Assembly: GCA_037619625.1 (NCBI GenBank)
Contig: JASJMK010000017.1
Location: 7,327 to 71,326 of the forward strand
From: Actinomycetes bacterium
GTDB taxonomy: Bacteria; Actinomycetota; Actinomycetes; S36-B12; UBA5976
Direction: 5' to 3'
Length of the DNA stretch: 64,000 nt
Shown: positions 1 to 64,000 of the stretch, in pieces
How positions within the stretch are numbered: position 1 is the stretch's first letter
Layout: each line of letters opens with the position of its first letter
Notes under the pieces: generated by a model
Told to the model about the DNA's origin: nothing
The model's input: only the letters and a program-made list of their open reading frames with translations
The model's database searches: none
Position numbers and translations under genes: made by a program

Positions 1-89
1 TAGATTTTCCAAAAATGCGCTGCGATCCATGCCTCTATTGTGCCGTGCTCGAACAGGCTATTGGAAATCAGAGCAAATTTTCCAACTGG

Positions 90-851
90 CTAGCGAACTT
101 CGATTCCAGTTGACCGCAGTTCATCCTTAACTTGCTGGATCGAAAGTTCACTGAAGTGAAAGACACTGGCTGCCAGCACTGCGTTGGCGCCCGCTGAAAC
201 TGCTGGCGCAAAGTCTGTTAACTTGCCGGCGCCGCCACTAGCAATCAGGGGAATGTCTACTGCTTCGCGAACGCGAGTAATTAGTTCCAGGTCGTAACCA
301 TTTTTAGTTCCGTCTGCATCCATGGAGTTAAGAAGTACTTCACCAGCTCCGCGCTCGGCAGCTTCAATGATCCATTCCAAAGCATCTTTACCGCTGCTTT
401 TCCGGCCACCGTGGGTAGTGGCTTCAAAGCCACTCGGAGCACTAGAACTCCGCCTGACATCGACTGAAACCACAATGCATTGGTCGCCAAAACGGCTGGC
501 AGCAAGTGAGATTAATTCTGGGTTGGCCAAGCCTGCCGTATTTATTCCAACTTTGTCGGCGCCAGCCCGCAATAACGCATCTACATCGTCCACTGTGCGA
601 ACACCACCACCAACAGTGAGTGGGATGAATAGCACATCGGCCGTGCGCTTTACCATTTCAATCGTCGTTTCGCGGTTTGCACTCGAGGCAGTGATGTCTA
701 GAAAAATTAACTCATCTGCGCCCGATTCACCGTAATGTTTTGCTAACTCAACTGGGTCGCCAGCATCAGCAAGATTCTCAAAATTCACGCCTTTAACAAC
801 GCGGCCAGCATCAACGTCAAGGCACGGGATAACTCGAATTGCTACACTCAC
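90..851 (-). CDS. hisF: Imidazole glycerol phosphate synthase cyclase subunit HisF
   Basis: 253-aa ORF with HisF hallmarks ([30 protein letters not shown]). Last gene of a contiguous his operon. Confidence 0.95.
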
Positions 852-1586
852 TTAATTTTCCTGCGGTCCGGCAACTTCGATTGCTTCAACAAGTGTGAAA
901 GCTTGCGCATAAAGTGCTTTGCCAACAATCGCGCCCTCTACGCCAATTTCCGTTAGTGAGCGCAGCTGCGCAATGTCAGCAAGGTTGGCAATGCCGCCAC
1001 TGGCAATCACTGGCTTATTCGTGCGCTCGCACATCTGTTTTAAAAGTTCGATGTTTGGTCCACGAAGTGTGCCATCTTTTGTTACGTCAGTTACGACATA
1101 GCGCTCACAGCCATCTGCTTCCAGGCGCTCAAGAGTTTCCCAAATATCGCCACCGTCTTGCGTCCAGCCCCGCGCAGCCAGCACGGTCCCGCGGACATCT
1201 AGACCTACTGCGATGCGATCCCCAAATTCAGAAATTACTTGGGAAGTCCATTGCGGATTTTCCAATGCGGCAGTGCCAAGATTTACTCGACGAGCACCTG
1301 TGGCAAGGGCTGCGCGCAGAGATTCGTCATCGCGAATACCGCCAGATATTTCAACATTGACATCTAAGCGCTGAACTACCTGAGCGAGAAGTTCGCTATT
1401 TTCCCCACGTCCAAAAGCGGCATCTAAATCAACTAAGTGGATCCATTGCGCACCACTTGCTTGCCAATCCAAGGCTGCAGCTAGCGGATCTCCAAATGAA
1501 GTAGCGCTGTCTGCTTGACCCTGCACTAAGCGAACGGCTTTTCCGTCGGCAACATCGACTGCTGGCAACAAGATAAGTGACGACAT
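852..1586 (-). CDS. hisA: ProFAR isomerase HisA (PriA-type in Actinobacteria)
   Basis: 244-aa ORF with [17 protein letters not shown] and SGGI motifs. Its stop directly abuts the hisF start. PriA bifunctionality is established for Actinobacteria that lack trpF and cannot be tested here. Confidence 0.9.
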
Positions 1587-1660
1587 CTAGTTGACCTCTT
1601 TACTTAATCGATGTGGAAATGTTTGGCAAAATCTTTTCACTGGGAAAAATTTGATTGATC

Positions 1661-2296
1661 TCATTTTATTGCAGCGATCCAGTTTGCTAACAATGTCAGT
1701 CCGGCATCGCCTGATTTTTCCGGATGAAATTGCGTAGCCCAAAGTGGTCCATTTTCAACAGCAGCAACAAAGTTCTCCCCGTGATTGGACCACGAAACTT
1801 TTGGGGCAGCAAGTTTCTCGTGCGGATCTAGTTCCCAATTTCGAGCAGCGTATGAGTGTACGAAATAGAACCGTTCGTCCTCAATGCCAGTAAACATTTG
1901 CGACTGTGGTGCGCACGAGATGTTATTCCAACCCATGTGTGGCAAAACTGGCGCAGTAAGTTGATCAACCGTTCCTGGCCATTCATTTAACCCAGCGTGA
2001 AAACCTGTTTCGGCGTGCTCAGTGCTCTTTTCGAAAAGCACTTGCATCCCAACGCAAATTCCAAGCACCGGTCTGCTGCCTGCTAACCGACGACCAATTA
2101 TTTGCTCGCCGCGCACATTCTTCAAGCCAGCCATGCAAGATGCAAAGGCACCAACACCTGGAACAAGCAGGGCATCGCAGTTCATTGCTTCATCGAAATC
2201 AGCTGAAATGGAAACGGATGCCCCGGTAGTTTCAACAGCGCGCTGAGCTGATCGAACGTTTCCAGATCCGTAATCCAGAATTACCACAGAGGTCAC
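1661..2296 (-). CDS. hisH: Imidazole glycerol phosphate synthase glutamine amidotransferase subunit HisH
   Basis: 211-aa ORF with [20 protein letters not shown] (catalytic Cys) and FHPEKS motifs. Confidence 0.95.
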
Positions 2297-2299
2297 GAG

Positions 2300-2896
2300 C
2301 TAGAGACTTCCCTTTGTTGAAGGTATGTCAACAACTCGTGGATCAAGTGCAACAGCGTCGCGAAGTGCGCGCGCGACTGCCTTGAATTGTGCTTCGCTTA
2401 CGTGGTGAGCATTGCGACCGCTGAGAATTCTGATGTGAATACATATTTGGGCAGTCGCAATTATGGACTCCCAGATGTGGCGAATCAAAGTGGTATCAAA
2501 AGTTCCGATTAACTCAACTATTTCTGGTTGTTCATGAACCAAGTAAGGGCGACCAGAAAGATCAACTGCTGCGTGGCAGGCCGTTTCATCAAGTGGTACG
2601 TAGGCATCACCAAACCGGCGAATGCCGACTTTATCCCCCAGCGCAGTTCTAATAGCCTCACCAACAGCAAGGGAAGTATCTTCTACTGTGTGATGTGAAT
2701 CAACTTCGACGTCACCCTTAGTTTCTACCTTGAGATCAAACCCACCATGTCGGCCTAACTGCGAAAGCATGTGATCAAAAAATGGCACGCCAGTGTTGAT
2801 GTCAATCTGGCCTGTGCCATCAAGATTTAATTCAACTAGTACTGAACTTTCCTTGGTCGAACGTTCGATACGAGCGGTACGTGCTGTTCCTGCCAT
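2300..2896 (-). CDS. hisB: Imidazoleglycerol-phosphate dehydratase HisB
   Basis: IGPD motifs (GVPFFDHML, DSHHTVED). The ORF-track start at 2974 would overlap hisC by 65 nt. The internal ATG at 2896 (MAGTARTARIER...) lies 11 nt after the hisC stop codon (2910-2912). Confidence 0.9.
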   Translation of the reverse strand: MAGTARTARIERSTKESSVLVELNLDGTGQIDINTGVPFFDHMLSQLGRHGGFDLKVETKGDVEVDSHHTVEDTSLAVGEAIRTALGDKVGIRRFGDAYVPLDETACHAAVDLSGRPYLVHEQPEIVELIGTFDTTLIRHIWESIIATAQICIHIRILSGRNAHHVSEAQFKAVARALRDAVALDPRVVDIPSTKGSL

Positions 2897-2909
2897 GGTG
2901 GTCACCTTC

Positions 2910-4022
2910 TTATTCGTTAGATGTAACTTTAAGTAATGCAGTCTTGAATAGCGAATTTTCCTGTGGAGTTCCAATACTCACCCGCAACCAGCCCATTGGG
3001 CCGGTCTGCCGAATCAAAACCCCTTGCTCAACTAGTTTTTCCCAGATTTGGTTTCGATCACTAAATGTTCCAAAAAGTATGAAGTTTGCACCACTTGCTG
3101 CGACTTCAAAACCAGAATCAATTAACCATTTCGTTAGTTCATCTCGTTGGCTTCGAATTAACTCAACTTGACTTAGTAGCTCAGCGCTAAAACGCAGTGC
3201 TACCCGAGCAGCTTCTTGCGTGAGGGTTGATAAGTGATACGGCAGTCGAACCAGCTGAATTGCGGCAATAACCTTAGGGTCGGCTATCGCGTAGCCAATT
3301 CGAGCGCCGGCGTAGGAAAAAGCCTTACTCATAGTGCGAGTCACAATCAAAAGTGGGTGGTTTTTCAGGTTCACAATTGCACTCGGTGTCCCAGGTGCCC
3401 GAAATTCCGCGTAAGCCTCGTCAATAATTACGACACCTGAAAAATTTTCTAGTAAATATTCAATCTCTGCCTGACCAACTACGGTGCCTGTTGGGTTGTT
3501 AGGAGAAGTTAAAACGATGATGTCGGGCTGCAAAGCTAAGGCCTGGTCGATAACTTGAAAGTCAATTTCAAAATCTGGTCGTCTTGAAACAGTTTCATAT
3601 TTTGTGAATGTATTTCGACAATAATCCTCATACATCGAATAAGTCGGATCAAAAGTTACTAACTTCTTATCGGGTCCACCAAACAGTTGAAGCAACTGCT
3701 GCATAACTTCATTAGATCCATTAGCTGGCCAAATATTTTCAGCAGTTACCAAAACCTGGCTTTCGGTTTCTAAGTAACTTGCTAAGTCAGCGCGAAGTAA
3801 CGTCGCTTCCCGATCTGGATAGCGATTGAGGTTGGCGCCAACTTGGGAAATTACCCGAGATAATTCAGCCACTAGTTCAGGTGAAGGATCAAAAGGATTT
3901 TCATTTGTATTAAGGCGTACTGGGACATCAAGTTGGGGTGCGCCATACGGTGAGCGCCCGACAAGATCTGCGCGAATTGGCAGCTCAATATTTTTGTTAG
4001 CTGCGCTCTTACCTAATGTCAT
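2910..4022 (-). CDS. hisC: Histidinol-phosphate aminotransferase HisC
   Basis: 370-aa class-II aminotransferase with LNTNENP, PNNPTG and a [16 protein letters not shown]-lysine region. ATGA start/stop overlap with hisD at 4019-4022. Confidence 0.93.
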
Positions 4023-5326
4023 GTTGAGCGAATCTCAATTGCGGCGGCGTGGCCGGGCAGGCCTTCCGCTGTTGCTAACGTGACAACAGTTTCAGCAATC
4101 TCACGTAAGGCACTTTCGTCGTATTCCACGTAGTGAATGCCCCGCAAAAAGGATTGCACTGATAACCCAGAGGAGTGACACGCACAGCCACCAGTTGGAA
4201 GCACGTGATTAGATCCAGCCGCGTAATCGCCGAGCGAAACGGGTGACCAGTCTCCAACAAAAATTGCGCCGGCATTTTTTACCCGGCGCGCAACTGCAGC
4301 AGCATCGCGGGTGTGAATCTCTAAATGCTCAGCAGCGTAAGCATCAACTACGGCTAAGCCATGATCTAGATCGTCTACTAAGACAAAGGCACTTTGTTGG
4401 CTAGTCAACGCGATTCGAATTCGATCTGCATTCATATTGAGCGGAACTTGTCGCTCAAGGCAGATTCGAACTTTGTCAATAAGTTCTTGACTATCTGTTA
4501 CTAGAACAGAAGCAGCTACAACGTCATGCTCCGCTTGGCTGATTAAGTCAGCTGCTACGAATTCCGGGTTAGCTGAATCATCAGCCAAAATCGCAATCTC
4601 AGTTGGTCCAGCCTCAGAATCAATTCCGATGAGCCCTTTCAACATTCGCTTAGCCGCTGTGACATACATGTTCCCTGGACCAGTAACAAGGTAAACCGGT
4701 TCAATCTCGATTGGACCGGCGCTACCGTATGCCATGAGCGCAACAGCTTGTGCGCCTCCAGCTGCATAAACTTCTGTGACTCCAAGTAACGCACAAGCCG
4801 CCAGAATTGTTGGGTGCGGCCAACCACCAAACTCACTTTGTGGTGGTGAGCACACAACTAAAGATTCCACGCCAGCAATCTGAGCTGGAACTACATTCAT
4901 AATTACGCTGCTTGGGTATACGTACACACCACCAGGTACATAGAGTCCTACTCGCTGCACCGGAATCCAACGTTCACTAACTGTGCCGCCGGGGGCAACT
5001 TGAACAACAGATTCTTCACGCCGTTGTTTTTCGTGCACTATTCGAACTCGACGAATGGCTTCTTCCAGAGCTGCGCGAATTTTAGGATCGACCTCAATTA
5101 GTGCTTGATCGATGACACTTTGCGGAACCCGGATTTCTGGCGCAGCAACTCCATCAAATTTTGCTGACCATTCTTGCACTGCAACAACTCCGCGATCGCG
5201 AACGTCTTCCACGATTGGCCGGACAATTTCTACTACCGCGGCTAGATCAAACTTGGCTCGCGGCACGATATCTCGTAAATCCACAGCTCGGCGAGATCCC
5301 CCGCGCAAATCTAACGTCGATAACAT
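4019..5326 (-). CDS. hisD: Histidinol dehydrogenase HisD
   Basis: 435-aa ORF with AGPTE, SQAEHD and [13 protein letters not shown] motifs. First gene of the his operon. Confidence 0.95.
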
Positions 5327-5371
5327 ATTGCTAAGTTTAACGGCAAAATTGAAGCAATAGGATTCAGAGAT

Positions 5372-5845
5372 ATGGCTACCGGTACACCAGCAACAACTTT
5401 GCTAACTGCTGCTGGAATTATCTACGTGGAGCACGAGTACCAACATGAAACAAGTGCTACCTCGTTTGGTTTAGAAGCTGCTGAAAAACTTGGAATTGAT
5501 CCAAGTCAAGTCTTTAAGACTCTGGTAGTAGCAGTAGATGACCACTTTGCAGTTGCGATTGTTCCAGTAAATCAACAAGTGAGCTTGAAAGCACTCTCGC
5601 GAGTCCTTGGCGCGAAAAAGGCAACTATGGCTGATCCTGAAGTTGCCGCGCGAATGACTGGCTACGTAGTCGGTGGGATAAGTCCACTTGGCCAAAAGAA
5701 GTTGCTCCCAACTGTCATCGCTGAATCAGCGCAACTACTGGGCACAGTTCTGGTTAGTGGTGGAAAGCGCGGATTTGATATCGAATTATCGCCAATTGAC
5801 TTGGCCGAACTATTGCAGGCAAAATTCGCTGACATTGCGATTTAG
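5372..5845 (+). CDS. ybaK: Cys-tRNA(Pro)/Cys-tRNA(Cys) deacylase, YbaK/EbsC family
   Basis: 157-aa ORF with YbaK-like features ([19 protein letters not shown]). Divergent from hisD with a 45-bp spacer. Confidence 0.8.
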
Positions 5846-5862
5846 CAATTTTTACTTGCTCT

Positions 5863-8800
5863 TTAAGTTGTCAGCAATTGCGGTGCTTCTAAGCAATTAG
5901 CACCTAGCAGCGCTTTTAAGTCGCCAAACAACGAAGGTGACGGCGACACTCTAAGTTTGTCATCAGTCTTTACTGAAACAAACTTGTCAGATTGAATAAC
6001 CGTCAAGTTGACTTGCGTTGTTCCTGGATGCGCACTCAAAATTTGACGCAAGGAATCCATGACTGCAGCGTTAACTCGAGACTCTGGAATGTAAACAGTT
6101 ACTGGACCAGAGTGGGCTGCGCTGACATCAGGGATTGAGACTTCCAACGCAGCAACGCGTGGGCCTTCATCGTCTCTTTTCTCAATTCGCACCTTCATTA
6201 AAATAATTGCATCTTCATTGAGTAAGGCGGCAACTTTTGTAAAAGTGTTTGGCCACACCATTACTTCGACAACTCCCTCTAGATCTTCCAGGGAAACGAT
6301 CGCCCATCTGTCACCAGAACGCTTTGTGGTCTTAAGTTGCACGCTGCTAATTAATCCACCCAGTGTTACCACCGCACCATCGGAGGCTTCAGCTACACCT
6401 GAAATTGGCATTGACGTACTCATGGCCAACAAGTGCTCGACACCAAATAGTGGATGGTCACTTACGTAAAGGCCAAGCATGTCGCGCTCTTGCGCCAACA
6501 TGGTTTTCTTATCCCATTCCTCCAAGGATATGTTTACATCGACGCCACCAATGGCATCATCAGAATGATCTTGAGATGTGCCAAATAAATCGAACTGACC
6601 AATTGCTTCCGCTTTTTTGGTATCCAGTACTGAATCAACGGACTCCACGTGGATCGCAAATAGTCCGCGCCTAGTGTGACCTAGTGAATCGAAGGCACCA
6701 GCTTTAATCAAGGATTCGATAACTCGCTTATTGCAAACTTGAACATCGACTTTTGTTAAGAAGTCACCAAAGGATGTGAATCTACCTTTCTTTGTTCGGC
6801 TTACTTTAAGGGATTCCACGACGTTGACTCCAACATTGCGTACTGCTGCAAGTCCGAACCGGATATCAGTTGCGATCGCAGTGAAATCTACGTCAGACTC
6901 ATTTACATCTGGTGGCAAAACTTTAATACCCATGCGCCGGCATTCGTTTAAGTAAACTGCCGACTTATCTTTGTCATCTTTAACACTGGTAAGTAGCGCT
7001 GCCATATATTCCGCTGGGTAATTCGCTTTGAGATACGCGGTCCAGTATGAAACTAAGCCATAACCAGCGCTATGGGCTTTATTGAATGCGTAATCTGAGA
7101 ACGGAACTAGAGTTTCCCAAAGTCGATTGATGGCAGCTTGGGAAAAATTACGCTCTTTCATGCCAGCTTCAAAGGGCAGATATTCTTTATCTAGAATTTC
7201 TTTCTTTTTCTTACCCATGGCTCGTCGTAGCAAATCAGCTTGGCCAAGTGTGTAGCCTGCCACTTCCTGCGCAATTGCCATTACTTGTTCTTGATAGACA
7301 ATCAAGCCATATGTATCGCCCAAAATTGCAGCTAAAGGCTGTTCCAAATCGGGGTGAATTGGAACTTGGACTTTTCGTTTGTTTTTGTAATCGGCATAGT
7401 CAGTGTGTGCGTTCACACCCATCGGGCCCGGGCGATAGAGCGCAAGTACAGCCGATATGTCGCCAAACGAATCCGGGTTCATCGAACGTAGGAGCGAACG
7501 AATTGGACCACTGTCGAGTTGGAACACGCCAAGTGTGTCGCCACGGGCCAGCAATTCATAAGTTTTTAAATCATCAAGTCCAAGTTCTTCTAAGACCACT
7601 GTTTCGTCGCGATTTGATTTGATGTTTAGCAAAGTGTCATCCAGGACGGTGAGATTTCGCAGGCCGAGGAAATCCATCTTTAGTAGACCCAACGATTCGC
7701 AGGCTCCCATGTCGAATTGGGTAATGATTGCGCCATCTTGATCGCGGCGCCAAATCGGCAGGATGTCGAGTAATTCTTCTTTACACAAAATCACACCAGC
7801 TGCATGTACGCCAGGCTGACGCTTTAAACCCTCGATACCGCGCGCAGTATCAACTACGGTGCGAACGTCAGCCTCGTCGTTATAAAGTGCTCGGAACTCG
7901 CCCGCTTCGCCAAAACGATCATGGTCTGGGTCAAAAATTCCAGAAAGTGGAATGTCTTTGCCCATAACGCCAGGAGGAATGGTTTTATTAATTTTGTCAC
8001 CGAGTGCATACGGAAAGCCAAGTGCGCGAGTGGCATCCTTTACTGCTGCTTTTGCTTTAATCGAGGCGTAAGTGATGATCTGGGCTACGCGTTCTTCGCC
8101 GTATTTATGTGTGGCGTATCGAATCATTTCGCTGCGGCGACGTTCGTCAAAGTCAATGTCAATGTCGGGCATAGAAATTCGTTCTGGGTTTAGGAATCGC
8201 TCAAAAAGTAAGCCGTGCTTTATTGGGTCGAGCTCGGTGATACCCAGCGCCCAAGCGATCAACGCACCGGCTGCCGAACCTCGACCTGGACCAACGCGGA
8301 TTCCTTCCTCGCGCGCGTGCCGACATAAGTCCGCAACCACAAGAAAGTATCCAGGGAATCCCATTTGCTCAACAACGGCAAGTTCGAATGCTGCGCGCTC
8401 TAAATGTTCTGCTGGAACCACATCAGAGTTGAAACGTCGCTGCAAGCCAAGTTGAACTTCTTTAACTAGCCAGGTGTTTTCCGTTTCCCCGCTTGGTACT
8501 GGGAATGACGGCAACAAATCCTGGCCCTCAACAAAATTTATGTTGCACCGTTCTGCAATTAATAAGGTGTTGTCGCAAGCCTCTGGCAACTCGCGCCAGA
8601 CTTCGCGCATCTCGGCAGCAGTTTTCAAATAAAAATCCTGAGCATCAAATTTAAATCGCTTGGGATCATCCATAGTGGATCGGGTGCCGATACAAAGTAA
8701 AACTTCATGCATTCGAGCATCTTCAGGGTATACATAGTGCAAATCATTGGTTGCGACTAAACCAAGATTTAAGTTCTTGGCAATTTTCAGTAAGTCTTCG

Positions 8801-9417
8801 CGATGTCGACGTTCGATTCCTAGGCCGTGATCCATTAGTTCAACAAAATAATTTTCTTTGCCTAAAATTTCGCGCATAGTTGCTGCAGTACTTAGTGCTT
8901 TGTCATAATTACCTGCCTGCAACCAGCGATTTACTTCTCCCGATGGGCAGCCCGTTGTGCCAATGATTCCAGAACCATAAGTTTGCAAAAGGTCTGCGTC
9001 AAAACGTGGTTGATAGTAAAAGCCTTCCAAACTTGCTTTGCTGGATAAGCGAAATAAGTTATGTAACCCAACATTATTTTCGGCCCATAAAGTCATGTGC
9101 GTGTAGTTGTAGCGGCCACGGCCTGCGCCATCCAGAGAAGTGTCATCAACTGCTGGTGAGCCAAAATCAAAAGGAGCCCTTAAAGCCCGGCCTTGTGGCG
9201 CGTAATAACCTTCAATACCAATGATTGGCTTAACGTTTGTGGCTTGCGCTTTTTTCCAAAATTCAAAAGCACCATATAAATTGCCATGATCCGTCATTGC
9301 AATGGCAGGCATCCCAAGCTCATCAGCTTTGGCGAACAAATTATCAAGTCGCGCAGCCCCATCCAGCATGGAGTACTCGGTGTGCACGTGAAGATGCACG
9401 AACGAGTCATTACTCAC
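5863..9417 (-). CDS. dnaE: DNA polymerase III alpha subunit (replicative DnaE1)
   Basis: 1184-aa ORF. Intact PHP N-terminus (FVHLHVHTEYSMLDGAA), a PDIDIDF palm motif, and an OB fold plus C-terminal domain. Confidence 0.96.
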   Translation of the reverse strand: MSNDSFVHLHVHTEYSMLDGAARLDNLFAKADELGMPAIAMTDHGNLYGAFEFWKKAQATNVKPIIGIEGYYAPQGRALRAPFDFGSPAVDDTSLDGAGRGRYNYTHMTLWAENNVGLHNLFRLSSKASLEGFYYQPRFDADLLQTYGSGIIGTTGCPSGEVNRWLQAGNYDKALSTAATMREILGKENYFVELMDHGLGIERRHREDLLKIAKNLNLGLVATNDLHYVYPEDARMHEVLLCIGTRSTMDDPKRFKFDAQDFYLKTAAEMREVWRELPEACDNTLLIAERCNINFVEGQDLLPSFPVPSGETENTWLVKEVQLGLQRRFNSDVVPAEHLERAAFELAVVEQMGFPGYFLVVADLCRHAREEGIRVGPGRGSAAGALIAWALGITELDPIKHGLLFERFLNPERISMPDIDIDFDERRRSEMIRYATHKYGEERVAQIITYASIKAKAAVKDATRALGFPYALGDKINKTIPPGVMGKDIPLSGIFDPDHDRFGEAGEFRALYNDEADVRTVVDTARGIEGLKRQPGVHAAGVILCKEELLDILPIWRRDQDGAIITQFDMGACESLGLLKMDFLGLRNLTVLDDTLLNIKSNRDETVVLEELGLDDLKTYELLARGDTLGVFQLDSGPIRSLLRSMNPDSFGDISAVLALYRPGPMGVNAHTDYADYKNKRKVQVPIHPDLEQPLAAILGDTYGLIVYQEQVMAIAQEVAGYTLGQADLLRRAMGKKKKEILDKEYLPFEAGMKERNFSQAAINRLWETLVPFSDYAFNKAHSAGYGLVSYWTAYLKANYPAEYMAALLTSVKDDKDKSAVYLNECRRMGIKVLPPDVNESDVDFTAIATDIRFGLAAVRNVGVNVVESLKVSRTKKGRFTSFGDFLTKVDVQVCNKRVIESLIKAGAFDSLGHTRRGLFAIHVESVDSVLDTKKAEAIGQFDLFGTSQDHSDDAIGGVDVNISLEEWDKKTMLAQERDMLGLYVSDHPLFGVEHLLAMSTSMPISGVAEASDGAVVTLGGLISSVQLKTTKRSGDRWAIVSLEDLEGVVEVMVWPNTFTKVAALLNEDAIILMKVRIEKRDDEGPRVAALEVSIPDVSAAHSGPVTVYIPESRVNAAVMDSLRQILSAHPGTTQVNLTVIQSDKFVSVKTDDKLRVSPSPSLFGDLKALLGANCLEAPQLLTT

Positions 9418-9541
9418 GGGATCAGTTCCTTATGTTTTCGGGGCAAAATGCGAGAGGAAGGACGCTCCCCTAGGTTACTCGCGCAATCAGACATTTCTGC
9501 GGGGCGTACCGATGTAACCCGAAGTTGGCCGAAAATTGCGG

Positions 9542-10453
9542 TTAAAGATTACGAGCTAATTCCAGTGATCTCGCTAAATCGGGTGCGTATGGCGAACTAA
9601 AGCTAACTTGATCGCCAGAAATTGGGTGTTCAAACCCTAAGCGAACTGCGTGCAGCCACTGTCGATCAAGTTTCAATTTTGCTGCCAGAGTCGGATCTGC
9701 CCCGTAAGTTAAATCGCCACAACATGAATGCCGAAGACCGGACATGTGCACGCGAATTTGATGCGTTCTTCCAGTTTCGAGATGGACCTCCAGAAGTGAG
9801 GCGTAAGCAAAAGATTCCAAAGTGTCATAGTGGGTAATGCTCGGCCGACCCCCGCTCATGATCGCGAATCGATAAGAGGAAGTTGGGTGGCGATCTATCG
9901 GTGCCTCGATCGTGCCATTAATTGGATCAAGTCTGCCTTGAATTAAAGTGTGATAAATCTTGTCAACTGTTCGGTCCCGAAATTGATCCTTGATGCTCAC
10001 ATACGCGCGCTCAGATTTAGTAACAACCATCAGGCCGCTTGTGCCCACATCGAGCCGATGCACAATTCCTTTGCGCTCGGACGGGCCATAAGCCGTTAAT
10101 ACTGTGCCCATTGCCTCGAGCGAACCGGTCACTGTTGGTCCAGACCAACCCTGACTTGGATGAGCAGCAACGCCAGCAGGTTTGTCGATAACTACAAAAG
10201 AGTCATCTTCAAAAACAATCGGAAGCTCAACTGTTGGCTCAGGTTCGTGCAGGTCAGGATCAGGTAAATCAACTTCAATCACATCGCCAAACGCTAAACG
10301 CGCACTTTTTTGGGCAACTTTTGAATTGATTGTGACTCGAGCATCCTCAATCAGAGACACACACGTGGCGCGCGATTCACCAGTTAGCCGAGAAAGTGCA
10401 ACATCGCAACGTTCGCCTTGGAGAGTTTCGTCAATTGGCCAAATCCGAATCAT
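9542..10453 (-). CDS. rluD: RluA/RluD-family 23S rRNA pseudouridine synthase
   Basis: 303-aa ORF with an S4-like N-terminus and the catalytic HRLDVGTSGLMVV motif. ATGA overlap with the lspA stop. Confidence 0.88.
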   Translation of the reverse strand: MIRIWPIDETLQGERCDVALSRLTGESRATCVSLIEDARVTINSKVAQKSARLAFGDVIEVDLPDPDLHEPEPTVELPIVFEDDSFVVIDKPAGVAAHPSQGWSGPTVTGSLEAMGTVLTAYGPSERKGIVHRLDVGTSGLMVVTKSERAYVSIKDQFRDRTVDKIYHTLIQGRLDPINGTIEAPIDRHPTSSYRFAIMSGGRPSITHYDTLESFAYASLLEVHLETGRTHQIRVHMSGLRHSCCGDLTYGADPTLAAKLKLDRQWLHAVRLGFEHPISGDQVSFSSPYAPDLARSLELARNL

Positions 10454-10953
10454 GATTCATCCAATGTTTTTGGCTGCGAAGAAATACCTGGCGCACTGTA
10501 TTCCACACCTCGGATAGACAGAATCGTCATAGTGATTGCAGAGATAACTACTGCGCTATCGCTGATGTTGAACATTGGATAATTAGGAAGCAAAATGAAG
10601 TCAACCACGTGACCTTGAAAAAGTTCTGGACTTCTGAAAATTCGATCGCCAAGATTGCCAAGAGCCCCGCCAAGCATTCCGCCCAGCGCTATTGCCCAAA
10701 TTCGATTAGCGACTCGTTTAGCTAAAAGTAAAATTGCAACTGAGACTGCGATTGAAATTATGGTAAAAACCCAGGTGACATTTGTACCGATTGAAAATGC
10801 GGCCCCAGGATTTCTCAGAAATGATAATTTTAAGAAACTACCAAGTACTTCGATATCGCCCTGATTCTCTAAATTTGTGACTGCCCAAACTTTAGTTGCC
10901 AGATCAAGGGCAACTACAAGTAGTGCCGTAATAAATAATGGAAGACGCAACAC
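10450..10953 (-). CDS. lspA: Lipoprotein signal peptidase II
   Basis: Multi-TM protein with LspA-like segments (LDLATKVW, FLRNPGAAFS, VVDFI). The ORF-track start at 11082 overlaps the upstream gene by 125 nt. A GTG at 10953 lies 4 nt after that gene's stop and begins at the first TM segment. The start is moderately uncertain. Confidence 0.8.
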   Translation of the reverse strand: MLRLPLFITALLVVALDLATKVWAVTNLENQGDIEVLGSFLKLSFLRNPGAAFSIGTNVTWVFTIISIAVSVAILLLAKRVANRIWAIALGGMLGGALGNLGDRIFRSPELFQGHVVDFILLPNYPMFNISDSAVVISAITMTILSIRGVEYSAPGISSQPKTLDES

Positions 10954-10957
10954 GGAC

Positions 10958-11728
10958 TTAGGAACGGTCCTGACGTTCGCGACATGGCATGCAAAGTGTT
11001 GCGCGCGGATTCGCTTCCTGTAGGCGAAGTTTGCCAATCTGCTTGCCACAGTTTTCGCATGCACCGTAAGTTCCAGCATCAATGCGATCTAGTGCGCGAT
11101 TAGTTTGATCTAGTAAATCCTTTTTATTGGACAGGATTGAAATCTCATGTTCCCGTTCAAAAGTTTTTGTGCCAGCGTCAGCCTGGTCATCGCCAGCGCC
11201 TTCCCCGCTTTCAGTAATCAGCGCGTGGAAGCTTTGTTCAGCTAGCGCGATTTCCACCATAAGTTCTTCGGCTTCTTTATTCAAAGTCTTACGAACTACA
11301 TTGAGCTCGGTCTTAGTCCAGTTTGATTCATCTTCTTGCACTACTGGGTGCTTTGGTGCAGATTTTTTACCGGGCACAGCTTTTCGTACTGATGGCAAAC
11401 CTACGGATCCGATGGGATTGATTATCTGGACCGGTGGTCCAGCCAGGGCTGCAGCCGCAGCGGCTTCGGCTTTTGCAATGGCAGCTAACTGCGCTTTTGT
11501 AACTTTAGGGACCTTAATAACTACTGGTTTTGGCGCTGCTACTTTTTTTACCGGAGCTGCCTTCTTTGCCGGAGCTGCCTTCTTTACCGGAGCTGCCTTC
11601 TTAGTTGCTTTTTTCGCAGGGACTGACTTCTTAGCAGCTTTCTTAGCTGGCGCGGCCTTCTTAGCTGGCGCGGCCTTCTTAGCTGGCGCGGCCTTCTTGG
11701 CGGCCTTCTTAGCTGGTTTCACAGCCAT
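10958..11728 (-). CDS. ddbA: Histone-H1-like (PAKKAA repeats) / DksA-TraR C4 zinc-finger fusion protein, DdbA-like nucleoid-associated protein
   Basis: The N-terminal ~90 aa are K/A/P repeats (AKKAAPAKKAAPAKKAAPAKKAA...). The C-terminus has a DksA-type coiled coil and a CENCGKQI...CMPCRERQ zinc finger. Its position between lspA and ileS matches SCO2075 (DdbA) synteny as I recall it. Start placed at MAVKPAKK (11728), not 11779. Confidence 0.65.
   Translation of the reverse strand: MAVKPAKKAAKKAAPAKKAAPAKKAAPAKKAAKKSVPAKKATKKAAPVKKAAPAKKAAPVKKVAAPKPVVIKVPKVTKAQLAAIAKAEAAAAAALAGPPVQIINPIGSVGLPSVRKAVPGKKSAPKHPVVQEDESNWTKTELNVVRKTLNKEAEELMVEIALAEQSFHALITESGEGAGDDQADAGTKTFEREHEISILSNKKDLLDQTNRALDRIDAGTYGACENCGKQIGKLRLQEANPRATLCMPCRERQDRS
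11549..11715. repeat. Coding 18-bp tandem repeats (two sub-families, three copies each) encoding the PAKKAA/PVKKAA tract
   Basis: ccggagctgccttcttt[g/a/ag] occurs three times (about 11561-11614). cttagctggcgcggcctt occurs three times (about 11642-11700). Both are in frame within the DdbA-like gene. Confidence 0.85.
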
Positions 11729-11929
11729 TGTTTTACCCCTTTTAATGTAGGTCGAGTCTCTAGACTCTACCGAGCCCACTAGTCAAAGCTGGCATGACGG
11801 TACGGTAAAAATTTCATTCTGGCAATTTGAACCCGCGATGCGGAAAATTTGCCTATTTCTAGTAATCTTTGGAACTAGTCGACAAAACTATGACGAAGAC
11901 ACATCAAGGCGCCTGCAACACGGTAAAAA

Positions 11930-12150
11930 GCGAGCTGGGGACGGTGTAAGCCCAGTTTCGGTGTGCAAATTGCCTTGATATCACTTCCGAGTTACTTCGA
12001 AGAACAGCCAAGTTACTTAGTGCCTGGCCCAGTAGAGCGAGTAGTCGATTAACTTAAGTGGATTGCGCATTTTGCTTAGTTGCACATTGCAAGGTCAACA
12101 AGGGTGGTACCGCGGGAATGGCCTAAAAAACCATCTCGTCCCTTGAGAAT
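11930..12150 (+). promoter_or_regulatory. T-box leader RNA upstream of ileS (5' boundary approximate)
   Basis: The near-invariant T-box sequence CAAGGGTGGTACCGCGGGA lies at 12099-12117. Its partner CCCTTG lies at 12140-12145, closing the antiterminator/antisequestrator-like helix with the UGGUACC bulge. A small stem TTGCA-cat-TGCAA lies just upstream. ileS T-boxes are established in Actinobacteria. Stem I and the specifier were not confidently mapped. Confidence 0.75.
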
Positions 12151-12207
12151 CACGTGGACTTAACGGTTCGCGCGATAACTGACCCGCAAGCGACAAGGAA
12201 ATTCACC

Positions 12208-15200
12208 ATGGCATACCGCGACGTACCCGCGAAAATTGATCTTCCAGCAATGGAGCACGAGGTGCTTTCATTCTGGAAAGACAATGACATCTTTCATAAA
12301 TCCTTAGCGAAAACTGCCGATGGTCCGCGCTGGGTTTTTTACGAGGGTCCACCAACTGCAAATGGTAAGCCTGGTACTCACCACGTTGAAGCTCGAGTAT
12401 TCAAAGACATCTTTCCGCGCTATCGAACCATGAAGGGTTTCAACGTTCCGCGTAAGGCTGGCTGGGATTGTCATGGGTTGCCCGTTGAGCTCGCAGTTGA
12501 AAAAGAATTGGGATTTACCGGAAAACAAGATATTGAGAAATACGGAATTGCCGAATTCAATCAACGTTGCAAGGAATCGGTACTTCGTCACGTAGATGAA
12601 TTTGAAGCAATGACATCTCGCATGGGTTATTGGGTTGACATGGACCAGGCGTATTGGACCATGGACGAGAAATACATCGACAGCGTTTGGTGGAGCTTAA
12701 AACGAATTTTCGATAAGGGCTTGCTAGTGCAAGATCATCGGGTTTCACCCTACTGCCCACGTTGTGGAACTGGATTATCCGATCACGAATTAGCACAAGG
12801 CTACGAAGACGTAGTTGACGCCTCCGTTTATGTTCGCTTTCCAATTACCAGTGGATCGCTTCCGGAAAAATACGCTGGAATTTCATTATTGATTTGGACC
12901 ACTACGCCGTGGACGCTAATTTCTAATACGGCAGCAGCCGTTAATGGCGAAGTTGACTACGTTGTTGCACAAATGCCAGATGGTGAGCATCTGGTGATTG
13001 CGCAGGCGTTGCGCGAAAAAGTGCTTGGGGAAGATTCTCGAGTGCTTGAAACTATTAAGGGCAGTGACCTAGAAGGCACTTCCTACAAGCGTCCTTTTGA
13101 TTGGGTGGAGTTCCCAGAAACTACTGCGCCGATTCATACTGTCTTACTGGCTGATTTTGTAACAATTCAAGATGGCACTGGAATCGTGCATGAAGCACCA
13201 GCATTTGGCGCCGAGGATCTTGCGCTTTGTCGTTCTTATGGTTTGCCAGTTGTTAATCCAGTTCTTCCTAACGGCACATTTGAGGCTGGCATACCGGAAG
13301 TTGCTGGCGTATTTTTCAAAGCTGCCGATCCTCGTCTGGTCGAACTACTGCAGGAAAGCGGCTTACTGTTTCGCCACTTACCTTATGAGCATTCCTACCC
13401 GCACTGCTGGCGATGCCACACCGCGTTAATTTATTACGCGCAACCTTCGTGGTACATCAGAACAACAGCGATTAAAGATCAGCTACTTGCTCAAAATGAA
13501 GCTACCAATTGGTTCCCCGACACAATTAAGTCAGGTCGTTTTGGTGATTGGTTAACTAACAACGTGGACTGGGCACTGTCCCGAAACCGTTATTGGGGAA
13601 CCCCGCTTCCAATTTGGCGCTGCGATGAGGGCCACTTAACTTGTGTTGGTGGTCGGCGCGAATTAGCGGAACTTGCAGGCGATGAAACTTTAACTATCGA
13701 TCCGCACCGACCATTTGTTGACGATGTGACATTTACCTGTCCACAATGCACTGGCATAGCATCTCGGGTGCCAGAGGTTATTGATTGCTGGTATGACTCA
13801 GGTGCGATGCCATTCGCGCAATGGGGTTACCCAGAGCAAAACAAAGAAACATTTGAAGCAAGTTACCCGGCAGATTTTATCTGTGAAGCCATTGACCAAA
13901 CACGTGGTTGGTTTTATACCCTGATGGCAATTGGAACTTTAGTGTTTGAAGAATCTTCTTATGAAAACGTGTTGTGCTTAGGACACATTCTGGATGAAGA
14001 CGGACGCAAGATGAGTAAGCATCTGGGTAACGTACTTGAACCTATGGGCTTAATGGATGAACATGGCGCAGATGCCTTGCGTTGGTTCATGTTAGTGAGC
14101 GGTTCGCCCTGGCAAGCGCGTCGTGTTGGCCACAGCACTATCGAGGAAGTAGTTCGCAAAACTCTATTGACGTACTGGAACACTGTGGCATTCCAAAGTT
14201 TGTACGCACGCGCGAGTTCATGGGAAGGTAGCGGCGGAACACTTACGCAGTTGTTGGCGCTTGATAGCCTGACTGAATTGGATATGTGGGCTATTTCCCA
14301 AGCCACACGCTTAGCCCGAGATGTCGACCAGGCACTAGAGCAATTCGACACCCAGCGCGCTGGTCGATTCATTGCTGAGTTTGTAGATGATCTAAGTAAC
14401 TGGTACGTACGTCGCTCCCGTCGTCGCTTCTGGGACGGTAACCCTGGCGCCTTGGGCACTTTGCATCACTGCTTAAAAATAGTGACGCAAGTTATGGCTC
14501 CATTCACACCGTTTATAACTGAGCGAGTTTGGCAAGATCTATTCTCCGAGTCCCAAACACCTTCGGTTCATTTGAGCGATTGGCCAACTTGGTCGAACGA
14601 GCAAATTAGTGACACACTTCGCGATCAAGTTGAGTTGACTCGGCGATTAGTTGAACTAGGTCGCTCAGCTCGCGCGACTTCTGGGGTAAAGACACGGCAG
14701 CCGCTGCAACGCGCGCTAGTTGCAGCGCCAGGTTGGGATAGCTTGCCAGAGAGTCTGCAAGCGCAGATCCGTGATGAAGTTAATGTGCTGAGCCTGGAAA
14801 GTTTGGCTGACACTGATGAACTTGTGGATGTCACAGTGAAAGCTAATTTCAAGACATTAGGTGCCCGCTTTGGTAAAACTACGCAAGAAATCGCAGCCCA
14901 AATTGCTAATGAGGATGCTCGCGAGTTAGTCGCGGTGCTTCGAAATGGACCAACAAAGATCGAGGCTCTAGGAGTGAGTTATGAAATTAGCTCTGCTGAC
15001 ATTGTCATCACTGAGGTGCCGCGTGAGGGTTGGACGGTTGCCAGCGACTCTGGCGAGTCCCTGGCACTTGATCTGGCTTTAACACCTGAGTTAATTGGCC
15101 AAGGCATTGCCCGTGATGTCACGCGATTAATTCAAGATGCCCGGAAAAGCTCAGGCTTTGACATCAGTGATCGGATCAGTGTTACTTGGGAGTCGGGCGC

Positions 15201-15345
15201 AGTTGCAACGGTAACCGCGCTGAATACTCATGAGGCACTTATCTGCGCCGAAGTATTAGCGACATCCTGGCGGACGGATGCAATTGCAAATCCAACCGCT
15301 ACCGATGAAGATCTTGACTTAAAGGTCTTCATCGTAAAAGCCTGA
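12208..15345 (+). CDS. ileS: Isoleucine--tRNA ligase
   Basis: Class-I aaRS motifs (PTANGKPGTHH = HIGH region, KMSKHLGN = KMSKS) and zinc-binding CPRC/CWRC/CPQC pairs. ATG at 12208 has an AAGGAA SD 7 nt upstream. The ORF-track GTG at 12154 is a possible but less likely alternative. Confidence 0.93.
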   Translation: MAYRDVPAKIDLPAMEHEVLSFWKDNDIFHKSLAKTADGPRWVFYEGPPTANGKPGTHHVEARVFKDIFPRYRTMKGFNVPRKAGWDCHGLPVELAVEKELGFTGKQDIEKYGIAEFNQRCKESVLRHVDEFEAMTSRMGYWVDMDQAYWTMDEKYIDSVWWSLKRIFDKGLLVQDHRVSPYCPRCGTGLSDHELAQGYEDVVDASVYVRFPITSGSLPEKYAGISLLIWTTTPWTLISNTAAAVNGEVDYVVAQMPDGEHLVIAQALREKVLGEDSRVLETIKGSDLEGTSYKRPFDWVEFPETTAPIHTVLLADFVTIQDGTGIVHEAPAFGAEDLALCRSYGLPVVNPVLPNGTFEAGIPEVAGVFFKAADPRLVELLQESGLLFRHLPYEHSYPHCWRCHTALIYYAQPSWYIRTTAIKDQLLAQNEATNWFPDTIKSGRFGDWLTNNVDWALSRNRYWGTPLPIWRCDEGHLTCVGGRRELAELAGDETLTIDPHRPFVDDVTFTCPQCTGIASRVPEVIDCWYDSGAMPFAQWGYPEQNKETFEASYPADFICEAIDQTRGWFYTLMAIGTLVFEESSYENVLCLGHILDEDGRKMSKHLGNVLEPMGLMDEHGADALRWFMLVSGSPWQARRVGHSTIEEVVRKTLLTYWNTVAFQSLYARASSWEGSGGTLTQLLALDSLTELDMWAISQATRLARDVDQALEQFDTQRAGRFIAEFVDDLSNWYVRRSRRRFWDGNPGALGTLHHCLKIVTQVMAPFTPFITERVWQDLFSESQTPSVHLSDWPTWSNEQISDTLRDQVELTRRLVELGRSARATSGVKTRQPLQRALVAAPGWDSLPESLQAQIRDEVNVLSLESLADTDELVDVTVKANFKTLGARFGKTTQEIAAQIANEDARELVAVLRNGPTKIEALGVSYEISSADIVITEVPREGWTVASDSGESLALDLALTPELIGQGIARDVTRLIQDARKSSGFDISDRISVTWESGAVATVTALNTHEALICAEVLATSWRTDAIANPTATDEDLDLKVFIVKA

Positions 15346-15363
15346 ATCAATTTGGTTAACTCC

Positions 15364-15405
15364 AAAAAAAATAAGACCCAGGAATTAACCTGGGTCTTAT
15401 TTTTT
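15364..15405. terminator. Bidirectional intrinsic terminator between convergent ileS and divIVA
   Basis: A-run, then the 11-bp stem TAAGACCCAGG / CCTGGGTCTTA with loop aattaa, then a T-run. It reads as hairpin plus U-tract on both strands. Confidence 0.85.
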
Positions 15406-15424
15406 ACAGATCAATAACTAAATA

Positions 15425-16201
15425 TTAATTCTCTGTGACCTGACGGTCACCACTTATGATCTTTGAATCTAGTTCGCGAAGTTGTCCCTCTAGGTAACTG
15501 CGCAAGCGGCCTCGGTATTCCCGTTCGTAAGCGCGCAGTTCTTCTACACGACGCTCCATTGAAACTCGCTGAGCTTCTAGCTCACGCGTCATGTTTGCCA
15601 CATTGTTTTTCGCAACAGTGAGCATTTGTTCAGACTCAATCCGGGCAGTAGAAATTGCTTCATCGGCAGTGCGCTGGGCTAATTCTAGAATTCGCACAGA
15701 AGCCACACCTTGCTCCGCTGGAGTGGCTGCATTAGCTACTGCTGCTGCGACGCCGTCAGCATGCTCGGCTTGAGCGGCCGCTAGCTTCTCGGTAAGTTCA
15801 GAATTCTGCTCGGCTGCGACTGCAGCTTCGTTGCGCAGATTTACCAGTTCGGTCTCGAGGACATTTATCCGATCATGTGAGTCCTTCAGCGCCTCGTTAC
15901 TATCGCCACCGTCACTTGAAGCATCACTTCGAAGTTGCGCATCCGCTAATTGCCTCTGCATTAGTTCAAGTTCATTCTTTAAGTGAATGTTTTCATCACT
16001 TAAAGAACGAATTTCTTCACGTACGGACTCTGGAACTTCACCCTTGGCAACTGCGCGCAAGTCTTCTGCTTCCAAGGTCACTGCCTGCAAAGAAACTTCG
16101 ACTTCATCTAAAAAGTTATCTACCTCGTCTAGGTCATAGCCCTCTTTGAATCGAACAGTTGTGAACTGCTTATTGCGCACATCCTGGGGCGTCAGGGCCA
16201 T
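15425..16201 (-). CDS. divIVA: Cell-division/polar growth protein DivIVA (Wag31-like)
   Basis: 258-aa ORF with the N-terminal MALTPQDVRNKQFTTVRFKEGYDLDEVDNFLDEV DivIVA signature followed by a long coiled coil. Confidence 0.93.
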   Translation of the reverse strand: MALTPQDVRNKQFTTVRFKEGYDLDEVDNFLDEVEVSLQAVTLEAEDLRAVAKGEVPESVREEIRSLSDENIHLKNELELMQRQLADAQLRSDASSDGGDSNEALKDSHDRINVLETELVNLRNEAAVAAEQNSELTEKLAAAQAEHADGVAAAVANAATPAEQGVASVRILELAQRTADEAISTARIESEQMLTVAKNNVANMTRELEAQRVSMERRVEELRAYEREYRGRLRSYLEGQLRELDSKIISGDRQVTEN

Positions 16202-16372
16202 AACGTATTCCTTTCGTCGAACTTCAAGGTAGCAAGAAAGTAGTTAATTCATTGGGAATTAACTAAATCGCTTAATCAAGAGTAGGGAAAAACCCTGGAA
16301 AAGTGAAACCCGGGCATGCTCTAACTTCTGGTCAACTGTAGGGAAACCTTGGGAGGTAGTGATTTTGGCTGG

Positions 16373-16657
16373 CTAAATACCAGCCAGAATGCCTCGGGAG
16401 ATAGAGATAGCGAACAGCAAAATCAGAAATGACAAATCTAGGGAAACACTGCCAATTCGGACACTTGGTACTACTTTTCGGATCGCTTTCAATGGTGGAT
16501 CAGTCAAGGTGAAAACAAATTCACTCAACAAAAGCACCGGACCACGTGGGCGCCAGTCTCGCGAAAAAATGGCTACATATTCCAGTACCAGGCGCGCAAT
16601 TAGCACAAGAACGTAGAGATTAAGTAAAGATGAAATTAATGAGGGTATTAGTGACAC
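16373..16657 (-). CDS. YggT-family membrane protein
   Basis: 94-aa two-TM protein in the conserved sepF-yggT-divIVA position. Confidence 0.8.
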   Translation of the reverse strand: MSLIPSLISSLLNLYVLVLIARLVLEYVAIFSRDWRPRGPVLLLSEFVFTLTDPPLKAIRKVVPSVRIGSVSLDLSFLILLFAISISRGILAGI

Positions 16658-16669
16658 AGTGTCGTCAAA

Positions 16670-17161
16670 TTAGCTTTGATTAAAAAATGGATCTTCGCGA
16701 AGTTGTGCGCGAGCTGCTGCGCCAATATCAACATTTGCTGGCGAAAGTAAAAATACTCCCTTAGTGACTTTCTCAATGCTTCCGTGCAGACCAAAAGCTA
16801 ACCCAGCTGAGAAATCAACTATGCGTCTTGCGTCCGCATCATCCATATCGCTTAAATTCATAATCACTGGCGTGCCAACGCGGAACTCTTCACCAATTCG
16901 GCGGGCGTCATTGTAAGTATGCGGATGCAGTGTTGTAATTCGGTAAACATCAGAAAGTGGGGCGGCAGTTCGAGTCGGCGCAACGTAAGAATTTTCATTC
17001 TGGCTAACAGCTCGTTCATAACCTGCAGTGCTGGCACTTGGACGAACGGCAACTGACTCTTCATAGTCTTGGAACGCAACTTCTTCACCAAATTCGTCGG
17101 TGTACTCGCCGCCGTCAACAAGACCGAGGTACTCGGCCACTTTGCGCATTGCTCTAGCCAT
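16670..17161 (-). CDS. sepF: Cell division protein SepF
   Basis: 163-aa ORF with the N-terminal MxxxxxYLGL motif and a C-terminal SepF domain ([24 protein letters not shown]). Confidence 0.92.
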
Positions 17162-17197
17162 GGGGTTAGCTCCTTGCAGGGTTAATTACTAACGAAC

Positions 17198-17896
17198 TTA
17201 CCCTTTAAACCCACGATTTCCGAGGATCGATGACCCAATTCTTAGGTGTGTCGCGCCGAATTTTAGAGCAGTTGCAAAGTCGTCACTCATTCCCGCTGAG
17301 ATCCAGTTCGCACTCGAGTTCTGTGCTTGGACCTGCTCCGACACTTGTTGCAGGAGCGCAAAAGCTTGGGCGTCATCACCATCCAGGGGCGCAACACCCA
17401 TAACACCCTGCAGCACAAGCCCTGGACTCTGCGTGATTAATTCGGCAAGTTCCAAAACTTGGTTCGGCGCAGCGCCGCCTCGATTATCTTTTGGACTTGG
17501 ATCTAAGTTCACTTGAATCAGAACCGCTAACGGTGTGGTGCGAGTAGTTACCGCCTTGCCCAGCGCACTCACTAAACCAGAGCGATCAACACTGTGAACT
17601 ACATCTGCCCAAGTTGCCACACTCTTTGCCTTATTCGTTTGCAGCTGTCCGATTGCATGCCAAGTTAGCTTGAGATCTCTAACTTCATCAAATTTAGGTT
17701 TTGCTTCCTGATCACGGTTTTCACCCACATCAGTTACCCCAAGTTCCGCCAATATCTTGACATCAGAAGCGGGCCAAGTTTTGGTGACCACAATTAACGT
17801 AACTCCGCTTGGTTCGCGCTGCGCTACCTTGCAGGCATCACTAATTTCTTGCTTCACTATTTCCAAATTACTTTGTAATTGAAGTTTTCGTTCCAT
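17198..17896 (-). CDS. yggS: YggS-family pyridoxal-phosphate homeostasis protein
   Basis: Alanine-racemase-N-like fold with VVTKT (PLP lysine) and GENRDQE motifs. ATG at 17896 has a GGTGGG SD and avoids a 20-nt overlap with pgeF. Confidence 0.88.
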   Translation of the reverse strand: MERKLQLQSNLEIVKQEISDACKVAQREPSGVTLIVVTKTWPASDVKILAELGVTDVGENRDQEAKPKFDEVRDLKLTWHAIGQLQTNKAKSVATWADVVHSVDRSGLVSALGKAVTTRTTPLAVLIQVNLDPSPKDNRGGAAPNQVLELAELITQSPGLVLQGVMGVAPLDGDDAQAFALLQQVSEQVQAQNSSANWISAGMSDDFATALKFGATHLRIGSSILGNRGFKG

Positions 17897-17906
17897 ACCC
17901 ACCACT

Positions 17907-18635
17907 CTAGGAACCCGAGCGCACAATCAATAATCCACCACGACCGGTTGGTTGGCCGTTTGCCTTGCGGTAAGAAAATAGTTTTTCACTTTCTTGCGTA
18001 CAACCAGGAAGGTCAGAAATTTGCGCAATGTTGATATGCTGCGCCAAGCTCGAATGCACTCCAGCCCGCAAATCCAAGTGAGTCTCATCAGAAACTGCCG
18101 CAGGACATTTCTGCAAGAATTGCAAAACCCGTTCACTTGGAACCTCGTAACAACTAGCGCAAATCGCCGGGCCGATAACGGCACTAGTTTGTGTTAACTT
18201 GCCACCGGTTAAAACAAATGCCTGCACTACCTCTTGCATCACATTTGAAAGTACTCCGCGCCAGCCAGCATGTCCGACTGCGATGACACCAGAAATGGAA
18301 TCCGCAAGAGCGAAGCCGACACAATCAGCAGCTAGCGCAAGTAATCCCAAATTAGTTTCTTTAGTCACAAGCCCATCACCGCTTGGAGCAGTACCCGCAA
18401 TTGTCACAACATTGACTTTGTTGCCATGCGTAGCCGCCATTACAGAAATGCCACTTGCACCGGCTAACTGCTTAACTTGCGTTAAATTTCCCCGCACTGC
18501 ATCGGGTTCATCGCCAACATAATCAGCAAGATTAAGTGAGCTATACGGCGATTTACTTAAGCCGCCATGTCGACTCAAGGCGATGACTTTTACATCAGCG
18601 AACGTAACCTGATCAAAAACTGCCGCCGAGCTCAT
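17907..18635 (-). CDS. pgeF: Peptidoglycan editing factor PgeF (YfiH / laccase-domain protein)
   Basis: 242-aa ORF with HGNKV, ADCVGFALAD and HAGWRG motifs. Conserved position downstream of ftsZ. Confidence 0.88.
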   Translation of the reverse strand: MSSAAVFDQVTFADVKVIALSRHGGLSKSPYSSLNLADYVGDEPDAVRGNLTQVKQLAGASGISVMAATHGNKVNVVTIAGTAPSGDGLVTKETNLGLLALAADCVGFALADSISGVIAVGHAGWRGVLSNVMQEVVQAFVLTGGKLTQTSAVIGPAICASCYEVPSERVLQFLQKCPAAVSDETHLDLRAGVHSSLAQHINIAQISDLPGCTQESEKLFSYRKANGQPTGRGGLLIVRSGS

Positions 18636-18668
18636 GCTTGGTGACCTAGCTTTGGTCTCGAGATATTG

Positions 18669-19904
18669 CTAGCGAAGAAAGTCAGGGACGTCTAGGTCGC
18701 CTGAATCTTCATCTTGGTCATCCCCTGGTACCGAGCCCTCACCGGAAGATGGCGCATCGCCAAATAAATTATCGAAGTTGTCATCTTCATCAGCAACCTG
18801 TGTTGCCCCGAATGCGCCAGCTGAATATGAATCTGGCGTAACTGGAATTTCTGCCGCTCGCCCGTCGCGGGCTAAGTCATTTGCCACGGCTGCTGCTAGC
18901 GGAGTCTCATCAAGAACTTGCTTGGACAGTGGCGAAGTTGAACGATTTGACGGCGGGGCGCCACCATCAAAGCCAGCCGCAATAACTGTGACCTTGACTT
19001 GATCGCCTTGCGTGTCATCGATTACCGCGCCGAAGATGATGTTGGCGTCAGGATGAACCGCGCTTTGCACCATTCGGGCAGCTTCATTAATTTCAAATAG
19101 CCCTAAATCGCTGCCACCAGAAATTGACATCAAGACGCCGCGAGCACCCTCGATACTTGCTTCAAGTAACGGACTAGAAATTGCTTGGCGCGCCGCTTCT
19201 ATTGCGCGATCTGACCCGCGAGCTGATCCGATTCCCATCAAAGCGCTGCCAGCATCCTTCATAACACTTCGTACGTCTGCGTAATCTAAGTTAATTAAGC
19301 CAGGCGTAGTGATTAAGTCAGTAATACCACTTACGCCTTGCAGTAATACTGAGTCAGCGTGCCGGAAAGCATCAATTACGCTGATGCCGTTATCAGCTAA
19401 TTCAAGTAGGCGATCGTTCGGGATCACAATTAAAGTGTCCACTTCGGAGCGAAGTAGGCCAACACCATCATCGGCTTGCGCTGATCTGCGCTTTCCTTCA
19501 AAACTAAATGGCTTGGTTACTACCCCGATAGTTAAAGCGTCCATATCGCGCGCAATCTTTGCAACAATCGGAGCGCCACCGGTTCCAGTGCCGCCACCTT
19601 CACCCGCAGTGACAAAAACCATGTCTGCGCCGCGAAGCACCTCTTCGATTTCTTCGCGGTGATCCATTGCTGCTTGGCGACCAACTTCTGGGTCTGCGCC
19701 GGCGCCTAAGCCACGAGTTAAATCTCTACCAATATCAAGCTTGACGTCAGCATCACTCATGAGCAGAGCCTGCGCGTCAGTATTTATGGCAACGAACTCC
19801 ACTCCCTTTAGCCCCGCTTCAATCATTCGATTGATTGCGTTTACGCCACCGCCGCCAATACCGACGACTTTGATAACGGCTAAATAATTCTGTGGTGCGG
19901 CCAT
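18669..19904 (-). CDS. ftsZ: Cell division GTPase FtsZ
   Basis: 411-aa ORF with the [10 protein letters not shown] tubulin signature and the C-terminal DLDVPDFLR peptide. Confidence 0.98.
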
Positions 19905-20106
19905 GATGCGTGCCTCTCTCGGAGTTTTCTAAAAAAATCTAAGTTCTATTTCTTATTACTGCCACTACGTAAACAACTCTCAACCTCATCTAGAGCCTTA
20001 AAGTTATGTCAACTAAGCGCAGATACAAGTTACGGGTTAGTCCCTGAATTTTGGTTGATTGAGCGCTGGCGTGTCGAACTTTGCCGAACCAGAGTTTGCA
20101 GTGGTG

Positions 20107-20796
20107 TTATTTCAAAACGGTAGCGGCGTCTGGTGCACTTACATTGATTACGGAGTAACCCTTATCCATTAAAGCTTGGGCGACTTCTACTTTGTCTGCT
20201 GCTCGCTCGCCGGATCCAAAAGTAATTACAGCGCCACTACCCAAGGTGGCCACAATGTTGTCTTGCGTTGCTGCTGCTAAGCCGACTAGGTTCCACTGCG
20301 CAGGTATCGCTGCCAAAGTGTTTATCGCGCCTAACATTGCTTTACTGTCTGGTACCGCCGAGATAACTAAAAGCCCAACCGGTGGAGTGGCCACAACTCC
20401 AGCATTTTGTCCCTCGGAGTCAATTAAATTAAATCCATTTATCGTGGCAGCGACTGCGATTGGGGTGCGCTCCGTAACCTTAATCAAAATAGTGTGTGGC
20501 CAGCCTCGCTCAACAGTTGCAACTTTTATCTCTGGCAGCGCCATTAGCTCCGACGTCATCGCAGCAGTATTTATTGACATCAAGGAATTTCCGATTGGAA
20601 CTGCAGCTACTAGAGAAATTTGCTCAGCAGTTAAGCGCGAGTTGCCAGTTACTGTGACGCCTTGCGCAATAAACCACTTTGATTGATACAGACTCCACCA
20701 GCCAGAAACTGCAAGTGCAAGTAATAACCAAATCAACCAAGGAGTTTTTGATTTGCGAACATTTTTTGGATTCGCCGAGCGAACTGTTTGGGACAT
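20107..20796 (-). CDS. ftsQ: Cell division protein FtsQ (POTRA domain)
   Basis: 229-aa ORF with a single N-terminal TM and a POTRA-like V.VTGNSRLTAEQI segment. Lies between murC and ftsZ. Confidence 0.85.
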   Translation of the reverse strand: MSQTVRSANPKNVRKSKTPWLIWLLLALAVSGWWSLYQSKWFIAQGVTVTGNSRLTAEQISLVAAVPIGNSLMSINTAAMTSELMALPEIKVATVERGWPHTILIKVTERTPIAVAATINGFNLIDSEGQNAGVVATPPVGLLVISAVPDSKAMLGAINTLAAIPAQWNLVGLAAATQDNIVATLGSGAVITFGSGERAADKVEVAQALMDKGYSVINVSAPDAATVLK

Positions 20797-20800
20797 TGGG

Positions 20801-22198
20801 TTACTTCGAATCCAACAATGCGAGAATCTCGGGGCACATCATTCCAATATCGCCAGCACCCAGCGTCATGATGATGTCGCCAGGTTTGGCATGGGTAGTC
20901 AGATGCCCAGCAACCTGCGACCAAGAGGGTTCGAATACAACTTGTTCCGGCGAAAGTGGAACATTATTCGCCATAGTGCTGCCAGATGCACCTGGAATTG
21001 GCGTCTCCCCTGGCGCAAATACTTCTAGCACAACCACAAAATCTGCCAGGCCAAGAGCTTGTCCAAATTCTTTCGAAAAAAGTGCAGTGCGGTAGTAATG
21101 ATGTGCTTGGAACGCCGCCAGCACCCGACCAGATCCAACTACGGTTCGGGCAGCACGCAATACCGCATCAATTTCTGTTGGGTGATGTGCGTAATCATCA
21201 AAAACTCGCACACCGTTTACCTCGCCGCGGAACTCAAATCTGCGGTGGGTTCCAGTGAAACTCTCCAGACCCGCTACGCAATCTTGCGATGTGCAGCCTT
21301 GTTCAAGTGCTGCAATAAAAGCAGCCGTGGCATTAAGCGCGTTATGCACCCCTGGAACGAGTAATTTAATGGGACCGTGAGTTTGGTCTCGGTATCGAAT
21401 TGTGAACTCAGAGCCAACGCTCCCGCTGGGCAGCAGAGTCAGTACCGCATCATTTTCGGACCCTTGTCCGTAGCTGATTATTTTCGCCCCAAGTTTTGCT
21501 GCCCGCTTAGCAACTTCCCGGGCACCAGCATCATCGCCACAAACTATCGATGAGCCGCCATTACTTTTTGTGCCCACCATAAAGTCAACGAATGCCTGTT
21601 CAATGGCTGAATAAGTTTCCCAGTAATTCAAATGATCCGCTTCAACATTTGTGACTATGGCAAAAGTTGTTGGCAAAACTAAAAATGTTCCGTCACTTTC
21701 ATCAGCTTCAACAACGAAGAGATCACCAGAACCCTGGTGTGCGTTACTTCCAGATTCATTCATCTCGGAGCCAATTACAAAAGATGGATCCTTACCAGCA
21801 TGTTGCAAAATTACAGTGACCATGGAAGTAGTGGTGGTCTTTCCATGAGTTCCAGCCACGCTAATCGTGGTTGATCCAATAAGTAACTCAGCCAGTGCAG
21901 TAGCTCGATTAATAACTGGGATACCCAGTTCCATTGCTTTAAGTACTTCAGAATTACCTGTGCCAATTGCCGTAGAAACTACAACACACGATGGCAAGGT
22001 GCCCGATATTTCTAATTGATTTTCATCATGACCGACATAAACTGTGGCGCCAAGTGGCTTCAAAGCCTGCAAACGCCTGGAGTCTTTCGCATCACTTCCA
22101 GAAACTTCAACACCTCGAGCGAGCAGTACGCGCGCAATGCCACTCATTCCGGCGCCACCGATACCAATTACGTGTACCCGACTGTTCAAGTAAGTCAT
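20801..22198 (-). CDS. murC: UDP-N-acetylmuramate--L-alanine ligase MurC
   Basis: 465-aa Mur ligase with VHVIGIGGAGMSG and GTHGKTTTT motifs. Confidence 0.95.
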   Translation of the reverse strand: MTYLNSRVHVIGIGGAGMSGIARVLLARGVEVSGSDAKDSRRLQALKPLGATVYVGHDENQLEISGTLPSCVVVSTAIGTGNSEVLKAMELGIPVINRATALAELLIGSTTISVAGTHGKTTTTSMVTVILQHAGKDPSFVIGSEMNESGSNAHQGSGDLFVVEADESDGTFLVLPTTFAIVTNVEADHLNYWETYSAIEQAFVDFMVGTKSNGGSSIVCGDDAGAREVAKRAAKLGAKIISYGQGSENDAVLTLLPSGSVGSEFTIRYRDQTHGPIKLLVPGVHNALNATAAFIAALEQGCTSQDCVAGLESFTGTHRRFEFRGEVNGVRVFDDYAHHPTEIDAVLRAARTVVGSGRVLAAFQAHHYYRTALFSKEFGQALGLADFVVVLEVFAPGETPIPGASGSTMANNVPLSPEQVVFEPSWSQVAGHLTTHAKPGDIIMTLGAGDIGMMCPEILALLDSK

Positions 22199-22201
22199 GG
22201 C

Positions 22202-23281
22202 TTAAGTATTTCGCACTACAGATAGAACTAGGTCTGCAAGGGCTGCAGCTGCATTTTTGTGCCCTAATGCTGCGCTGGCCTTTGCCATCGCCGCTAAGGC
22301 GCTGTCATCTCGCAAAATAGGTAAAATCCGTTTCTCCACAAAGTCTGCAGTAAATTCCAAGTCTGAAATCAACACAGCGCCGCCTTCCGTAACTACCGGC
22401 TGCGCGTTCAAGCTCTGCTCACCATTTCCAATTGGTAGTGGGACAAAACATGCTGGTAATCCGGCGGCAGTTACTTCGGCAACCGTCATGGCGCCAGCCC
22501 GCGCAATCACAAAGTCAACTGCGGAATATGCCAAATCCATTCGATCTAGATAATTCAGTGGGAAATAACTCGAAGAAGCTGGATGTTGGAACTCGTTCTT
22601 TTGGCCAACTATGTGAATCACCGCAATTTGCGCCAGGCTGTCACTGTTCAAGCAATCGTTAATTCCCGAATTCAGTTTTACTGAGCCTTGTGATCCACCA
22701 AAAACTAAAATGGCTTTTGCCTCTGGGCGAATACCAAAAAACTCACGAGCTTCGTTACGAGATTTTTCCCTGTCTAAATTTTCTATCGATTTGCGAAGAG
22801 GGATCCCAATTAGTTGAGCACGTGGCAAACTGCCTGCCACAGTTTCTGCTACCGCGTCCGCAAATCTCGCACCTACTCGGTTTGCTAAACCAGCTCTGGC
22901 ATTGGCTTCGTGAACCACGATTGGAAAGTGTCCGCGCGCAGCTAAGTAAGCGGGTATAGAAACGTAACCACCAAAACCAACTACGACATCAGCCTGTAAT
23001 TCGGTAAGCAAGTTTCTCGTTTGCGCAATTGCAGATCTAAGTCGAGTTGGCAACGTAACTAGTTCTCCGCTTAGCTTCCTAGGTAATGGCACCGCAGGAA
23101 TCAATTCCAGTTTGTATCCTCGGGCCGGGACTAATTCACTTTCAAGTCCGCGCGCCGTGCCTAGCACCGTGATATTTACATTGGGATCAATTAGCTTCAA
23201 ATGATCAGCCAAATTTAGCGCTGGTTCAATATGACCTGCAGTGCCTCCGCCTGCAAGTACTATGTTCACAAAATCTTCCAA
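22202..23281 (-). CDS. murG: Undecaprenyldiphospho-muramoylpentapeptide beta-N-acetylglucosaminyltransferase MurG
   Basis: 359-aa GT28 protein with GGGTAGHIEPAL and ARAGAMTVAE motifs. Confidence 0.95.
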   Translation of the reverse strand: MEDFVNIVLAGGGTAGHIEPALNLADHLKLIDPNVNITVLGTARGLESELVPARGYKLELIPAVPLPRKLSGELVTLPTRLRSAIAQTRNLLTELQADVVVGFGGYVSIPAYLAARGHFPIVVHEANARAGLANRVGARFADAVAETVAGSLPRAQLIGIPLRKSIENLDREKSRNEAREFFGIRPEAKAILVFGGSQGSVKLNSGINDCLNSDSLAQIAVIHIVGQKNEFQHPASSSYFPLNYLDRMDLAYSAVDFVIARAGAMTVAEVTAAGLPACFVPLPIGNGEQSLNAQPVVTEGGAVLISDLEFTADFVEKRILPILRDDSALAAMAKASAALGHKNAAAALADLVLSVVRNT

Positions 23282-23297
23282 TTCATAATTTGAAAAC

Positions 23298-24470
23298 CTA
23301 TTGCCGCTGGCTCTGCATCACGGCTTCGTGCTTCGCAAAAGACATCAATACGCCCATTGCAACCAAACTTGGAATGAGTGAAGATCCGCCATAGCTAACC
23401 ATTGGAAGTGGCACACCTGTGATTGGAAGGATGCCAAGCACAGCGCCTATGTTTACAAGTGCTTGAACAATTATCCAAGTGACAATACCAAGTGCAGCGA
23501 TCTGAATGAAAGCTTCGTTAGTGCCACGAGCGATTCGCAAACCAATTACGGCGATAGTGACAAAAAGTACCAGAACAGTCATGGTTCCCAGAATTCCAAG
23601 TTCTTCACCTATGACCGCATATATAAAGTCAGTGTGTGCCTCAGGAAGTGTTCCCCATTTTTCTCGCGAACCACCAAGGCCAACTCCCCACCAGCCACCA
23701 GATCCGAGCGCCTGCTGGCCTCGAATAACTTGGAAACCCGTTCCTTGCGCATCGGCAAACGGATCCAGCCAAGAAGTGAATCGAGCCATTCGATATGGCG
23801 CAGCTATCGACAATGCAGCAATTGCTGACAACGCAGCAATTGCCATCGCGGCAAACCATTTCCGCGGCGCCCCCACAAAATAAAGTAGCGATGCCATGAT
23901 TGGCATCATGACCATTGCAGTACCTAAATCGCCCTGCAACATGATTAAAACTAAAACCATTAAACAAACTGGAACTAATGGAATAAGAAGATGGTTGCGC
24001 TGCTCTAACAAATGATATTTTTTATCTAAAACATCTGCACCCCACAAAACCACTGCTAATTTTGCAAATTCTGAAGGTTGGATTCGAAATGGACCACCAA
24101 ATTCGATCCAGTTTTTTTGTCCGTAACGGGCAGTTCCAATAATGAGAACCGCAATTAACAAAATTCCTACGCCCACCATAAATAAGGTGGACCAGCGTCG
24201 AATTGAGTCAACGTGCATTTTAGAAACTGCCATCATTAAGAAAACTCCGAGCGCAGCGAATACAAGTTGTCTAGTTGCTAGCGCCCATGAGTTCCCATCA
24301 TTTTGCTGATAAGAAAAAACACTAGAAGATGACGCAACCATAACAACACCCATAGTGAGCAAGAAACCAGTGGCACCGAGCAAAATTTGGTAATGCACCA
24401 TTGGGTGCTCGAGTCGAGCCGCTAGGCCACCTTCGAAGTTACGTTCTTTAACTGAGCGCTTTGTTGTCAT
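23298..24470 (-). CDS. ftsW: Peptidoglycan glycosyltransferase FtsW (SEDS family)
   Basis: Polytopic SEDS protein with QPSEFAKL, PEAHTDFI and SYGGSS motifs. The internal ATG at 24470 forms an ATGA overlap with the murD stop, and the ORF-track extension to 24548 runs inside murD. Confidence 0.92.
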   Translation of the reverse strand: MTTKRSVKERNFEGGLAARLEHPMVHYQILLGATGFLLTMGVVMVASSSSVFSYQQNDGNSWALATRQLVFAALGVFLMMAVSKMHVDSIRRWSTLFMVGVGILLIAVLIIGTARYGQKNWIEFGGPFRIQPSEFAKLAVVLWGADVLDKKYHLLEQRNHLLIPLVPVCLMVLVLIMLQGDLGTAMVMMPIMASLLYFVGAPRKWFAAMAIAALSAIAALSIAAPYRMARFTSWLDPFADAQGTGFQVIRGQQALGSGGWWGVGLGGSREKWGTLPEAHTDFIYAVIGEELGILGTMTVLVLFVTIAVIGLRIARGTNEAFIQIAALGIVTWIIVQALVNIGAVLGILPITGVPLPMVSYGGSSLIPSLVAMGVLMSFAKHEAVMQSQRQ

Positions 24471-25906
24471 GGGGAAAGCGCCTTTACTGCTGCGGCAAAT
24501 GCATCTCCGCGTGCTGCGTAATCTGCAAACATATCCCAAGACGCGCATCCAGGAGCGAGTAGAACAGTATCGCCAGTCTTGGCCAAACTTGCTGCCATGC
24601 CTACAACTAGCTCCATTACATTAGTTTCCTTTGTCGTTATGCGATGAATTGGGACATTCGGTGCGTGTCGCGTAAGCGCCGCAGCGATTAGTTCTTGGTC
24701 AACTCCAAGTAGCACAACAGCGCGCATTCGATGTGCGGTATCTAAAACAAGCTGATCAAAATCTTGACCTTTAGCCATACCGCCAGCAATCCAAACCACA
24801 GATTCATAAGCCGTTAGCGATGTGGCTGCTGCGTGTGTATTTGTTGCCTTGGAATCGTCTACGTAGTCAACGTCATTAATGCGCGCTACCTGAGAAATTC
24901 GGTGTGGTGCTGGCTGCCAAGCACGCAGGCCATCTCGAATTGCCCGAGCATCAATTCCGTGTGCGCGAGCTAATGCGCTGGCTGCCAAGGCATTCAAAAT
25001 ATTGTGTGTGGCTGGCGTTGCGATGTCAGAAATTTCTGCCAGTTCAAGTGCAGCGTCTTTACGATTTTCTAGAAATGCGCGGTCAACAAGAAATTCTTCA
25101 ACCACTCCGACCATGGATATATCTGGGATTCCAGCAGTGAATCCAATTGCCCGACAGCCATCTACAACTTCTGCTTGTTCGACCATGCGAATCGTTTCGT
25201 CATCTGCAACGTTAAATATCGCGGCAACCTGGCAGCGCTCATAAATACGGGATTTAGCCGCGCGATAAGCCTCGAATGAACCAAACAAGTCGATGTGATC
25301 CGAGGCTAAGTTTAGGCAAACTGCAGCCTGCGGCGACATAGTGTGCACGAATGGCAGCTGCGGAGCCCCAACTTCGATTGCCAGCACATCCCATGGGGTT
25401 GGGTCCATGACAACTTCGACTAGGGACCGACCAATATTTCCGGCCGCAACTGTGCGCTTTCCTGCCGTTAACAAAATCGATTCCAACATTAATGTCGTGG
25501 TGGTTTTGCCGTTAGTACCAGTTACTACTAGCCAAGGAGCGGGATGATCTGGATCTCTTAAGCGCCAGGCAAGTTCGAGTTCTCCCCAGATTGGTAACTC
25601 GGCAAGTTGCGCCGCCGCCACGATAGGCGCAAGTGGCGATACTCCTGGCGACAAGACAAGTAAATCAATCTCACTTGGCAACTCAGTGTCATTGCCTAGG
25701 CGAACATCAGCGCCAAGAATTTCCAAGATAGTTGCGCGCTCCTGTTGACGCTCTTTGGTTGCGGCGTCAACCACGATTACCTGAGCACCTAAGTTCACTA
25801 ATGCATCGGCAGCTGCAAAACCAGCAACACCGAGTCCCACCACGCAAACACGAACATTAGTCCAGTCGCTAGTTCTTGATAAGCCAGCAATATTTAGGGA
25901 AGCCAT
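24467..25906 (-). CDS. murD: UDP-N-acetylmuramoylalanine--D-glutamate ligase MurD
   Basis: Mur ligase with VVGLGVAGFAAA and GTNGKTTTT motifs. Start at MASLNIAG (25906), 5 nt after the mraY stop. The ORF-track start at 25963 overlaps mraY. Confidence 0.92.
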   Translation of the reverse strand: MASLNIAGLSRTSDWTNVRVCVVGLGVAGFAAADALVNLGAQVIVVDAATKERQQERATILEILGADVRLGNDTELPSEIDLLVLSPGVSPLAPIVAAAQLAELPIWGELELAWRLRDPDHPAPWLVVTGTNGKTTTTLMLESILLTAGKRTVAAGNIGRSLVEVVMDPTPWDVLAIEVGAPQLPFVHTMSPQAAVCLNLASDHIDLFGSFEAYRAAKSRIYERCQVAAIFNVADDETIRMVEQAEVVDGCRAIGFTAGIPDISMVGVVEEFLVDRAFLENRKDAALELAEISDIATPATHNILNALAASALARAHGIDARAIRDGLRAWQPAPHRISQVARINDVDYVDDSKATNTHAAATSLTAYESVVWIAGGMAKGQDFDQLVLDTAHRMRAVVLLGVDQELIAAALTRHAPNVPIHRITTKETNVMELVVGMAASLAKTGDTVLLAPGCASWDMFADYAARGDAFAAAVKALSP

Positions 25907-25911
25907 AATTT

Positions 25912-26991
25912 TTACTGACGCACCCATTCGGCGTAAAACAATGCCATGCCAGCACCTACACATAGTCCTTGGATAATCCAGAAGCGGACAACGATTTGTA
26001 CTTCAGGCCAGCCCTTCAATTCAAAATGATGATGCAACGGTGCCATTCGAAATACCCGACGTCCGGTTGCTTTATAAACTCCTACTTGAGTGATAACCGA
26101 AAGTGTGATCAAAACAAATAAGCCACCAATTAGTAAAAGTAAAAGTTCAGTTCGAGTCATTAATGCCAGCGCAGCCAAGCCACCACCTAGAGCAAGAGAA
26201 CCAGTGTCTCCCATAAAGATTTGCGCAGGGCTGGAATTCCACCACAAAAATCCAAAACAAGCTCCCGCGCACGCAGCAGCGAATACTGCAAGATCAAGGG
26301 GATCGCGAACTGTGTAACATCTTGGGATTTCTCCCCAAAAACAACTTTGGCCATACTGCCAGATCGACATGACCGTGTATGCAATGAAAGCTACGAGAGC
26401 TGCACCCGTTGCAAGACCGTCAAGTCCGTCGGTGAGATTTACGCCATTTGAAATACCAGTTACTAGAAACCAAATCCAAAGTATTAATACGGCCGAAGGC
26501 AAAATCCAATTCGTATCTCTTACCCACGAGATTGCGTTACTAATTGGCATGTTGTTGCCCTCGTCGGGAAACTGCATAGCTAGGTATCCAAATGAAAGAG
26601 CAGCAACTGCCTGGCCAAGTAACTTGGTTCTTGCTCGAATTCCAGTACTTCGTTGCTTGAAAATCTTTAAATAATCGTCGGCGACTCCAACCAAGCTCAG
26701 CGCAAACATCAAATAGATTGCTAACAATCCGGAAACAGTAGGTGGGCGCATCATAATTAAATGTGCCAAGAAGTACGCCAGAACTACCGAGCCAACAATG
26801 GCAACTCCGCCCATTGATGGCGTGCCAAATTTACTGCCATGCGCGGGATAATTAACGTCGCTTGTTGATTCTCTAATTGCTTGCGCAATACCTCGACGTC
26901 GCAAGAAATTGATGAGTAACGGAGTTCCGATTAACGAGAACAAAGTTGCCAGGCCACCTGCAAGTACTACGAGCTTCACTCTTGGCTCCAC
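25912..26991 (-). CDS. mraY: Phospho-N-acetylmuramoyl-pentapeptide transferase MraY
   Basis: 359-aa polytopic protein with NLTDGLDGLA, MGDTGSLALGG and APLHHHFE motifs. An alternative GTG start at 26979 would give a GTGA overlap with murF. Confidence 0.94.
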   Translation of the reverse strand: MEPRVKLVVLAGGLATLFSLIGTPLLINFLRRRGIAQAIRESTSDVNYPAHGSKFGTPSMGGVAIVGSVVLAYFLAHLIMMRPPTVSGLLAIYLMFALSLVGVADDYLKIFKQRSTGIRARTKLLGQAVAALSFGYLAMQFPDEGNNMPISNAISWVRDTNWILPSAVLILWIWFLVTGISNGVNLTDGLDGLATGAALVAFIAYTVMSIWQYGQSCFWGEIPRCYTVRDPLDLAVFAAACAGACFGFLWWNSSPAQIFMGDTGSLALGGGLAALALMTRTELLLLLIGGLFVLITLSVITQVGVYKATGRRVFRMAPLHHHFELKGWPEVQIVVRFWIIQGLCVGAGMALFYAEWVRQ

Positions 26992-28385
26992 TTCATTCGC
27001 AGGCGAGCTTGGATATCTGATGCCAACACCTCAAATTGTTCAGACCGCGAGGCTTTAAACAAAACGATGTCTCCAGAATTGACTTCACTGCAAATGTAGT
27101 CTGTTGCGGCTTGGAAATCGGGTAACCACACCGCTTTCTGCGCCTGATCAGTGAGATCGGGAAGTCCATAGACTCGCCCATTCTCCCCCACTGCTACCAA
27201 ATGCGAAATTCCAATTTGTGATCCGTGAGCAATAACGTCATGATGCAACTCAACACTTTTCGGGCCAAGTTCATGCATCATTCCCAGGACTGCCCAAGTC
27301 CTCAAGGAGCCAGGAATGTTTTGCAAAGTATCAAGTGCAGCAACCATTGATTCTGGATTTGCATTGTAAGCGTCGTTAATTATTGTTATGTCACCCGGCA
27401 AGTTGTGAACTTCCAAACGCCATTTACTTACTTGCTGCAGGCCGGCAAGTGCTTCGACAATTTGCGAAAGTTCCATTCCGACTGCGATGCCAACAGCAGC
27501 TGCGGCCAAGGCGTTTGTCACATTGTGTTCACCCAAGATCGGGATACTGGCCGATGTTCGATAGCCGAGATAAACCAAATCAAATTTGTAAGTACCGTTA
27601 CTGGTTAGTTCCAATTTCTCAGCCCGAATGTCAGCCTGATTAGAAAATCCGTAAGTAAAAACCGTGGCTTTAGTTAAATTGCGCATTGCAAGTACGCGGG
27701 AATCGTCCGCATTCAAAATTGCAACTCCTGAATCAGTTAACGATTGAACTAGCTCGGACTTTGCTTGGGCAATTCCTTCGATACTTCCGACTTCACCCAT
27801 GTGAGCCTGCCCAACATTAGTGACCACACCAATTGTTGGACGAGCGATTTCGCAAAGTGAAGCAATGTGATGCAGACCTCGCATCCCCATCTCTGCAACT
27901 AAATACCGAATGCCTGGCGCAGCAGCCAAAATGGTAAGCGGCAAACCAAGTTCGTTATTTGGTGAACCAATTGGCGCATGCGTTGGGCCAGCATGAGATA
28001 ACACTTGCCCGATCATGTCTTTAGTTGAAGTTTTTCCAGAAGATCCTGTTATCCCAATTACTTCTACACCCGTCATTAGATTTCGGACATGTGTTGCAAG
28101 TCTTCCTAGCGCAGAAATAACTGAATCAAGTTCACTAGAACTAGTTGGTGCAACGACTTGATCGCCACTGACTTCCCGTGAAGTTAGGAAGGCTACCGCG
28201 CCATTAGCTTTAGCTTGGATTAAATGATCATGGCCATCGGTGCGTTCGCCCAAGATGGCACAGAATAAGTCACCAGGTTTAGTGGTTCGAGAGTCAGTGG
28301 AGATACCAGTGACCCGAATATTTGGCTTACCAATTAGAGTCCCATCAATAATTTGAGCAACTTGAGAAAGTGATAAATCAAACAA
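26976..28385 (-). CDS. murF: UDP-N-acetylmuramoyl-tripeptide--D-alanyl-D-alanine ligase MurF
   Basis: 469-aa Mur ligase with GITGSSGKTSTK. The apparent TTG start overlaps the murE stop by 8 nt. Confidence 0.92.
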   Translation of the reverse strand: MFDLSLSQVAQIIDGTLIGKPNIRVTGISTDSRTTKPGDLFCAILGERTDGHDHLIQAKANGAVAFLTSREVSGDQVVAPTSSSELDSVISALGRLATHVRNLMTGVEVIGITGSSGKTSTKDMIGQVLSHAGPTHAPIGSPNNELGLPLTILAAAPGIRYLVAEMGMRGLHHIASLCEIARPTIGVVTNVGQAHMGEVGSIEGIAQAKSELVQSLTDSGVAILNADDSRVLAMRNLTKATVFTYGFSNQADIRAEKLELTSNGTYKFDLVYLGYRTSASIPILGEHNVTNALAAAAVGIAVGMELSQIVEALAGLQQVSKWRLEVHNLPGDITIINDAYNANPESMVAALDTLQNIPGSLRTWAVLGMMHELGPKSVELHHDVIAHGSQIGISHLVAVGENGRVYGLPDLTDQAQKAVWLPDFQAATDYICSEVNSGDIVLFKASRSEQFEVLASDIQARLRMKWSQE

Positions 28386-29856
28386 GTTCGGACTCCTGCG
28401 CTGCTACCAAGCGATCATCAAACGGAAAAATCTCGCCGTTTATTTCTTGCCCTGTTTCGTGACCTTTGCCGAGTATGGCAACGGCATCACCTGGCTGGGA
28501 GATTCGCAATGCCATCGCAATCGCTTCGCGGCGATTAGCTATTTCAAAAACTTTTGCAGATTTAGCATCTATTCCTGCCATCATCTCACGTCTGATTTTT
28601 GCCGGATCTTCTGATCGAGGGTTGTCATCGGTGATTATGACAACGTCCGATAATTGCGCAGCAACGCGGCCCATGATTGGTCGCTTCATGGCATCTCGAT
28701 CACCACCACATCCAATTACCGTAATAAGTTGACCAACACCGGATTCACTAATTGTTTTGAGGGCAGTCGCCACTGCATCGGGAGTGTGGGCATAGTCCAC
28801 AATTACGGCGCCACTACTTGCAATCTTCACGCTTTCGAGTCGACCTGGAATTGCTCTAATCTTTCGAAGTGATTCAATACCTTTAGCCAATGGCAAACCG
28901 AGTATTTCACCAGCCGCTAACGCGCAACTTGCGTTCATCGCGTTGTAGGCACCGAGCATATTTACTTCAATCGAAAAACTAACACCATCTGAACGTTGAA
29001 TTTCTTGTGTAGTGAATCCAACCGAACTTGCGGTTGCAGGTTCGGTTTTCCAATCTCCAGTTTTCCCAATTGAGATCGCAGGAATTTCTATTTGCTCGAA
29101 AAGCTTTTTTCCCCAGTCATCGTCTACGCAAACAACAGCTGTTTTGGCATAACTTGAAGTGAATAATTTAGCTTTGGCAGCAAAGTAATGTTCCATTGAG
29201 CCATGGAAATCCAAGTGGTCCTGTGTCAGGTTTGTGAAAATAGCAACATCAAACTGCAAGCCTAAAACTCGATTTAATTCCAAGGCATGGCTGGATACTT
29301 CCATGAATACGTGAGTTATGCCACGCTCCGCCATTACCGCCAAAACAGCAAATAGATCAGTAGCTTCTGGTGTTGTGCGCGCAGTCGGGATTGATTCCAG
29401 ATCCAAGAAAGTTCCTAATGTCCCAACAACTCCGACATGGGCACCAGAATCAAGAAACATTGAGCGCAACATATGCGTGGTTGTAGTTTTTCCGTTAGTT
29501 CCCGTTACTCCAACAATTTTAAGTTTGGTTTCTGGGTGCCCATAAATCGCGGCTGCTAACTTAGCCATATCTTTTCTAGCTTCACTTAGTTCCAGGCAAG
29601 GCACTTGTTTAGTGTCGAGTAATTTGTTCCCTTTGGAGTCGGTTGCGATTGCGACTGCGCCATTACTTATTGCCTGATCTATGTACTCAATCCCATGAGT
29701 ATTGGCACCGGGAAGGGCGACGTACAAATCCCCCGGTTGTACTGATCGAGAGTCGTGGGTAATGCCAGTGACAGTTGCCTCGCCTTTGTAACTTCCCGAG
29801 ACAAGTGTCGCCAGCTCGGATAGTGAGGAATTGATCTTTACTGGTCGTATGTCCAT
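28378..29856 (-). CDS. murE: UDP-N-acetylmuramoyl-L-alanyl-D-glutamate--2,6-diaminopimelate ligase MurE
   Basis: 492-aa Mur ligase with GVTGTNGKTTTT and the DNPR motif typical of mDAP-adding MurE. Confidence 0.93.
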   Translation of the reverse strand: MDIRPVKINSSLSELATLVSGSYKGEATVTGITHDSRSVQPGDLYVALPGANTHGIEYIDQAISNGAVAIATDSKGNKLLDTKQVPCLELSEARKDMAKLAAAIYGHPETKLKIVGVTGTNGKTTTTHMLRSMFLDSGAHVGVVGTLGTFLDLESIPTARTTPEATDLFAVLAVMAERGITHVFMEVSSHALELNRVLGLQFDVAIFTNLTQDHLDFHGSMEHYFAAKAKLFTSSYAKTAVVCVDDDWGKKLFEQIEIPAISIGKTGDWKTEPATASSVGFTTQEIQRSDGVSFSIEVNMLGAYNAMNASCALAAGEILGLPLAKGIESLRKIRAIPGRLESVKIASSGAVIVDYAHTPDAVATALKTISESGVGQLITVIGCGGDRDAMKRPIMGRVAAQLSDVVIITDDNPRSEDPAKIRREMMAGIDAKSAKVFEIANRREAIAMALRISQPGDAVAILGKGHETGQEINGEIFPFDDRLVAAQESELV

Positions 29857-29868
29857 TTAGTAAAGCTC

Positions 29869-31668
29869 CTACCATGCAACTGGGAGCTTAGGCGGTTTTG
29901 AAGTAGACGGTGGAACTTTGTTATTCGCTAACGCATAGGTCATGGCAGTTTTAAACACTGGACCTGCAACAACGCTTCCGTAAGTACTGGTCTTGGGATT
30001 ATGCACGCTAATAGCCATTACAAATGCTGGATTTTCAGCCGGCGCCATCCCAATGAAGGACGAGGTGTATCCGTTGTAGCCGCCCGTGGCTTGGTCATAT
30101 CTATTTGCGGTTCCAGTTTTACCTGCCACTCGGTACCCCGGAATTTGCATACTTCGGGCCGTGCCATCTTCGGAAACAACGCTCTCGAGCATTTCGCGCA
30201 CAGTCTTTGCAGTTTCGGCACTCACCACTCGTTGGCCTTCGCTCAATACTGTTGGCTCAAATACCCCTTGCGAATTTGAGTAACCTGAAATCAATCGTGG
30301 CTTCATTCGAATCCCATCATTTGCAATCGTTGCAAAGACGCTTGCTGCCTGCACAACATTCACTGATAGTCCTTGCCCAAATGCCAAAGTTGGAAACGTG
30401 GTATCTGACCACTGGTTTTCATCTTCAATATCTGGAAGTGAGCCAGCACTTTCACCTGGAAAATTCATGCCAGTTGATTCGCCTATTCCAAACTTCTGGA
30501 GATACTTATAGAAAGTTTTCTCACCGATAGTTTCAGATGCCAAAATTGTTCCGATGTTACTTGACTTAGCTAACACGCCAGTAAGGGTTAACTGTAAGTC
30601 GCCGTGATCGTTGTAGTCCTTAAATGAAGAACCACCACGGGAAATGCGATTGGGAACTAGGTATGGAGTTTCTGGCCGTGCGCCACCTTCTTCAATCACG
30701 GCTGCCATGGTCATGACTTTGCTCGTTGACCCAGGTTCAAAGACATCAGTTACCGCAGAATTACGCTTGTCATGATCTGAAGAAGCAAAAGGGTCATTTG
30801 GATCAAAAGTTGGATAAGTTGCAAGAGCTAAAATATTGCCGGTTCCTGGCTCGACGACTACGGCAACACCACCCTCAGCGCCAGTTGCAACTATCTGATC
30901 CTGTAGTGATCGCTCAAGCGTTGCCTGCAAGTCAGCATCAATTGTGAGTCGCACGGAAAGTCCATTAACTGGTTCAATACTTTGTCTCTCGCTCGCTGGA
31001 ATTTCGCGGCCATTTACTCGCTCAACGGTTAACTTTCCATCCTCACCACTGAGTTGCTTGTTTAACCCAAACTCCAGTCCGCCAAGACCAGAGCCTTCCG
31101 CGCCAACATATCCAACGATGCTTGCGGCGAGAGTGCCGTTGGGATACGCCCGATTAGTAGTTGGCTCACTGAAAACACCAGGAATCCCAAGCTCGGCGAC
31201 TCGTTTCCAAGTTTCTGTAGTAATTCGTTTTGCTACGTAGGAAAATCGCGAATCAATAGTTAAGGATTCGATTATTTTGTCCTGGTCAATTCCAAGGATT
31301 GGGGATAACGCCGCTGCAGTGCCAACTGGGTCTGTAATTAGTTTTGGGTCCACCGTAACGTTACGGGCCAAGATGGTAGTTGCGACTGGTACACCGTTTC
31401 GATCAGTAAAGCCACCGCGCAGTGCTGGCAACAGTAAAGTCTGGATCCGAGAATTTTGCGCATTAGCTGCAAGCTCAGGCCCACGAACAATTTGGATTTC
31501 AACTAACCGTGTTACGTATAGCGACATGATGAGCAAGAAAATTATGGTGGTAAATCTAATTCGTTTGCGCGGACTTTCCAGGGGAATCATCACTGGATAC
31601 TTTGGCGCAACTGGCTGTGGCTGAGTTGGTCTTGGCCGTTGGCTTAGTTGTGGACCGTTAATGCTCAT
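29869..31668 (-). CDS. ftsI: Division-specific class B penicillin-binding protein (FtsI/PbpB)
   Basis: 599-aa ORF with an N-terminal TM, the transpeptidase motifs STSK, SSN and KTGT, and a PBP dimerisation domain. ATGA overlap with ftsL. Confidence 0.92.
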   Translation of the reverse strand: MSINGPQLSQRPRPTQPQPVAPKYPVMIPLESPRKRIRFTTIIFLLIMSLYVTRLVEIQIVRGPELAANAQNSRIQTLLLPALRGGFTDRNGVPVATTILARNVTVDPKLITDPVGTAAALSPILGIDQDKIIESLTIDSRFSYVAKRITTETWKRVAELGIPGVFSEPTTNRAYPNGTLAASIVGYVGAEGSGLGGLEFGLNKQLSGEDGKLTVERVNGREIPASERQSIEPVNGLSVRLTIDADLQATLERSLQDQIVATGAEGGVAVVVEPGTGNILALATYPTFDPNDPFASSDHDKRNSAVTDVFEPGSTSKVMTMAAVIEEGGARPETPYLVPNRISRGGSSFKDYNDHGDLQLTLTGVLAKSSNIGTILASETIGEKTFYKYLQKFGIGESTGMNFPGESAGSLPDIEDENQWSDTTFPTLAFGQGLSVNVVQAASVFATIANDGIRMKPRLISGYSNSQGVFEPTVLSEGQRVVSAETAKTVREMLESVVSEDGTARSMQIPGYRVAGKTGTANRYDQATGGYNGYTSSFIGMAPAENPAFVMAISVHNPKTSTYGSVVAGPVFKTAMTYALANNKVPPSTSKPPKLPVAW

Positions 31669-32126
31669 GGCACAACCTGTGGGGCCGCAACAACTGGAGT
31701 ACCTAAAATTTCACGATCGGAAAGACGTAAAAATACTGGAGTTTGCGCAGGTACCATTCCCATAGTCTTTGCACTTTCCAGCAACATTCCTGGAGATTCA
31801 CTTAGCAATACTGTGCTTGATATTGCTTGCTCCTGCGCAGTCATCTGGCTTAGTTGAATTTGTAATTCATACTTTTGGAATGATGCTTGCGCAGCTAGCG
31901 TATTTACATACAGCAAAGTCATCATGCCAGCAATGATCATCCCAAGAATTATGAAAACGAATGTTCGCTTACTTGCTCGTCCTTGTGGCACACCAACTGG
32001 AATAGCTTGCGCAATTGGGGAAACAATTGGCCTGAGCATTGGCTTTACAAGTGCCAACTTTCGCATGGTGGCCGATTTGCGCGGAATTGGCAGAAGTGTT
32101 GGAGTCCTTGCTGGCATAGCGCTCAT
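31665..32126 (-). CDS. ftsL: FtsL-like bitopic division protein
   Basis: 153-aa ORF with a single TM (FVFIILGMIIAGMMTLLYV) followed by a short coiled coil. Lies between rsmH and ftsI. ATGA overlaps at both ends. Confidence 0.7.
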   Translation of the reverse strand: MSAMPARTPTLLPIPRKSATMRKLALVKPMLRPIVSPIAQAIPVGVPQGRASKRTFVFIILGMIIAGMMTLLYVNTLAAQASFQKYELQIQLSQMTAQEQAISSTVLLSESPGMLLESAKTMGMVPAQTPVFLRLSDREILGTPVVAAPQVVP

Positions 32127-33076
32127 GCAGCAACTCCAATGCGCTGGGCAGCGCGCAACCTTACGGATGTGGCGCGCGAATTTTGGGCGATTTCCGCATC
32201 ACTCGCTGGCTCAGATCCTCGAGTCAATACTTTTAGCCAGGGCTTATCTGAGTCTGGAACAAATGGCATATCAACTGGAGTTGTTGACATAGTCCCGATG
32301 CGCAATGCCTTCTTGACGATTCGATCTTCAAGAGATTGGTAGGACAACACGACAATACGGCCGTCAAGTGTGAGGCAATCAAGAGCTGCCGGAATTGCCC
32401 GCTCTAAAACGGCAAGTTCATCGTTTACTTCAATGCGCAATGCTTGGAATGTCCGCTTTGCAGGATTTCCGCCCGTACGCCGAGTTGCCGCAGGTATTGC
32501 ATCGCGAACAACGGTTACCAATTGATCACTCGTTGTAAATGGTTTAATTTGCCGTTCCCGAATAATGGCATTTGCAACCCGACTAGCAAATCGCTCTTCG
32601 CCATATTCGCGCAGGATTCTGGCTAAGTTTGCGTAGTCATAAGTATTGACTACATCTGCAGCAGTTTGGCCAACTGTGCCGTTCATGCGCATATCGAGTG
32701 GAGCATTTCGGGAATATGTAAAACCACGATCGTCTTTATCAAGTTGCATTGATGAAACGCCTAGGTCAAACAGAACACCATGAACCTGCTCAATATTTAA
32801 ATCTGCTAAAACTTCAGAAATTTCGTCGTACACCGCGAGGACAAACTCAATTCTCGGAGCGAACCGAGATAACCGAGTTTTAGAAAGCTCTAGGGCTTCT
32901 GGGTCACGATCAATTCCAATAACGCGTAAATTTGGAAACTCAGTTAATGCGGATTCAGCATGGCCACCAAGACCTAAAGTTGCATCAACCAAAATCGCAT
33001 TCTCAACGCTGATAGCCGGTGCTAAAAGATCTAGGCACCTTTGCTGCAAAACTGGCACATGGGTAAATGTCGACAT
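32123..33076 (-). CDS. rsmH: 16S rRNA (cytosine1402-N4)-methyltransferase RsmH (MraW)
   Basis: 317-aa ORF with HVPVL, DATLGLGGH, DLGVSSMQLD and RSMELRVAE-like C-terminal motifs. Confidence 0.95.
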   Translation of the reverse strand: MSTFTHVPVLQQRCLDLLAPAISVENAILVDATLGLGGHAESALTEFPNLRVIGIDRDPEALELSKTRLSRFAPRIEFVLAVYDEISEVLADLNIEQVHGVLFDLGVSSMQLDKDDRGFTYSRNAPLDMRMNGTVGQTAADVVNTYDYANLARILREYGEERFASRVANAIIRERQIKPFTTSDQLVTVVRDAIPAATRRTGGNPAKRTFQALRIEVNDELAVLERAIPAALDCLTLDGRIVVLSYQSLEDRIVKKALRIGTMSTTPVDMPFVPDSDKPWLKVLTRGSEPASDAEIAQNSRATSVRLRAAQRIGVAA

Positions 33077-33111
33077 TAGGCTGCGTCAGATCTTGCTGCT
33101 GCCTCTAGTCC

Positions 33112-33169
33112 CTGGCCGTTGGAGAGCCTGGCACCGGGGAAGGTGCGCCAGGATCTAGCCAACGGCCAG
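33112..33169 (-). promoter_or_regulatory. GC-rich nested hairpin in the mraZ-rsmH spacer (candidate mraW RNA motif)
   Basis: Outer perfect 11-bp inverted repeat CTGGCCGTTGG (33112-33122) / CCAACGGCCAG (33159-33169). It encloses a second inverted repeat CCTGGCAC (33127-33134) / GTGCGCCAGG (33143-33152). No U-tract on either side. A structured 'mraW motif' in 5' UTRs of actinobacterial mraW genes has been published, but a sequence-level match is not verified. Confidence 0.5.
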
Positions 33170-33221
33170 AGGCCACAGGCAACATCGTTTGAAGTTGGCA
33201 AGCTGAAACTTATTTTTGCTG

Positions 33222-33644
33222 TCATGGCATTACGCCCTCATCCAAAGTCGCAAAACCAGGTTCTTGGACAGCGAGATATTGACTCCAGGCCAACGTGTCC
33301 CACACTTCAATTCGGGTATCTGCGCCAACTACAACTAAGTCACGATTAAGTCCGGCCCATTCGCGCAACGATGCGGGAATCGTTACCCGACCTTGCTTGT
33401 CTGCGATGTCATCAAATGCCGATGAAAAAAACACCCGAGTGTAAGCGCGGACTTTTTCATTATTTTGCGAACGTTGCCGCAAGCTCTCAGCAAATTCTTG
33501 AAATTGCTCATTTGGCCAAATCACAACGCAGCGTTCTTGGCCCTTAGTCATAACTAAGCCCGTGCTTAGCGGGTCTCGGAATTTTGCCGGCAAAATGACC
33601 CGGCCTTTTTCATCAAGTTTCGGCGTGTGCGTACCTAGAAACAC
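33222..33644 (-). CDS. mraZ: Transcriptional regulator MraZ
   Basis: Two SpoVT/AbrB-like repeats with DEKGRVILPAKFR and DKQGRVTIPASLR. GTG at 33644 gives the canonical (M)FLGTHTPKLD N-terminus and has an AGGTGG SD 5 nt upstream. The ORF-track start is 33653. Confidence 0.92.
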   Translation of the reverse strand: MFLGTHTPKLDEKGRVILPAKFRDPLSTGLVMTKGQERCVVIWPNEQFQEFAESLRQRSQNNEKVRAYTRVFFSSAFDDIADKQGRVTIPASLREWAGLNRDLVVVGADTRIEVWDTLAWSQYLAVQEPGFATLDEGVMP

Positions 33645-33695
33645 CCAGGCCACCTACCTAAAACAATGGCAACCCTTCCCCGAGTCACCGCGTTG

Positions 33696-33743
33696 TCCCA
33701 GATTACTCCCTTTTGCTCCACTGTCAACCCAATTTAAACCCCA
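33696..33743 (-). promoter_or_regulatory. Candidate MraZ operator: TGGGN-like boxes phased at 10 bp
   Basis: The minus strand reads TTGGGGTTTAAATTGGGTTGACAGTGGAGCAAAAGGGAGTAATCTGGGACAA. The plus-strand C-runs end at 33700, 33710, 33720 and 33730, giving an exact 10-bp period, and there is one further box at 33738-33743. E. coli MraZ binds repeated TGGGN boxes with 10-bp spacing (established). Confidence 0.55.
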
Positions 33744-33822
33744 ATATCCTCATTGGTAACAAATATTTGGAATTTATTCAATGAATTAAGGGTGGAGCGA
33801 AATGGGGTGAATTAAAAATTAA

Positions 33823-34635
33823 TTACTTTGTAGGGGCAACAAGCCCGATTGGATCCCCACACATGATGTTTCTATCTAAGGTGACACCGTTCACGGTAGC
33901 TACAAATTGCACCAGATCCGGAATTTTCCCGCCAAATGAGCCCTGTGAACAGGCAGCTTTTGAATCTGCTACCCCGGCTGGAATGTCCGTATAGGGACCA
34001 AGTGCCAGCCAAGTTGGAAGCGCAAGGTTTGCATTGCCCGTTATCTCCAGCCAGTGCGCCGGCGGCGCATAAATACCAACTGGATATCCAGCAGCAGTTA
34101 AGGAGATTGCGAGTTCAGTTAAGACTTGAACTGAACGATCCGGGCTCGTCCAAGTGTTATAAGTTTCGACATCTAACCAAATTGGCGTGCCAGGGGCAAT
34201 TGCGTATTTGTTTAATCGCGCCAAGGTATCGTTCGCAATTTTTTTACCATAACGAACCGGCGACTCATCCCCAGGGTCTGCAGTGTTTATGTAAACAGCA
34301 ACTGCGTCGTGTGTTAAAGCCCATTCCCATTGCTTAGAAAAGCAATCGTTTTCGGAAAATGGCTTGCCACCGTTTAAACCAACTATGGCAAAGCCAACAA
34401 ATTTATCTGGCAGGGCACTTTTGCATTGCGGATAACTAACGTCATAGCCGCTGTTGTCTAGTTGCTGCGAAAACGGAATGAGTTCGGGCTGGGTAGCTTT
34501 GATTAATGGCCGGCCATCGACGCTTTCAATAGTTAAAGGTTCTGGATACAACCAAGAAGTAACTATGGAATATCCAGCCAGCCCAGCAAGCGCCAAAGCG
34601 CCTGCTGTTACTAAGAACCCAAAAAACCTGCGCAA
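33823..34635 (-). CDS. Membrane-anchored/secreted GH25-like (lysozyme-type TIM-barrel, DUF1906-like) protein
   Basis: 270-aa ORF with an N-terminal hydrophobic anchor. GYDVSYPQC, FAIVGLNGG and IWLDVE motifs resemble the GH25/Rv2525c-like glycoside-hydrolase fold. The family assignment is tentative. Confidence 0.45.
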   Translation of the reverse strand: MRRFFGFLVTAGALALAGLAGYSIVTSWLYPEPLTIESVDGRPLIKATQPELIPFSQQLDNSGYDVSYPQCKSALPDKFVGFAIVGLNGGKPFSENDCFSKQWEWALTHDAVAVYINTADPGDESPVRYGKKIANDTLARLNKYAIAPGTPIWLDVETYNTWTSPDRSVQVLTELAISLTAAGYPVGIYAPPAHWLEITGNANLALPTWLALGPYTDIPAGVADSKAACSQGSFGGKIPDLVQFVATVNGVTLDRNIMCGDPIGLVAPTK

Positions 34636-34638
34636 ACT

Positions 34639-35187
34639 TTATTCGATCGGACCAGTATTTGCTTCTGGGAAATAATCTTGTCCAATACCTGAAGCTCGGG
34701 TCGGAATCATTACTGAGCGAACCCAAGATAAAACTTCGATGCCATCTTGGTTAATTCCACGGGTTCGCATAGTCAAAATTCCAAAATCTGGACGTGAGGA
34801 TGACTTGCGCATTTCTAAAACTTTACTTTCAGCGTACAAAGTGTCATTTACATAAACTGGTGCTTTCAATTTAATGTCTGTCCAACCCAGGTTCGCAACA
34901 GCGTGCTGACTCATGTCCAGTACTGACATTCCTAAAACCAACGCCACAGTAAAGCCAGAATTTACGATGATGCGGCCTTCAGCAATTGGATTCATTTGTG
35001 CGTAGTGCTCATTGAAATGGTTTTGGTTGGTATTTACCGTTAATAACGTGAACCAAGTTGAGTCGGCCTCCGTTATGGTGCGACCCAATGCATGCTGGTA
35101 AACGTCTCCAACAATAAAGTCTTCGGCAAAATTTCCAATTTCAGCTTTGTGAATAGTCATAGGTAAATAATGCCTTACCGGCATCAA
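34639..35187 (-). CDS. MaoC-like (hot-dog fold) dehydratase family protein
   Basis: About 180-aa ORF with a hot-dog/MaoC-like core (HFNEHYA...GRIIVNSGFT). The ORF-track start is TTG at 35187. ATG at 35184 (AGGCGAG SD) or ATG at 35160 are alternatives. Confidence 0.65.
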   Translation of the reverse strand: MMPVRHYLPMTIHKAEIGNFAEDFIVGDVYQHALGRTITEADSTWFTLLTVNTNQNHFNEHYAQMNPIAEGRIIVNSGFTVALVLGMSVLDMSQHAVANLGWTDIKLKAPVYVNDTLYAESKVLEMRKSSSRPDFGILTMRTRGINQDGIEVLSWVRSVMIPTRASGIGQDYFPEANTGPIE

Positions 35188-35197
35188 ACTCGCCTAA

Positions 35198-35566
35198 CTA
35201 GCCGTTGTCTTGGCGACGATCCCAGCGCTCTTCTAGGCCTTGCATGAACCCGCCATTTGTTGCTGGCTTTGTTGTCGCTGCAGGACTTTGTCCAGTTGCT
35301 GCGGCTTTAGTGCCAAGTTGGGCAAAGTAAAAACCAGCCACAATCGATAGAAAACCTAGTACGCCAAGGGCAGGAATCGCCAAAGTGACAGCTGCAATCA
35401 ATATTCCGATACCAATTACCACACCTAGTACTGCAATTCCGATACTTTTTGGTGCAGTTCGACTAATCATCGGGACGCGAAGTGCCGAAGCAAATTTTGG
35501 ATCTTCGGAAGCAAGCGCGCGCTCCATCTGTTCAAGGAGTGCTTGCTCGTGATCTGAGAGTGCCAT
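35198..35566 (-). CDS. DUF3040 family membrane protein
   Basis: 122-aa ORF with the N-terminal MALSDHEQALLEQMERAL..DPKF signature, then two TM segments. Strong AGGAGG SD. Confidence 0.75.
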   Translation of the reverse strand: MALSDHEQALLEQMERALASEDPKFASALRVPMISRTAPKSIGIAVLGVVIGIGILIAAVTLAIPALGVLGFLSIVAGFYFAQLGTKAAATGQSPAATTKPATNGGFMQGLEERWDRRQDNG

Positions 35567-35686
35567 GTCTGCCTCCTAATTCTTGGCAATTCGTCTGCGT
35601 TCCTTAAGCCTAAGCCCGGATCGGGAATCCGGAAACTTAAACCAGGGATTTAGCAACTAATTTCGGGAATTTGTTCCCAAAATCAC

Positions 35687-36913
35687 CTAATTGTCGGTCT
35701 CAATTAGTCGGGCAGGTTTAACGGCTGCGTTACCAAATTTCTCGGTAACTTGATCCATCGCTGCCTGCGCCTCCCGCCAGCCAGCGTCCCGCTCTGATAA
35801 CTCCAGTTGAATTGCTGATTTGCTGGTTGGAATTAGCCCAGTTGCTCGCACTCCAACGAGTCGAACTCGAGCTCGTTGCAAATTCATTGCCTCAAATAAA
35901 TTCTTACTAGTTGTATAAATTTCTGTGGCAAGGTCAGTTGATGAAATCAGTGACTTGCTGCGAGTTACTGAAGTGAAGTTAGCAAATCTAACTTTGATTG
36001 TGATGGTTCGGGCAAAGAAATGTGCATCTCGTAGTCGTTTTGCCACTTTATTACTCAAATCCAAGAACTGAGCCAGCAGTAACTCTGGGTCATCGATATC
36101 AGAATCAAAAGTGCGTTCAGCACCGATACTTTTCTCAGCTTGATTTGGTGTTACTTTGCGTGGATCACGCGCCCAAGCTAACTCGTAAAGGTGCTCAGCG
36201 GCTGCTTGACCAATTACGCGAGTCAAAGTTTTTACTGGGGTATTTGCGATGTCCGCTACCGTGACCAGTCCCAGCCGAGAAAGTTGTTCAGCTGTTTTCT
36301 CGCCAACACCCCAAAGCGCTCCGATTGGTAGCGGATGCAAGAACTCAATGACTTTGTCAGCGGGTACTACGTGTAAGCCATCTGGTTTTGCAAAGTTAGT
36401 TGCAAGTTTTGCAATGAACATTGTTGAGGCAACACCCACTGAGCAGGTAATTCCCTGTTCATCGCTTACGCGGGCTCTAATAATCTCACCAATTTGCGTA
36501 GGTGATCCCATTAGTTTCTGGGCTCCGGAAATATCCAAGAAAGCCTCATCTACAGAAAGTGGTTGAACCTGCGGAGTTATAGATTCAAAAATTGCCATTA
36601 CATTTTCTGAGATCTCAGAATACTTGCCATGATCTGGTTCAACAACTACGGCGTTTGGTGCCAAGCGAAGTGCGCGTGACATCGGCATTGCTGAGTGCAC
36701 GCCTAATTTTCGAGCTTCGTAAGTTGCTGAGAGAACTACTCCACGATTTCCGTCATAGCCAACTATTACTTGCTTGCCTGCAAGTTTGGGGTTCTCACGA
36801 ACTTCAACAGAGGCAAAGAATGCATCCATGTCTATATGCAAAATGTTGCAGTTTGTATCATCACCCTTGGGGTTACGCGCAGCACTTCCCCGATTTAATT
36901 GAGATCGACTCAT
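35687..36913 (-). CDS. dinB: DNA polymerase IV (DinB, Y-family, catalytic residues intact)
   Basis: 408-aa ORF with ILHIDMDAFFASVE and LSVDEAFLDIS (catalytic D/D/E present), a little-finger domain and a QLELS clamp-motif-like element near the C-terminus. Its ATG overlaps the dnaE2 TGA (ATGA at 36910-36913). Confidence 0.9.
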   Translation of the reverse strand: MSRSQLNRGSAARNPKGDDTNCNILHIDMDAFFASVEVRENPKLAGKQVIVGYDGNRGVVLSATYEARKLGVHSAMPMSRALRLAPNAVVVEPDHGKYSEISENVMAIFESITPQVQPLSVDEAFLDISGAQKLMGSPTQIGEIIRARVSDEQGITCSVGVASTMFIAKLATNFAKPDGLHVVPADKVIEFLHPLPIGALWGVGEKTAEQLSRLGLVTVADIANTPVKTLTRVIGQAAAEHLYELAWARDPRKVTPNQAEKSIGAERTFDSDIDDPELLLAQFLDLSNKVAKRLRDAHFFARTITIKVRFANFTSVTRSKSLISSTDLATEIYTTSKNLFEAMNLQRARVRLVGVRATGLIPTSKSAIQLELSERDAGWREAQAAMDQVTEKFGNAAVKPARLIETDN

Positions 36914-39900
36914 GGTGCCAACTTTGCGGCTGATCGCATAGCTCGAGCTATGTCATTGCCAGCAGGTCGCACATCTGCATACGGTGAGGATCTAAAGCCG
37001 CTGGCATGTTCCCAAATTTGAGTCGGCGCAACTGGATCTAACTGGACTTTTGGAGCTACGCCAATTAATTCCTGCACTGCGCGCACACCTCCAAATTTCC
37101 AATGTTGATAAACCTGCGATAATTCCCAGCACCCATTAGCCAGAATAGATACCCCGCGTGGTCCAGTTCGACGCACTGTGCCACTAACTAAAAGTAACCA
37201 AGAATGAAACAACGTGGGTGCATATTGATCCTGCGCCTCCTCGAAAAACGTAGCGTCAACTGGCCCGGTTGAATCCTCCAAAGTAACGAATGCCACACGT
37301 TTGCCGGATCGAATCGGTGGTGTCTGAGTGGCAACCTTAACCCCAGCAATTAAGACATTGGATTGTGAGCGCACTTGAAGTAAGTGACCTGCTGGCACCG
37401 CATTTAATTGAGTTAGCATTTCGCGATAGAAACTCATGATGTGAGCGCTGACGTCAATTCCAAGAACTTCAATTTCATATCTGACTCGATCTGCTAGCGA
37501 TAGTGCCGGTAAGCCAGTTGGCTCTGGAATCCAATCAATTTCTGTCATACCAAATGTGATTTGAGCTGTGGCAACTGCTCTCCCAGTTCTTTTGAGTTTG
37601 AATTGAGCACTTAACTCTGCGACGTGAAATAGCAAATCTCGTCGAGAAACTAATTGGCTATGCAGTGCATCAAAGCCACCAGCTAATACGATGCGCTCAA
37701 TAATTGGCCGCGAGGCCTTAGCGCGATAAGCAAAGTCAGCTAGTGAGCGATAAGGCGCAGCAGAAATTATGTCACTGACTTCTTGCTGACTAATGCCCTT
37801 AACTTCTGAAAGTGGAATTCGAATTCCATAACCACCATTAACTGTGCGCTCTACAACATAAGTATCACTTGAGACATTTACATCAAGTCCTAAGATTTCT
37901 ACGCCACAACTGCGAGCATCATCAGCGATTAATCGCTTTGGATACATACCTGGATCATGCGTTAAAACTCCGGCAATAAATGCTGCTGGGTGGTGCGCTT
38001 TGAACCAAGCTGACTGATATGTAGGTAGGGCAAAAGCTGCAGCGTGGGCTTTACAGAATCCAAAAGATGCAAAAGCTCGTAAAACTTCCCAAACTTGTTC
38101 AATTACCACCAGTTCATATTTCTTTTTGCGAAGTGCCGAATAAAACCATTCTCGAATTTCATCAAGTTGCTCATAGTCGCCCATACGACGACGAATTAAG
38201 TCAGCAGCCTCGAGTGAACAATCTGTCATTACTGAAAGGATTCGCATAACTTGCTCGTGGAAAACTACAACACCACTGGTCTCAGCCAGAATTGGCGCTA
38301 AGTCTTTGTGCATATAGTCAGTAGTTGCCCAGCCTTGCCGAGCTCGCAGAAACGGTGTAATCATGTCGCTTTTTACTGGTCCAGGACGAAATAGTGAAAT
38401 GTCAGTAATCAAATCACCGAAAGAAACTGGCGCGAATTTTCCAATTAGTTCGCGTTGTCCTGGTGACTCAATTTGAAAACAACCCAAAGTTTTAGTGCTT
38501 TGAATTAGTTCAAAAGTTTTGGGGTCATCGCGTGGCACTGCCTCTAAATTAATTAGCCCAGTGTGATCTGTGCCATGTGCACTTGGGCCTTCTACTTTGT
38601 GTACTTGCTTAATGGCATAAGCCAGAGCAGATTGCATTCGGACACCAAGCACATCTAGTTTGAGTAATCCCATGTGCTCAACATCATCTTTATCAAATTG
38701 GGACATTGGAAACTCTTGGGCACTTGGTTGCACTGGCGTGCGCTCTAGTAATGACAAATCAGAAAGCACTATCCCACAGGGATGTAATGAAGTATGTCGA
38801 GGTAGGCCATCTAAGCCTTCGACTAAATCTAAGAACTGATCAAGATCTCCGCGCGCAGCCCTGATGCCAATGCCACTTCGGCGCAATTCAGGTAATTCTG
38901 CCAAGGCGCTTCGGATGTGCCGAGCCCTGATGTGTGGAAAGGATTTAGCAAAAGTATTAATCTCACCTGGTGGCATACCTAGCGCAGCTCCAACATCTCG
39001 AATTGCGTGTCGAACTCGATATGTTTCGCGCATTGAAACGCATGTTGTGCGCTTATCTCCAAATCTGTCAAAAATAGCTTGGTAGATCTCAATCCGGCGA
39101 TCTGACTCTACGTCGATGTCTATGTCTGGCAACCCTGGGCGAAGTGTGGATACGAATCGTTCCATCAATAAGTTGTGCGCGATTGGATCAACGCCAGATA
39201 TTCCTAACAAATGGTTGATAAAACTTCCAGCTCCAGAGCCACGAGCTGCCACTCTGACTTTCATTTGGCGAATCATGTCAACAACTTGCGCCACAGTTAG
39301 GACGTATCCAGCTAAGCCCATTTGGGCAATGATCGCTAACTCAGAATCCAGGCGCGCTCTACTGCTGCGCTGATCATCGACTCGAGTAACTGAGTTGTCA
39401 ATTAAGTAATTAGTGAATCCAAGCTCACAACGCTCCTGCAATATGGCGTCAGCACTACGCGATTCACCCGGCAACAACTTTGCTAACTCAGGGACATAAA
39501 CCTGATTCATTCCCAAATCGGCCTTTGGATCAATTACGCATTCCAGACCCAACTCCACAGTTTGACTCAGAAGTATTCTGCTGATGTCGCGTTGATCGCC
39601 AACCATGCCTGAAATCCGTTGTGCGATAGCGTGCATGTGCGCTGTGGTTGCAAGAAATGCTTGATTTGTTGGGCCACTATTTGTTTTTGCTGACAACGCC
39701 AGCTGTCGGCGCGACGCATCGAGAACATCAGCAATACGAGAATCCTGTTGTTCGCGATATCGAACCATGTTCGTCAACACTGCAGGAACTTTATGCACAA
39801 TAGCCCACTGCAACATGCGGGCTGCAAAAGTATCGGACAAATTAGCGGCATCTGGACTTTGGCAGTGCGTAGTAATTTCTAAGTAAGTGCGAACGCCATG

Positions 39901-40410
39901 TTCTTGCCAAGTGCGCAGATGATCAAGTGCTCGATCAGGCCTGCGATTAAGAATGTTGTAGCCAATGTCCGAGCGTGGACCTAGCAAGGCAACTAGCCCA
40001 TGTTCGCCGGCTAGTTGCAATAACTCTTGTCTATTAATTTCTGGGTCTTCCCGCGAATCAAGATGAGCCCTGGAGATGATCGCGCACAATCCAGCCCAGC
40101 TTTGTTTATCGTGCGCTAATAAAGTTATGCGTGGTCGTTCTGGCTTAACCCACTTGCCACCATGAGCTGGAGTAGGTAAATAAGGTTGCGGAGTTTCGAG
40201 CGCAATGTCTACGCCAAGAATTGGGGAGATCTGCGCGCTTGCGCACGCGTGAATAAAACTAACTGCGCCCGCTACGGTATCTCGATCTGTTAATGCCAGT
40301 GCACTTTGCCCATATTCGCTGGCGCGATTCACTAAGTCTTGTGGCGTTGTTGTGCCATAACGCATCGATAATGCTGATGCCACATGAAGGTGAACAAATT
40401 CTTGCGGCAT
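36910..40410 (-). CDS. dnaE2: Error-prone DNA polymerase DnaE2 (ImuC-type Pol III alpha paralogue)
   Basis: 1166-aa ORF with a Pol IIIalpha palm/fingers (PDIDIDVES, GLLKLDVLG) and an OB fold (KRVAFVTLEDSTGPVDATFF). The PHP N-terminus is degenerate (FVHLHVASALSMRYG versus FVHLHVHTEYSMLDG in dnaE1). It sits in an SOS-box-controlled operon with dinB. Confidence 0.88.
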   Translation of the reverse strand: MPQEFVHLHVASALSMRYGTTTPQDLVNRASEYGQSALALTDRDTVAGAVSFIHACASAQISPILGVDIALETPQPYLPTPAHGGKWVKPERPRITLLAHDKQSWAGLCAIISRAHLDSREDPEINRQELLQLAGEHGLVALLGPRSDIGYNILNRRPDRALDHLRTWQEHGVRTYLEITTHCQSPDAANLSDTFAARMLQWAIVHKVPAVLTNMVRYREQQDSRIADVLDASRRQLALSAKTNSGPTNQAFLATTAHMHAIAQRISGMVGDQRDISRILLSQTVELGLECVIDPKADLGMNQVYVPELAKLLPGESRSADAILQERCELGFTNYLIDNSVTRVDDQRSSRARLDSELAIIAQMGLAGYVLTVAQVVDMIRQMKVRVAARGSGAGSFINHLLGISGVDPIAHNLLMERFVSTLRPGLPDIDIDVESDRRIEIYQAIFDRFGDKRTTCVSMRETYRVRHAIRDVGAALGMPPGEINTFAKSFPHIRARHIRSALAELPELRRSGIGIRAARGDLDQFLDLVEGLDGLPRHTSLHPCGIVLSDLSLLERTPVQPSAQEFPMSQFDKDDVEHMGLLKLDVLGVRMQSALAYAIKQVHKVEGPSAHGTDHTGLINLEAVPRDDPKTFELIQSTKTLGCFQIESPGQRELIGKFAPVSFGDLITDISLFRPGPVKSDMITPFLRARQGWATTDYMHKDLAPILAETSGVVVFHEQVMRILSVMTDCSLEAADLIRRRMGDYEQLDEIREWFYSALRKKKYELVVIEQVWEVLRAFASFGFCKAHAAAFALPTYQSAWFKAHHPAAFIAGVLTHDPGMYPKRLIADDARSCGVEILGLDVNVSSDTYVVERTVNGGYGIRIPLSEVKGISQQEVSDIISAAPYRSLADFAYRAKASRPIIERIVLAGGFDALHSQLVSRRDLLFHVAELSAQFKLKRTGRAVATAQITFGMTEIDWIPEPTGLPALSLADRVRYEIEVLGIDVSAHIMSFYREMLTQLNAVPAGHLLQVRSQSNVLIAGVKVATQTPPIRSGKRVAFVTLEDSTGPVDATFFEEAQDQYAPTLFHSWLLLVSGTVRRTGPRGVSILANGCWELSQVYQHWKFGGVRAVQELIGVAPKVQLDPVAPTQIWEHASGFRSSPYADVRPAGNDIARAMRSAAKLAP

Positions 40411-40413
40411 AAC

Positions 40414-40962
40414 TTACTTAGGAGTTGATACTGCAGGACTAGATACTGCAGGGCTAGATACTGCAGGAGTTGATACTGCAGGATTAGATACTGCAGTGCG
40501 GCGGTTAAGCGGAATAACATTATTTGGAATTACATTTTGGGCAGCAACGTTAGTTGGCAAAGTTAATTGTCGTGAGACACCAAGTTTTTCTGCAACTAAA
40601 TCAATAAATTCATGCGCATCTCTAACTAAGTCATCAGCCTCACGAGGCGTAACAGCTCCCCCAAGTCCAACTTCAGCAGCCGCACGCTTACCCGCGCCCG
40701 ATGCAAAATACTGTGCCCATTCAGTGAACTCGGGATCGACTTTACTAACTAAAGTCCACACACTGGTTGGTCTACTTCGGCTTGGCTTGGTGTGGGCTGC
40801 AAGTAAAGCTGCTGCAGCGCGCAAGGCTGCCAGGTGTGCGGCAACATACTTTTCGCCCGCACGAGATGCAATGATCGCGGTATCTAAACTTCGCAATGCG
40901 CCAGCTAATAAATCAATGCTGGCTACAGTTGCTTGGATTTCGTGTGTTGGTTGTGAGCTCAT
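40414..40962 (-). CDS. SAV_6107-type HEPN-like protein with a disordered repeat tail (function unknown)
   Basis: 182-aa ORF with a GGGAGAA SD. The Ala-rich helical core (AAHLAALRAAAALLA...SVWTLVSKVDPEFTEWAQYFASGAGKRAAAE...READDLVRDAHEFIDLV) matches my recollection of the actinobacterial SAV_6107 HEPN family. No Rx4-6H motif. The tail carries QLTLPT plus five PAVS[ST] repeats. The stop lies 3 nt before the dnaE2 ATG. Confidence 0.5.
   Translation of the reverse strand: MSSQPTHEIQATVASIDLLAGALRSLDTAIIASRAGEKYVAAHLAALRAAAALLAAHTKPSRSRPTSVWTLVSKVDPEFTEWAQYFASGAGKRAAAEVGLGGAVTPREADDLVRDAHEFIDLVAEKLGVSRQLTLPTNVAAQNVIPNNVIPLNRRTAVSNPAVSTPAVSSPAVSSPAVSTPK
40421..40497. repeat. Five copies of a 15-bp coding tandem repeat (each contains CTGCAG)
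   Basis: GATACTGCAGG recurs at 40427, 40442, 40457, 40472 and 40487. It encodes (PAVS[ST]) five times at the C-terminus of the HEPN-like protein. Confidence 0.9.
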
Positions 40963-40989
40963 TATTTTCTCCCGTTAAGTTATTTTTTG

Positions 40990-41268
40990 TTAATCAAGTA
41001 AGTGGTATACAAACCAGCGTTCATCACTGGTTGCAATGTCATAAATTCCAAAATTGTTTTTCGAATTTTGCGAAGTCGCTTCAACTCGCCAAACTTGCCA
41101 TTCCCGTGCTTGCCGCGTACGCCACCACGGAGCTGACTCCAGCCAAGTGAACAAAATCGTGAGCACTAAGTAACTGTGGCCACGCCAACTAAAGGACTTG
41201 GGTAAGCCGCTGGCATTAGTGCGCACTTGAGCCAAGGATCTGGTGCTAACACCGTAATTTCGGGACAT
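40990..41268 (-). CDS. Small Trp-rich protein, DUF6504-like (function unknown), first gene of the dnaE2 cassette
   Basis: 92 aa counted from ATG 41268 (AAGG SD 6 nt upstream): MSRNYGV...FSWRGHSYLVLTILFTWLESAPWWRTRQAREWQVWRVEA...ERWFVYHLLD. The ORF-track start at 41319 would place the promoter and LexA box inside the CDS. The DUF6504 assignment is from memory of the W/WRV pattern. Confidence 0.5.
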   Translation of the reverse strand: MSRNYGVSTRSLAQVRTNASGLPKSFSWRGHSYLVLTILFTWLESAPWWRTRQAREWQVWRVEATSQNSKNNFGIYDIATSDERWFVYHLLD

Positions 41269-41278
41269 AATGAGCCTT

Positions 41279-41294
41279 TCGAACATTTGTTCGA
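41279..41294. promoter_or_regulatory. LexA (SOS) box, perfect actinobacterial consensus
   Basis: TCGAACATTTGTTCGA equals TCGAAC-N4-GTTCGA. The arms extend to 7 bp (TTCGAAC/GTTCGAA, 41278-41295). It lies 2 nt downstream of the -10 hexamer and 10 nt upstream of the ATG at 41268. It is the only such site I found in the window. Confidence 0.85.
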
Positions 41295-41296
41295 AC

Positions 41297-41319
41297 AGCA
41301 TAAGGCTAGCGCCCGACAA
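41297..41319 (-). promoter_or_regulatory. Candidate RecA-NDp / PafBC-type DNA-damage promoter
   Basis: The minus strand reads TTGTCGGGC-GCTAGCCT-TATGCT. The published motif is tTGTCRgtg-N8-TAnnnT. The core TTGTCG, the 8-nt spacer and the TAnnnT hexamer all fit. Two of the three weakly conserved 'gtg' bases differ. Confidence 0.55.
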
Positions 41320-41370
41320 GTTTCCAATCTTTGGAAAAGTGGGCTAAAAATCCCCTACTTAGTGGGAAAA

Positions 41371-42480
41371 CTAAAGTTTGTGAATCTTGGCAGCCTGGCT
41401 GATGCGCTGGCTTTGGGCAGTATTTAACGCCTGATCTGGCAATCGGTCATAGCCTTCTCCGAATGGGTCTGGCACATCAGTTTTAATACCAGACATAGTT
41501 TCTAGAACTGCCAAACCGCAATATGGAACATAAATCGGTGAGTAGCCACCTTCGTGCGTCATCATCAATTTACCCTCACAAACTTCATCAGCCACATTAA
41601 GTAATAACTCAGTTAGTTGTCGGTAACCAGCGGAGGTCACCAACATGCGGCCAAGCGGGTCAGCTGCGCTGGCGTCGAAACCAGATGCCACCACAATCAC
41701 ATCAGGTAAGAAATTACGAATTGCAGGTAAGACGACTTTTTCTAAAGCTTCAACATATGCGCCATTACCGGAACCGGCAGGTAGCGGGATATTAATTACG
41801 GAACCAGTTGCTGCTACCCCACCAATGTCATCAATGAGGCCACTGTCAGCTGGATATAGATTGTCTTGGTGAATTGAGATACATAAAACATTTGGGTCCG
41901 AATAAAAAATTTCTTGCGTACCATTACCGTGATGAACGTCCCAGTCAACAACAACTACGCGCTGTACTCCCAATGTTTCTCTGACGTTTTGAATGGCAAT
42001 GGCTGCATTTGCGAAAATACAATAACCCATTCCAGTTTCTGGCCGAGCATGATGTCCAGGTGGACGCACTAATGCATATGCATTATTTACTGTGCCATTA
42101 ACTACTGCACGCAGCGCTTCAATTGCCCCACCAGCAGCAAGTGCTGCGATGTCATAGCCACCATTGCCAAATGGTGATTCGCCGTCTCCGGCATCGCCGC
42201 CCTTAGGTAGCAAGCTTTCAGCTTTGATTCGAGCAAGGTACTCTTTAGTGTGCACGCGCAAAATATCAGCTTCAGTTGCTGTAATTGCAGGAATCTTAAC
42301 TAGTTGCTGGCCAAGGCCAGAAACTTCAATTAGCGAAGCAAAGCGAGTTTTAGTCTCACTGCTTTCGTAGTGTTCATACGGCTGCACTTTGGTGCTTGCA
42401 AATGCATGACCAGCCGCAGTTCCAGTATCGTGCCAGCCATAAAGTTCATTCCAAACAAAACCAGTTTTCATGACGCTCAC
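41371..42480 (-). CDS. Histone-deacetylase-family amidohydrolase (acetylpolyamine amidohydrolase-like)
   Basis: 369-aa ORF with the HDAC/arginase-fold motifs RPPGHHA, VVVDWDVHHGNGTQ, GFDASAADPLG and EGGY. Confidence 0.8.
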   Translation of the reverse strand: MSVMKTGFVWNELYGWHDTGTAAGHAFASTKVQPYEHYESSETKTRFASLIEVSGLGQQLVKIPAITATEADILRVHTKEYLARIKAESLLPKGGDAGDGESPFGNGGYDIAALAAGGAIEALRAVVNGTVNNAYALVRPPGHHARPETGMGYCIFANAAIAIQNVRETLGVQRVVVVDWDVHHGNGTQEIFYSDPNVLCISIHQDNLYPADSGLIDDIGGVAATGSVINIPLPAGSGNGAYVEALEKVVLPAIRNFLPDVIVVASGFDASAADPLGRMLVTSAGYRQLTELLLNVADEVCEGKLMMTHEGGYSPIYVPYCGLAVLETMSGIKTDVPDPFGEGYDRLPDQALNTAQSQRISQAAKIHKL

Positions 42481-42531
42481 ACTACAACGCGGGGACTGCC
42501 TAATTCTAGAAAATCAACTTTCCGTTACTTG

Positions 42532-43953
42532 TTAAGAATCAAATCCCATGCCTAGCCGATCAAGGCTACGTAGCCAGATGTTTCGCTTACCTTGATTGCG
42601 ATCCGCCTTATCGAGAGACCAGCGAGTGAAGTTAATTCCTGCTGATTTAAAAGGCTCAGGTGGGAACGGGATCGGCAAAGTGTTAACCATCTTGAGGGTT
42701 CGTCGATCGGTATCACGATCCAACAACTTGTCGATCGATACTTGGGCGCCAAAGCGGGAGGCCCCAACGCCAAGTCCCGTATAGCCGGCAACGTAAACAA
42801 CTTTGTCATTCATTGCGGTTCCCCAGAATGCGCTGAAGCGAGTGCAAGTATCGATCGCACCACTCCAGGCATATTCAAAACGTAAACCTTCTAATTGCGG
42901 AAAAGTTGAGAAAAAGTGATCAGCTAATTTTGGCCAAGACTTTGTTGAATGTTCATGCTGGACTCCGAAGCCACTGCGGAAATGATACGTCGCGTCGTAT
43001 CCGCCCCAGAGAATCCGGCCATCAGCAGTTGGTCGGTAGTAATGGAATTGATTACCGGTATCGCTGACACCTTCATTTCCAGCCCAACCAATATCTCGAC
43101 GTTGCTGTTCACTTAGTGGCTCGGTCACTAAAACTGAATCGTAAACCGGAACCATCAAATACTTAAGACGGCGTAATAACGGTGGAAATGCATTAGTTGC
43201 AAGTAGCACCTTGGGGGCAGTTACGCTGCCGAACTCAGTTTTTGCGGTGACTCGATCGCCGCGTTCATCTAGCGCGGTTACTTTGCTGTGTTCGTAGATT
43301 CTCACGCCAAGTTCAAGGGCAGTATCACGAAGTCCCCAGGCCAAACGCGCTGGATCACAAATTGCCACATTGTCCGGATTAAATAATGCGCCAAGGTAGG
43401 TAGGTGAATTTAGACGACGTCGAGTTTCGGCTTGATCCAGCCAAATAAGTTCTTCGCCATATGGTTTTGCAACGTCAATGAATTCTTGCAGCTCAGTGAC
43501 TTGATATTCCTCGGTAGCAACATCCATTTCACCAACGCGCATCCAGTCGCAATCAATTTTTCGATCGCTTACGAACTGTTCCATTTCATTTAAATTTTGC
43601 TGACCGAGTTGAGTCAGTTTGGCAATGTCATTTGGCCAGCGATCTAAACCGTTTGCAAAACCGTGAGTAAGTGAAGCCGCCACAAAGCCACCATTTTGAC
43701 CAGATGCCCCGCGCGCTACTGCGTTTCCCTCAACTAACACCACATCCAAATTTGGATTGTGTTGCTTAGCTTCAATTGCTGCCCAGAGCCCGGTGAAGCC
43801 ACCACCGACAATTAACAAGTCTGCCGTTAGGTTTCCAACTATGCGCGACGCATCATTAAGTGGTTCGGCCTCGTCATCAAGCCAATATGAGCCCTCCCAA
43901 ACATCGGCTAGGGATGGTAAAACATGTGCTGAAGGTAGGTGTGAAAAAACCAT
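42532..43953 (-). CDS. FAD-dependent oxidoreductase (DAO family, PuuB/gamma-glutamylputrescine-oxidase-like)
   Basis: 473-aa ORF with the dinucleotide-binding LLIVGGGFTGLWAA motif and ARGASGQNGG. Paralogue of 48342-49724. Confidence 0.75.
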   Translation of the reverse strand: MVFSHLPSAHVLPSLADVWEGSYWLDDEAEPLNDASRIVGNLTADLLIVGGGFTGLWAAIEAKQHNPNLDVVLVEGNAVARGASGQNGGFVAASLTHGFANGLDRWPNDIAKLTQLGQQNLNEMEQFVSDRKIDCDWMRVGEMDVATEEYQVTELQEFIDVAKPYGEELIWLDQAETRRRLNSPTYLGALFNPDNVAICDPARLAWGLRDTALELGVRIYEHSKVTALDERGDRVTAKTEFGSVTAPKVLLATNAFPPLLRRLKYLMVPVYDSVLVTEPLSEQQRRDIGWAGNEGVSDTGNQFHYYRPTADGRILWGGYDATYHFRSGFGVQHEHSTKSWPKLADHFFSTFPQLEGLRFEYAWSGAIDTCTRFSAFWGTAMNDKVVYVAGYTGLGVGASRFGAQVSIDKLLDRDTDRRTLKMVNTLPIPFPPEPFKSAGINFTRWSLDKADRNQGKRNIWLRSLDRLGMGFDS

Positions 43954-44212
43954 TGCAAAAGTCCAAACGATTGGGTGAGAAGGATTCTCACTGGTGATCA
44001 GATGTGTCTGGCAAATTTGCCAGCATTAGTGTCTGTCGGAGTTCCGCTGATTCGCGAATCCGGATCCCACCAGTCCCTTTCTCTAAGATCACTAGGCCTT
44101 GATTTCCTAGTGCCAATCGGCCGTCTCTACAGACGATCCCCTTGCTCTTACATTTAAGCACAGATTTGAAATAAAACGGCTAAATAGGTGGCAATTGGAT
44201 AGCGCCAGCAAG

Positions 44213-44250
44213 CAAAATGGGCACCTCCATCAAGAGGCGCCCATTTTTTT
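44213..44250 (-). terminator. Intrinsic terminator after the aldehyde dehydrogenase gene
   Basis: The minus-strand RNA reads AAAAAAAUGGGCGCCUC-uugaug-GAGGUGCCCAUUUUGCUU, an 11-bp stem with one G-U pair followed by a U-run. On the plus strand the same stem has an A-C mismatch but a longer T-run. Confidence 0.75.
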
Positions 44251-44260
44251 AGGAAGTCAA

Positions 44261-45601
44261 TTAACCGTTAATACGGATTAGCTTCTTGTTCAGGAATTCT
44301 TCGATTCCTAGTGGACCAAGTTCGCGGCCGAATCCAGATCGCTTAGTGCCACCGAATGGAAGTTCCGGAGCGTCCAAGCCAACACCATTTACGTAAACCA
44401 TTCCAGTGTCTAGTGCATCTGCAACCCGAAGTGCTTGTTTGTTGTCGGTAGTAAATAGGTATGAACCCAAACCAAATTGTGAATCGTTGGCAATGCGAAT
44501 TGCATCGTCTTCATCCTTTGCGCGATGAATCTGGGCAACTGGACCGAAGAGTTCTTCGCGGAAAATTTCGTTTTCTGGAGTTACCTCTGTGAGAACGCCG
44601 GCTGGGAAGAATGCACCATTTCGGGAACCTGCACTTGCCAACTTTGCACCTTGCTTTACTGCGCGATTAACCTGCTCTTCAAGGATTTCGGCAGCTCGCA
44701 CTGAGCTAAGTGGGCTTGATATTTCTGCTGACATCATGGCGGCAGTGAACTTTTCAACGAATTCTTCATAAAGACCATCAACGACAACCATGCGCTTTGC
44801 AGCGTTGCATGCCTGACCAGTGTTGTCGATGCGAGCAATAACTGCGGATTCAATAACTGCGTCCATGTCCTTTGTGCTGAGCAAGATGAAAGCATCCGAG
44901 CCACCAAGTTCTAGAACACACTTCTTGAGGTGACGTCCAGCGATTTCTGCAACTGCTGCGCCCGCACGCTCTGAACCAGTTAGCGAAACACCACGAATTG
45001 CGGGATGTGGAATCATGTCTGCAATTTGCTCGTTAGATGCAAATAGATTTTCATAAACACCTGCTGGGACACCTGCATCAGCGAAAATCTTCACAATGGC
45101 TAATGCTGATTCTGGACACTGCGGAGCGTGCTTCAAAATAACAGTATTGCCCGCTACCAGGTTTGGACCAGCAAAGCGTGCAACCTGGTAAGCCGGGAAG
45201 TTCCACGGCATGATTCCCAGAATCGCACCTACAGAAGACTTGCGGATTACGGCGGAACCCTCACCATCTGACAATTCGATTGGCACATCTGTCAGCAGAG
45301 CTGCAGCGTTATCTGCGTAGTACTGATAGATGAAACCAGAAAACTCAACTTCGCCGGCAGCATCGGCTAATGGTTTGCCCATTTCGCGATTAATAATCGC
45401 CGCAAGTTCATCTTGGCGATCAATATGTAGCTGTCCGATGCGATGAACAATTGCCGCGCGCTGCGCTACTGGAACTTTGCTCCATGTCTTATGCGCGTTA
45501 TCAGCAGCAGTAATTGCAGCAAGGCACTGCGCGTCAGTTGCCGTTGCGAATTCTTGTTCAACTACGCCGGTTGCAGGGTTGAGAACTTTATATTGACTCA
45601 T
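44261..45601 (-). CDS. NAD(P)-dependent aldehyde dehydrogenase (succinate/glutarate-semialdehyde dehydrogenase-like)
   Basis: ALDH motifs VLELGGSDAFIL, FDNTGQACNAAKR (catalytic Cys) and EELFGPV. Start at MSQYKVLNPATG (45601) with an AAGGAAAA SD. The ORF-track extension to 45703 is rejected. Confidence 0.85.
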   Translation of the reverse strand: MSQYKVLNPATGVVEQEFATATDAQCLAAITAADNAHKTWSKVPVAQRAAIVHRIGQLHIDRQDELAAIINREMGKPLADAAGEVEFSGFIYQYYADNAAALLTDVPIELSDGEGSAVIRKSSVGAILGIMPWNFPAYQVARFAGPNLVAGNTVILKHAPQCPESALAIVKIFADAGVPAGVYENLFASNEQIADMIPHPAIRGVSLTGSERAGAAVAEIAGRHLKKCVLELGGSDAFILLSTKDMDAVIESAVIARIDNTGQACNAAKRMVVVDGLYEEFVEKFTAAMMSAEISSPLSSVRAAEILEEQVNRAVKQGAKLASAGSRNGAFFPAGVLTEVTPENEIFREELFGPVAQIHRAKDEDDAIRIANDSQFGLGSYLFTTDNKQALRVADALDTGMVYVNGVGLDAPELPFGGTKRSGFGRELGPLGIEEFLNKKLIRING

Positions 45602-45685
45602 TGGATTTTCCTTTTTAAAAAAAGTTGGGTTTAGCTGATTGCCTCCACAATACCTATGAACTAGCCCTGCTGTCAGGGGGTTTTT

Positions 45686-45765
45686 TGCGATATCTTGACT
45701 CAAATCTCAAAAAACCTGCGAAATTCGTATCTATTTTGGTCAAATACTGCGATTTCGCTTGTTAT
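45686..45765. promoter_or_regulatory. Three TGCGA(W)3 motifs spaced exactly 31 bp apart (candidate Lrp/AsnC operator array)
   Basis: TGCGATAT starts at 45686, TGCGAAAT at 45717 and TGCGATTT at 45748. They lie in the 192-bp divergent region between the aldehyde dehydrogenase gene and the Lrp/AsnC gene. Confidence 0.45.
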
Positions 45766-45793
45766 TACGACGAAAACCATTGAGACTAGAGGT

Positions 45794-46252
45794 ATGGCAA
45801 AAGTTGCAGTTCTCGATGATGTCTCAAAAGCCATAATCGAGCAACTTCAGCAAGATGGCCGCCGTCCCTACGCAACTATTGGTAAAGCGGTTGGTTTGTC
45901 AGAAGCTGCAGTTCGACAGCGCGTAAGCAAGCTCCTGGAAACCGGAGTCATGCAGATCGTTGCCGTAACTGATCCACTTCAAGTTGGGTTTAATCGCGAA
46001 GCGATGATCGGAATTGAAGTAGATGGGGACATGGAAGCAGTCGCGGACTTGCTTTCGGAAATGGATGAAATCAGCTACATCATCCTGACGGCAGGAAGCT
46101 TCGACATAATTCTCGAAGTTGTCTGTGAGGACGATGAAGCACTTCTTGAAGTGATAAATCGTAAAATTCGTGCGATTCCTGGGGTCCGGCGCACGGAAAC
46201 ATTCATGTATTTAAAACTGCGTAAGCAGAGTTATACCTGGGGAACCCGCTAA
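45794..46252 (+). CDS. Lrp/AsnC-family transcriptional regulator
   Basis: 152 aa counted from MAKVAVLDDVSKAIIEQLQQDGRRPYATIGKAVGLSEAAVRQRVSKL, which is an HTH_AsnC domain followed by a RAM domain. The ORF-track start at 45695 is an upstream extension. Confidence 0.88.
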   Translation: MAKVAVLDDVSKAIIEQLQQDGRRPYATIGKAVGLSEAAVRQRVSKLLETGVMQIVAVTDPLQVGFNREAMIGIEVDGDMEAVADLLSEMDEISYIILTAGSFDIILEVVCEDDEALLEVINRKIRAIPGVRRTETFMYLKLRKQSYTWGTR

Positions 46253-46272
46253 CTAAAAGCATTGGATACGTA

Positions 46273-47661
46273 ATGACTGCACTAGAAGAACGCACAACAA
46301 ATTCTGCCCTGTCAGATATGGCTAGAGATCGACTATGGATGCACTTCACTCGCCATTCAACATTCGAAAATGGTGGAGAAGTTCCAATTATTACTCGCGG
46401 CGAGGGTGCTTACCTTTATGACGAGCACGGCAAAAAGTACCTCGACGGTCTTGCTGGTCTATTTACAGTGCAATTAGGACATGGCCGCCGCGAACTAGCT
46501 GAAGCTGCTGCAAAGCAAATGCAGGAATTAGCATTCTTCCCACTTTGGTCTTATGCGCATCCAAAGGCAATAGAACTTGCGGATCGCTTAATTAGCTATG
46601 CGCCAGCATCGCTCAATCGAGTTTTCTTCACCACTGGTGGTGGCGAAGCAGTTGAGTCAGCTTGGAAAGCCGCGAAGATGTACTACAAGTTAATTGGTAA
46701 GCCAATGAAGCACAAAGTAATCAGTCGCGCAGTTGCATATCACGGCACACCACAAGGTGCGTTAGCTATCACTGGTATTCCAGATGCCAAGAAATACTTT
46801 GAGCCGCTTACTCCTGGTGGGTTTCGCGTTCCTAATACCAACTTTTACCGCGCCGAATACCACCAAGATGACATCAAGGCGTTTGGTCGCTGGGCTGCTA
46901 ACCGAATTGAAGAAGCCATTCTTTTTGAAGGTGCCGACACAGTTGCTGCCGTATTCCTGGAACCAGTTCAAAACTCAGGTGGCTGTTTCCCACCACCACC
47001 TGGTTACTTAGAGCGAGTTCGCGAAATTTGTGATGAGTATGACGTGCTGATGGTTGCAGATGAAACCATCACTGCATTTGGGCGGATCGGAGATATGTTT
47101 GCCATGAAGCGCTTTGGTGTTGATCCAGACATCATTACTTGCGCAAAGGGTATGACTTCTGGCTACTCCCCAATTGGCGCGATGCTTGTTGGCGACAAGG
47201 TTTTTGAGCCATTCAAGAAAGGTGATACTTATTTTGCGCACGGCTATACCTTTGGTGGTCACCCAGTTTCAGCGGCAGTGGCACTCGCTAACTTGGACAT
47301 CTTTGACAAAGAAGGCATTAATCAGCACGTCCGGGACAACGAAAATCAATTCCGTAAGACTTTGGAAAAGCTAAACAATCTTGACATCGTTGGCGATGTT
47401 CGAGGTGAAGGCTTCTTCTACGGCATTGAACTTGTTAAAGATAAGGCAACTAAAGAATCATTTAATGATGAGGAGTGTGAGCGGCTGCTTCGTGGCTACA
47501 TGTCCAAGGCGTTATTTGAAAATGGTCTTTACTGTCGTGCTGATGACCGTGGGGACCCGGTCATTCAGCTAGCCCCACCGCTAATCATTGGCCAGAACGA
47601 GTTTGATGAGATTGAACAAATCTTGCGTCACGTTCTTACTGAAGGTCAAAAGATTCTCTAG
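46273..47661 (+). CDS. Class-III (omega) aminotransferase, putrescine/beta-alanine--pyruvate transaminase-like
   Basis: 462-aa ORF with LGHGRRE, VADETITAFGRIG and TCAKGMTSGYSP (PLP lysine) motifs. Confidence 0.85.
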   Translation: MTALEERTTNSALSDMARDRLWMHFTRHSTFENGGEVPIITRGEGAYLYDEHGKKYLDGLAGLFTVQLGHGRRELAEAAAKQMQELAFFPLWSYAHPKAIELADRLISYAPASLNRVFFTTGGGEAVESAWKAAKMYYKLIGKPMKHKVISRAVAYHGTPQGALAITGIPDAKKYFEPLTPGGFRVPNTNFYRAEYHQDDIKAFGRWAANRIEEAILFEGADTVAAVFLEPVQNSGGCFPPPPGYLERVREICDEYDVLMVADETITAFGRIGDMFAMKRFGVDPDIITCAKGMTSGYSPIGAMLVGDKVFEPFKKGDTYFAHGYTFGGHPVSAAVALANLDIFDKEGINQHVRDNENQFRKTLEKLNNLDIVGDVRGEGFFYGIELVKDKATKESFNDEECERLLRGYMSKALFENGLYCRADDRGDPVIQLAPPLIIGQNEFDEIEQILRHVLTEGQKIL

Positions 47662-48326
47662 TGCAAAATAAAGTTGGCGCGACGGACCGCACTGCGGTCC
47701 GTCGCTTTCCTGAAAAAGCAGTCACGGACCGCACAAAAGTAAATGCAATTCTTGACGCCGGATTAGTTGCCCACGTTTCCTGCGTGGTGGATGGTCAACC
47801 ATTCGTAATGCCAGTTGGTTACGCCCGAGATGGTGACCGGGTGCTATTTCACGGATCGAGCGCCTCAAGACTTTTTAAGAATTTAGCAGCCGGACAACCT
47901 TGTTGCTTAACGGTCACATTGCTTGACGGTGTGGTTCTTGCGCGCAGTGCATTTGAATCCAGCATGAATTACCGATGCGTTATAGCTTTGGGTTCTTGCG
48001 AAGTTCTCGAAGGCGATGAAAAAGAAGCCGCACTTATTAGAATTACTGACCACTTGCTGCCAGGTCGCACAGACCACGCCCGAAAAGCAGCGCCGAAAGA
48101 AGCAAAGGCAACTTTGATGCTTGCGCTTAATCTCGATGAGGTTTCTTGCAAAGTTAGTGAAGGTGACCCTGATGATGTACCAAGCGACCTAGTCGATCCA
48201 ATTTATTCCAACATTTGGGCTGGCTACGTTCCAATGAATGAAGTGTTCGGCGAACCTGTCTCGGATCCGTTAACGATAGAAAAGAACATCCCGATTCCGG
48301 ACTACATCAAAAAGTGGAAACGCTGA
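47661..48326 (+). CDS. Pyridoxamine-5'-phosphate-oxidase-like (split beta-barrel flavin-binding) family protein
   Basis: 221-aa ORF. Its GTG start shares 1 nt with the aminotransferase TAG stop. The ILDAGLVAHVS...DGQPFVMPVGYARDGDRVLFHGS pattern is typical of PNPOx-like proteins. Confidence 0.65.
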   Translation: MQNKVGATDRTAVRRFPEKAVTDRTKVNAILDAGLVAHVSCVVDGQPFVMPVGYARDGDRVLFHGSSASRLFKNLAAGQPCCLTVTLLDGVVLARSAFESSMNYRCVIALGSCEVLEGDEKEAALIRITDHLLPGRTDHARKAAPKEAKATLMLALNLDEVSCKVSEGDPDDVPSDLVDPIYSNIWAGYVPMNEVFGEPVSDPLTIEKNIPIPDYIKKWKR

Positions 48327-48341
48327 GAAGAGAGCTACAAA

Positions 48342-49724
48342 ATGACTGACTACCGATCAAAGTCTTTATGGTGGGATACTCTTCCCGAGGAATTGGCAAC
48401 TTCCACCAGGTACGCGCTGCACTCTGACATCGATGTTGACGTGGCAATTATTGGTGCTGGTTACACCGGACTTTGGACGGCTTATTACTTGCAGCAGCAA
48501 GATCCCAATTTAAACATCGCAATCATTGACGCTGAAGTAGCTGGCTACGGCGCATCTGGTCGAAATGGTGGCTGGTGTTCGGCCTACTTCCCTACCGAAA
48601 TCGACAAGCTTGGAAGAATTCATGGCCGCGAATCAGCGCGCGCAATGCAAGACGCGATGCATGACACCGTTACCGAAATTGAAAACGTTGTAAAAGCTGA
48701 AGGCATCGATTGTGAATGGCAACGCGGTGGCACGATTTCATTTGCCCGTACGCCATTGCAGTGGAAAAGAGCTCAGGATTACATTCACCATTGGGAGCAA
48801 TGGGGTTACGATGCGCAACATTACGCATTACTAAGCGCTGGCGAAGCTAAAGAGCGCGCGCAAGCTACAAATCTTTTCGGCGCAACATACACACCACATG
48901 TGGCAGCAATTAATCCAGCAAAGTTAGTTCGCTCACTTGCCAACATTGTAGAAAAACGCGGTGCCACAATTTATGAACACACTGCTGCTACCAAGATTGA
49001 ACCAGGCAAAGTAACAACTACTGGTGGCGTGATAACTGCGCGCTACATTGTTCGGGCAACCGAGGGTTACACCAGATCTATTTCGGGTCAAAAACGTAAA
49101 ATTGTTCCTATTTATTCACTCATGATGGCCACGGAACCATTAAGTGCCCAGACTTGGGATCAGATTGGTTTAGCCCAGCGAGAAACTTTTGGCGACTTTA
49201 GAAATTTGATCATCTACGGACAGCGCACTGCGGATAACAGATTTGCTTTTGGCGGACGTGGTGCGCCTTATCACTTTGGCTCGACTATAAAAGATGAATA
49301 TGACCAGCACGCAAAAGTTCACCCATCTCTGCTTGGCGTATTAGCTGAACTTTTCCCGGTTGTTGCTGGCGCAAAAGTGACTCACACTTGGGGCGGACCT
49401 CTTGGGGTTGCGCGGGACTGGATGGCATCAGCAGGTCTTGATCGGACAAGTGGTATTGCTTGGGCTGGTGGCTATGTGGGCGATGGAGTCGGCACAACTA
49501 ATCTGTCGGGACGAACTTTGGCTGACTTGATTACAAGCCAAGACACCGCTTTGACTAAATTGCCATGGGTAAACCACAAATCTAGAAATTGGGAAGTTGA
49601 ACCACTTCGTTGGATTGGCGCAAATACTGGCTTACAGATTATGACGCGCGCTGATAACTCAGAGGATAAGTCTGGAAAACCTTCAAAGCTTGCCGGCGTT
49701 GTTTCAAAGCTACTAGGTCAATAA
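48342..49724 (+). CDS. FAD-dependent oxidoreductase (DAO family, PuuB-like), second paralogue
   Basis: 460-aa ORF with VAIIGAGYTGLWTA and GYGASGRNGGW motifs. Same architecture as 42532-43953. Confidence 0.75.
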   Translation: MTDYRSKSLWWDTLPEELATSTRYALHSDIDVDVAIIGAGYTGLWTAYYLQQQDPNLNIAIIDAEVAGYGASGRNGGWCSAYFPTEIDKLGRIHGRESARAMQDAMHDTVTEIENVVKAEGIDCEWQRGGTISFARTPLQWKRAQDYIHHWEQWGYDAQHYALLSAGEAKERAQATNLFGATYTPHVAAINPAKLVRSLANIVEKRGATIYEHTAATKIEPGKVTTTGGVITARYIVRATEGYTRSISGQKRKIVPIYSLMMATEPLSAQTWDQIGLAQRETFGDFRNLIIYGQRTADNRFAFGGRGAPYHFGSTIKDEYDQHAKVHPSLLGVLAELFPVVAGAKVTHTWGGPLGVARDWMASAGLDRTSGIAWAGGYVGDGVGTTNLSGRTLADLITSQDTALTKLPWVNHKSRNWEVEPLRWIGANTGLQIMTRADNSEDKSGKPSKLAGVVSKLLGQ

Positions 49725-49730
49725 CTCCAC

Positions 49731-50567
49731 ATGACTGCGATTTTTTTGGCGCTAGTTTGTGCGCTCAGTTACGGTATCGCTGATTTTTGGGGCGGCTTGG
49801 CAACCCGACGTGGCTCAATCTGGAAAGTGTTGCCCATAATTGTTGCCACTGGCATAGCGACTTTGTTGATCGCGATTCCATTTTTCGGAGCGGACTTTAG
49901 TTCTGGCGCAATCAAAGCTGGAGTAGCCGCCGGCTTAGCGGGAACCATTGGGTACATATTCATTATGTACGGCTTGGCGCTTGGTCCAATGAGCGTAGTT
50001 GCGCCTATCTCAGCCGTGATCGGTGCGATCATTCCATTTGGAGTTGGATTTTTACGTGGTGAAACTTTATCGACTGTTGGATTTATTGGCGCAGGTCTAG
50101 CTTTTATTTCAATTGTGTTAGTAAGTCGTTCAACGGAAGATGCCACGCATCCAGTGACAACTAAAGCGGTGATCGTGGCAATCATTGCTGGACTTGGTAT
50201 CGCTGGATATCTTCTGGGTATCAGTAGCGGTCCAGATGACAGTGGCTTGGCTCCCGTAATGGTTGGCCGATTAGTCACTGGTGGAATATTCATTTTTATC
50301 GCGATTGCAAAGTGGAAAACTATTCGAAATGGAAAAATTGATTACCGACTTGCCATAGCCTCGGGTGCGCTTGATGTTGTTGGTGGCGCAACTTTTATGC
50401 TGGCTACGCGCGCTGGTGATCTCGTACTTGTTGCTGTTCTAGCTGCTCTCTACCCAGCTTTTACCGTATTACTTGCCAGATTCGTTCTTCATGAACGCAT
50501 GGAACGTCATCAACTTGTTGGCTTGCTTGGCGCGGGAGCTGCTGTGCTATTACTGGCGACAAGCTAG
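49731..50567 (+). CDS. EamA/DMT-superfamily transporter, copy 1
   Basis: 278-aa ORF with about 10 TM segments and an N-terminal SYGIADFWGG motif. Tandem paralogue of the next gene. Confidence 0.75.
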   Translation: MTAIFLALVCALSYGIADFWGGLATRRGSIWKVLPIIVATGIATLLIAIPFFGADFSSGAIKAGVAAGLAGTIGYIFIMYGLALGPMSVVAPISAVIGAIIPFGVGFLRGETLSTVGFIGAGLAFISIVLVSRSTEDATHPVTTKAVIVAIIAGLGIAGYLLGISSGPDDSGLAPVMVGRLVTGGIFIFIAIAKWKTIRNGKIDYRLAIASGALDVVGGATFMLATRAGDLVLVAVLAALYPAFTVLLARFVLHERMERHQLVGLLGAGAAVLLLATS

Positions 50568-50586
50568 CCACTAAAGTTAAGTTCTC

Positions 50587-51423
50587 ATGTCCGCCATAAT
50601 CCTTGCTTTTGCTTGCGCATTCTCATATGGCTTTGGCGATTACTTTGGTGGACTTGCCACTCGCAAGAGTCCGCTGCTTAAAGTCCTGCCAATCACAGTC
50701 GGCACTGGCTTAGTTTCGCTCTTAATTGCAGCGCCATTTCTGGGCGCGCAATTTAATCAGCAAGCGGTGATCGCTGGTTTATCTGCCGGAACCTGCGGAA
50801 TTGTTGGCTATATCTTCGTTTTGAAATCACTCGGTCTTGGGCCAATGGGAGCAGTAGCTCCCATAACTGCGCTGGTTGCTGCGCTCATTCCATTTAGTGT
50901 TGGGTTATTTCGTGGTGAACGACTCACGCTAACTGGATCCATTGGTGCGCTAATTGCGATGGCATCCATTGTGCTTGTCAGCCGATCAACTATTGATGCC
51001 ACGCATCCACTTTCCAAAGCAGCAGCGATATTTGCAGGTTTAGGTGGCTTTGGGTTTGCTGGATTTTTGTTGAGCGTAAGTAGCGCACCTGTTGGCTCAA
51101 TGCTGGCGCCAGTAATAATGGCGCGCTCAGTAACAATGGTGGTCTTTTGTATTGCTGCGCTTGTCACCTGGAAATCCATAGCTAGTAGCCCGGTGGACTA
51201 CAAGCGAGCCATGGCATCCGGCGCCCTTGATGTGTGGGGTGGCACCACATTTATGTTGGCTGCCCAGCGCGGGCAACTGGTTACAATCTCGGTAATCGCC
51301 GCACTTTATCCAGCAATTACAGTGCTGCTAGCTCGCATATTCCTCAAAGAACGCCTTGAGCGCCACCAGGTTGTTGGACTGGTTGGCGCGGGGCTGGCCA
51401 TAGTGCTCCTCACTAGCTCCTAG
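50587..51423 (+). CDS. EamA/DMT-superfamily transporter, copy 2
   Basis: 278 aa, the same length as copy 1. By eye it aligns with copy 1 along the full length with no gaps at roughly half identity (e.g. VLVSRST.DATHP, ASGALDV.GG.TFMLA, LYPA.TVLLAR). Confidence 0.75.
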   Translation: MSAIILAFACAFSYGFGDYFGGLATRKSPLLKVLPITVGTGLVSLLIAAPFLGAQFNQQAVIAGLSAGTCGIVGYIFVLKSLGLGPMGAVAPITALVAALIPFSVGLFRGERLTLTGSIGALIAMASIVLVSRSTIDATHPLSKAAAIFAGLGGFGFAGFLLSVSSAPVGSMLAPVIMARSVTMVVFCIAALVTWKSIASSPVDYKRAMASGALDVWGGTTFMLAAQRGQLVTISVIAALYPAITVLLARIFLKERLERHQVVGLVGAGLAIVLLTSS

Positions 51424-51469
51424 TTTTAGGGGAATTTTGGCCCAAAACGCTGATATTTGCTTACTTGCA

Positions 51470-51483
51470 GATTGGATCCAATC
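51470..51483. promoter_or_regulatory. Perfect 14-bp palindrome upstream of the acyl-CoA dehydrogenase gene (candidate operator)
   Basis: GATTGGATCCAATC lies about 50 bp upstream of the ATG at 51534. ATTGCAAT follows at about 51501. Confidence 0.4.
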
Positions 51484-51533
51484 CTGTTAATTTGGTGATA
51501 ATTGCAATTTTGCACTTGGGATAGGAATCCGCC

Positions 51534-52718
51534 ATGGCCGCACCACAACATCCATTTGATCTTTACGCAATTGACCGTTTGTTTACCGACGAACAACTTG
51601 CCATCCGCGACTCAGTTCGCAAATTTGTGGATGACCGCGTTAAGCCCCATGTTGGTAAGTGGTTTGAGGACGGCGAATTCCCAGCCCGCGAATTAGCTAA
51701 AGAAATTGGCCAAATGGGTATGTTCGGCATGCACCTTGAAGGTTACGGCTGCGCTGGCACTGATGCCACTTCCTATGGCCTAGCTTGTCTAGAACTTGAA
51801 GCAGGTGACTCAGGGTTGCGATCCTTTGTTTCCGTACAAGGATCTCTGGCCATGTTTGCAATTTGGAAGTTTGGCTCCGAAGAACAAAAACAAGAATGGC
51901 TACCGCGCTTAGCGTCTGGCGACGCACTTGGTTGCTTTGGTTTAACTGAAGCCGATGCTGGCTCAAACCCTGGTGAGATGCGCACAAATGCAAAGCGTGA
52001 TGGCGATGACTGGATTCTTAATGGTTCAAAGATGTGGATCACAAATGGCAACATCGCAGATGTCGCCATTGTTTGGGCGCACACCGAAAACGGCATTGAA
52101 GGTTTTGTGGTTCCAACAAATACCCCGGGTTTCAAGGCCAACTTAATTAAGCACAAAATGTCACTTCGAGCATCAGTTACAAGTGAATTAGTTTTTGAAG
52201 ATGTCCGCCTACCAGCTTCTGCTGTGTTGCCAGAAGTTCAAACACTTCGTGGTCCACTTTCTTGCTTATCGGAAGCGCGCTTTGGAATCTTATTTGGTGT
52301 TGTTGGCGCCGCTCGGGATTGTTTGGAGACTGCAATTGATTACACCATGAGCCGCCAGCAATTTGGCCGGCCATTAGCTGCCTTCCAACTCTCCCAGCAA
52401 AAACTTGCTGACATGACGATTGCAACTGGAAATGGAATGTTGTTAGCTTCGCACTTAGGCAAGCTAAAAGATGAGCACTTACTTCGTTCTGAGCAAGTAA
52501 GCATTGGCAAGAAAAGCAATGTCCGGATGGCACTAGAAGTTGCGCGCGAATCTCGCTCAATGCTTGGTGGCTCTGGAATCACATTGGAATACCCAATTAT
52601 TCGTCACATGAATAACTTGGAAAGTGTTTACACCTACGAAGGCACCAACGAAGTTCACACTTTAGTTGTTGGCCAAGCTCTTACTGGAATCGCCGCTTAC
52701 GCGGATTACAAGGCATAG
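51534..52718 (+). CDS. gcdH: Acyl-CoA dehydrogenase, glutaryl-CoA dehydrogenase-like
   Basis: 394-aa ORF. The N-terminal FDLYAIDRLFTDEQLAIRDSVRKF, GLTE.DAGSNP and YEGT.EVH motifs are typical of GCDH-type ACADs. Confidence 0.78.
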   Translation: MAAPQHPFDLYAIDRLFTDEQLAIRDSVRKFVDDRVKPHVGKWFEDGEFPARELAKEIGQMGMFGMHLEGYGCAGTDATSYGLACLELEAGDSGLRSFVSVQGSLAMFAIWKFGSEEQKQEWLPRLASGDALGCFGLTEADAGSNPGEMRTNAKRDGDDWILNGSKMWITNGNIADVAIVWAHTENGIEGFVVPTNTPGFKANLIKHKMSLRASVTSELVFEDVRLPASAVLPEVQTLRGPLSCLSEARFGILFGVVGAARDCLETAIDYTMSRQQFGRPLAAFQLSQQKLADMTIATGNGMLLASHLGKLKDEHLLRSEQVSIGKKSNVRMALEVARESRSMLGGSGITLEYPIIRHMNNLESVYTYEGTNEVHTLVVGQALTGIAAYADYKA

Positions 52719-52726
52719 TTAGTCCA

Positions 52727-52761
52727 AAAAAAGCCCCCGAGTGATCGGGGGCTTTTTTTTG
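52727..52761. terminator. Bidirectional intrinsic terminator
   Basis: AAAAAAA-GCCCCCG-agtgat-CGGGGGC-TTTTTTTT, between the convergent gcdH-like gene and the membrane protein gene. Confidence 0.9.
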
Positions 52762-52768
52762 TTAATGA

Positions 52769-53476
52769 TTAAGTAGAAGTTGGTTTCTTCGTAAGGGCCT
52801 TGTCGATACCCCAATAAAAAACGGCAACAATTATTGATGCAAAGAGAATTCCAAGTACAAAAATAATGACGTTGGCATAACCATTAACGACGACATCAAA
52901 GAAGTCATATGGGTACTTATCGATTATCGCTCCGCGGAATAGCGTGTAAAACACATAAACGATAGGAAGCACGAGTGCTGCCACAATGTTCTTTAAGTTA
53001 ATCCAACCACGCGGTCCTGCGATGATGAAAATCAGCACTGTGATCAGCGGTGTAATAGTGTGCTGAATTGGGCTTGAGATCTGATTTAAACCCTGCGGTG
53101 GATAATTAGGGCCTAGTAGCAAGTTATAAACCACGCCAGTGACCGTAATCATCAAAACCGTATCCGTGCGCATAACACGAAATAGCTTGCCATCTCGTGT
53201 TGGGTTTAAATAAAGCAAAGTCATAATGATGCCAACGGCGATCTGGCTCCAAATTGTGAAGTAACTAAACAAATCCATGATTCGCTCGGGCGCACCTGCC
53301 AAACCATTCGCATAATCTCCGTAGTGGCCAAAAAGGGAGGTGACAGGTTCATCCGCATATTTTGGAGTCTTTACAAGTCCAAAGAGTTCAATCAGGAAAC
53401 TCATTCCAAAACCGAGCCAAGCACTCAAGGCATTGATACCGAATAAATTGCGTTTAGTTTTAGTTGAAAGGGCCAT
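52769..53476 (-). CDS. Pr6Pr-family (FAR-17a/AIG1-like) integral membrane protein
   Basis: 235-aa ORF with about 6 TM segments. YFTIWSQ and HTITPL motifs as I recall them for the Pr6Pr family. Confidence 0.5.
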   Translation of the reverse strand: MALSTKTKRNLFGINALSAWLGFGMSFLIELFGLVKTPKYADEPVTSLFGHYGDYANGLAGAPERIMDLFSYFTIWSQIAVGIIMTLLYLNPTRDGKLFRVMRTDTVLMITVTGVVYNLLLGPNYPPQGLNQISSPIQHTITPLITVLIFIIAGPRGWINLKNIVAALVLPIVYVFYTLFRGAIIDKYPYDFFDVVVNGYANVIIFVLGILFASIIVAVFYWGIDKALTKKPTST

Positions 53477-53529
53477 ACTGGATTTTATTGGTTTGGTGTG
53501 TAGAAATGTCGCTAATTTGGGGTCCCAAT

Positions 53530-55407
53530 TTATTCACTTCGTAATAGGGGTCGCAAAATGTCAAGAATAGAGACATCTTCAATAGTGCTTGGAATATCTA
53601 CCTGTTTTCCATCAGCGATGCCCCGCATGGTTTTGCGCAGGACTTTACCTGAGCGCGTTTTTGGCAAGCCTGGTACGACCACAACTTCGTTAAGTGCAGC
53701 AACGGGCCCAACTTCTTTTCGAACTAAGGCAACAATTTCTTTGCGCAAAACTTCAGCGTCAACCTGCGCGCCAGATTTTAGAACAACGAAAGCTTTTGGA
53801 ATTTGGCCTTTGATTGCATCAGCGACCCCGATTACAGCGCACTCAGCAACTAATTCATGGGTTGCCACAACTGCCTCAAGTGATCCAGTGCTCAATCTAT
53901 GACCGGCAACATTTATCACATCATCAGTTCGACCCATTATGTAGACGTAACCATCTTCATCTAAGTAGCCACCGTCGCCACTTGCATACATTCCGGGGAA
54001 AACTTTCAAATAAGAATCGATGTAGCGCTGGTCATCGCCCCAAAGTGTCGGCAGGGTTCCAGGTGGAAGTGGCAAAGTAATTGCGATGTTTCCCTCAGTG
54101 CCAATCGGAAGTTCTTTTCCAGTTTCATCCAATACCTTGATGTCGTATCCAGGAATTGGAACCGATGGTGATCCAGGCTTAATCGGCATGGGATCCAGGC
54201 CGCGCAAATTGGAAGCGATCGGCCAGCCAGTTTCGGTTTGCCACCAGTTATCAATTACCGGAACACCTAGGTGCTGCGTTGCCCAATGGTAAGTGTCTGG
54301 ATCTAGGCGCTCCCCAGCTAAAAACAAGTTTTCAAACTTTGACAAATCAGTTTTCTTTATAAATTCCCCGGTGTAATCCTCTTTGCGAATCGCGCGGATT
54401 GCTGTCGGGGCTGTGAACAATCCCTTTACGCCATACTTCTCAATTACTCGCCAGAATGTGCCCGCATCAGGTGTGCCAACCGGCTTACCTTCAAAAACAA
54501 TGGTAGTAGCGCCAGCGAAAAGCGGCGCATAAACAATGTACGAGTGTCCAACTACCCAGCCAACATCTGAGGCAGACCACCACATGTCCCCGGCCTCGAT
54601 GTTGTAAACATTTTTCATCGACCAGGTCAGCGCAACTGCGTGGCCACCGTTATCTCGGACAATTCCTTTTGGTTTGCCCGTTGTGCCTGAGGTATACAAA
54701 ATGTACAGCGGGTCAGTGGCTGCCACTGATACACATTCAGCAGGTTCTGCCATGGCCATGGCAGCTTTCCAGTCGATATCTGTTGGACCAAGGTCAACCA
54801 CATGCTGTTCGCGCTGCAAGATGATGCAGTGATCTGGTTTGTGGCTTGCCAGTTGTATTGATTCATCAAGCATCGGCTTGTATTCCACAATTCGAGTTGG
54901 CTCCAAACCGCAGGAAGCGGAAACAATAACTTTTGGTTTGGCATCATCAATGCGAGCTGCCAGTTCAGCAGGGGCAAACCCGCCAAAAACTACCGAATGC
55001 ACTGCGCCCAATCGAGCAGTAGCCAGCATGGCAATGAGCGCTTCCGGCACCATGGGCATGTAGATAACGACCCGATCGCCTTTTTCAACCCCAGCCATTC
55101 GCAGGGCGCCAGCAAATCGGGCAACTTTTTCCAGCATCTGGGCATAAGTCAAAGTTAGAGATTTCCCAGTTATCGCACTTTCGTGAATTACTGCAGGTTG
55201 ATCGGCTCTGCCATCTATGACATGTCGGTCGAGTGCGTTGTAACAAGTGTTAAGCATGCCATCAGAAAACCATCGATATAGCGGTGGATTACTGTCATCT
55301 AAAATCACTTTGGGGGTCTTATCCCACTTAACTAATTTCGCCGCATTTCCCCAAAATTCACTTGGATCAGCCATGCTCTGGGCATAGGCACTCTGGTAAT
55401 TAGTCAT
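53530..55407 (-). CDS. prpE: AMP-forming acyl-CoA synthetase, propionate--CoA ligase-like
   Basis: The adenylate-forming motifs YTSGTTGKPKG and GRTDDVINVAGHRL, plus an N-terminus YQSAYAQSMADPSEFW resembling PrpE. Start at 55407. The ORF-track start at 55470 overlaps rlmN. Confidence 0.7.
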   Translation of the reverse strand: MTNYQSAYAQSMADPSEFWGNAAKLVKWDKTPKVILDDSNPPLYRWFSDGMLNTCYNALDRHVIDGRADQPAVIHESAITGKSLTLTYAQMLEKVARFAGALRMAGVEKGDRVVIYMPMVPEALIAMLATARLGAVHSVVFGGFAPAELAARIDDAKPKVIVSASCGLEPTRIVEYKPMLDESIQLASHKPDHCIILQREQHVVDLGPTDIDWKAAMAMAEPAECVSVAATDPLYILYTSGTTGKPKGIVRDNGGHAVALTWSMKNVYNIEAGDMWWSASDVGWVVGHSYIVYAPLFAGATTIVFEGKPVGTPDAGTFWRVIEKYGVKGLFTAPTAIRAIRKEDYTGEFIKKTDLSKFENLFLAGERLDPDTYHWATQHLGVPVIDNWWQTETGWPIASNLRGLDPMPIKPGSPSVPIPGYDIKVLDETGKELPIGTEGNIAITLPLPPGTLPTLWGDDQRYIDSYLKVFPGMYASGDGGYLDEDGYVYIMGRTDDVINVAGHRLSTGSLEAVVATHELVAECAVIGVADAIKGQIPKAFVVLKSGAQVDAEVLRKEIVALVRKEVGPVAALNEVVVVPGLPKTRSGKVLRKTMRGIADGKQVDIPSTIEDVSILDILRPLLRSE

Positions 55408-55436
55408 AGGTATTTCTACCATGCCCTGACTTTTGA

Positions 55437-56543
55437 TTAGTTCTTTGTAGCGGCTGCGAGTTGCCCGCAAGCGCCATCGATATCGCGACCTCGGGTATCG
55501 CGCACAGTTACTGGCACGCCATGGCTCTTCAGGCGATAAACAAATTCTTCTTCATCTTCGCGCCTGGATGCGGTCCACTTGGATCCAGGAGTTGGATTTA
55601 GCGGAATTAAGTTAACGTGTACTAAATTTCCAGCAAGTTTCTCGCCGAGTAAATCAGCGCGCCAAGCCTGGTCATTAATGTCTTTAATCATGGCGTATTC
55701 AATTGAAACCCGGCGACCAGTTTGATCTGCGTAATACCAAGCGGCATCCAAAACTTCCTGGACTTTATAGCGAGTATTAATTGGTACCAATGTGTCGCGA
55801 AGTTCATCATCAGGTGCATGTAAAGAAACTGCCAAAGTAACTGGGATGCCTTCTTCGGCAAGTTGACGCATCCGAGGAACTAATCCAACTGTCGAAACGG
55901 TGATGCCGCGTGCTGACATTCCAAATCCTGCTGGTGCTGGCTCAGTTAGTCGACGAATCGCGCCGATCACGCTGTTGTAGTTCGCCATTGGTTCGCCCAT
56001 GCCCATGAAAACTAAATTATTAACTCGACCTATTCCGCCAGCTACTTCATCGTTGGCAAGTGCGCGAGCGCCCGCCAAAACTTGCTCGACAATTTCCCCT
56101 GTTGAAAGATTGCGAGTTAACCCACTTTGCCCAGTTGCGCAAAATGGACAGTTCATGCCACAACCTGCTTGCGAGGAAATACACATTGTCACGCGGTCGG
56201 TGTAGCGCATTAAAACGCTTTCAACTAAGACGCCATCAAATAATTTCCAAACTTGCTTAACAGTTGTTCCGTTATCGCATTTAAGCTCGCGAATACTTGT
56301 CATGAGATCCGGAAATAACAAATCTTTAACTACTTCACGCATATCAGAGGGAACATCTGTCCAGGAAGCTGTGTCATTATTTAGTCGCTGGTACCACTGG
56401 CGCGAGAATTGATCCGCGCGAAACCCAGGTAAACCAAGTTCGATAACTTGTGCTTTGCGCTCTTCAACCGTCCAGTCTGACCAATGTTTTGGCGGTTTTG
56501 GTCGCTTGGGTTCGATCATGATCAATTCACCGGGTGCAGGCAT
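55437..56543 (-). CDS. rlmN: 23S rRNA/tRNA (adenine-C2)-methyltransferase RlmN (radical SAM)
   Basis: 368-aa ORF with [18 protein letters not shown] (CxxxCxxC) and MGMGEP motifs. Confidence 0.93.
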
Positions 56544-56570
56544 ACCGTAAGCCTACGGGTGAATCGCCAG

Positions 56571-57395
56571 TTAGAGAAAAATACCGAACAGCGCCCAAGC
56601 CACGAACGAGTTAATTACAAGTGAGTCGAGTCGATCCATAACTCCGCCGTGTCCGGGTAAGAGCCTGCCCATGTCTTTAACGCCAAGATCGCGCTTAATC
56701 ATGGATTCGATCAGATCACCAAAAGTGGCAGTGAGCATCATGACTAAGCCAACAATTGCGCCTTCCCACCAGCTTTGGTTAAAGACAAAAATCCACAGCA
56801 ATATTCCGATGATCAGTTGCAGTGCAAGCGCGCCGGCAAAACCCTCCCAAGTTTTATTGGGAGAAATTTTTGGAGCCATTGGATGCTTGCCAAATAAGGC
56901 TCCGGCAATGTACCCACCGAGATCAGTTGCCGCCGTAAGTAATACGAATGCCAAAACTTTCCACGCACCATCAGTTTGCGTAGATAGCAATACGGCGAAG
57001 CTCGCTAAGACGGGTGCATAAACTAGCGCAAAAATCGAACGTGTTACGTGATGAACATATGCTTCTTCGCCGTCTAGTAGTCGAACGGACAAAATTAAAA
57101 TCACACTTGCCATAAATGTGCCAGCTAATCCCGTCGTGCCATTAAGGCTCGCTGCAACAACAATTAGTGGAGCGAGGATTTGCAGCAAAATTATCATTCG
57201 CTGCGAAAGGCCAATAACTAAGGTTTGGGAAAGTTCGCGCGTTGCCAGCACCGCTGCCAGGGCAACTAAAATCGTGAAGAACCGGATGTCAGCAAATAAC
57301 GAAATTACTAAAGTTGCAAACAATCCAAGACCAACTGCAATGGCAGCAGGTAAGTTACGTCCCGCTTTGCCGTAATCAGTTGAGTTTGTGGTCAT
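56571..57395 (-). CDS. cdsA: Phosphatidate cytidylyltransferase CdsA
   Basis: 274-aa polytopic ORF with the C-terminal signature S..KRD.GVKD...LLPGHGG.MDR.DS. Confidence 0.9.
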   Translation of the reverse strand: MTTNSTDYGKAGRNLPAAIAVGLGLFATLVISLFADIRFFTILVALAAVLATRELSQTLVIGLSQRMIILLQILAPLIVVAASLNGTTGLAGTFMASVILILSVRLLDGEEAYVHHVTRSIFALVYAPVLASFAVLLSTQTDGAWKVLAFVLLTAATDLGGYIAGALFGKHPMAPKISPNKTWEGFAGALALQLIIGILLWIFVFNQSWWEGAIVGLVMMLTATFGDLIESMIKRDLGVKDMGRLLPGHGGVMDRLDSLVINSFVAWALFGIFL

Positions 57396-57398
57396 GAA

Positions 57399-57956
57399 CT
57401 AGACCTCGAGTAGTTCGGCTTCTTTATGCTTAAGCATATCGTCGATGTGAGCCACGGCTTTGGTGGTTAAATCCTCAAGCGCTTTTTCAGCTCGCGCAAC
57501 TTCATCCTTACCCGCTTCGCCATCCTTCGCCATTTTTTCCAAAGCTTCTTTTGCAGTTCTACGAATGTTTCGGATCGCAATCCGAGCATCTTCGGCTTTA
57601 ACTTTTGCGACTTTGATGAATTCTTTGCGGCGATCCTCGGTTAATTGTGGGAATGGCACTCGGATGAAGACACCATCATTTGATGGATTCACGCCAAGAT
57701 CTGAATCACGAACTGCCCGCTCTATTGCGCCCAGTGCAGTTTTATCAAATGGATTAATTACCGCAACGCGTGGTTCCGGAGTTTGGATGGAAGCAACTTG
57801 CTGCAACGGGGTTGGAGTTCCGTAGTAATCCACCATTATTTTTGAGAACAGCGCAGCAGAAGCGCGACCGGCGCGAATCGTGGTGAAATCTTCCCGAGTG
57901 ACTTCAGTTGCTTTTGCCATCTTGGTTTCGGCATCTTTTAAAGTTTCATTAATCAT
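57399..57956 (-). CDS. frr: Ribosome recycling factor
   Basis: Frr signature (MINETLKDAETKM..., RAGRASAALF, PPLTEERRKE-like PQLTEDRRKE). ATG at 57956 is preferred over the upstream TTG at 57965. Confidence 0.93.
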   Translation of the reverse strand: MINETLKDAETKMAKATEVTREDFTTIRAGRASAALFSKIMVDYYGTPTPLQQVASIQTPEPRVAVINPFDKTALGAIERAVRDSDLGVNPSNDGVFIRVPFPQLTEDRRKEFIKVAKVKAEDARIAIRNIRRTAKEALEKMAKDGEAGKDEVARAEKALEDLTTKAVAHIDDMLKHKEAELLEV

Positions 57957-57970
57957 ATTTTTCAAATCCC

Positions 57971-58801
57971 CTAGTGAACAGTTCTAATTAAGGTGCCGAT
58001 TTTTTCACCGTGAACAGCGCGCGCGATATTGCCATCAGTTAATAAGTTGAAAACCACAATTGGCAATTCATTGTCACGGCACAAACTAATTGCAGTTGCA
58101 TCAGCCACTTTGAGATTCTGTGAGAGTACATCGTCATGACTCAAGTTTTCATATTTCTTAGCTGAAGCATTTGCTCGGGGATCAGAGTCATAAACTCCGT
58201 CAACGCCCTTAGCCATAAGCACAACTTCACAGGCAATTTCCAGCGCGCGTTGGGCAGCACAACTATCAGTGCTGAAATATGGCGTTCCAAGTCCGGCGCC
58301 AAAAATTACGACGCGACCTTTTTCTAAGTGGCGAACCGCGCGGCCCGGGATGTATGGCTCAGCCACTTGGCTCATTGGGATAGCGGTTTGCACCCGAGTC
58401 GCTATCCCTTGCTTCTCAAGAAAATCCTGCAGGGCTAAACAGTTCATAACCGTGCCGAGCATACCCATGTAGTCAGCGCGCGCCCGGTCCATGCCACGTT
58501 CCGCAAGCTGGGCACCACGGAAGTAATTGCCGCCACCGATTACGACCGCAACTTCCGTGCCACTATTAACGACTCCGGCTATCTGGCGCGCAATGTCATT
58601 GACCACATCTGGGTCTACGCCTAGTTTTCCTTCGCCCGCAAATGCTTCGCCAGAAAGCTTTAGTAAAACCCGCTTCCAGCCACCGCTTGGAACACCAGGC
58701 CAGATATCTTTGGATTTATCAGATGCGCCCACGACCTCAATCTTGCCGTATCCAACGCAGAATCTGTGCAATGCCCCCGGCAAAATACTTTTGGCACTCA
58801 C
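57971..58801 (-). CDS. pyrH: UMP kinase PyrH
   Basis: [19 protein letters not shown] and other amino-acid-kinase motifs. The 5' end is uncertain. The GTG at 58801 gives a long N-terminal extension, and the GTG at 58732 is an alternative. Confidence 0.88.
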
Positions 58802-58911
58802 CCTTGTGAGGTAAGTGCCAAAAGAGCCTAATTTCCAGCGATCAAGTTCGATTTAGCCAGGCAATGAATTGCCTTACTGGCTATCTCTGCTCAGCAATTG
58901 ATCGCCAACGA

Positions 58912-59727
58912 TCAAGCTGAGCCTATTTCGATCCGGACGAAGCCTGTGACGGTAGTACCGGCATCTGCCAGCACTTGCTTTACTGTCTTTTTGCTATCAA
59001 CAACTGATGACTGCTCAAGTAAGCAACTCTCTTTGAAGAAGCCATTGACGCGACCCTCCACGATCATTGGCAAGGAAGCCTCTGGCTTACCTTCCTCTTT
59101 CGCGGTTTCCAAGGCGATGTGCTTTTCGTTTTCCACAACATCAGCTGGAACTTCATCGCGAGTTAAGTAAGTTGGACGCATTGCAGCCACTTGCATGGCA
59201 GCGCTACGAGCGGCCTCTTCACTGCCTGAGTATGAAACCAGGACACCAACAGCAGGTGGCAGGTCAGCAGAACGACGGTGCAGGTAAACGGCAACGTCAC
59301 CATCTGGATTAGCTACGCGACCAAGTTCGATCTTTTCTCCAATAATGGATGCCATGTCAGCAACTGACTGCTCGACAGTTTTGCCGTCGCTCAAAGTTAA
59401 TGCAGCAGCAGCGGCTGAATCTTTCACACCAGCAGCTTTAACAGCTGCCACGATTTGCGTTCCAAGCTTGAGAAAATCTTCACTCTTTGCAACGAAATCG
59501 GTTTCGCACAATAGTTCAATCAATGCTCCGGCATCATGTGAAACGATTCCGGCAGAGGTTTCGCGCTCAGCGCCACGCTTGGCAGCTTTTGCAGCACCTG
59601 AAATTCGAAGAATTTCGACGGCCTTGTCGAAGTCACCAGCAGATTCTTCAAGTGCTTTTTTGCACTCCATCATTCCGGCTGAGGTAATGTCGCGAAGTTT
59701 CTTTACTTCTGCGGCTGAAATAGACAT
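58912..59727 (-). CDS. tsf: Elongation factor Ts
   Basis: 271-aa ORF with an N-terminal UBA-like [21 protein letters not shown] motif. Confidence 0.95.
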
Positions 59728-59813
59728 GAATTAGTTCCTTAATGTATTTGATTTTGGTATGAAAGTTTTTTGAAAATTGCGGGCAACTAATAGCTGCCCG
59801 CAATCACAATGAA

Positions 59814-60650
59814 TTATTCGGCAGCAGGCGCTTCTGCAGCTTCAGCCACAGGTGCTTCAGCCACAGGCGCGTCAGCTGATTCGCCGGTTAGTAGTTCCTT
59901 TTCCCAATCAGCAAGTGGTTCTACGCCTGCTTCAACAGGAGCTCCAGCAACAGCGCCACCAGCGCGTGCCATAAGTCCTTCAGCAATTGCATCACCAATC
60001 ATGTGAGTCAGTAAGCCAACGGCGCGCAGTGCGTCATCGTTTCCTGGGATTGGGTAGTCCACAACATCTGGATCGCAGTTGGTGTCAAGAATGCCAACAA
60101 CTGGAATGTTTAGCTTGTGTGCTTCGCCAACAGCAATATGTTCTTTGTTGGTATCCACTACCCAGATTGCACTAGGAAGTTTTTGCATATCGCGAATACC
60201 TGTTAGCACAAGTTCTAATTTTTCTTTTTCGCGGCGAAGTACCAAAAGCTCTTTCTTGGTAAGTCCAGAACCAGCAACATCATCAAAGTTGATCTGCTCT
60301 AGTTCTTTCATGCGCGAAATACGCTTCGAAACAGTCTGGAAGTTGGTAAGCATGCCACCTAACCAGCGGTGATTCACATACGGCATACCAACGCGGGAAG
60401 CTTCGGCTGCAATCGATTCCTGTGCTTGCTTCTTGGTGCCAACGAACAAAACAGTTCCACCGTGCGCAACAGTTTCGCGCACGAATTCGTAAGCGCGATC
60501 AATGTAGGCAAGTGACTGCTGTAGGTCGATGATGTAGATGCCATTGCGCTCAGTAAAAATAAAACGCTTCATCTTTGGATTCCAGCGGCGGGTCTGGTGT
60601 CCGAAGTGAACACCGTTTTCCAGCAGCTGTCGCGTCGAAATGACGGCCAT
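59814..60650 (-). CDS. rpsB: 30S ribosomal protein S2 with acidic Ala/Glu/Pro C-terminal tail
   Basis: 278-aa ORF with [19 protein letters not shown] and WLGGMLTN motifs. The C-terminal tail reads [20 protein letters not shown]. Confidence 0.96.
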
Positions 60651-60924
60651 GGGAGTACTCCTATTTCTTAGGTTGGCCCCTGGCCAACCTCATTGCGGTT
60701 TGTGTGATCTCGGTTGAGAGCACCCTTGGTTCTCGTGTCGCAGACCGCCTGTTGCCAGGACCGATGGTCTTTCGAATCACTTTTAGTGAACCTGTGATGT
60801 CACTTATTTCTAAGTGCATCTCCTAGTTTACGGGGTTTTTGGGGCGCTAAAACCACAGCCAGTAAGTCTCCCCAGAGGCAAGCGCAGGGCGCAATTCGCA
60901 ATCTGGGTCAGGGAATCTATAGCT

Positions 60925-61428
60925 ATGTCTAACTCCCCTAGAAAGTCTTGGTCTGTCCTGCTGGTGGCAAGTTATTTGGCGCTGACGATCGCTCCAGTCC
61001 AGGCTTCAAGCGCGTGGGTCTGGCCCATGGATCCACACCAATTAAGTACCGGATTTGATCGGCCGGCCCAAAACTGGTTACCCGGACATCGCGGCCTTGA
61101 CTTAGTTGGAGGAATCGGAGATGAAGTTTTAGCGGCCGGAGGCGGAACTATATTTTTTGCTGGACTTATTGCTGGCAAAGGTGTTGTGGTCCTCAAACAT
61201 GGCGCGCTTAGAACGACTTACGAGCCAGTTATCGCGAGCGTTACTTTAGGTGAGCGAGTGCGCGCTGGCGATGTGCTCGGAACATTACAACCCGGCAACA
61301 GCCATTGTGCTAATGCCACAAGCGTGACCTGTTTACATTGGGGATTAATTCGGGGCACTACATATTTGAATCCACTGGCATTAGTACAAAAGCGAGTTAG
61401 GTTAATGCCACAATTCAAAAACAATTAG
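60925..61428 (+). CDS. Secreted M23-family (LytM-like) peptidase domain protein
   Basis: Signal peptide (MSNSPRKSWSVLLVASYLALTIAPVQASSA) followed by HRGLDL (HxxxD) and a LHWGL region. The ORF-track start at 60814 is an upstream extension. Confidence 0.8.
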   Translation: MSNSPRKSWSVLLVASYLALTIAPVQASSAWVWPMDPHQLSTGFDRPAQNWLPGHRGLDLVGGIGDEVLAAGGGTIFFAGLIAGKGVVVLKHGALRTTYEPVIASVTLGERVRAGDVLGTLQPGNSHCANATSVTCLHWGLIRGTTYLNPLALVQKRVRLMPQFKNN

Positions 61429-61455
61429 TTCTTGGACATTGATTACGGACCCTCG

Positions 61456-62376
61456 TTATGCCCGTGGGTGTGACTGCGCAAAGACTGCACGCAGGCGGTC
61501 CATTGATACGTGTGTATATAGCTGAGTTGTTGCCAAACTCGCATGACCCAAAATTTCTTGAACGGTTCGGATGTCCGCGCCACCTTCAATTAGATGGGTC
61601 GCTGCTGAATGCCGCAAGGCGTGTGGTCCAAGATTTGGCATGCCAGCCAAACTAGAGAGAACTTCGTGCACCATGGAGCGAACAACACGTTGATCAATTC
61701 GCTTACCGCGTTGTCCTAAAAATAACGCGGCCCCACTTTGCTCATTTGCGAGTGCGGCCCGAGAAGTTGCTAAATAACTTGAGACTGTCTTATCTGCAAT
61801 CGCTCCGTAAGGAACTACTCGCTCTTTGGCGCCCTTACCTAGTACTCGAATTGTTCGGCGCGATTGGTCTAAGTCATGGATATCGAGTCCAACCAGTTCG
61901 CCTACCCGAATTCCAGTTGCATAGAGCAGTTCCAGAATTGCCAGATCACGAATATGTGTTGGCGAATTGTCGTCAGCGCGCAGCGTTGCTCGGTCCATAA
62001 CTTCTTCTGCTTGCTGGCGCTGCAAAACTTGTGGTAATCGTTTACTGACTTTTGGAATTACTAATGCGCTAGCTGGGTCTTCCTCGATCAATTTGGTGTG
62101 TGTGGCCCAAGCAAAAAACATTCGAATAGCAGTGGCTCTTCTGGCAATCGTTGCGGAAGATAATTCGGCCTTTCGTTGCTGCGCCAGCCAGCCTCGTAAT
62201 TCCACAATTCCAATGTCTTGGAGTTGTTCGCACCCTACGGTTTGCGCAAAAGTAAATAACTGTGCGAGGTCTTTGCGGTAGGCCATCACGGTATTGGCGC
62301 TTCGCCCAAGTTCTAACTCGACATACTGAATAAACCGATCGGTGGCGGCAGCAAATGTTGAGTTAGTTAACTCCAT
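61456..62376 (-). CDS. xerC: Tyrosine recombinase XerC (chromosome dimer resolution)
   Basis: 306-aa ORF with the R...HxxR...Y catalytic pattern (HALRHSAATHL, GHASLATTQLYTHV). The synteny with rpsB, an M23 peptidase gene, dprA and comM matches that of mycobacterial xerC. Confidence 0.88.
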   Translation of the reverse strand: MELTNSTFAAATDRFIQYVELELGRSANTVMAYRKDLAQLFTFAQTVGCEQLQDIGIVELRGWLAQQRKAELSSATIARRATAIRMFFAWATHTKLIEEDPASALVIPKVSKRLPQVLQRQQAEEVMDRATLRADDNSPTHIRDLAILELLYATGIRVGELVGLDIHDLDQSRRTIRVLGKGAKERVVPYGAIADKTVSSYLATSRAALANEQSGAALFLGQRGKRIDQRVVRSMVHEVLSSLAGMPNLGPHALRHSAATHLIEGGADIRTVQEILGHASLATTQLYTHVSMDRLRAVFAQSHPRA

Positions 62377-62433
62377 AGTTCTAGAGTTTCAATGGCTTGG
62401 CTAAATTGCAAGCACATCGAGAATTGGTGGCAC

Positions 62434-63513
62434 TTAACGAAGTTGCCAACCTGCATTAGATAGCGAAATGAATTGGCGGACTTCCAATAATGCAAGCGCT
62501 GCTTGTAGTTCATAGAAATCAAGGTTCGCACCTAGCAAATGGCTCAGGGATTGAAAAATGTCGTGCGTGTCCATTGGGCCAACTTCAAGTGCGGTCATTA
62601 TCGCGCCATCAATAATCCCCAGTTGAATTGATTGATCCTGCTTTCGATAACTAAGAAATATGTCTTGCGAACTGGCGGCAAGTTTCATTACATTGTTACG
62701 AATCGCAGTGTGCACTCCGGCAGAAGTTGCGCTGGTTATTGGACCCGGAATCCCCCAAACTTCCCGACCCAAGACCTGCGCCCAGTTTGAAGTCGAAAGT
62801 GAACCCGAGCGAAGGGCAGCCTCAACAACTAAAGTTCCCTGCGACAGCGCAGCTATCAATCGATTCCGGATCAAGAAGCGATGTTTATGTGGCTTAGCAC
62901 CCGGCGGGGCTTCGCTAATTACTACGCCCGCTTCACTGATTCGCGTCAGCAAACCCCGATGTGAAACTGGGTAAGCAACATCAACGCCGCAAGCAAGCAC
63001 GGCCACTGTCGCGCCAGCACCTAGAAGTACGCCGCGATGCGCAGCGGCATCAATTCCATAGGCCGCTCCAGATACAACGGTTACGGCTTCTTGCGCTGCT
63101 TGCACTGCGATGTCGGTAGCAATGCGTTCACCATATGCAGTAGCAGCGCGCGCGCCAACAATGGCCAGACTTCGTTTTGCTAACTCCGCAAGTGACCCAG
63201 TACCAACGCACCATAACCCAACTGGTGTCGCCAGATCTAGATCATCAACTGCTGTCGGCCACTCACTATCTTCTGGGGTGATAAATCTTCCCTGTACTGA
63301 ATTTAAGGATTTAACTGCCTGCTCTATTGCCCTTGAAGCCAATACTTGATTGATGGATTTAACCATTGCGCCCGCGCCAATACCTCGTTGCCAATTTTGT
63401 ACTGCCTCGATCGCGCCAAACTCAGCTACGGCTTGCCCAACGCGTTCATCACCGGGCTCACCTGCAATCGATATGACTAGTCGCGCTTGCAGGTCAGTTA
63501 ACTGGCTTGCCAT
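62434..63513 (-). CDS. dprA: DNA processing protein DprA (Smf)
   Basis: Rossmann-like DprA core (AIVGARAATAYG, VVSGAAYGIDAAAHRG, VVEAALRSGSLSTSNWA). Start set at MASQLTDLQARL (63513). The ORF-track start at 63600 overlaps comM by about 100 nt. Confidence 0.88.
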   Translation of the reverse strand: MASQLTDLQARLVISIAGEPGDERVGQAVAEFGAIEAVQNWQRGIGAGAMVKSINQVLASRAIEQAVKSLNSVQGRFITPEDSEWPTAVDDLDLATPVGLWCVGTGSLAELAKRSLAIVGARAATAYGERIATDIAVQAAQEAVTVVSGAAYGIDAAAHRGVLLGAGATVAVLACGVDVAYPVSHRGLLTRISEAGVVISEAPPGAKPHKHRFLIRNRLIAALSQGTLVVEAALRSGSLSTSNWAQVLGREVWGIPGPITSATSAGVHTAIRNNVMKLAASSQDIFLSYRKQDQSIQLGIIDGAIMTALEVGPMDTHDIFQSLSHLLGANLDFYELQAALALLEVRQFISLSNAGWQLR

Positions 63514-64000
63514 GAACCATTCCCATCTCGATACATCAAAGCCGCCGCGACATCGGTTTGTGTTGGGATGTCGTGTCCGCGCAAATCTGCAATTGTCCAA
63601 GACACCCGTAATACTCGATCAACACCGCGCGCCGACAATGTGGAGGAGTCTGCGTAAAGCAAGCTCTGTCCTTTTGTCGAAACGGGATAGCGCTTTCGCA
63701 TTAATGGTCCAGGTACTTGTGAGTTAGCGGAGAAAGCCTCACCTGCGAACCGGTGTGCCGCCCGCGCACGAGCTTCTAAAACTCGCGCTGCCACAACTTG
63801 CGTACTTTCAGGTTCCCCTGAGCTTGGATCTAACTCAGCCATACTTGGTCGCTCTAACGTCACGCGTAAATCAATGCGATCAAGTAGGGGGCCAGAAAGT
63901 CGAGAAAAATATCGCCGACGAACTTGCGATGAACAACTGCAATCTGCGCCGATACCAACAAATTTGCCGCATGGGCATGGGTTAGACGCTAAAACAAGTT
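63498..64000 (-). CDS. comM: YifB/ComM-family Mg-chelatase-like ATPase, C-terminal part (5' end beyond the window)
   Basis: The reading frame is open from position 64000. My hand translation gives ...NPCPCGKFVGIGADCSCSSQVRRRYFSRLSGPLLDRIDLRVTLERPS..., which is the ComM zinc-ribbon plus SGPLLDRID signature. The ORF-track 'start' at 63863 is an internal GTG. Confidence 0.85.
   Translation of the reverse strand, partial: LVLASNPCPCGKFVGIGADCSCSSQVRRRYFSRLSGPLLDRIDLRVTLERPSMAELDPSSGEPESTQVVAARVLEARARAAHRFAGEAFSANSQVPGPLMRKRYPVSTKGQSLLYADSSTLSARGVDRVLRVSWTIADLRGHDIPTQTDVAAALMYRDGNGSWQAS

Follow-up and report, generated by a model that had tools for sequence, protein, structure and literature searches.

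Joint control of error-prone polymerases by the SOS response and PafBC has been described in mycobacteria, where the DnaE2/ImuA'B mutasome is under both systems (PMC8682763, PMC8223512). In M. tuberculosis, 166 nt separate the PafBC site of imuA' from the LexA site 3' of it, and the transcription starts are distinct; recA is transcribed from a pair of promoters, P1 and P2 (PMC8682763). Other M. tuberculosis promoters carry both a RecA_NDp motif and an SOS box, namely those of ruvC, Rv2719c, and Rv2100 and other genes of the 13E12 family, and their induction by damage is only partly RecA-dependent; dnaB has an SOS-box motif and its induction is partially RecA-dependent (PMC3381160). The PafBC motif as defined by ChIP-seq is the 22-nt consensus tGTCgg(N10)tA(N3)T, oriented to the gene and with a GTC triplet called strictly conserved; PafBC promoters are described as being without any -35, and PafBC is present in almost every actinobacterial species (PMC8635444). 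In Streptomyces, dnaE2-dinB2 is an SOS-induced operon (PMC3273824, PMC9380542), and according to the authors of the S. venezuelae work, that species has not conserved the PafBC motif of M. smegmatis (PMC9380542).

The site described here lies in a stretch of 64,000 nt (the 64 kb window) and belongs to the freshwater Nanopelagicales (47-49% GC). We consider it probable that minus-strand positions 41332-41266 unite, in one compact segment, the only promoter, the operator and the ribosome-binding region of a DNA-damage-inducible operon, DUF6504-HEPN_SAV_6107-DnaE2-DinB2, under dual control by PafBC and LexA. As in the M. tuberculosis RecA_NDp+SOS promoters, one promoter region holds a LexA box together with a motif of the PafBC/RecA-NDp type and, as for the mycobacterial mutasome and recA (PMC8682763), error-prone polymerase genes would combine LexA repression with PafBC activation. 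The site differs from the M. tuberculosis promoters in lineage, in the operon it serves, in the gap of only 2 nt between the -10 hexamer and the LexA box, and in its very short leader. Furthermore, the layout of mycobacterial imuA' and recA gives an OR-like, clastogen-specific logic, whereas the Nanopelagicales site has a single promoter with the operator over its predicted start. As a concept, the regulation of error-prone polymerases by SOS and PafBC together is not new; the novelty implied by the sequence-only reading of this DNA was overstated, since both RecA-NDp+SOS promoters and dual control of the mutasome were on record for mycobacteria (PMC3381160, PMC8682763, PMC8223512).

The polymerase operon

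All four genes of the operon are on the minus strand. The first encodes a 92-aa DUF6504 protein (40990..41268; PF20114, E=1.5e-12), whose structure model is all-beta (pLDDT 86), and the second a 182-aa protein of the HEPN_SAV_6107 family (40414..40962; PF18726, E=1.3e-32); a literature search on DUF6504 or SAV_6107 returned one table entry only. They are followed by a second Pol III alpha paralogue of 1166 aa ('DnaE2' in Streptomyces nomenclature; 36910..40410; Pfam and NCBIfam), the replicative paralogue dnaE1 being at 5863-9417, and by a DinB/Pol IV gene of the DinB2 type (35687..36913; NF003015, 398 bits against a cutoff of 367). DinB retains both catalytic motifs, DMDAFFASVE and SVDEAFLD, intact and is, as judged from its sequence, of the active Y-family polymerase type. 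ImuA' and ImuB, the latter a Y-family polymerase without catalytic activity, are absent from the operon: its small 5' genes are DUF6504 and HEPN_SAV_6107, and its Y-family product has the catalytic residues of, and scores above the cutoff for, Pol IV.

The operon resembles Streptomyces dnaE2-dinB2 in the 4-bp overlap of the dinB start with the dnaE2 stop (ATGA, 36913-36910), in its apparently active DinB2, in its LexA box and in its position adjoining the DUF3040/SCO2097-dcw region. In S. venezuelae, however, the reported LexA sites are located immediately 5' of dnaE2 and within it, and a PafBC motif is not reported (PMC9380542), whereas control in the Nanopelagicales site, as well as in 11 distant orthologues, is placed upstream of DUF6504 and HEPN_SAV_6107.

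The conserved segment and the start codon

The promoter is contained in an intergenic region of 102 nt between a histone-deacetylase-like gene (41371-42480; PF00850) and the DUF6504 gene. The upstream gene ends in a terminator-like hairpin and T-run on the minus strand (41368-41351; stem-loop TTCCCACTAAGTAGGGGA, then TTTTT), and this hairpin insulates the operon promoter from read-through. Read directly, minus-strand positions 41325..41266 are ggaaacTTGTCGGGC-GCTAGCCT-TATGCT-gt-TCGAACAAATGTTCGA-aAGGctcatt-ATG, which is exactly the order (PafBC-type motif, -10, LexA box, Shine-Dalgarno sequence, ATG) given in the sequence-only reading. On this strand the PafBC-type '-26 element' TGTCGG, assigned from sequence, fit to the published consensus and orthologue conservation, is at 41318-41313 with its GTC core at 41317-41315; the motif had earlier been drawn as TTGTCGGGC (41319-41311). 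An N10 spacer (41312-41303) leads to the -10 hexamer TATGCT (TAnnnT, 41302-41297), which is thus exactly 10 nt 3' of TGTCGG. The perfect LexA operator TCGAACAAATGTTCGA (41294-41279) lies within an extended 18-bp palindrome, TTCGAAC-AAAT-GTTCGAA (41295-41278), whose last base is shared with the Shine-Dalgarno AAGG (41278-41275), 6 nt 5' of the start codon ATG (41268-41266). On the other side of the PafBC-type motif is an upstream block, AAAGA(T/C)TGGAAAC (41320-41332).

Conservation was assessed in a close set of 18 Candidatus Nanopelagicales sequences and in a distant set of 11 high-GC loci, the latter retrieved by protein similarity and hence unbiased as to motifs. Nanopelagicales contigs with this operon include DAIRCR010000001.1, JAIXQF010000010.1 and JAPLBY010000029.1. 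Of the 59 columns that make up the promoter block, 54 do not vary within the close set, compared to only 4/18 invariant third-codon positions, and farther upstream of the block the sequence is unrelated (2/19 alignable columns invariant). The conservation takes in a further 13 nt on the 5' side of the PafBC motif, where the upstream block is invariant in all 18 sequences except at its one Y position, and it spans the N10 spacer and the -10 hexamer, the latter also being invariant. At the other end, AGGCT of the Shine-Dalgarno sequence is invariant, and only 1/5 of the next 5 nt before the ATG is. We conclude that the promoter design is real and strongly conserved.

An open reading frame does run through the block from TTG 41319, and a MLFEQMFERL extension is found in public protein clusters, so that the conserved 'motifs' could be codons for MSGASLMLFEQMFERLIM, read from this TTG or from upstream in-frame ATGs. 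This is very improbable, as the conservation goes on 5' of every possible start, a second codon position (GGC/GCC/GTC) is among those that vary, and the supposed codon next to ATG 41268 is free to change (I, T, D, V). In Pfam the DUF6504 match starts past Met 41268, the DUF6504 protein and the high-GC orthologues have the N-terminus M-[ST]-R-[NR]-Y in common, and the latter start at the homologous M-T-R-R-Y with the LexA box 18-202 nt 5', outside any coding context. The coding explanation of the block was rejected on the start-independent conservation, the codon-position variation and the orthologue starts. The conservation pattern and the orthologue N-termini support ATG 41268 as the start, and the 109-aa call from 41319 is mis-started, as had been proposed. 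The annotation error recurs: many protein records in public databases show regulatory DNA as extra N-terminal residues (MLFEQMFERL...).

A search of Rfam gave only sub-threshold chance matches, located within the upstream gene, and no known RNA family. Transcribed, the palindrome would form a fold of -11.9 kcal/mol (z = -3.1), and because the predicted transcription start falls within it, we propose no RNA role for this fold.

The LexA operator and the PafBC-type element

The pattern TCGAAC-N4-GTTCGA has one zero-mismatch match in the 64 kb window, and the other five matches have 2 mismatches each. The perfect box begins 2 nt after the -10 and ends 10 nt before the ATG of the DnaE2/DinB operon, is identical in 18/18 Nanopelagicales sequences, and occurs with 0-1 mismatch in 11/11 distant orthologues. 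Its identity as a LexA operator is strongly supported by these comparisons and by its place before an operon that in Streptomyces is under SOS control (PMC3273824, PMC9380542), and the description of a perfect operator 2 nt after the -10 was borne out in full. The predicted transcription start (A, ~41291-41290) would lie inside the box. Profile and gene searches found neither lexA nor recA within the 64 kb window, and a literature search on Nanopelagicales and LexA gave nothing relevant. A LexA protein from a low-GC metagenome locus (L036) was considered as evidence for the lineage and set aside; it shares 94% identity with a protein from Rhodoluna sp. and is not from Nanopelagicales.

On the coding strand, TGTCGG-GCGCTAGCCT-TATGCT is an exact fit to tGTCgg(N10)tA(N3)T. 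The GTC core is invariant in 18/18 close orthologues and in register in 10/11 distant ones, in which GTC-core motif, -10 and LexA box follow in the same order and TGTC(N)(G/C)-N10-TAnnnT ends 7-9 nt before the LexA box, compared to 2 nt in the Nanopelagicales site. The exception is Vallicoccus soli (L021), with GGGCGG in place of TGTCGG. Because the looser pattern TTGTCR-N11-TANNNT has 1 match in the window against 1.02 expected by chance, the support for the PafBC motif comes from the comparative data only. The PafBC/RecA-NDp promoter of the sequence-only reading is upheld in its fit to the consensus and its conserved GTC, but gains nothing from its frequency in the window. We regard a PafBC-type promoter as supported at the level of sequence. 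Only one further oriented intergenic motif match was present in the window, at 9472-9493 before dnaE1 (TGTCTG-N10-TAACCT). At the present site most Nanopelagicales orthologues have TGTCTG, in which a T replaces the R of the older consensus, and they have no 'gtg' tail. No WYL/PafBC gene was found within the 64 kb window, and the literature search found nothing specific to Nanopelagicales on PafBC.

Promoters of the sigma-70 type have spacers of 16-18 nt, and a promoter scan reported no -35/-10 pair with such a spacer at the site. There is, however, a weak -35-like hexamer, TTGGAA, at 41327-41322 inside the upstream block and 19 nt from the -10. Its position is homologous to that of a TTGACR hexamer in the high-GC orthologues, so that a -35-like hexamer is found 19-20 nt from the -10 in both groups, strong (TTGACR) in the high-GC orthologues and weak (TTGGAA or CTGGAA) in Nanopelagicales. 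The site is like the PafBC 'sigma adaptation' promoters (PMC8635444) in its exact, gene-facing motif, its conserved GTC and its lack of a -35 at 16-18 nt, and unlike them in the hexamer at 19-20 nt, in the T at the fifth base of most Nanopelagicales copies and in that PafBC binding is predicted here. A TTGACR hexamer 19-20 nt from the -10 is outside current PafBC models.

This hexamer raises the question of whether LexA alone could account for the site, with an ordinary sigma-A promoter (weak -35 TGGAAA/TTGGAA, 18-19 nt spacer, -10 TATGCT) under LexA and with TGTCGG having no activator role in this lineage. The conservation of the hexamer, its good match as TTGACR in high-GC orthologues, and the chance-level count of the loose PafBC pattern all fit such a promoter, and in Streptomyces dnaE2-dinB2 is explained by LexA alone, the PafBC motif not being conserved in S. 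venezuelae (PMC9380542). We nevertheless think it rather unlikely. A spacer of 19-20 nt is longer than sigma-70-type promoters have. Nor would one expect a plain sigma-70 promoter to conserve the sequence of its spacer, yet both TGTC and its exact 10-nt distance to the -10 are kept from the 47%-GC Nanopelagicales to the high-GC orthologues while the flanking bases have fully diverged. Moreover, the combination of TGTCGG-N10-TAnnnT with a LexA box recurs at unrelated DnaB, DUF222-HNH and LysM genes; among these classes in M. tuberculosis, RecA_NDp and SOS boxes are reported for the 13E12 family and Rv2719c, and an SOS-box motif with partially RecA-dependent induction for dnaB (PMC3381160).

The recurrence was seen in a metagenome scan for the stacked pattern, which gave at least 120 matches. 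Most of the matches listed stand in front of DUF6504 operons: 67/120 have a DUF6504 ORF on their 3' side and several more are followed by a HEPN_SAV_6107 ORF, and TTGAC is present 1-4 nt 5' of TGTC in 56/67 of the DUF6504-linked promoters. The gap between the -10 and the LexA box is 8-9 nt in 72/120 of those listed. Stacking was also found, among the matches listed, upstream of DnaB, 13E12-type (DUF222-HNH) HNH and LysM genes, and these gene classes overlap the M. tuberculosis set (13E12 family, Rv2719c, dnaB).

Conservation of the 13 nt upstream and of the N10 spacer is required by neither known motif, which suggests that another or an additional regulator, such as a lineage-specific SiwR-like WYL protein or an alternative sigma factor, might read the TGTC element or AAAGAyTGGAAAC. 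Actinobacteria have on average ~5 WYL proteins per genome (PMC6789036), and other WYL activators of the damage response exist (PMC10693628). On the other hand, PafBC sigma adaptation has exactly the geometry seen at the site (GTC at ~-26, 10 nt spacing, TAnnnT), and only Nanopelagicales have the upstream block, whereas they share TGTC(N)G-N10-TAnnnT with the high-GC orthologues. We give this possibility a small chance, and retain dual control by PafBC and LexA as the preferred reading.

Proposed control of a single promoter by two damage signals

Under dual control, housekeeping sigma-A RNA polymerase would act on the -10 hexamer TATGCT and, for want of a usable -35, would depend, by 'sigma adaptation', on a WYL activator of the PafBC type that binds TGTCGG with its centre near -26. 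A LexA dimer would occupy the 16-18 bp palindrome that begins 2 nt after the -10, spanning roughly -4 to +12, and when bound may block open-complex formation or promoter escape. As this places the operator over the predicted start site of a single promoter, a LexA veto is to be expected. Full expression would then need both cleavage of LexA, in response to the RecA/ssDNA signal, and activation by PafBC, although a strict AND gate is not guaranteed. Translation would proceed from ATG 41268 on a leader of ~22 nt with its AAGG Shine-Dalgarno sequence.

More tentatively, DUF6504-HEPN_SAV_6107-DnaE2-DinB2 could be an uncharacterised, phylum-wide actinobacterial translesion/mutagenesis module with an ancestral single-promoter gate, made up of the PafBC -26 element and -10, the LexA operator over the start and an extra TTGACR 19-20 nt from the -10. 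In the genome-streamlined Nanopelagicales this gate might have been compacted to ~55 bp, with the gap reduced from 8-9 to 2 nt and the leader from 75-200 to ~22 nt, and both signals would be strictly required. We put this extended proposal forward as a possibility, and a doubtful one.

The circuit of LexA plus PafBC has been worked out in mycobacteria only, and our result suggests that it operates in abundant, uncultured, genome-streamlined freshwater Actinobacteria as well. The promoter design appears to be ancestral and phylum-wide, and it serves a polymerase operon that opens with two genes of no known function, DUF6504 and HEPN_SAV_6107. Being small and well defined, the region offers a compact test case for a sigma-adaptation activator and a start-site repressor on one promoter.

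Promoter elements and gene context

The window's minus strand from 41332 to 41266 reads AAAGATTGGAAAC-T-TGTCGG-GCGCTAGCCT-TATGCT-GT-TCGAACAAATGTTCGA-AAGG-CTCATT-ATG, in agreement with the sequence-only reading, and the stacked site sits within a 102-nt intergenic region. The perfect LexA box claimed in that reading is borne out: the TCGAAC-N4-GTTCGA palindrome at 41294-41279 is the sole zero-mismatch match in the 64 kb, the other five LexA-box matches having two mismatches apiece. In the claimed PafBC-type motif, TGTCGG-N10-TATGCT fits the PafBC ChIP-seq consensus tGTCgg(N10)tA(N3)T (PMC8635444) exactly. The loose RecA-NDp pattern TTGTCR-N11-TANNNT occurs once in the window against 1.02 expected from shuffles, and this half of the observation, taken alone, is not above chance. 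GTCNG-N10-TANNNT has only three matches on both window strands, two of them at correctly oriented promoter positions. PafBC promoters carry a -26 element at -23 to -28 and no -35; the motif's GTC triplet, which PafB reads, is strictly conserved (PMC8635444). A sigma-70 scan at the site found no pair of -35 and -10 hexamers 16-18 nt apart; the Nanopelagicales promoters have a -35-like hexamer, TTGGAA or CTGGAA, at 19-20 nt from the -10 (window copy 41322-41327), which current PafBC models do not account for. A second PafBC-type motif, aTGTCTG-ATTGCGCGAG-TAACCT, is intergenic at 9472-9493 on the minus strand and has no LexA box; the GTG at which the replicative dnaE1 (5863-9417) begins lies about 55 nt downstream of it.

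The upstream neighbour of the site, a histone-deacetylase-like gene (41371-42480), has a terminator-like hairpin at its end (41368-41351). Downstream on the same strand are four tightly packed genes, encoding a 92-aa DUF6504 protein from ATG 41268 (PF20114), a HEPN_SAV_6107 protein (PF18726), a 1166-aa second paralogue of Pol III alpha and a Y-family polymerase (DinB) whose Pol IV score is above the NCBIfam cutoff. We considered an ImuA'-ImuB-DnaE2 cassette and rejected it, since DinB retains both catalytic motifs (DMDAFFASVE and SVDEAFLD) and scores as Pol IV; together with the ATGA overlap of the two polymerase genes and the gene content, this identifies the dnaE2-dinB2 operon known from Streptomyces (PMC3273824). 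No lexA, recA or WYL/PafBC gene was found within the 64-kb window, whose GC content is 47-49%.

The predicted structure of the DUF6504 protein (40990-41268) is a confident all-beta model (pLDDT 86.2) that gave no PDB match at an E of 0.001 or below. Its homologues in public protein clusters P0013-P0042 carry 10-residue tandem repeats of variable copy number (e.g. GARDMNTPYS or GACDTDTPNS) between conserved N- and C-terminal halves; such repeats are absent from the window copy. The C-terminus of the HEPN_SAV_6107 protein (40414-40500) is the low-complexity repeat AVSNPAVSTPAVSSPAVSSPAVSTPK.

Conservation in close relatives and the start codon

A genome-collection scan with the DUF6504 alignment returned 18 loci with 57%-94% protein identity to the window, 17 of them in MAGs labelled Candidatus Nanopelagicales, Actinomycetota or similar and the last in a high-GC MAG (L019); one further contig encodes an identical HEPN protein. 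Over 18 aligned promoter regions, 54 of 59 columns are invariant in the promoter block from AAAGA to AGGCT. The corresponding counts are 4/18 for third codon positions of the first 20 codons, 1/5 for the bases between the Shine-Dalgarno sequence and the ATG, and 2/19 for the alignable columns further upstream. Variation within the block is confined to the Y of AAAGAYTGG, bases five and seven of TGTC(G/T)G(G/C/T)C, where most Nanopelagicales copies have TGTCTG, and two spacer bases; the GTC triplet, 10-nt spacing, TATGCT, 2-nt gap, entire 18-bp palindrome and AGG show no variation across the 18 sequences. The invariance of both the AAAGAYTGGAAAC block and the N10 spacer suggests constraint beyond the two known motifs. 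In near-identical operons the block adjoins differing upstream neighbours (window and L016 versus L001 and L002), which indicates that the conservation boundary is functional and not a sign of recent common descent. L001 has a HEPN protein and promoter block identical to those of the window, yet another neighbour upstream of 41340; the end of that gene resembles L002 and L005 and not the window's deacetylase gene, and the break falls exactly at the block edge.

Public start calls for the DUF6504 gene fall on the ATG within TATGCT, the ATG within the LexA-box spacer, or TTG 41319, and these misplaced starts give an apparent N-terminus MLFEQMFERL. The earlier suggestion that the 109-aa ORF call is mis-started was right, and the evidence favours ATG 41268 as the true start: invariant protein columns begin at its Met, the "codon" just before it varies freely (I, T, D, V), the supposed extension includes a second-codon-position change (GGC/GCC/GTC), the Pfam match is located downstream, and high-GC orthologues start at a homologous M-T-R-R-Y that is not joined in frame to their LexA box. 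The MLFEQMFERLVM... extension in public protein clusters P0001-P0047 and in the window (41268-41319) is the -10 hexamer and LexA box translated, the operator being so highly conserved that its translation resembles a conserved peptide.

Stacked promoters in distant orthologues and metagenomes

Using the DUF6504 protein of L019 we found further homologues, and exact-protein look-up added ten more loci; this 11-locus set was chosen by protein and is hence unbiased. The operon order is constant (DUF6504, HEPN_SAV_6107, DnaE2, an optional methyltransferase, DinB, DUF3040). A LexA box with 0-1 mismatch is present in all 11 loci, and TGTC(N)(G/C)-N10-TAnnnT, with 7-9 nt from its end to the box and often as the full mycobacterial-type TGTCGGTGG, in 10 of 11, the exception being Vallicoccus soli (L021) with GGGCGG. 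As spacers and flanks are unrelated from locus to locus, the common architecture reflects selection. The distance from LexA box to ATG is 74-202 nt in most high-GC genomes (L020-L026, L147-L149), 18 nt in L019 and 10 nt in the window, which suggests that the Nanopelagicales promoter is a compacted version of an ancestral one. The long high-GC leaders hold a recurring CCTCGACCCC(T/C)G element that could be leader RNA or a further operator, with no equivalent in the window. A tRNA_edit gene (YbaK-like, PF04073) is usually directly upstream of the operon and mostly divergent (high-GC L020, L022-L026, L147, L148); that of the window (5372-5845) adjoins dnaE1 instead.

Scanning metagenomes with TGTCNG-N10-TANNNT-N{1,10}-TCGAACNBNNGTTCGA, in which B leaves out the window's own AAAT spacer, gave at least 120 matches. 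Among the 120 matches listed, the -10-to-box gap is sharply non-uniform, with 9, 1, 1, 4, 0, 2, 11, 31, 41 and 20 matches at gaps of 1 to 10 nt, respectively. A DUF6504 ORF lies downstream in 67 of these 120, and a HEPN_SAV_6107 ORF follows several more. Other listed matches precede DUF222-HNH (13E12-type) endonucleases and DnaB, where most gaps measure 1 or 4 nt (9-10 in two HNH loci), LysM proteins (gaps 7-9), and in single cases DnaE2 directly and NrdR. In M. tuberculosis the 13E12 family and Rv2719c are reported to have RecA_NDp together with SOS boxes, and dnaB to have an SOS-box motif and to be induced in a way that depends partly on RecA (PMC3381160). Stacking at so many loci and gene classes argues that the two-site arrangement is a widespread actinobacterial design and not peculiar to the window. 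Of the 67 DUF6504-linked promoters listed, 56 have a good -35-like hexamer, TTGACR, at 19-20 nt from the -10; where present in loci L019-L026 and L027-L146 it sits 1-4 nt upstream of TGTC, and among the matches listed it also occurs in LysM promoters and is mostly missing from HNH and DnaB ones. On a Rhodoluna contig (L036, 3372-4521) lexA and a LysM gene are divergently oriented, and the LysM promoter stacks a PafBC motif and a LexA box with a 9-nt gap, mirroring the M. tuberculosis lexA/Rv2719c arrangement.

Proposed mechanism and relation to known systems

If TATGCT spans -12 to -7, transcription would start at the A at about 41291-41290, placing the LexA box at about -4 to +12 and TGTCGG at -28 to -23. 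LexA on the box would occlude polymerase, and PafBC, reported to be activated by ssDNA (PMC11804915), would supply the missing -35 function. In such a single promoter with an operator over its start, LexA would act as a veto or ceiling and PafBC as the driver of induction, which differs from the two-promoter arrangement of M. tuberculosis imuA' and recA (PMC8682763). When the SOS box of M. tuberculosis Rv2100 was mutated, expression rose in both the basal and the induced state and the gene stayed damage-inducible (PMC3381160); this behaviour is consistent with the model.

Our interpretation of this putative promoter is supported by strong comparative evidence. The concept and the stacking within a single region are already documented in mycobacteria, where genes carrying RecA-NDp as well as SOS boxes (PMC8223512, PMC3381160) and a mutasome under dual control (PMC8682763) have been described. 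The novelty is modest and lies in the lineage, the recurring annotation artefact, the extreme compaction of the promoter, and the phylum-wide tie to an uncharacterised polymerase operon led by DUF6504/HEPN_SAV_6107.

Follow-up and report, generated by a model that had tools for sequence, protein, structure and literature searches.

What occupies the long non-coding gap in front of an actinobacterial FAD oxidoreductase gene, and does it act as RNA or as DNA? In the window, that is, the whole 64-kb stretch of DNA that was analysed (48% G+C), this gene is separated from the aldehyde dehydrogenase (ALDH) gene by 307 nt, the fifth longest of 55 gaps against a median of 27 nt as taken from a crude ORF map, which bears out the original prediction that the gap is unusually long. 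That prediction described a palindrome-dense, potentially highly structured leader of about 260 nt, and all of its palindromes and inverted repeats are present where it placed them.

Gene context of the gap

The features that frame the gap are as follows.

44261-45703, minus strand: ALDH gene, directly upstream of the gap
44214-44247, minus strand: intrinsic terminator of the ALDH gene, outside the leader (arms 44214-44227 and 44234-44247)
42532-43953, minus strand: gene for a DAO-family FAD oxidoreductase of 473 aa (Pfam PF01266, E 3.7e-61), with its ATG at 43953
41371-42480, minus strand: gene for an HDAH-like amidohydrolase (HDAC-fold), 3' of the FAD oxidoreductase gene

The start codon of the oxidoreductase is fixed at 43953 because its homologues, of 472-473 aa, span the entire query (100% coverage). 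A close solved relative of this protein was not found. Based on its family and context, we regard the enzyme as PuuB-like, and a PuuB-type role would fit that predicted for SCO5671 of Streptomyces (PMC5403932). The two genes had been described as an FAD-oxidoreductase/acetylpolyamine-amidohydrolase operon. The oxidoreductase half of this description holds, whereas the amidohydrolase label is uncertain, since the protein is nearest to the HDAH-type 1zz0 (E 1e-111) and matches the acetylpolyamine amidohydrolase (APAH) 3men far more weakly (E 1e-38). For HDAH-type amidohydrolases, the natural substrate is uncertain.

The arms of the ALDH terminator are 14 nt long and 93% complementary, with A and T runs on the flanks, and the stem is retained in relatives via compensatory changes. 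The genes for an Lrp/AsnC regulator and a class-III aminotransferase are divergent from the strand of the ALDH, oxidoreductase and amidohydrolase genes. The longest-ORF calls for ALDH and Lrp overlap (TTG at 45703 and TTG at 45695, respectively). Judging by the genes called in relatives, of 446 and 152 aa, translation probably begins near 45601 and 45794, which would leave a divergent promoter region of about 190 nt, the expected place for an Lrp operator.

Boundaries and conservation of the leader

Based on comparison with relatives, the gap downstream of the terminator divides into three parts.

44158-44213, minus strand: variable spacer between terminator and hexamer, of varying length and 51-58% identical to relatives
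44152-44157, minus strand: -10-like hexamer TTAAAT, at a position conserved across diverged loci
43954-44145, minus strand: conserved structured 5' leader RNA of the oxidoreductase mRNA, long form, about 192 nt

A metagenome scan and contig look-ups yielded syntenic loci with oxidoreductase identities of 70-96% (individual loci are given L numbers below). All of them except L092-L097 (73-75% identity) have a spacer of 220-360 nt 5' of the oxidoreductase gene, in which the ATG-proximal 190 nt or so are almost invariant and the terminator-proximal 55 nt or so are variable. Leaders at 19 further metagenomic loci share 82-97% identity with that of the window, compared with 46-58% at codon position 3; the identity of the variable spacer is at about the latter level. 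The -10-like hexamer lies 6-7 nt 5' of GCAAGGGG in all diverged clades. It is imperfect in the window (TTAAAT) and reads TACAAT, TAGAAT, TAGTAT, TAGCAT, TACCAT or TAGACT in relatives. Because the position of this hexamer is conserved, we infer that transcription starts near 44145. The leader predicted at about 260 nt is shortened by these boundaries, the terminator-proximal remainder being the variable spacer plus the hexamer.

The leader of L089 is 97% identical to that of the window with an oxidoreductase identity of 86%, and the corresponding values for L102 are 84% and 94%. The phylogenies of leader and gene thus disagree (L089/L090 and L102), which suggests recombination within the leader/oxidoreductase locus.

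Covarying helices of the leader RNA

The elements of the leader are listed below in the 5' to 3' direction of the RNA.

44139-44145, minus strand: 5' strand of helix P0, GCAAGGG, which pairs with CUUUUGC at 43955-43961 (positions -2 to -8)
44121-44136, minus strand: hairpin H1, UCGUCU GUAG AGACGG, predicted as CGTCT/AGACG (44122-44135); 6 of 6 pairs compensatory
44113-44120, minus strand: junction CCGAUUGG, invariant in 19 of 20 long-form sequences
44090-44112, minus strand: hairpin H2, CACUAGG...CCUAGUG; 7 of 7 pairs compensatory, loop and length variable
44065-44080, minus strand: invariant core AAAGGGACUGGUGGGA, family consensus GAAGGGAYUGGUGGGA
44068-44074 (inside the core) with 43990-43996, minus strand: helix P3, ACUGGUG with CACCAGU, enclosing H3, P4 and H4
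44037-44062, minus strand: hairpin H3, CGGAUUCGC GAAUCA GCGGAACUCCG, containing the 12-bp palindrome (44049-44060)
44032-44035 with 43999-44002, minus strand: helix P4, CAGA with UCUG, enclosing H4; 3 of 4 pairs compensatory
44019-44023 with 44008-44012, minus strand: helix H4, CUGGC with GCCAG, in the 16-bp palindrome (44008-44023); 5 of 5 pairs compensatory
43977-43989, minus strand: hairpin H5, GAGA AUCCU UCUC, predicted as GTGAGAA/TTCTCAC (43975-43991); 2 of 4 pairs compensatory, loop variable
43963-43974, minus strand: hairpin H6, CCAA UCGU UUGG, whose 3' strand bears the weak Shine-Dalgarno (SD)-like GGA (43962-43964)
43955-43974, minus strand: ribosome-binding region, comprising H6, the SD-like GGA and the P0 3' strand CUUUUGC

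A covariance model, R1, was built from sequences of the close clade and a structure drawn by hand, and it matched 20 distinct long-form leaders. In the alignment fitted to this model, which covers about seven independent long-form lineages and underlies the main covariation table, 94.3% of cells are paired (about 7% of cells being G-U) and 31 of 52 pairs are compensatory. None of 500 shuffles reaches the observed values, and slid partners give 30-41% pairing with 4-8 compensatory pairs. Because this first alignment was fitted to the model, the comparison was repeated with MAFFT and RNAalifold on an unfitted alignment. H1, H2, P3, H3, P4, H5 and H6 were recovered de novo, together with a helix joining the 5' end to the pre-AUG sequence, and 18 of 48 pairs were compensatory. 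Moreover, consensus folding gives -44.4 kcal/mol for the sense strand versus -28.4 kcal/mol for the antisense strand. The minimum free energy (MFE) fold of the putative transcript from 44145 includes P0, H1, H2, P3, H3, P4 and H4. In contrast, the folding energy of the single sequence is unexceptional (z = -1.3 for the minus strand and -1.2 for the plus strand), and the case for structure therefore rests on comparison. The description of the region as highly structured is borne out by the comparative data but not by single-sequence energy.

Conservation and covariation thus back the proposed minus-strand leader RNA with a multi-helix fold, and five of the six elements first noted correspond to real helices (H1, H2, P3, H4 and H5). 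H1, H2, H4 and H5 covary. P3 is conserved and nearly invariant, with 98.5% of cells paired, and varies only by a single G-C to G-U replacement and a single two-sided change. The 16-bp palindrome CTGGCAAATTTGCCAG survives only in part: its 5-bp stem CUGGC/GCCAG is kept as H4, whereas the remaining loop varies. The 12-bp palindrome GATTCGCGAATC is not the conserved pairing; relatives read GATTCGCAAAAA, and H3 uses another register, in which GGAUUCGC pairs with GCGAAU(A)CC. The GTGTCTG repeats are present at 44004-44010 and 44029-44035 but are not conserved. Two perfect palindromes of at least 12 bp occur within 53 nt, which is denser than in simulations: under a first-order Markov model, about 18 are expected per 64 kb, or about 0.075 per 260 nt.

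The 5'-terminal and start-proximal elements vary little within the window's own clade, as seen for both P0 and H6. For P0, U-to-C changes opposite G preserve pairs in L087, L154 and L159. H6 is retained as CCGAU/AUUGG in L154 and, with a hairpin inserted into its loop, in L158. The SD before the ATG, the SD-like GGA, is indeed weak. The junction segment CGAUUGG could also pair with CCAAUCG (43968-43974), and this pairing appears in the window MFE; it is invariant in the clade, shows no covariation and is lost in L154 and L161. The invariant junction nucleotides are CCGAUUGG and GAAAGGGACUGGUGGGA.

By eye, the 5' segment GCAAGGGG-H1-CCGAUUGG (44113-44145) resembles the module found in the short forms described below, GAAGGG..GGGA-hairpin-UUCCGAU (44037-44080). 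The long form may be an internal duplication consisting of two tandem modules.

The leader motif accompanies PuuB-like oxidoreductase genes

Of the 157 loci compared, 22 have the exact core 13-mer, in each case 5' of the oxidoreductase gene and on the sense strand; the 13-mer occurs nowhere else in the loci compared. Further loci match the core with 1-2 mismatches, and the window has one copy. In a second, short architecture (L001, L007, L008, L018, L098-L101, L126, L136 and L168-L171), the core and a hairpin are found 60-90 nt upstream of oxidoreductase homologues at 43-58% identity. This hairpin occupies the same place as H3 and covaries, with several different stem sequences across the short forms. 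The short form measures about 75 nt, and beyond the core and one hairpin it has nothing in common with the long architecture.

The motif is always directly 5' of the PuuB-like oxidoreductase gene, and the flanking genes change among loci. Upstream lie two kinds of ALDH or a PotC-like permease; downstream of the oxidoreductase lie HDAH-like, Zn-ADH, convergent permease, dnaE2 or agmatinase genes. The short forms mostly follow PotB/PotC-like permease genes and can be followed by an agmatinase gene and a carboxynorspermidine-synthase-like gene.

A protein-alignment search of genome contigs gave, among the matches listed, relatives of at most 57% identity and yielded the short forms L001, L007, L008 and L018. 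Also among the matches listed, the motif is absent from most other homologues, including those of Streptomyces, Kitasatospora, Nonomuraea and Chloroflexota and L092-L097. An nhmmer search with a close-clade profile retrieved close relatives only. A further 28 matches to the core 16-mer in viral contigs are due to chance, as they lie in unrelated sequence with neither an oxidoreductase homologue nor an adjacent hairpin.

As judged from these comparisons, the leader represents a family of RNAs that accompany the genes of PuuB-like oxidoreductases in aquatic Actinobacteria. Its core is invariant over oxidoreductase identities of 43-96%. No helix is conserved as strongly, which suggests that the core is recognised by some factor.

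Comparison with known RNA classes

The original prediction found no resemblance to the riboswitch classes it considered (TPP, glycine, c-di-AMP and cobalamin), and Rfam 15 (4227 covariance models) agrees. At gathering scores, the whole window contains only mraW RNA. At E values up to 10, the interval 43700-44500 gives only two sub-threshold sRNA matches, both of which cover the ALDH terminator with flanking sequence (44174-44260), and the motif in eight other loci has no match at E up to 5. Nor is the leader motif described in the literature that was searched. From the comparative evidence, the leader is a real, conserved, structured cis RNA of a family without an Rfam entry.

Like riboswitches, the leader combines a covarying 5' UTR domain with a steady link to the genes of one pathway despite changing neighbours. 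It resembles known actinobacterial riboswitches and orphans (SAM-IV, ZTP/pfl, ydaO and the raiA motif) in its position in a 5' UTR, its multi-stem junction with invariant junction nucleotides, its covarying stems of variable length, a predicted helix in the ribosome-binding site (RBS) region without a terminator, and a gene link kept across neighbourhoods. It differs from them in that no Rfam 15 model matches it and in that its long and short architectures have just the core and one hairpin in common. These features make it a good candidate for a riboswitch linked to amine or polyamine catabolism.

The spermidine riboswitch is a SAM-I variant with a four-way junction, found in Firmicutes upstream of biosynthetic genes (PMC10853860), and acts as a transcription-terminating OFF switch (Salvail et al. 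2023, PMC10853860). Both RNAs are linked to polyamine-related genes. In contrast, the leader has actinobacterial hosts and an apparently catabolic gene, and its ACUGGUG pairs with a strand 70 nt away. Neither RF00162 nor any other SAM-clan model matches it, and its helix topology is not of the four-way K-turn/P2-J3/4 type. A string of the leader, GGGACUGG, is presumably shared with the SAM-I consensus, a lead without a model match.

Two further candidate cis-regulatory RNAs lie by polyamine-related genes, which is their likeness to the leader. The potC motif, reportedly from a 2010 survey, is said to be a candidate cis-regulatory RNA near Pot transporter genes, and we take both it and the ldcC motif to be Rfam families. 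The ldcC motif is a candidate RNA with a polyamine decarboxylase neighbour (Weinberg et al. 2017, PMC5737381). Hosts and downstream genes of both differ from those of the leader, ldcC is a different RNA, and the region has no Rfam match.

Translational T-boxes occur in Actinobacteria, and GGUGGGAACCGCG in L153 resembles what we take to be the T-box sequence GGUGGNACCGCG. However, RF00230 does not match, UGGU lies within helix P3 and not in an antiterminator bulge, and most members read GGUGGGAUCCGG; no specifier stem is apparent by eye. Similarly, the cobalamin models RF00174 and RF01689 have no match. None of the likenesses considered (SAM-I, T-box, cobalamin, glycine and an extended anti-SD complement) is accompanied by a model match. 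ANTAR targets consist of two tandem hairpins whose hexaloops carry A1 and G4 (PMC8164766). The leader does not fit this pattern, as its H3 loops read GAAUCA, GAAUCU, AAAAAU and UUUAGU and its H4 loops have 6-7 nt without a conserved A1/G4.

The E. coli mRNAs of the polyamine modulon, reportedly described by Igarashi and Kashiwagi, are said to have weak or awkwardly placed SD sequences in imperfect helices, with polyamines stimulating initiation. The leader likewise has a weak SD inside imperfect helices, and this could be a way in which it works. To our knowledge, modulon mRNAs are not conserved RNA families with invariant cores; the leader, in contrast, is such a family, and the likeness proposed is one of mechanism.

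Pairing of the start region and a proposed mechanism

P0 and H6 both involve the region from the SD to the AUG, and in other clades the core pairs there, so the partner differs by clade. P0 is not kept in the clade of L161 and L165; there, the start region is taken up by the core-proximal CAUAGUGAAAG, whose partner is CUUUCACUAUG, AUG included (z = -3.8 and -4.1). In L007 and L008, GUGGG pairs with CCCGC and CCCAC beside the start codon. A duplex test between core and pre-AUG sequence is significant in L161, L165, L168, L171, L018 and L126, about half of the lineages. It is not significant in the window's own clade, and a universal core/pre-AUG helix is rejected. The recurring pattern is therefore that purine-rich leader elements appear to cover the initiation region, with the element differing by clade.

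Based on these observations, we propose that the leader is the 5' UTR of the oxidoreductase mRNA and would have a promoter of its own, shortly 3' of the ALDH terminator. In the predicted fold, P0 would join the 5' end to the pre-AUG stretch, followed by H1 and H2, by a three-way domain with P3 as its closing helix and H3 and P4/H4 inside, and by H5 and H6, the last carrying the weak SD. We infer that the leader controls translation initiation in cis. Purine-rich segments (the 5' GCAAGGG in the window's clade and the core elsewhere) would pair with the pyrimidine-rich stretch from SD to start, and an effector at the core or junction would set the ribosome-binding region closed or open. The effector would most likely be a small molecule of amine or polyamine metabolism, making the leader a riboswitch; a metabolite is favoured because no RNA-binding protein gene co-occurs and because the architecture is aptamer-like.

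The best explanation of the data would be a conserved, riboswitch-like cis leader RNA that controls translation of the oxidoreductase and responds to an effector that is likely an amine or polyamine metabolite, and we give it roughly even chances of being right. The more specific reading is tentative and, on present evidence, somewhat doubtful: a new riboswitch class, possibly of two related modules, that would sense a polyamine or related amine and open the RBS of the PuuB-like oxidase gene. Its ligand could be putrescine, spermidine, agmatine, or an acetyl or gamma-glutamyl derivative.

The carriers of the motif are freshwater actinobacteria. In lakes, freshwater Actinobacteria of the Nanopelagicales type rank among the most abundant bacteria; their genomes are small and encode few regulators, and they probably take up polyamines. 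A conserved leader on an amine-catabolic oxidase gene suggests control of the pathway at the RNA level. If the effector is a metabolite of the polyamine pathway, the leader would form a second natural class beside the single validated spermidine riboswitch (PMC10853860) and, if this is true, the first RNA sensor for polyamine catabolism. A metabolite-binding leader would also offer a compact new aptamer in its short form. Even if the effector is a protein, the 16-nt core would be a new regulatory signal with which metagenomes can be screened.

Alternative explanations

The same leader RNA could instead be the target of an RNA-binding protein, or of some other macromolecule, that acts in trans, with the 16-nt core as the operator; binding there would mask or unmask the ribosome-binding region. 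The invariance of the core at oxidoreductase identities of 43-96%, while its predicted partners shift register between lineages, agrees with such a target. So does the tie to one gene family only, as an autoregulatory or protein-mediated leader would show, and the second purine-rich segment with hairpin and CCGAU upstream looks, by eye, like a module repeat that would suit a dimeric binder. However, no candidate RNA-binding protein gene is consistently nearby, and the contexts differ. CsrA is not known from Actinobacteria, and an ANTAR protein is ruled out by loops that lack the hexaloop A1/G4 pattern (PMC8164766). We consider a protein operator unlikely.

Slightly less probable still is a constitutive structural leader without a dedicated effector, that is, an mRNA stabiliser, a fixed throttle or enhancer, a thermosensor or a cation sensor. 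The fold closes over the start region and the SD is weak, and polyamines and Mg2+ alter RNA folding generally, all of which would agree with this. Yet an invariant unpaired junction and a multi-helix junction, kept at 82-97% identity, exceed what a stabiliser or an SD mask needs.

The perfect palindromes had also been predicted to be DNA operators for the neighbouring Lrp/AsnC regulator, and they could in principle serve this or another transcription factor. Two of them lie within 53 nt, and the Lrp/AsnC gene is 1.5 kb away. This reading fails because neither palindrome is conserved as a palindrome in relatives; only the halves that form RNA stems are kept, with compensatory and G-U changes, and consensus folding favours the sense strand. 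Moreover, the motif occurs without an Lrp gene within the L153 sequence, where PotABC-like genes lie upstream, and in L159, where 285 nt of contig precede the oxidoreductase gene. The palindromes also lie downstream of the putative transcription start, and the divergent Lrp-ALDH region is the likelier Lrp site. DNA operators are therefore very improbable.

Equally improbable is a reading of the conserved block as a gene of its own, for a small RNA or a leader peptide, rather than as the oxidoreductase UTR: a -10-like hexamer lies upstream and ORFs of 57 and 60 aa overlap the block, but 1-nt indels at three places in relatives break both ORFs, which are therefore not coding, conservation and pairing reach position -2 of the ATG, and a consensus promoter/terminator scan, which had no hits and missed even the obvious ALDH terminator, gave no terminator-like site in the leader up to the ATG. 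The preferred reading remains a cis leader RNA of the oxidoreductase mRNA.

Other features of the window

The mraW RNA (RF01746) lies at 33086-33191 on the minus strand with 72.9 bits, which exceeds its gathering score, and marks the actinobacterial dcw cluster. Downstream of the operon, the segment 36910-41319 (minus strand) contains a DUF6504 gene, a HEPN_SAV_6107 gene and a 1166-aa ORF, whose positional counterpart in relatives encodes PHP/DNA_pol3_alpha domains; L157 has an IMS-family gene. The predicted gene content of this segment is that of a mutasome neighbourhood of the imuA'/imuB/dnaE2 type. Seven perfect palindromes of at least 16 bp occur in the window (at 33581, 36605, 36937, 37813, 42070, 44008 and 54747), where 1.2 are expected from a first-order Markov model. 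Several of them lie inside coding sequence and have restriction-site-like cores (GAGATCTC, GCTCGAGC, GAATTCGAATTC, ATGCATATGCAT and CCATGGCCATGG).
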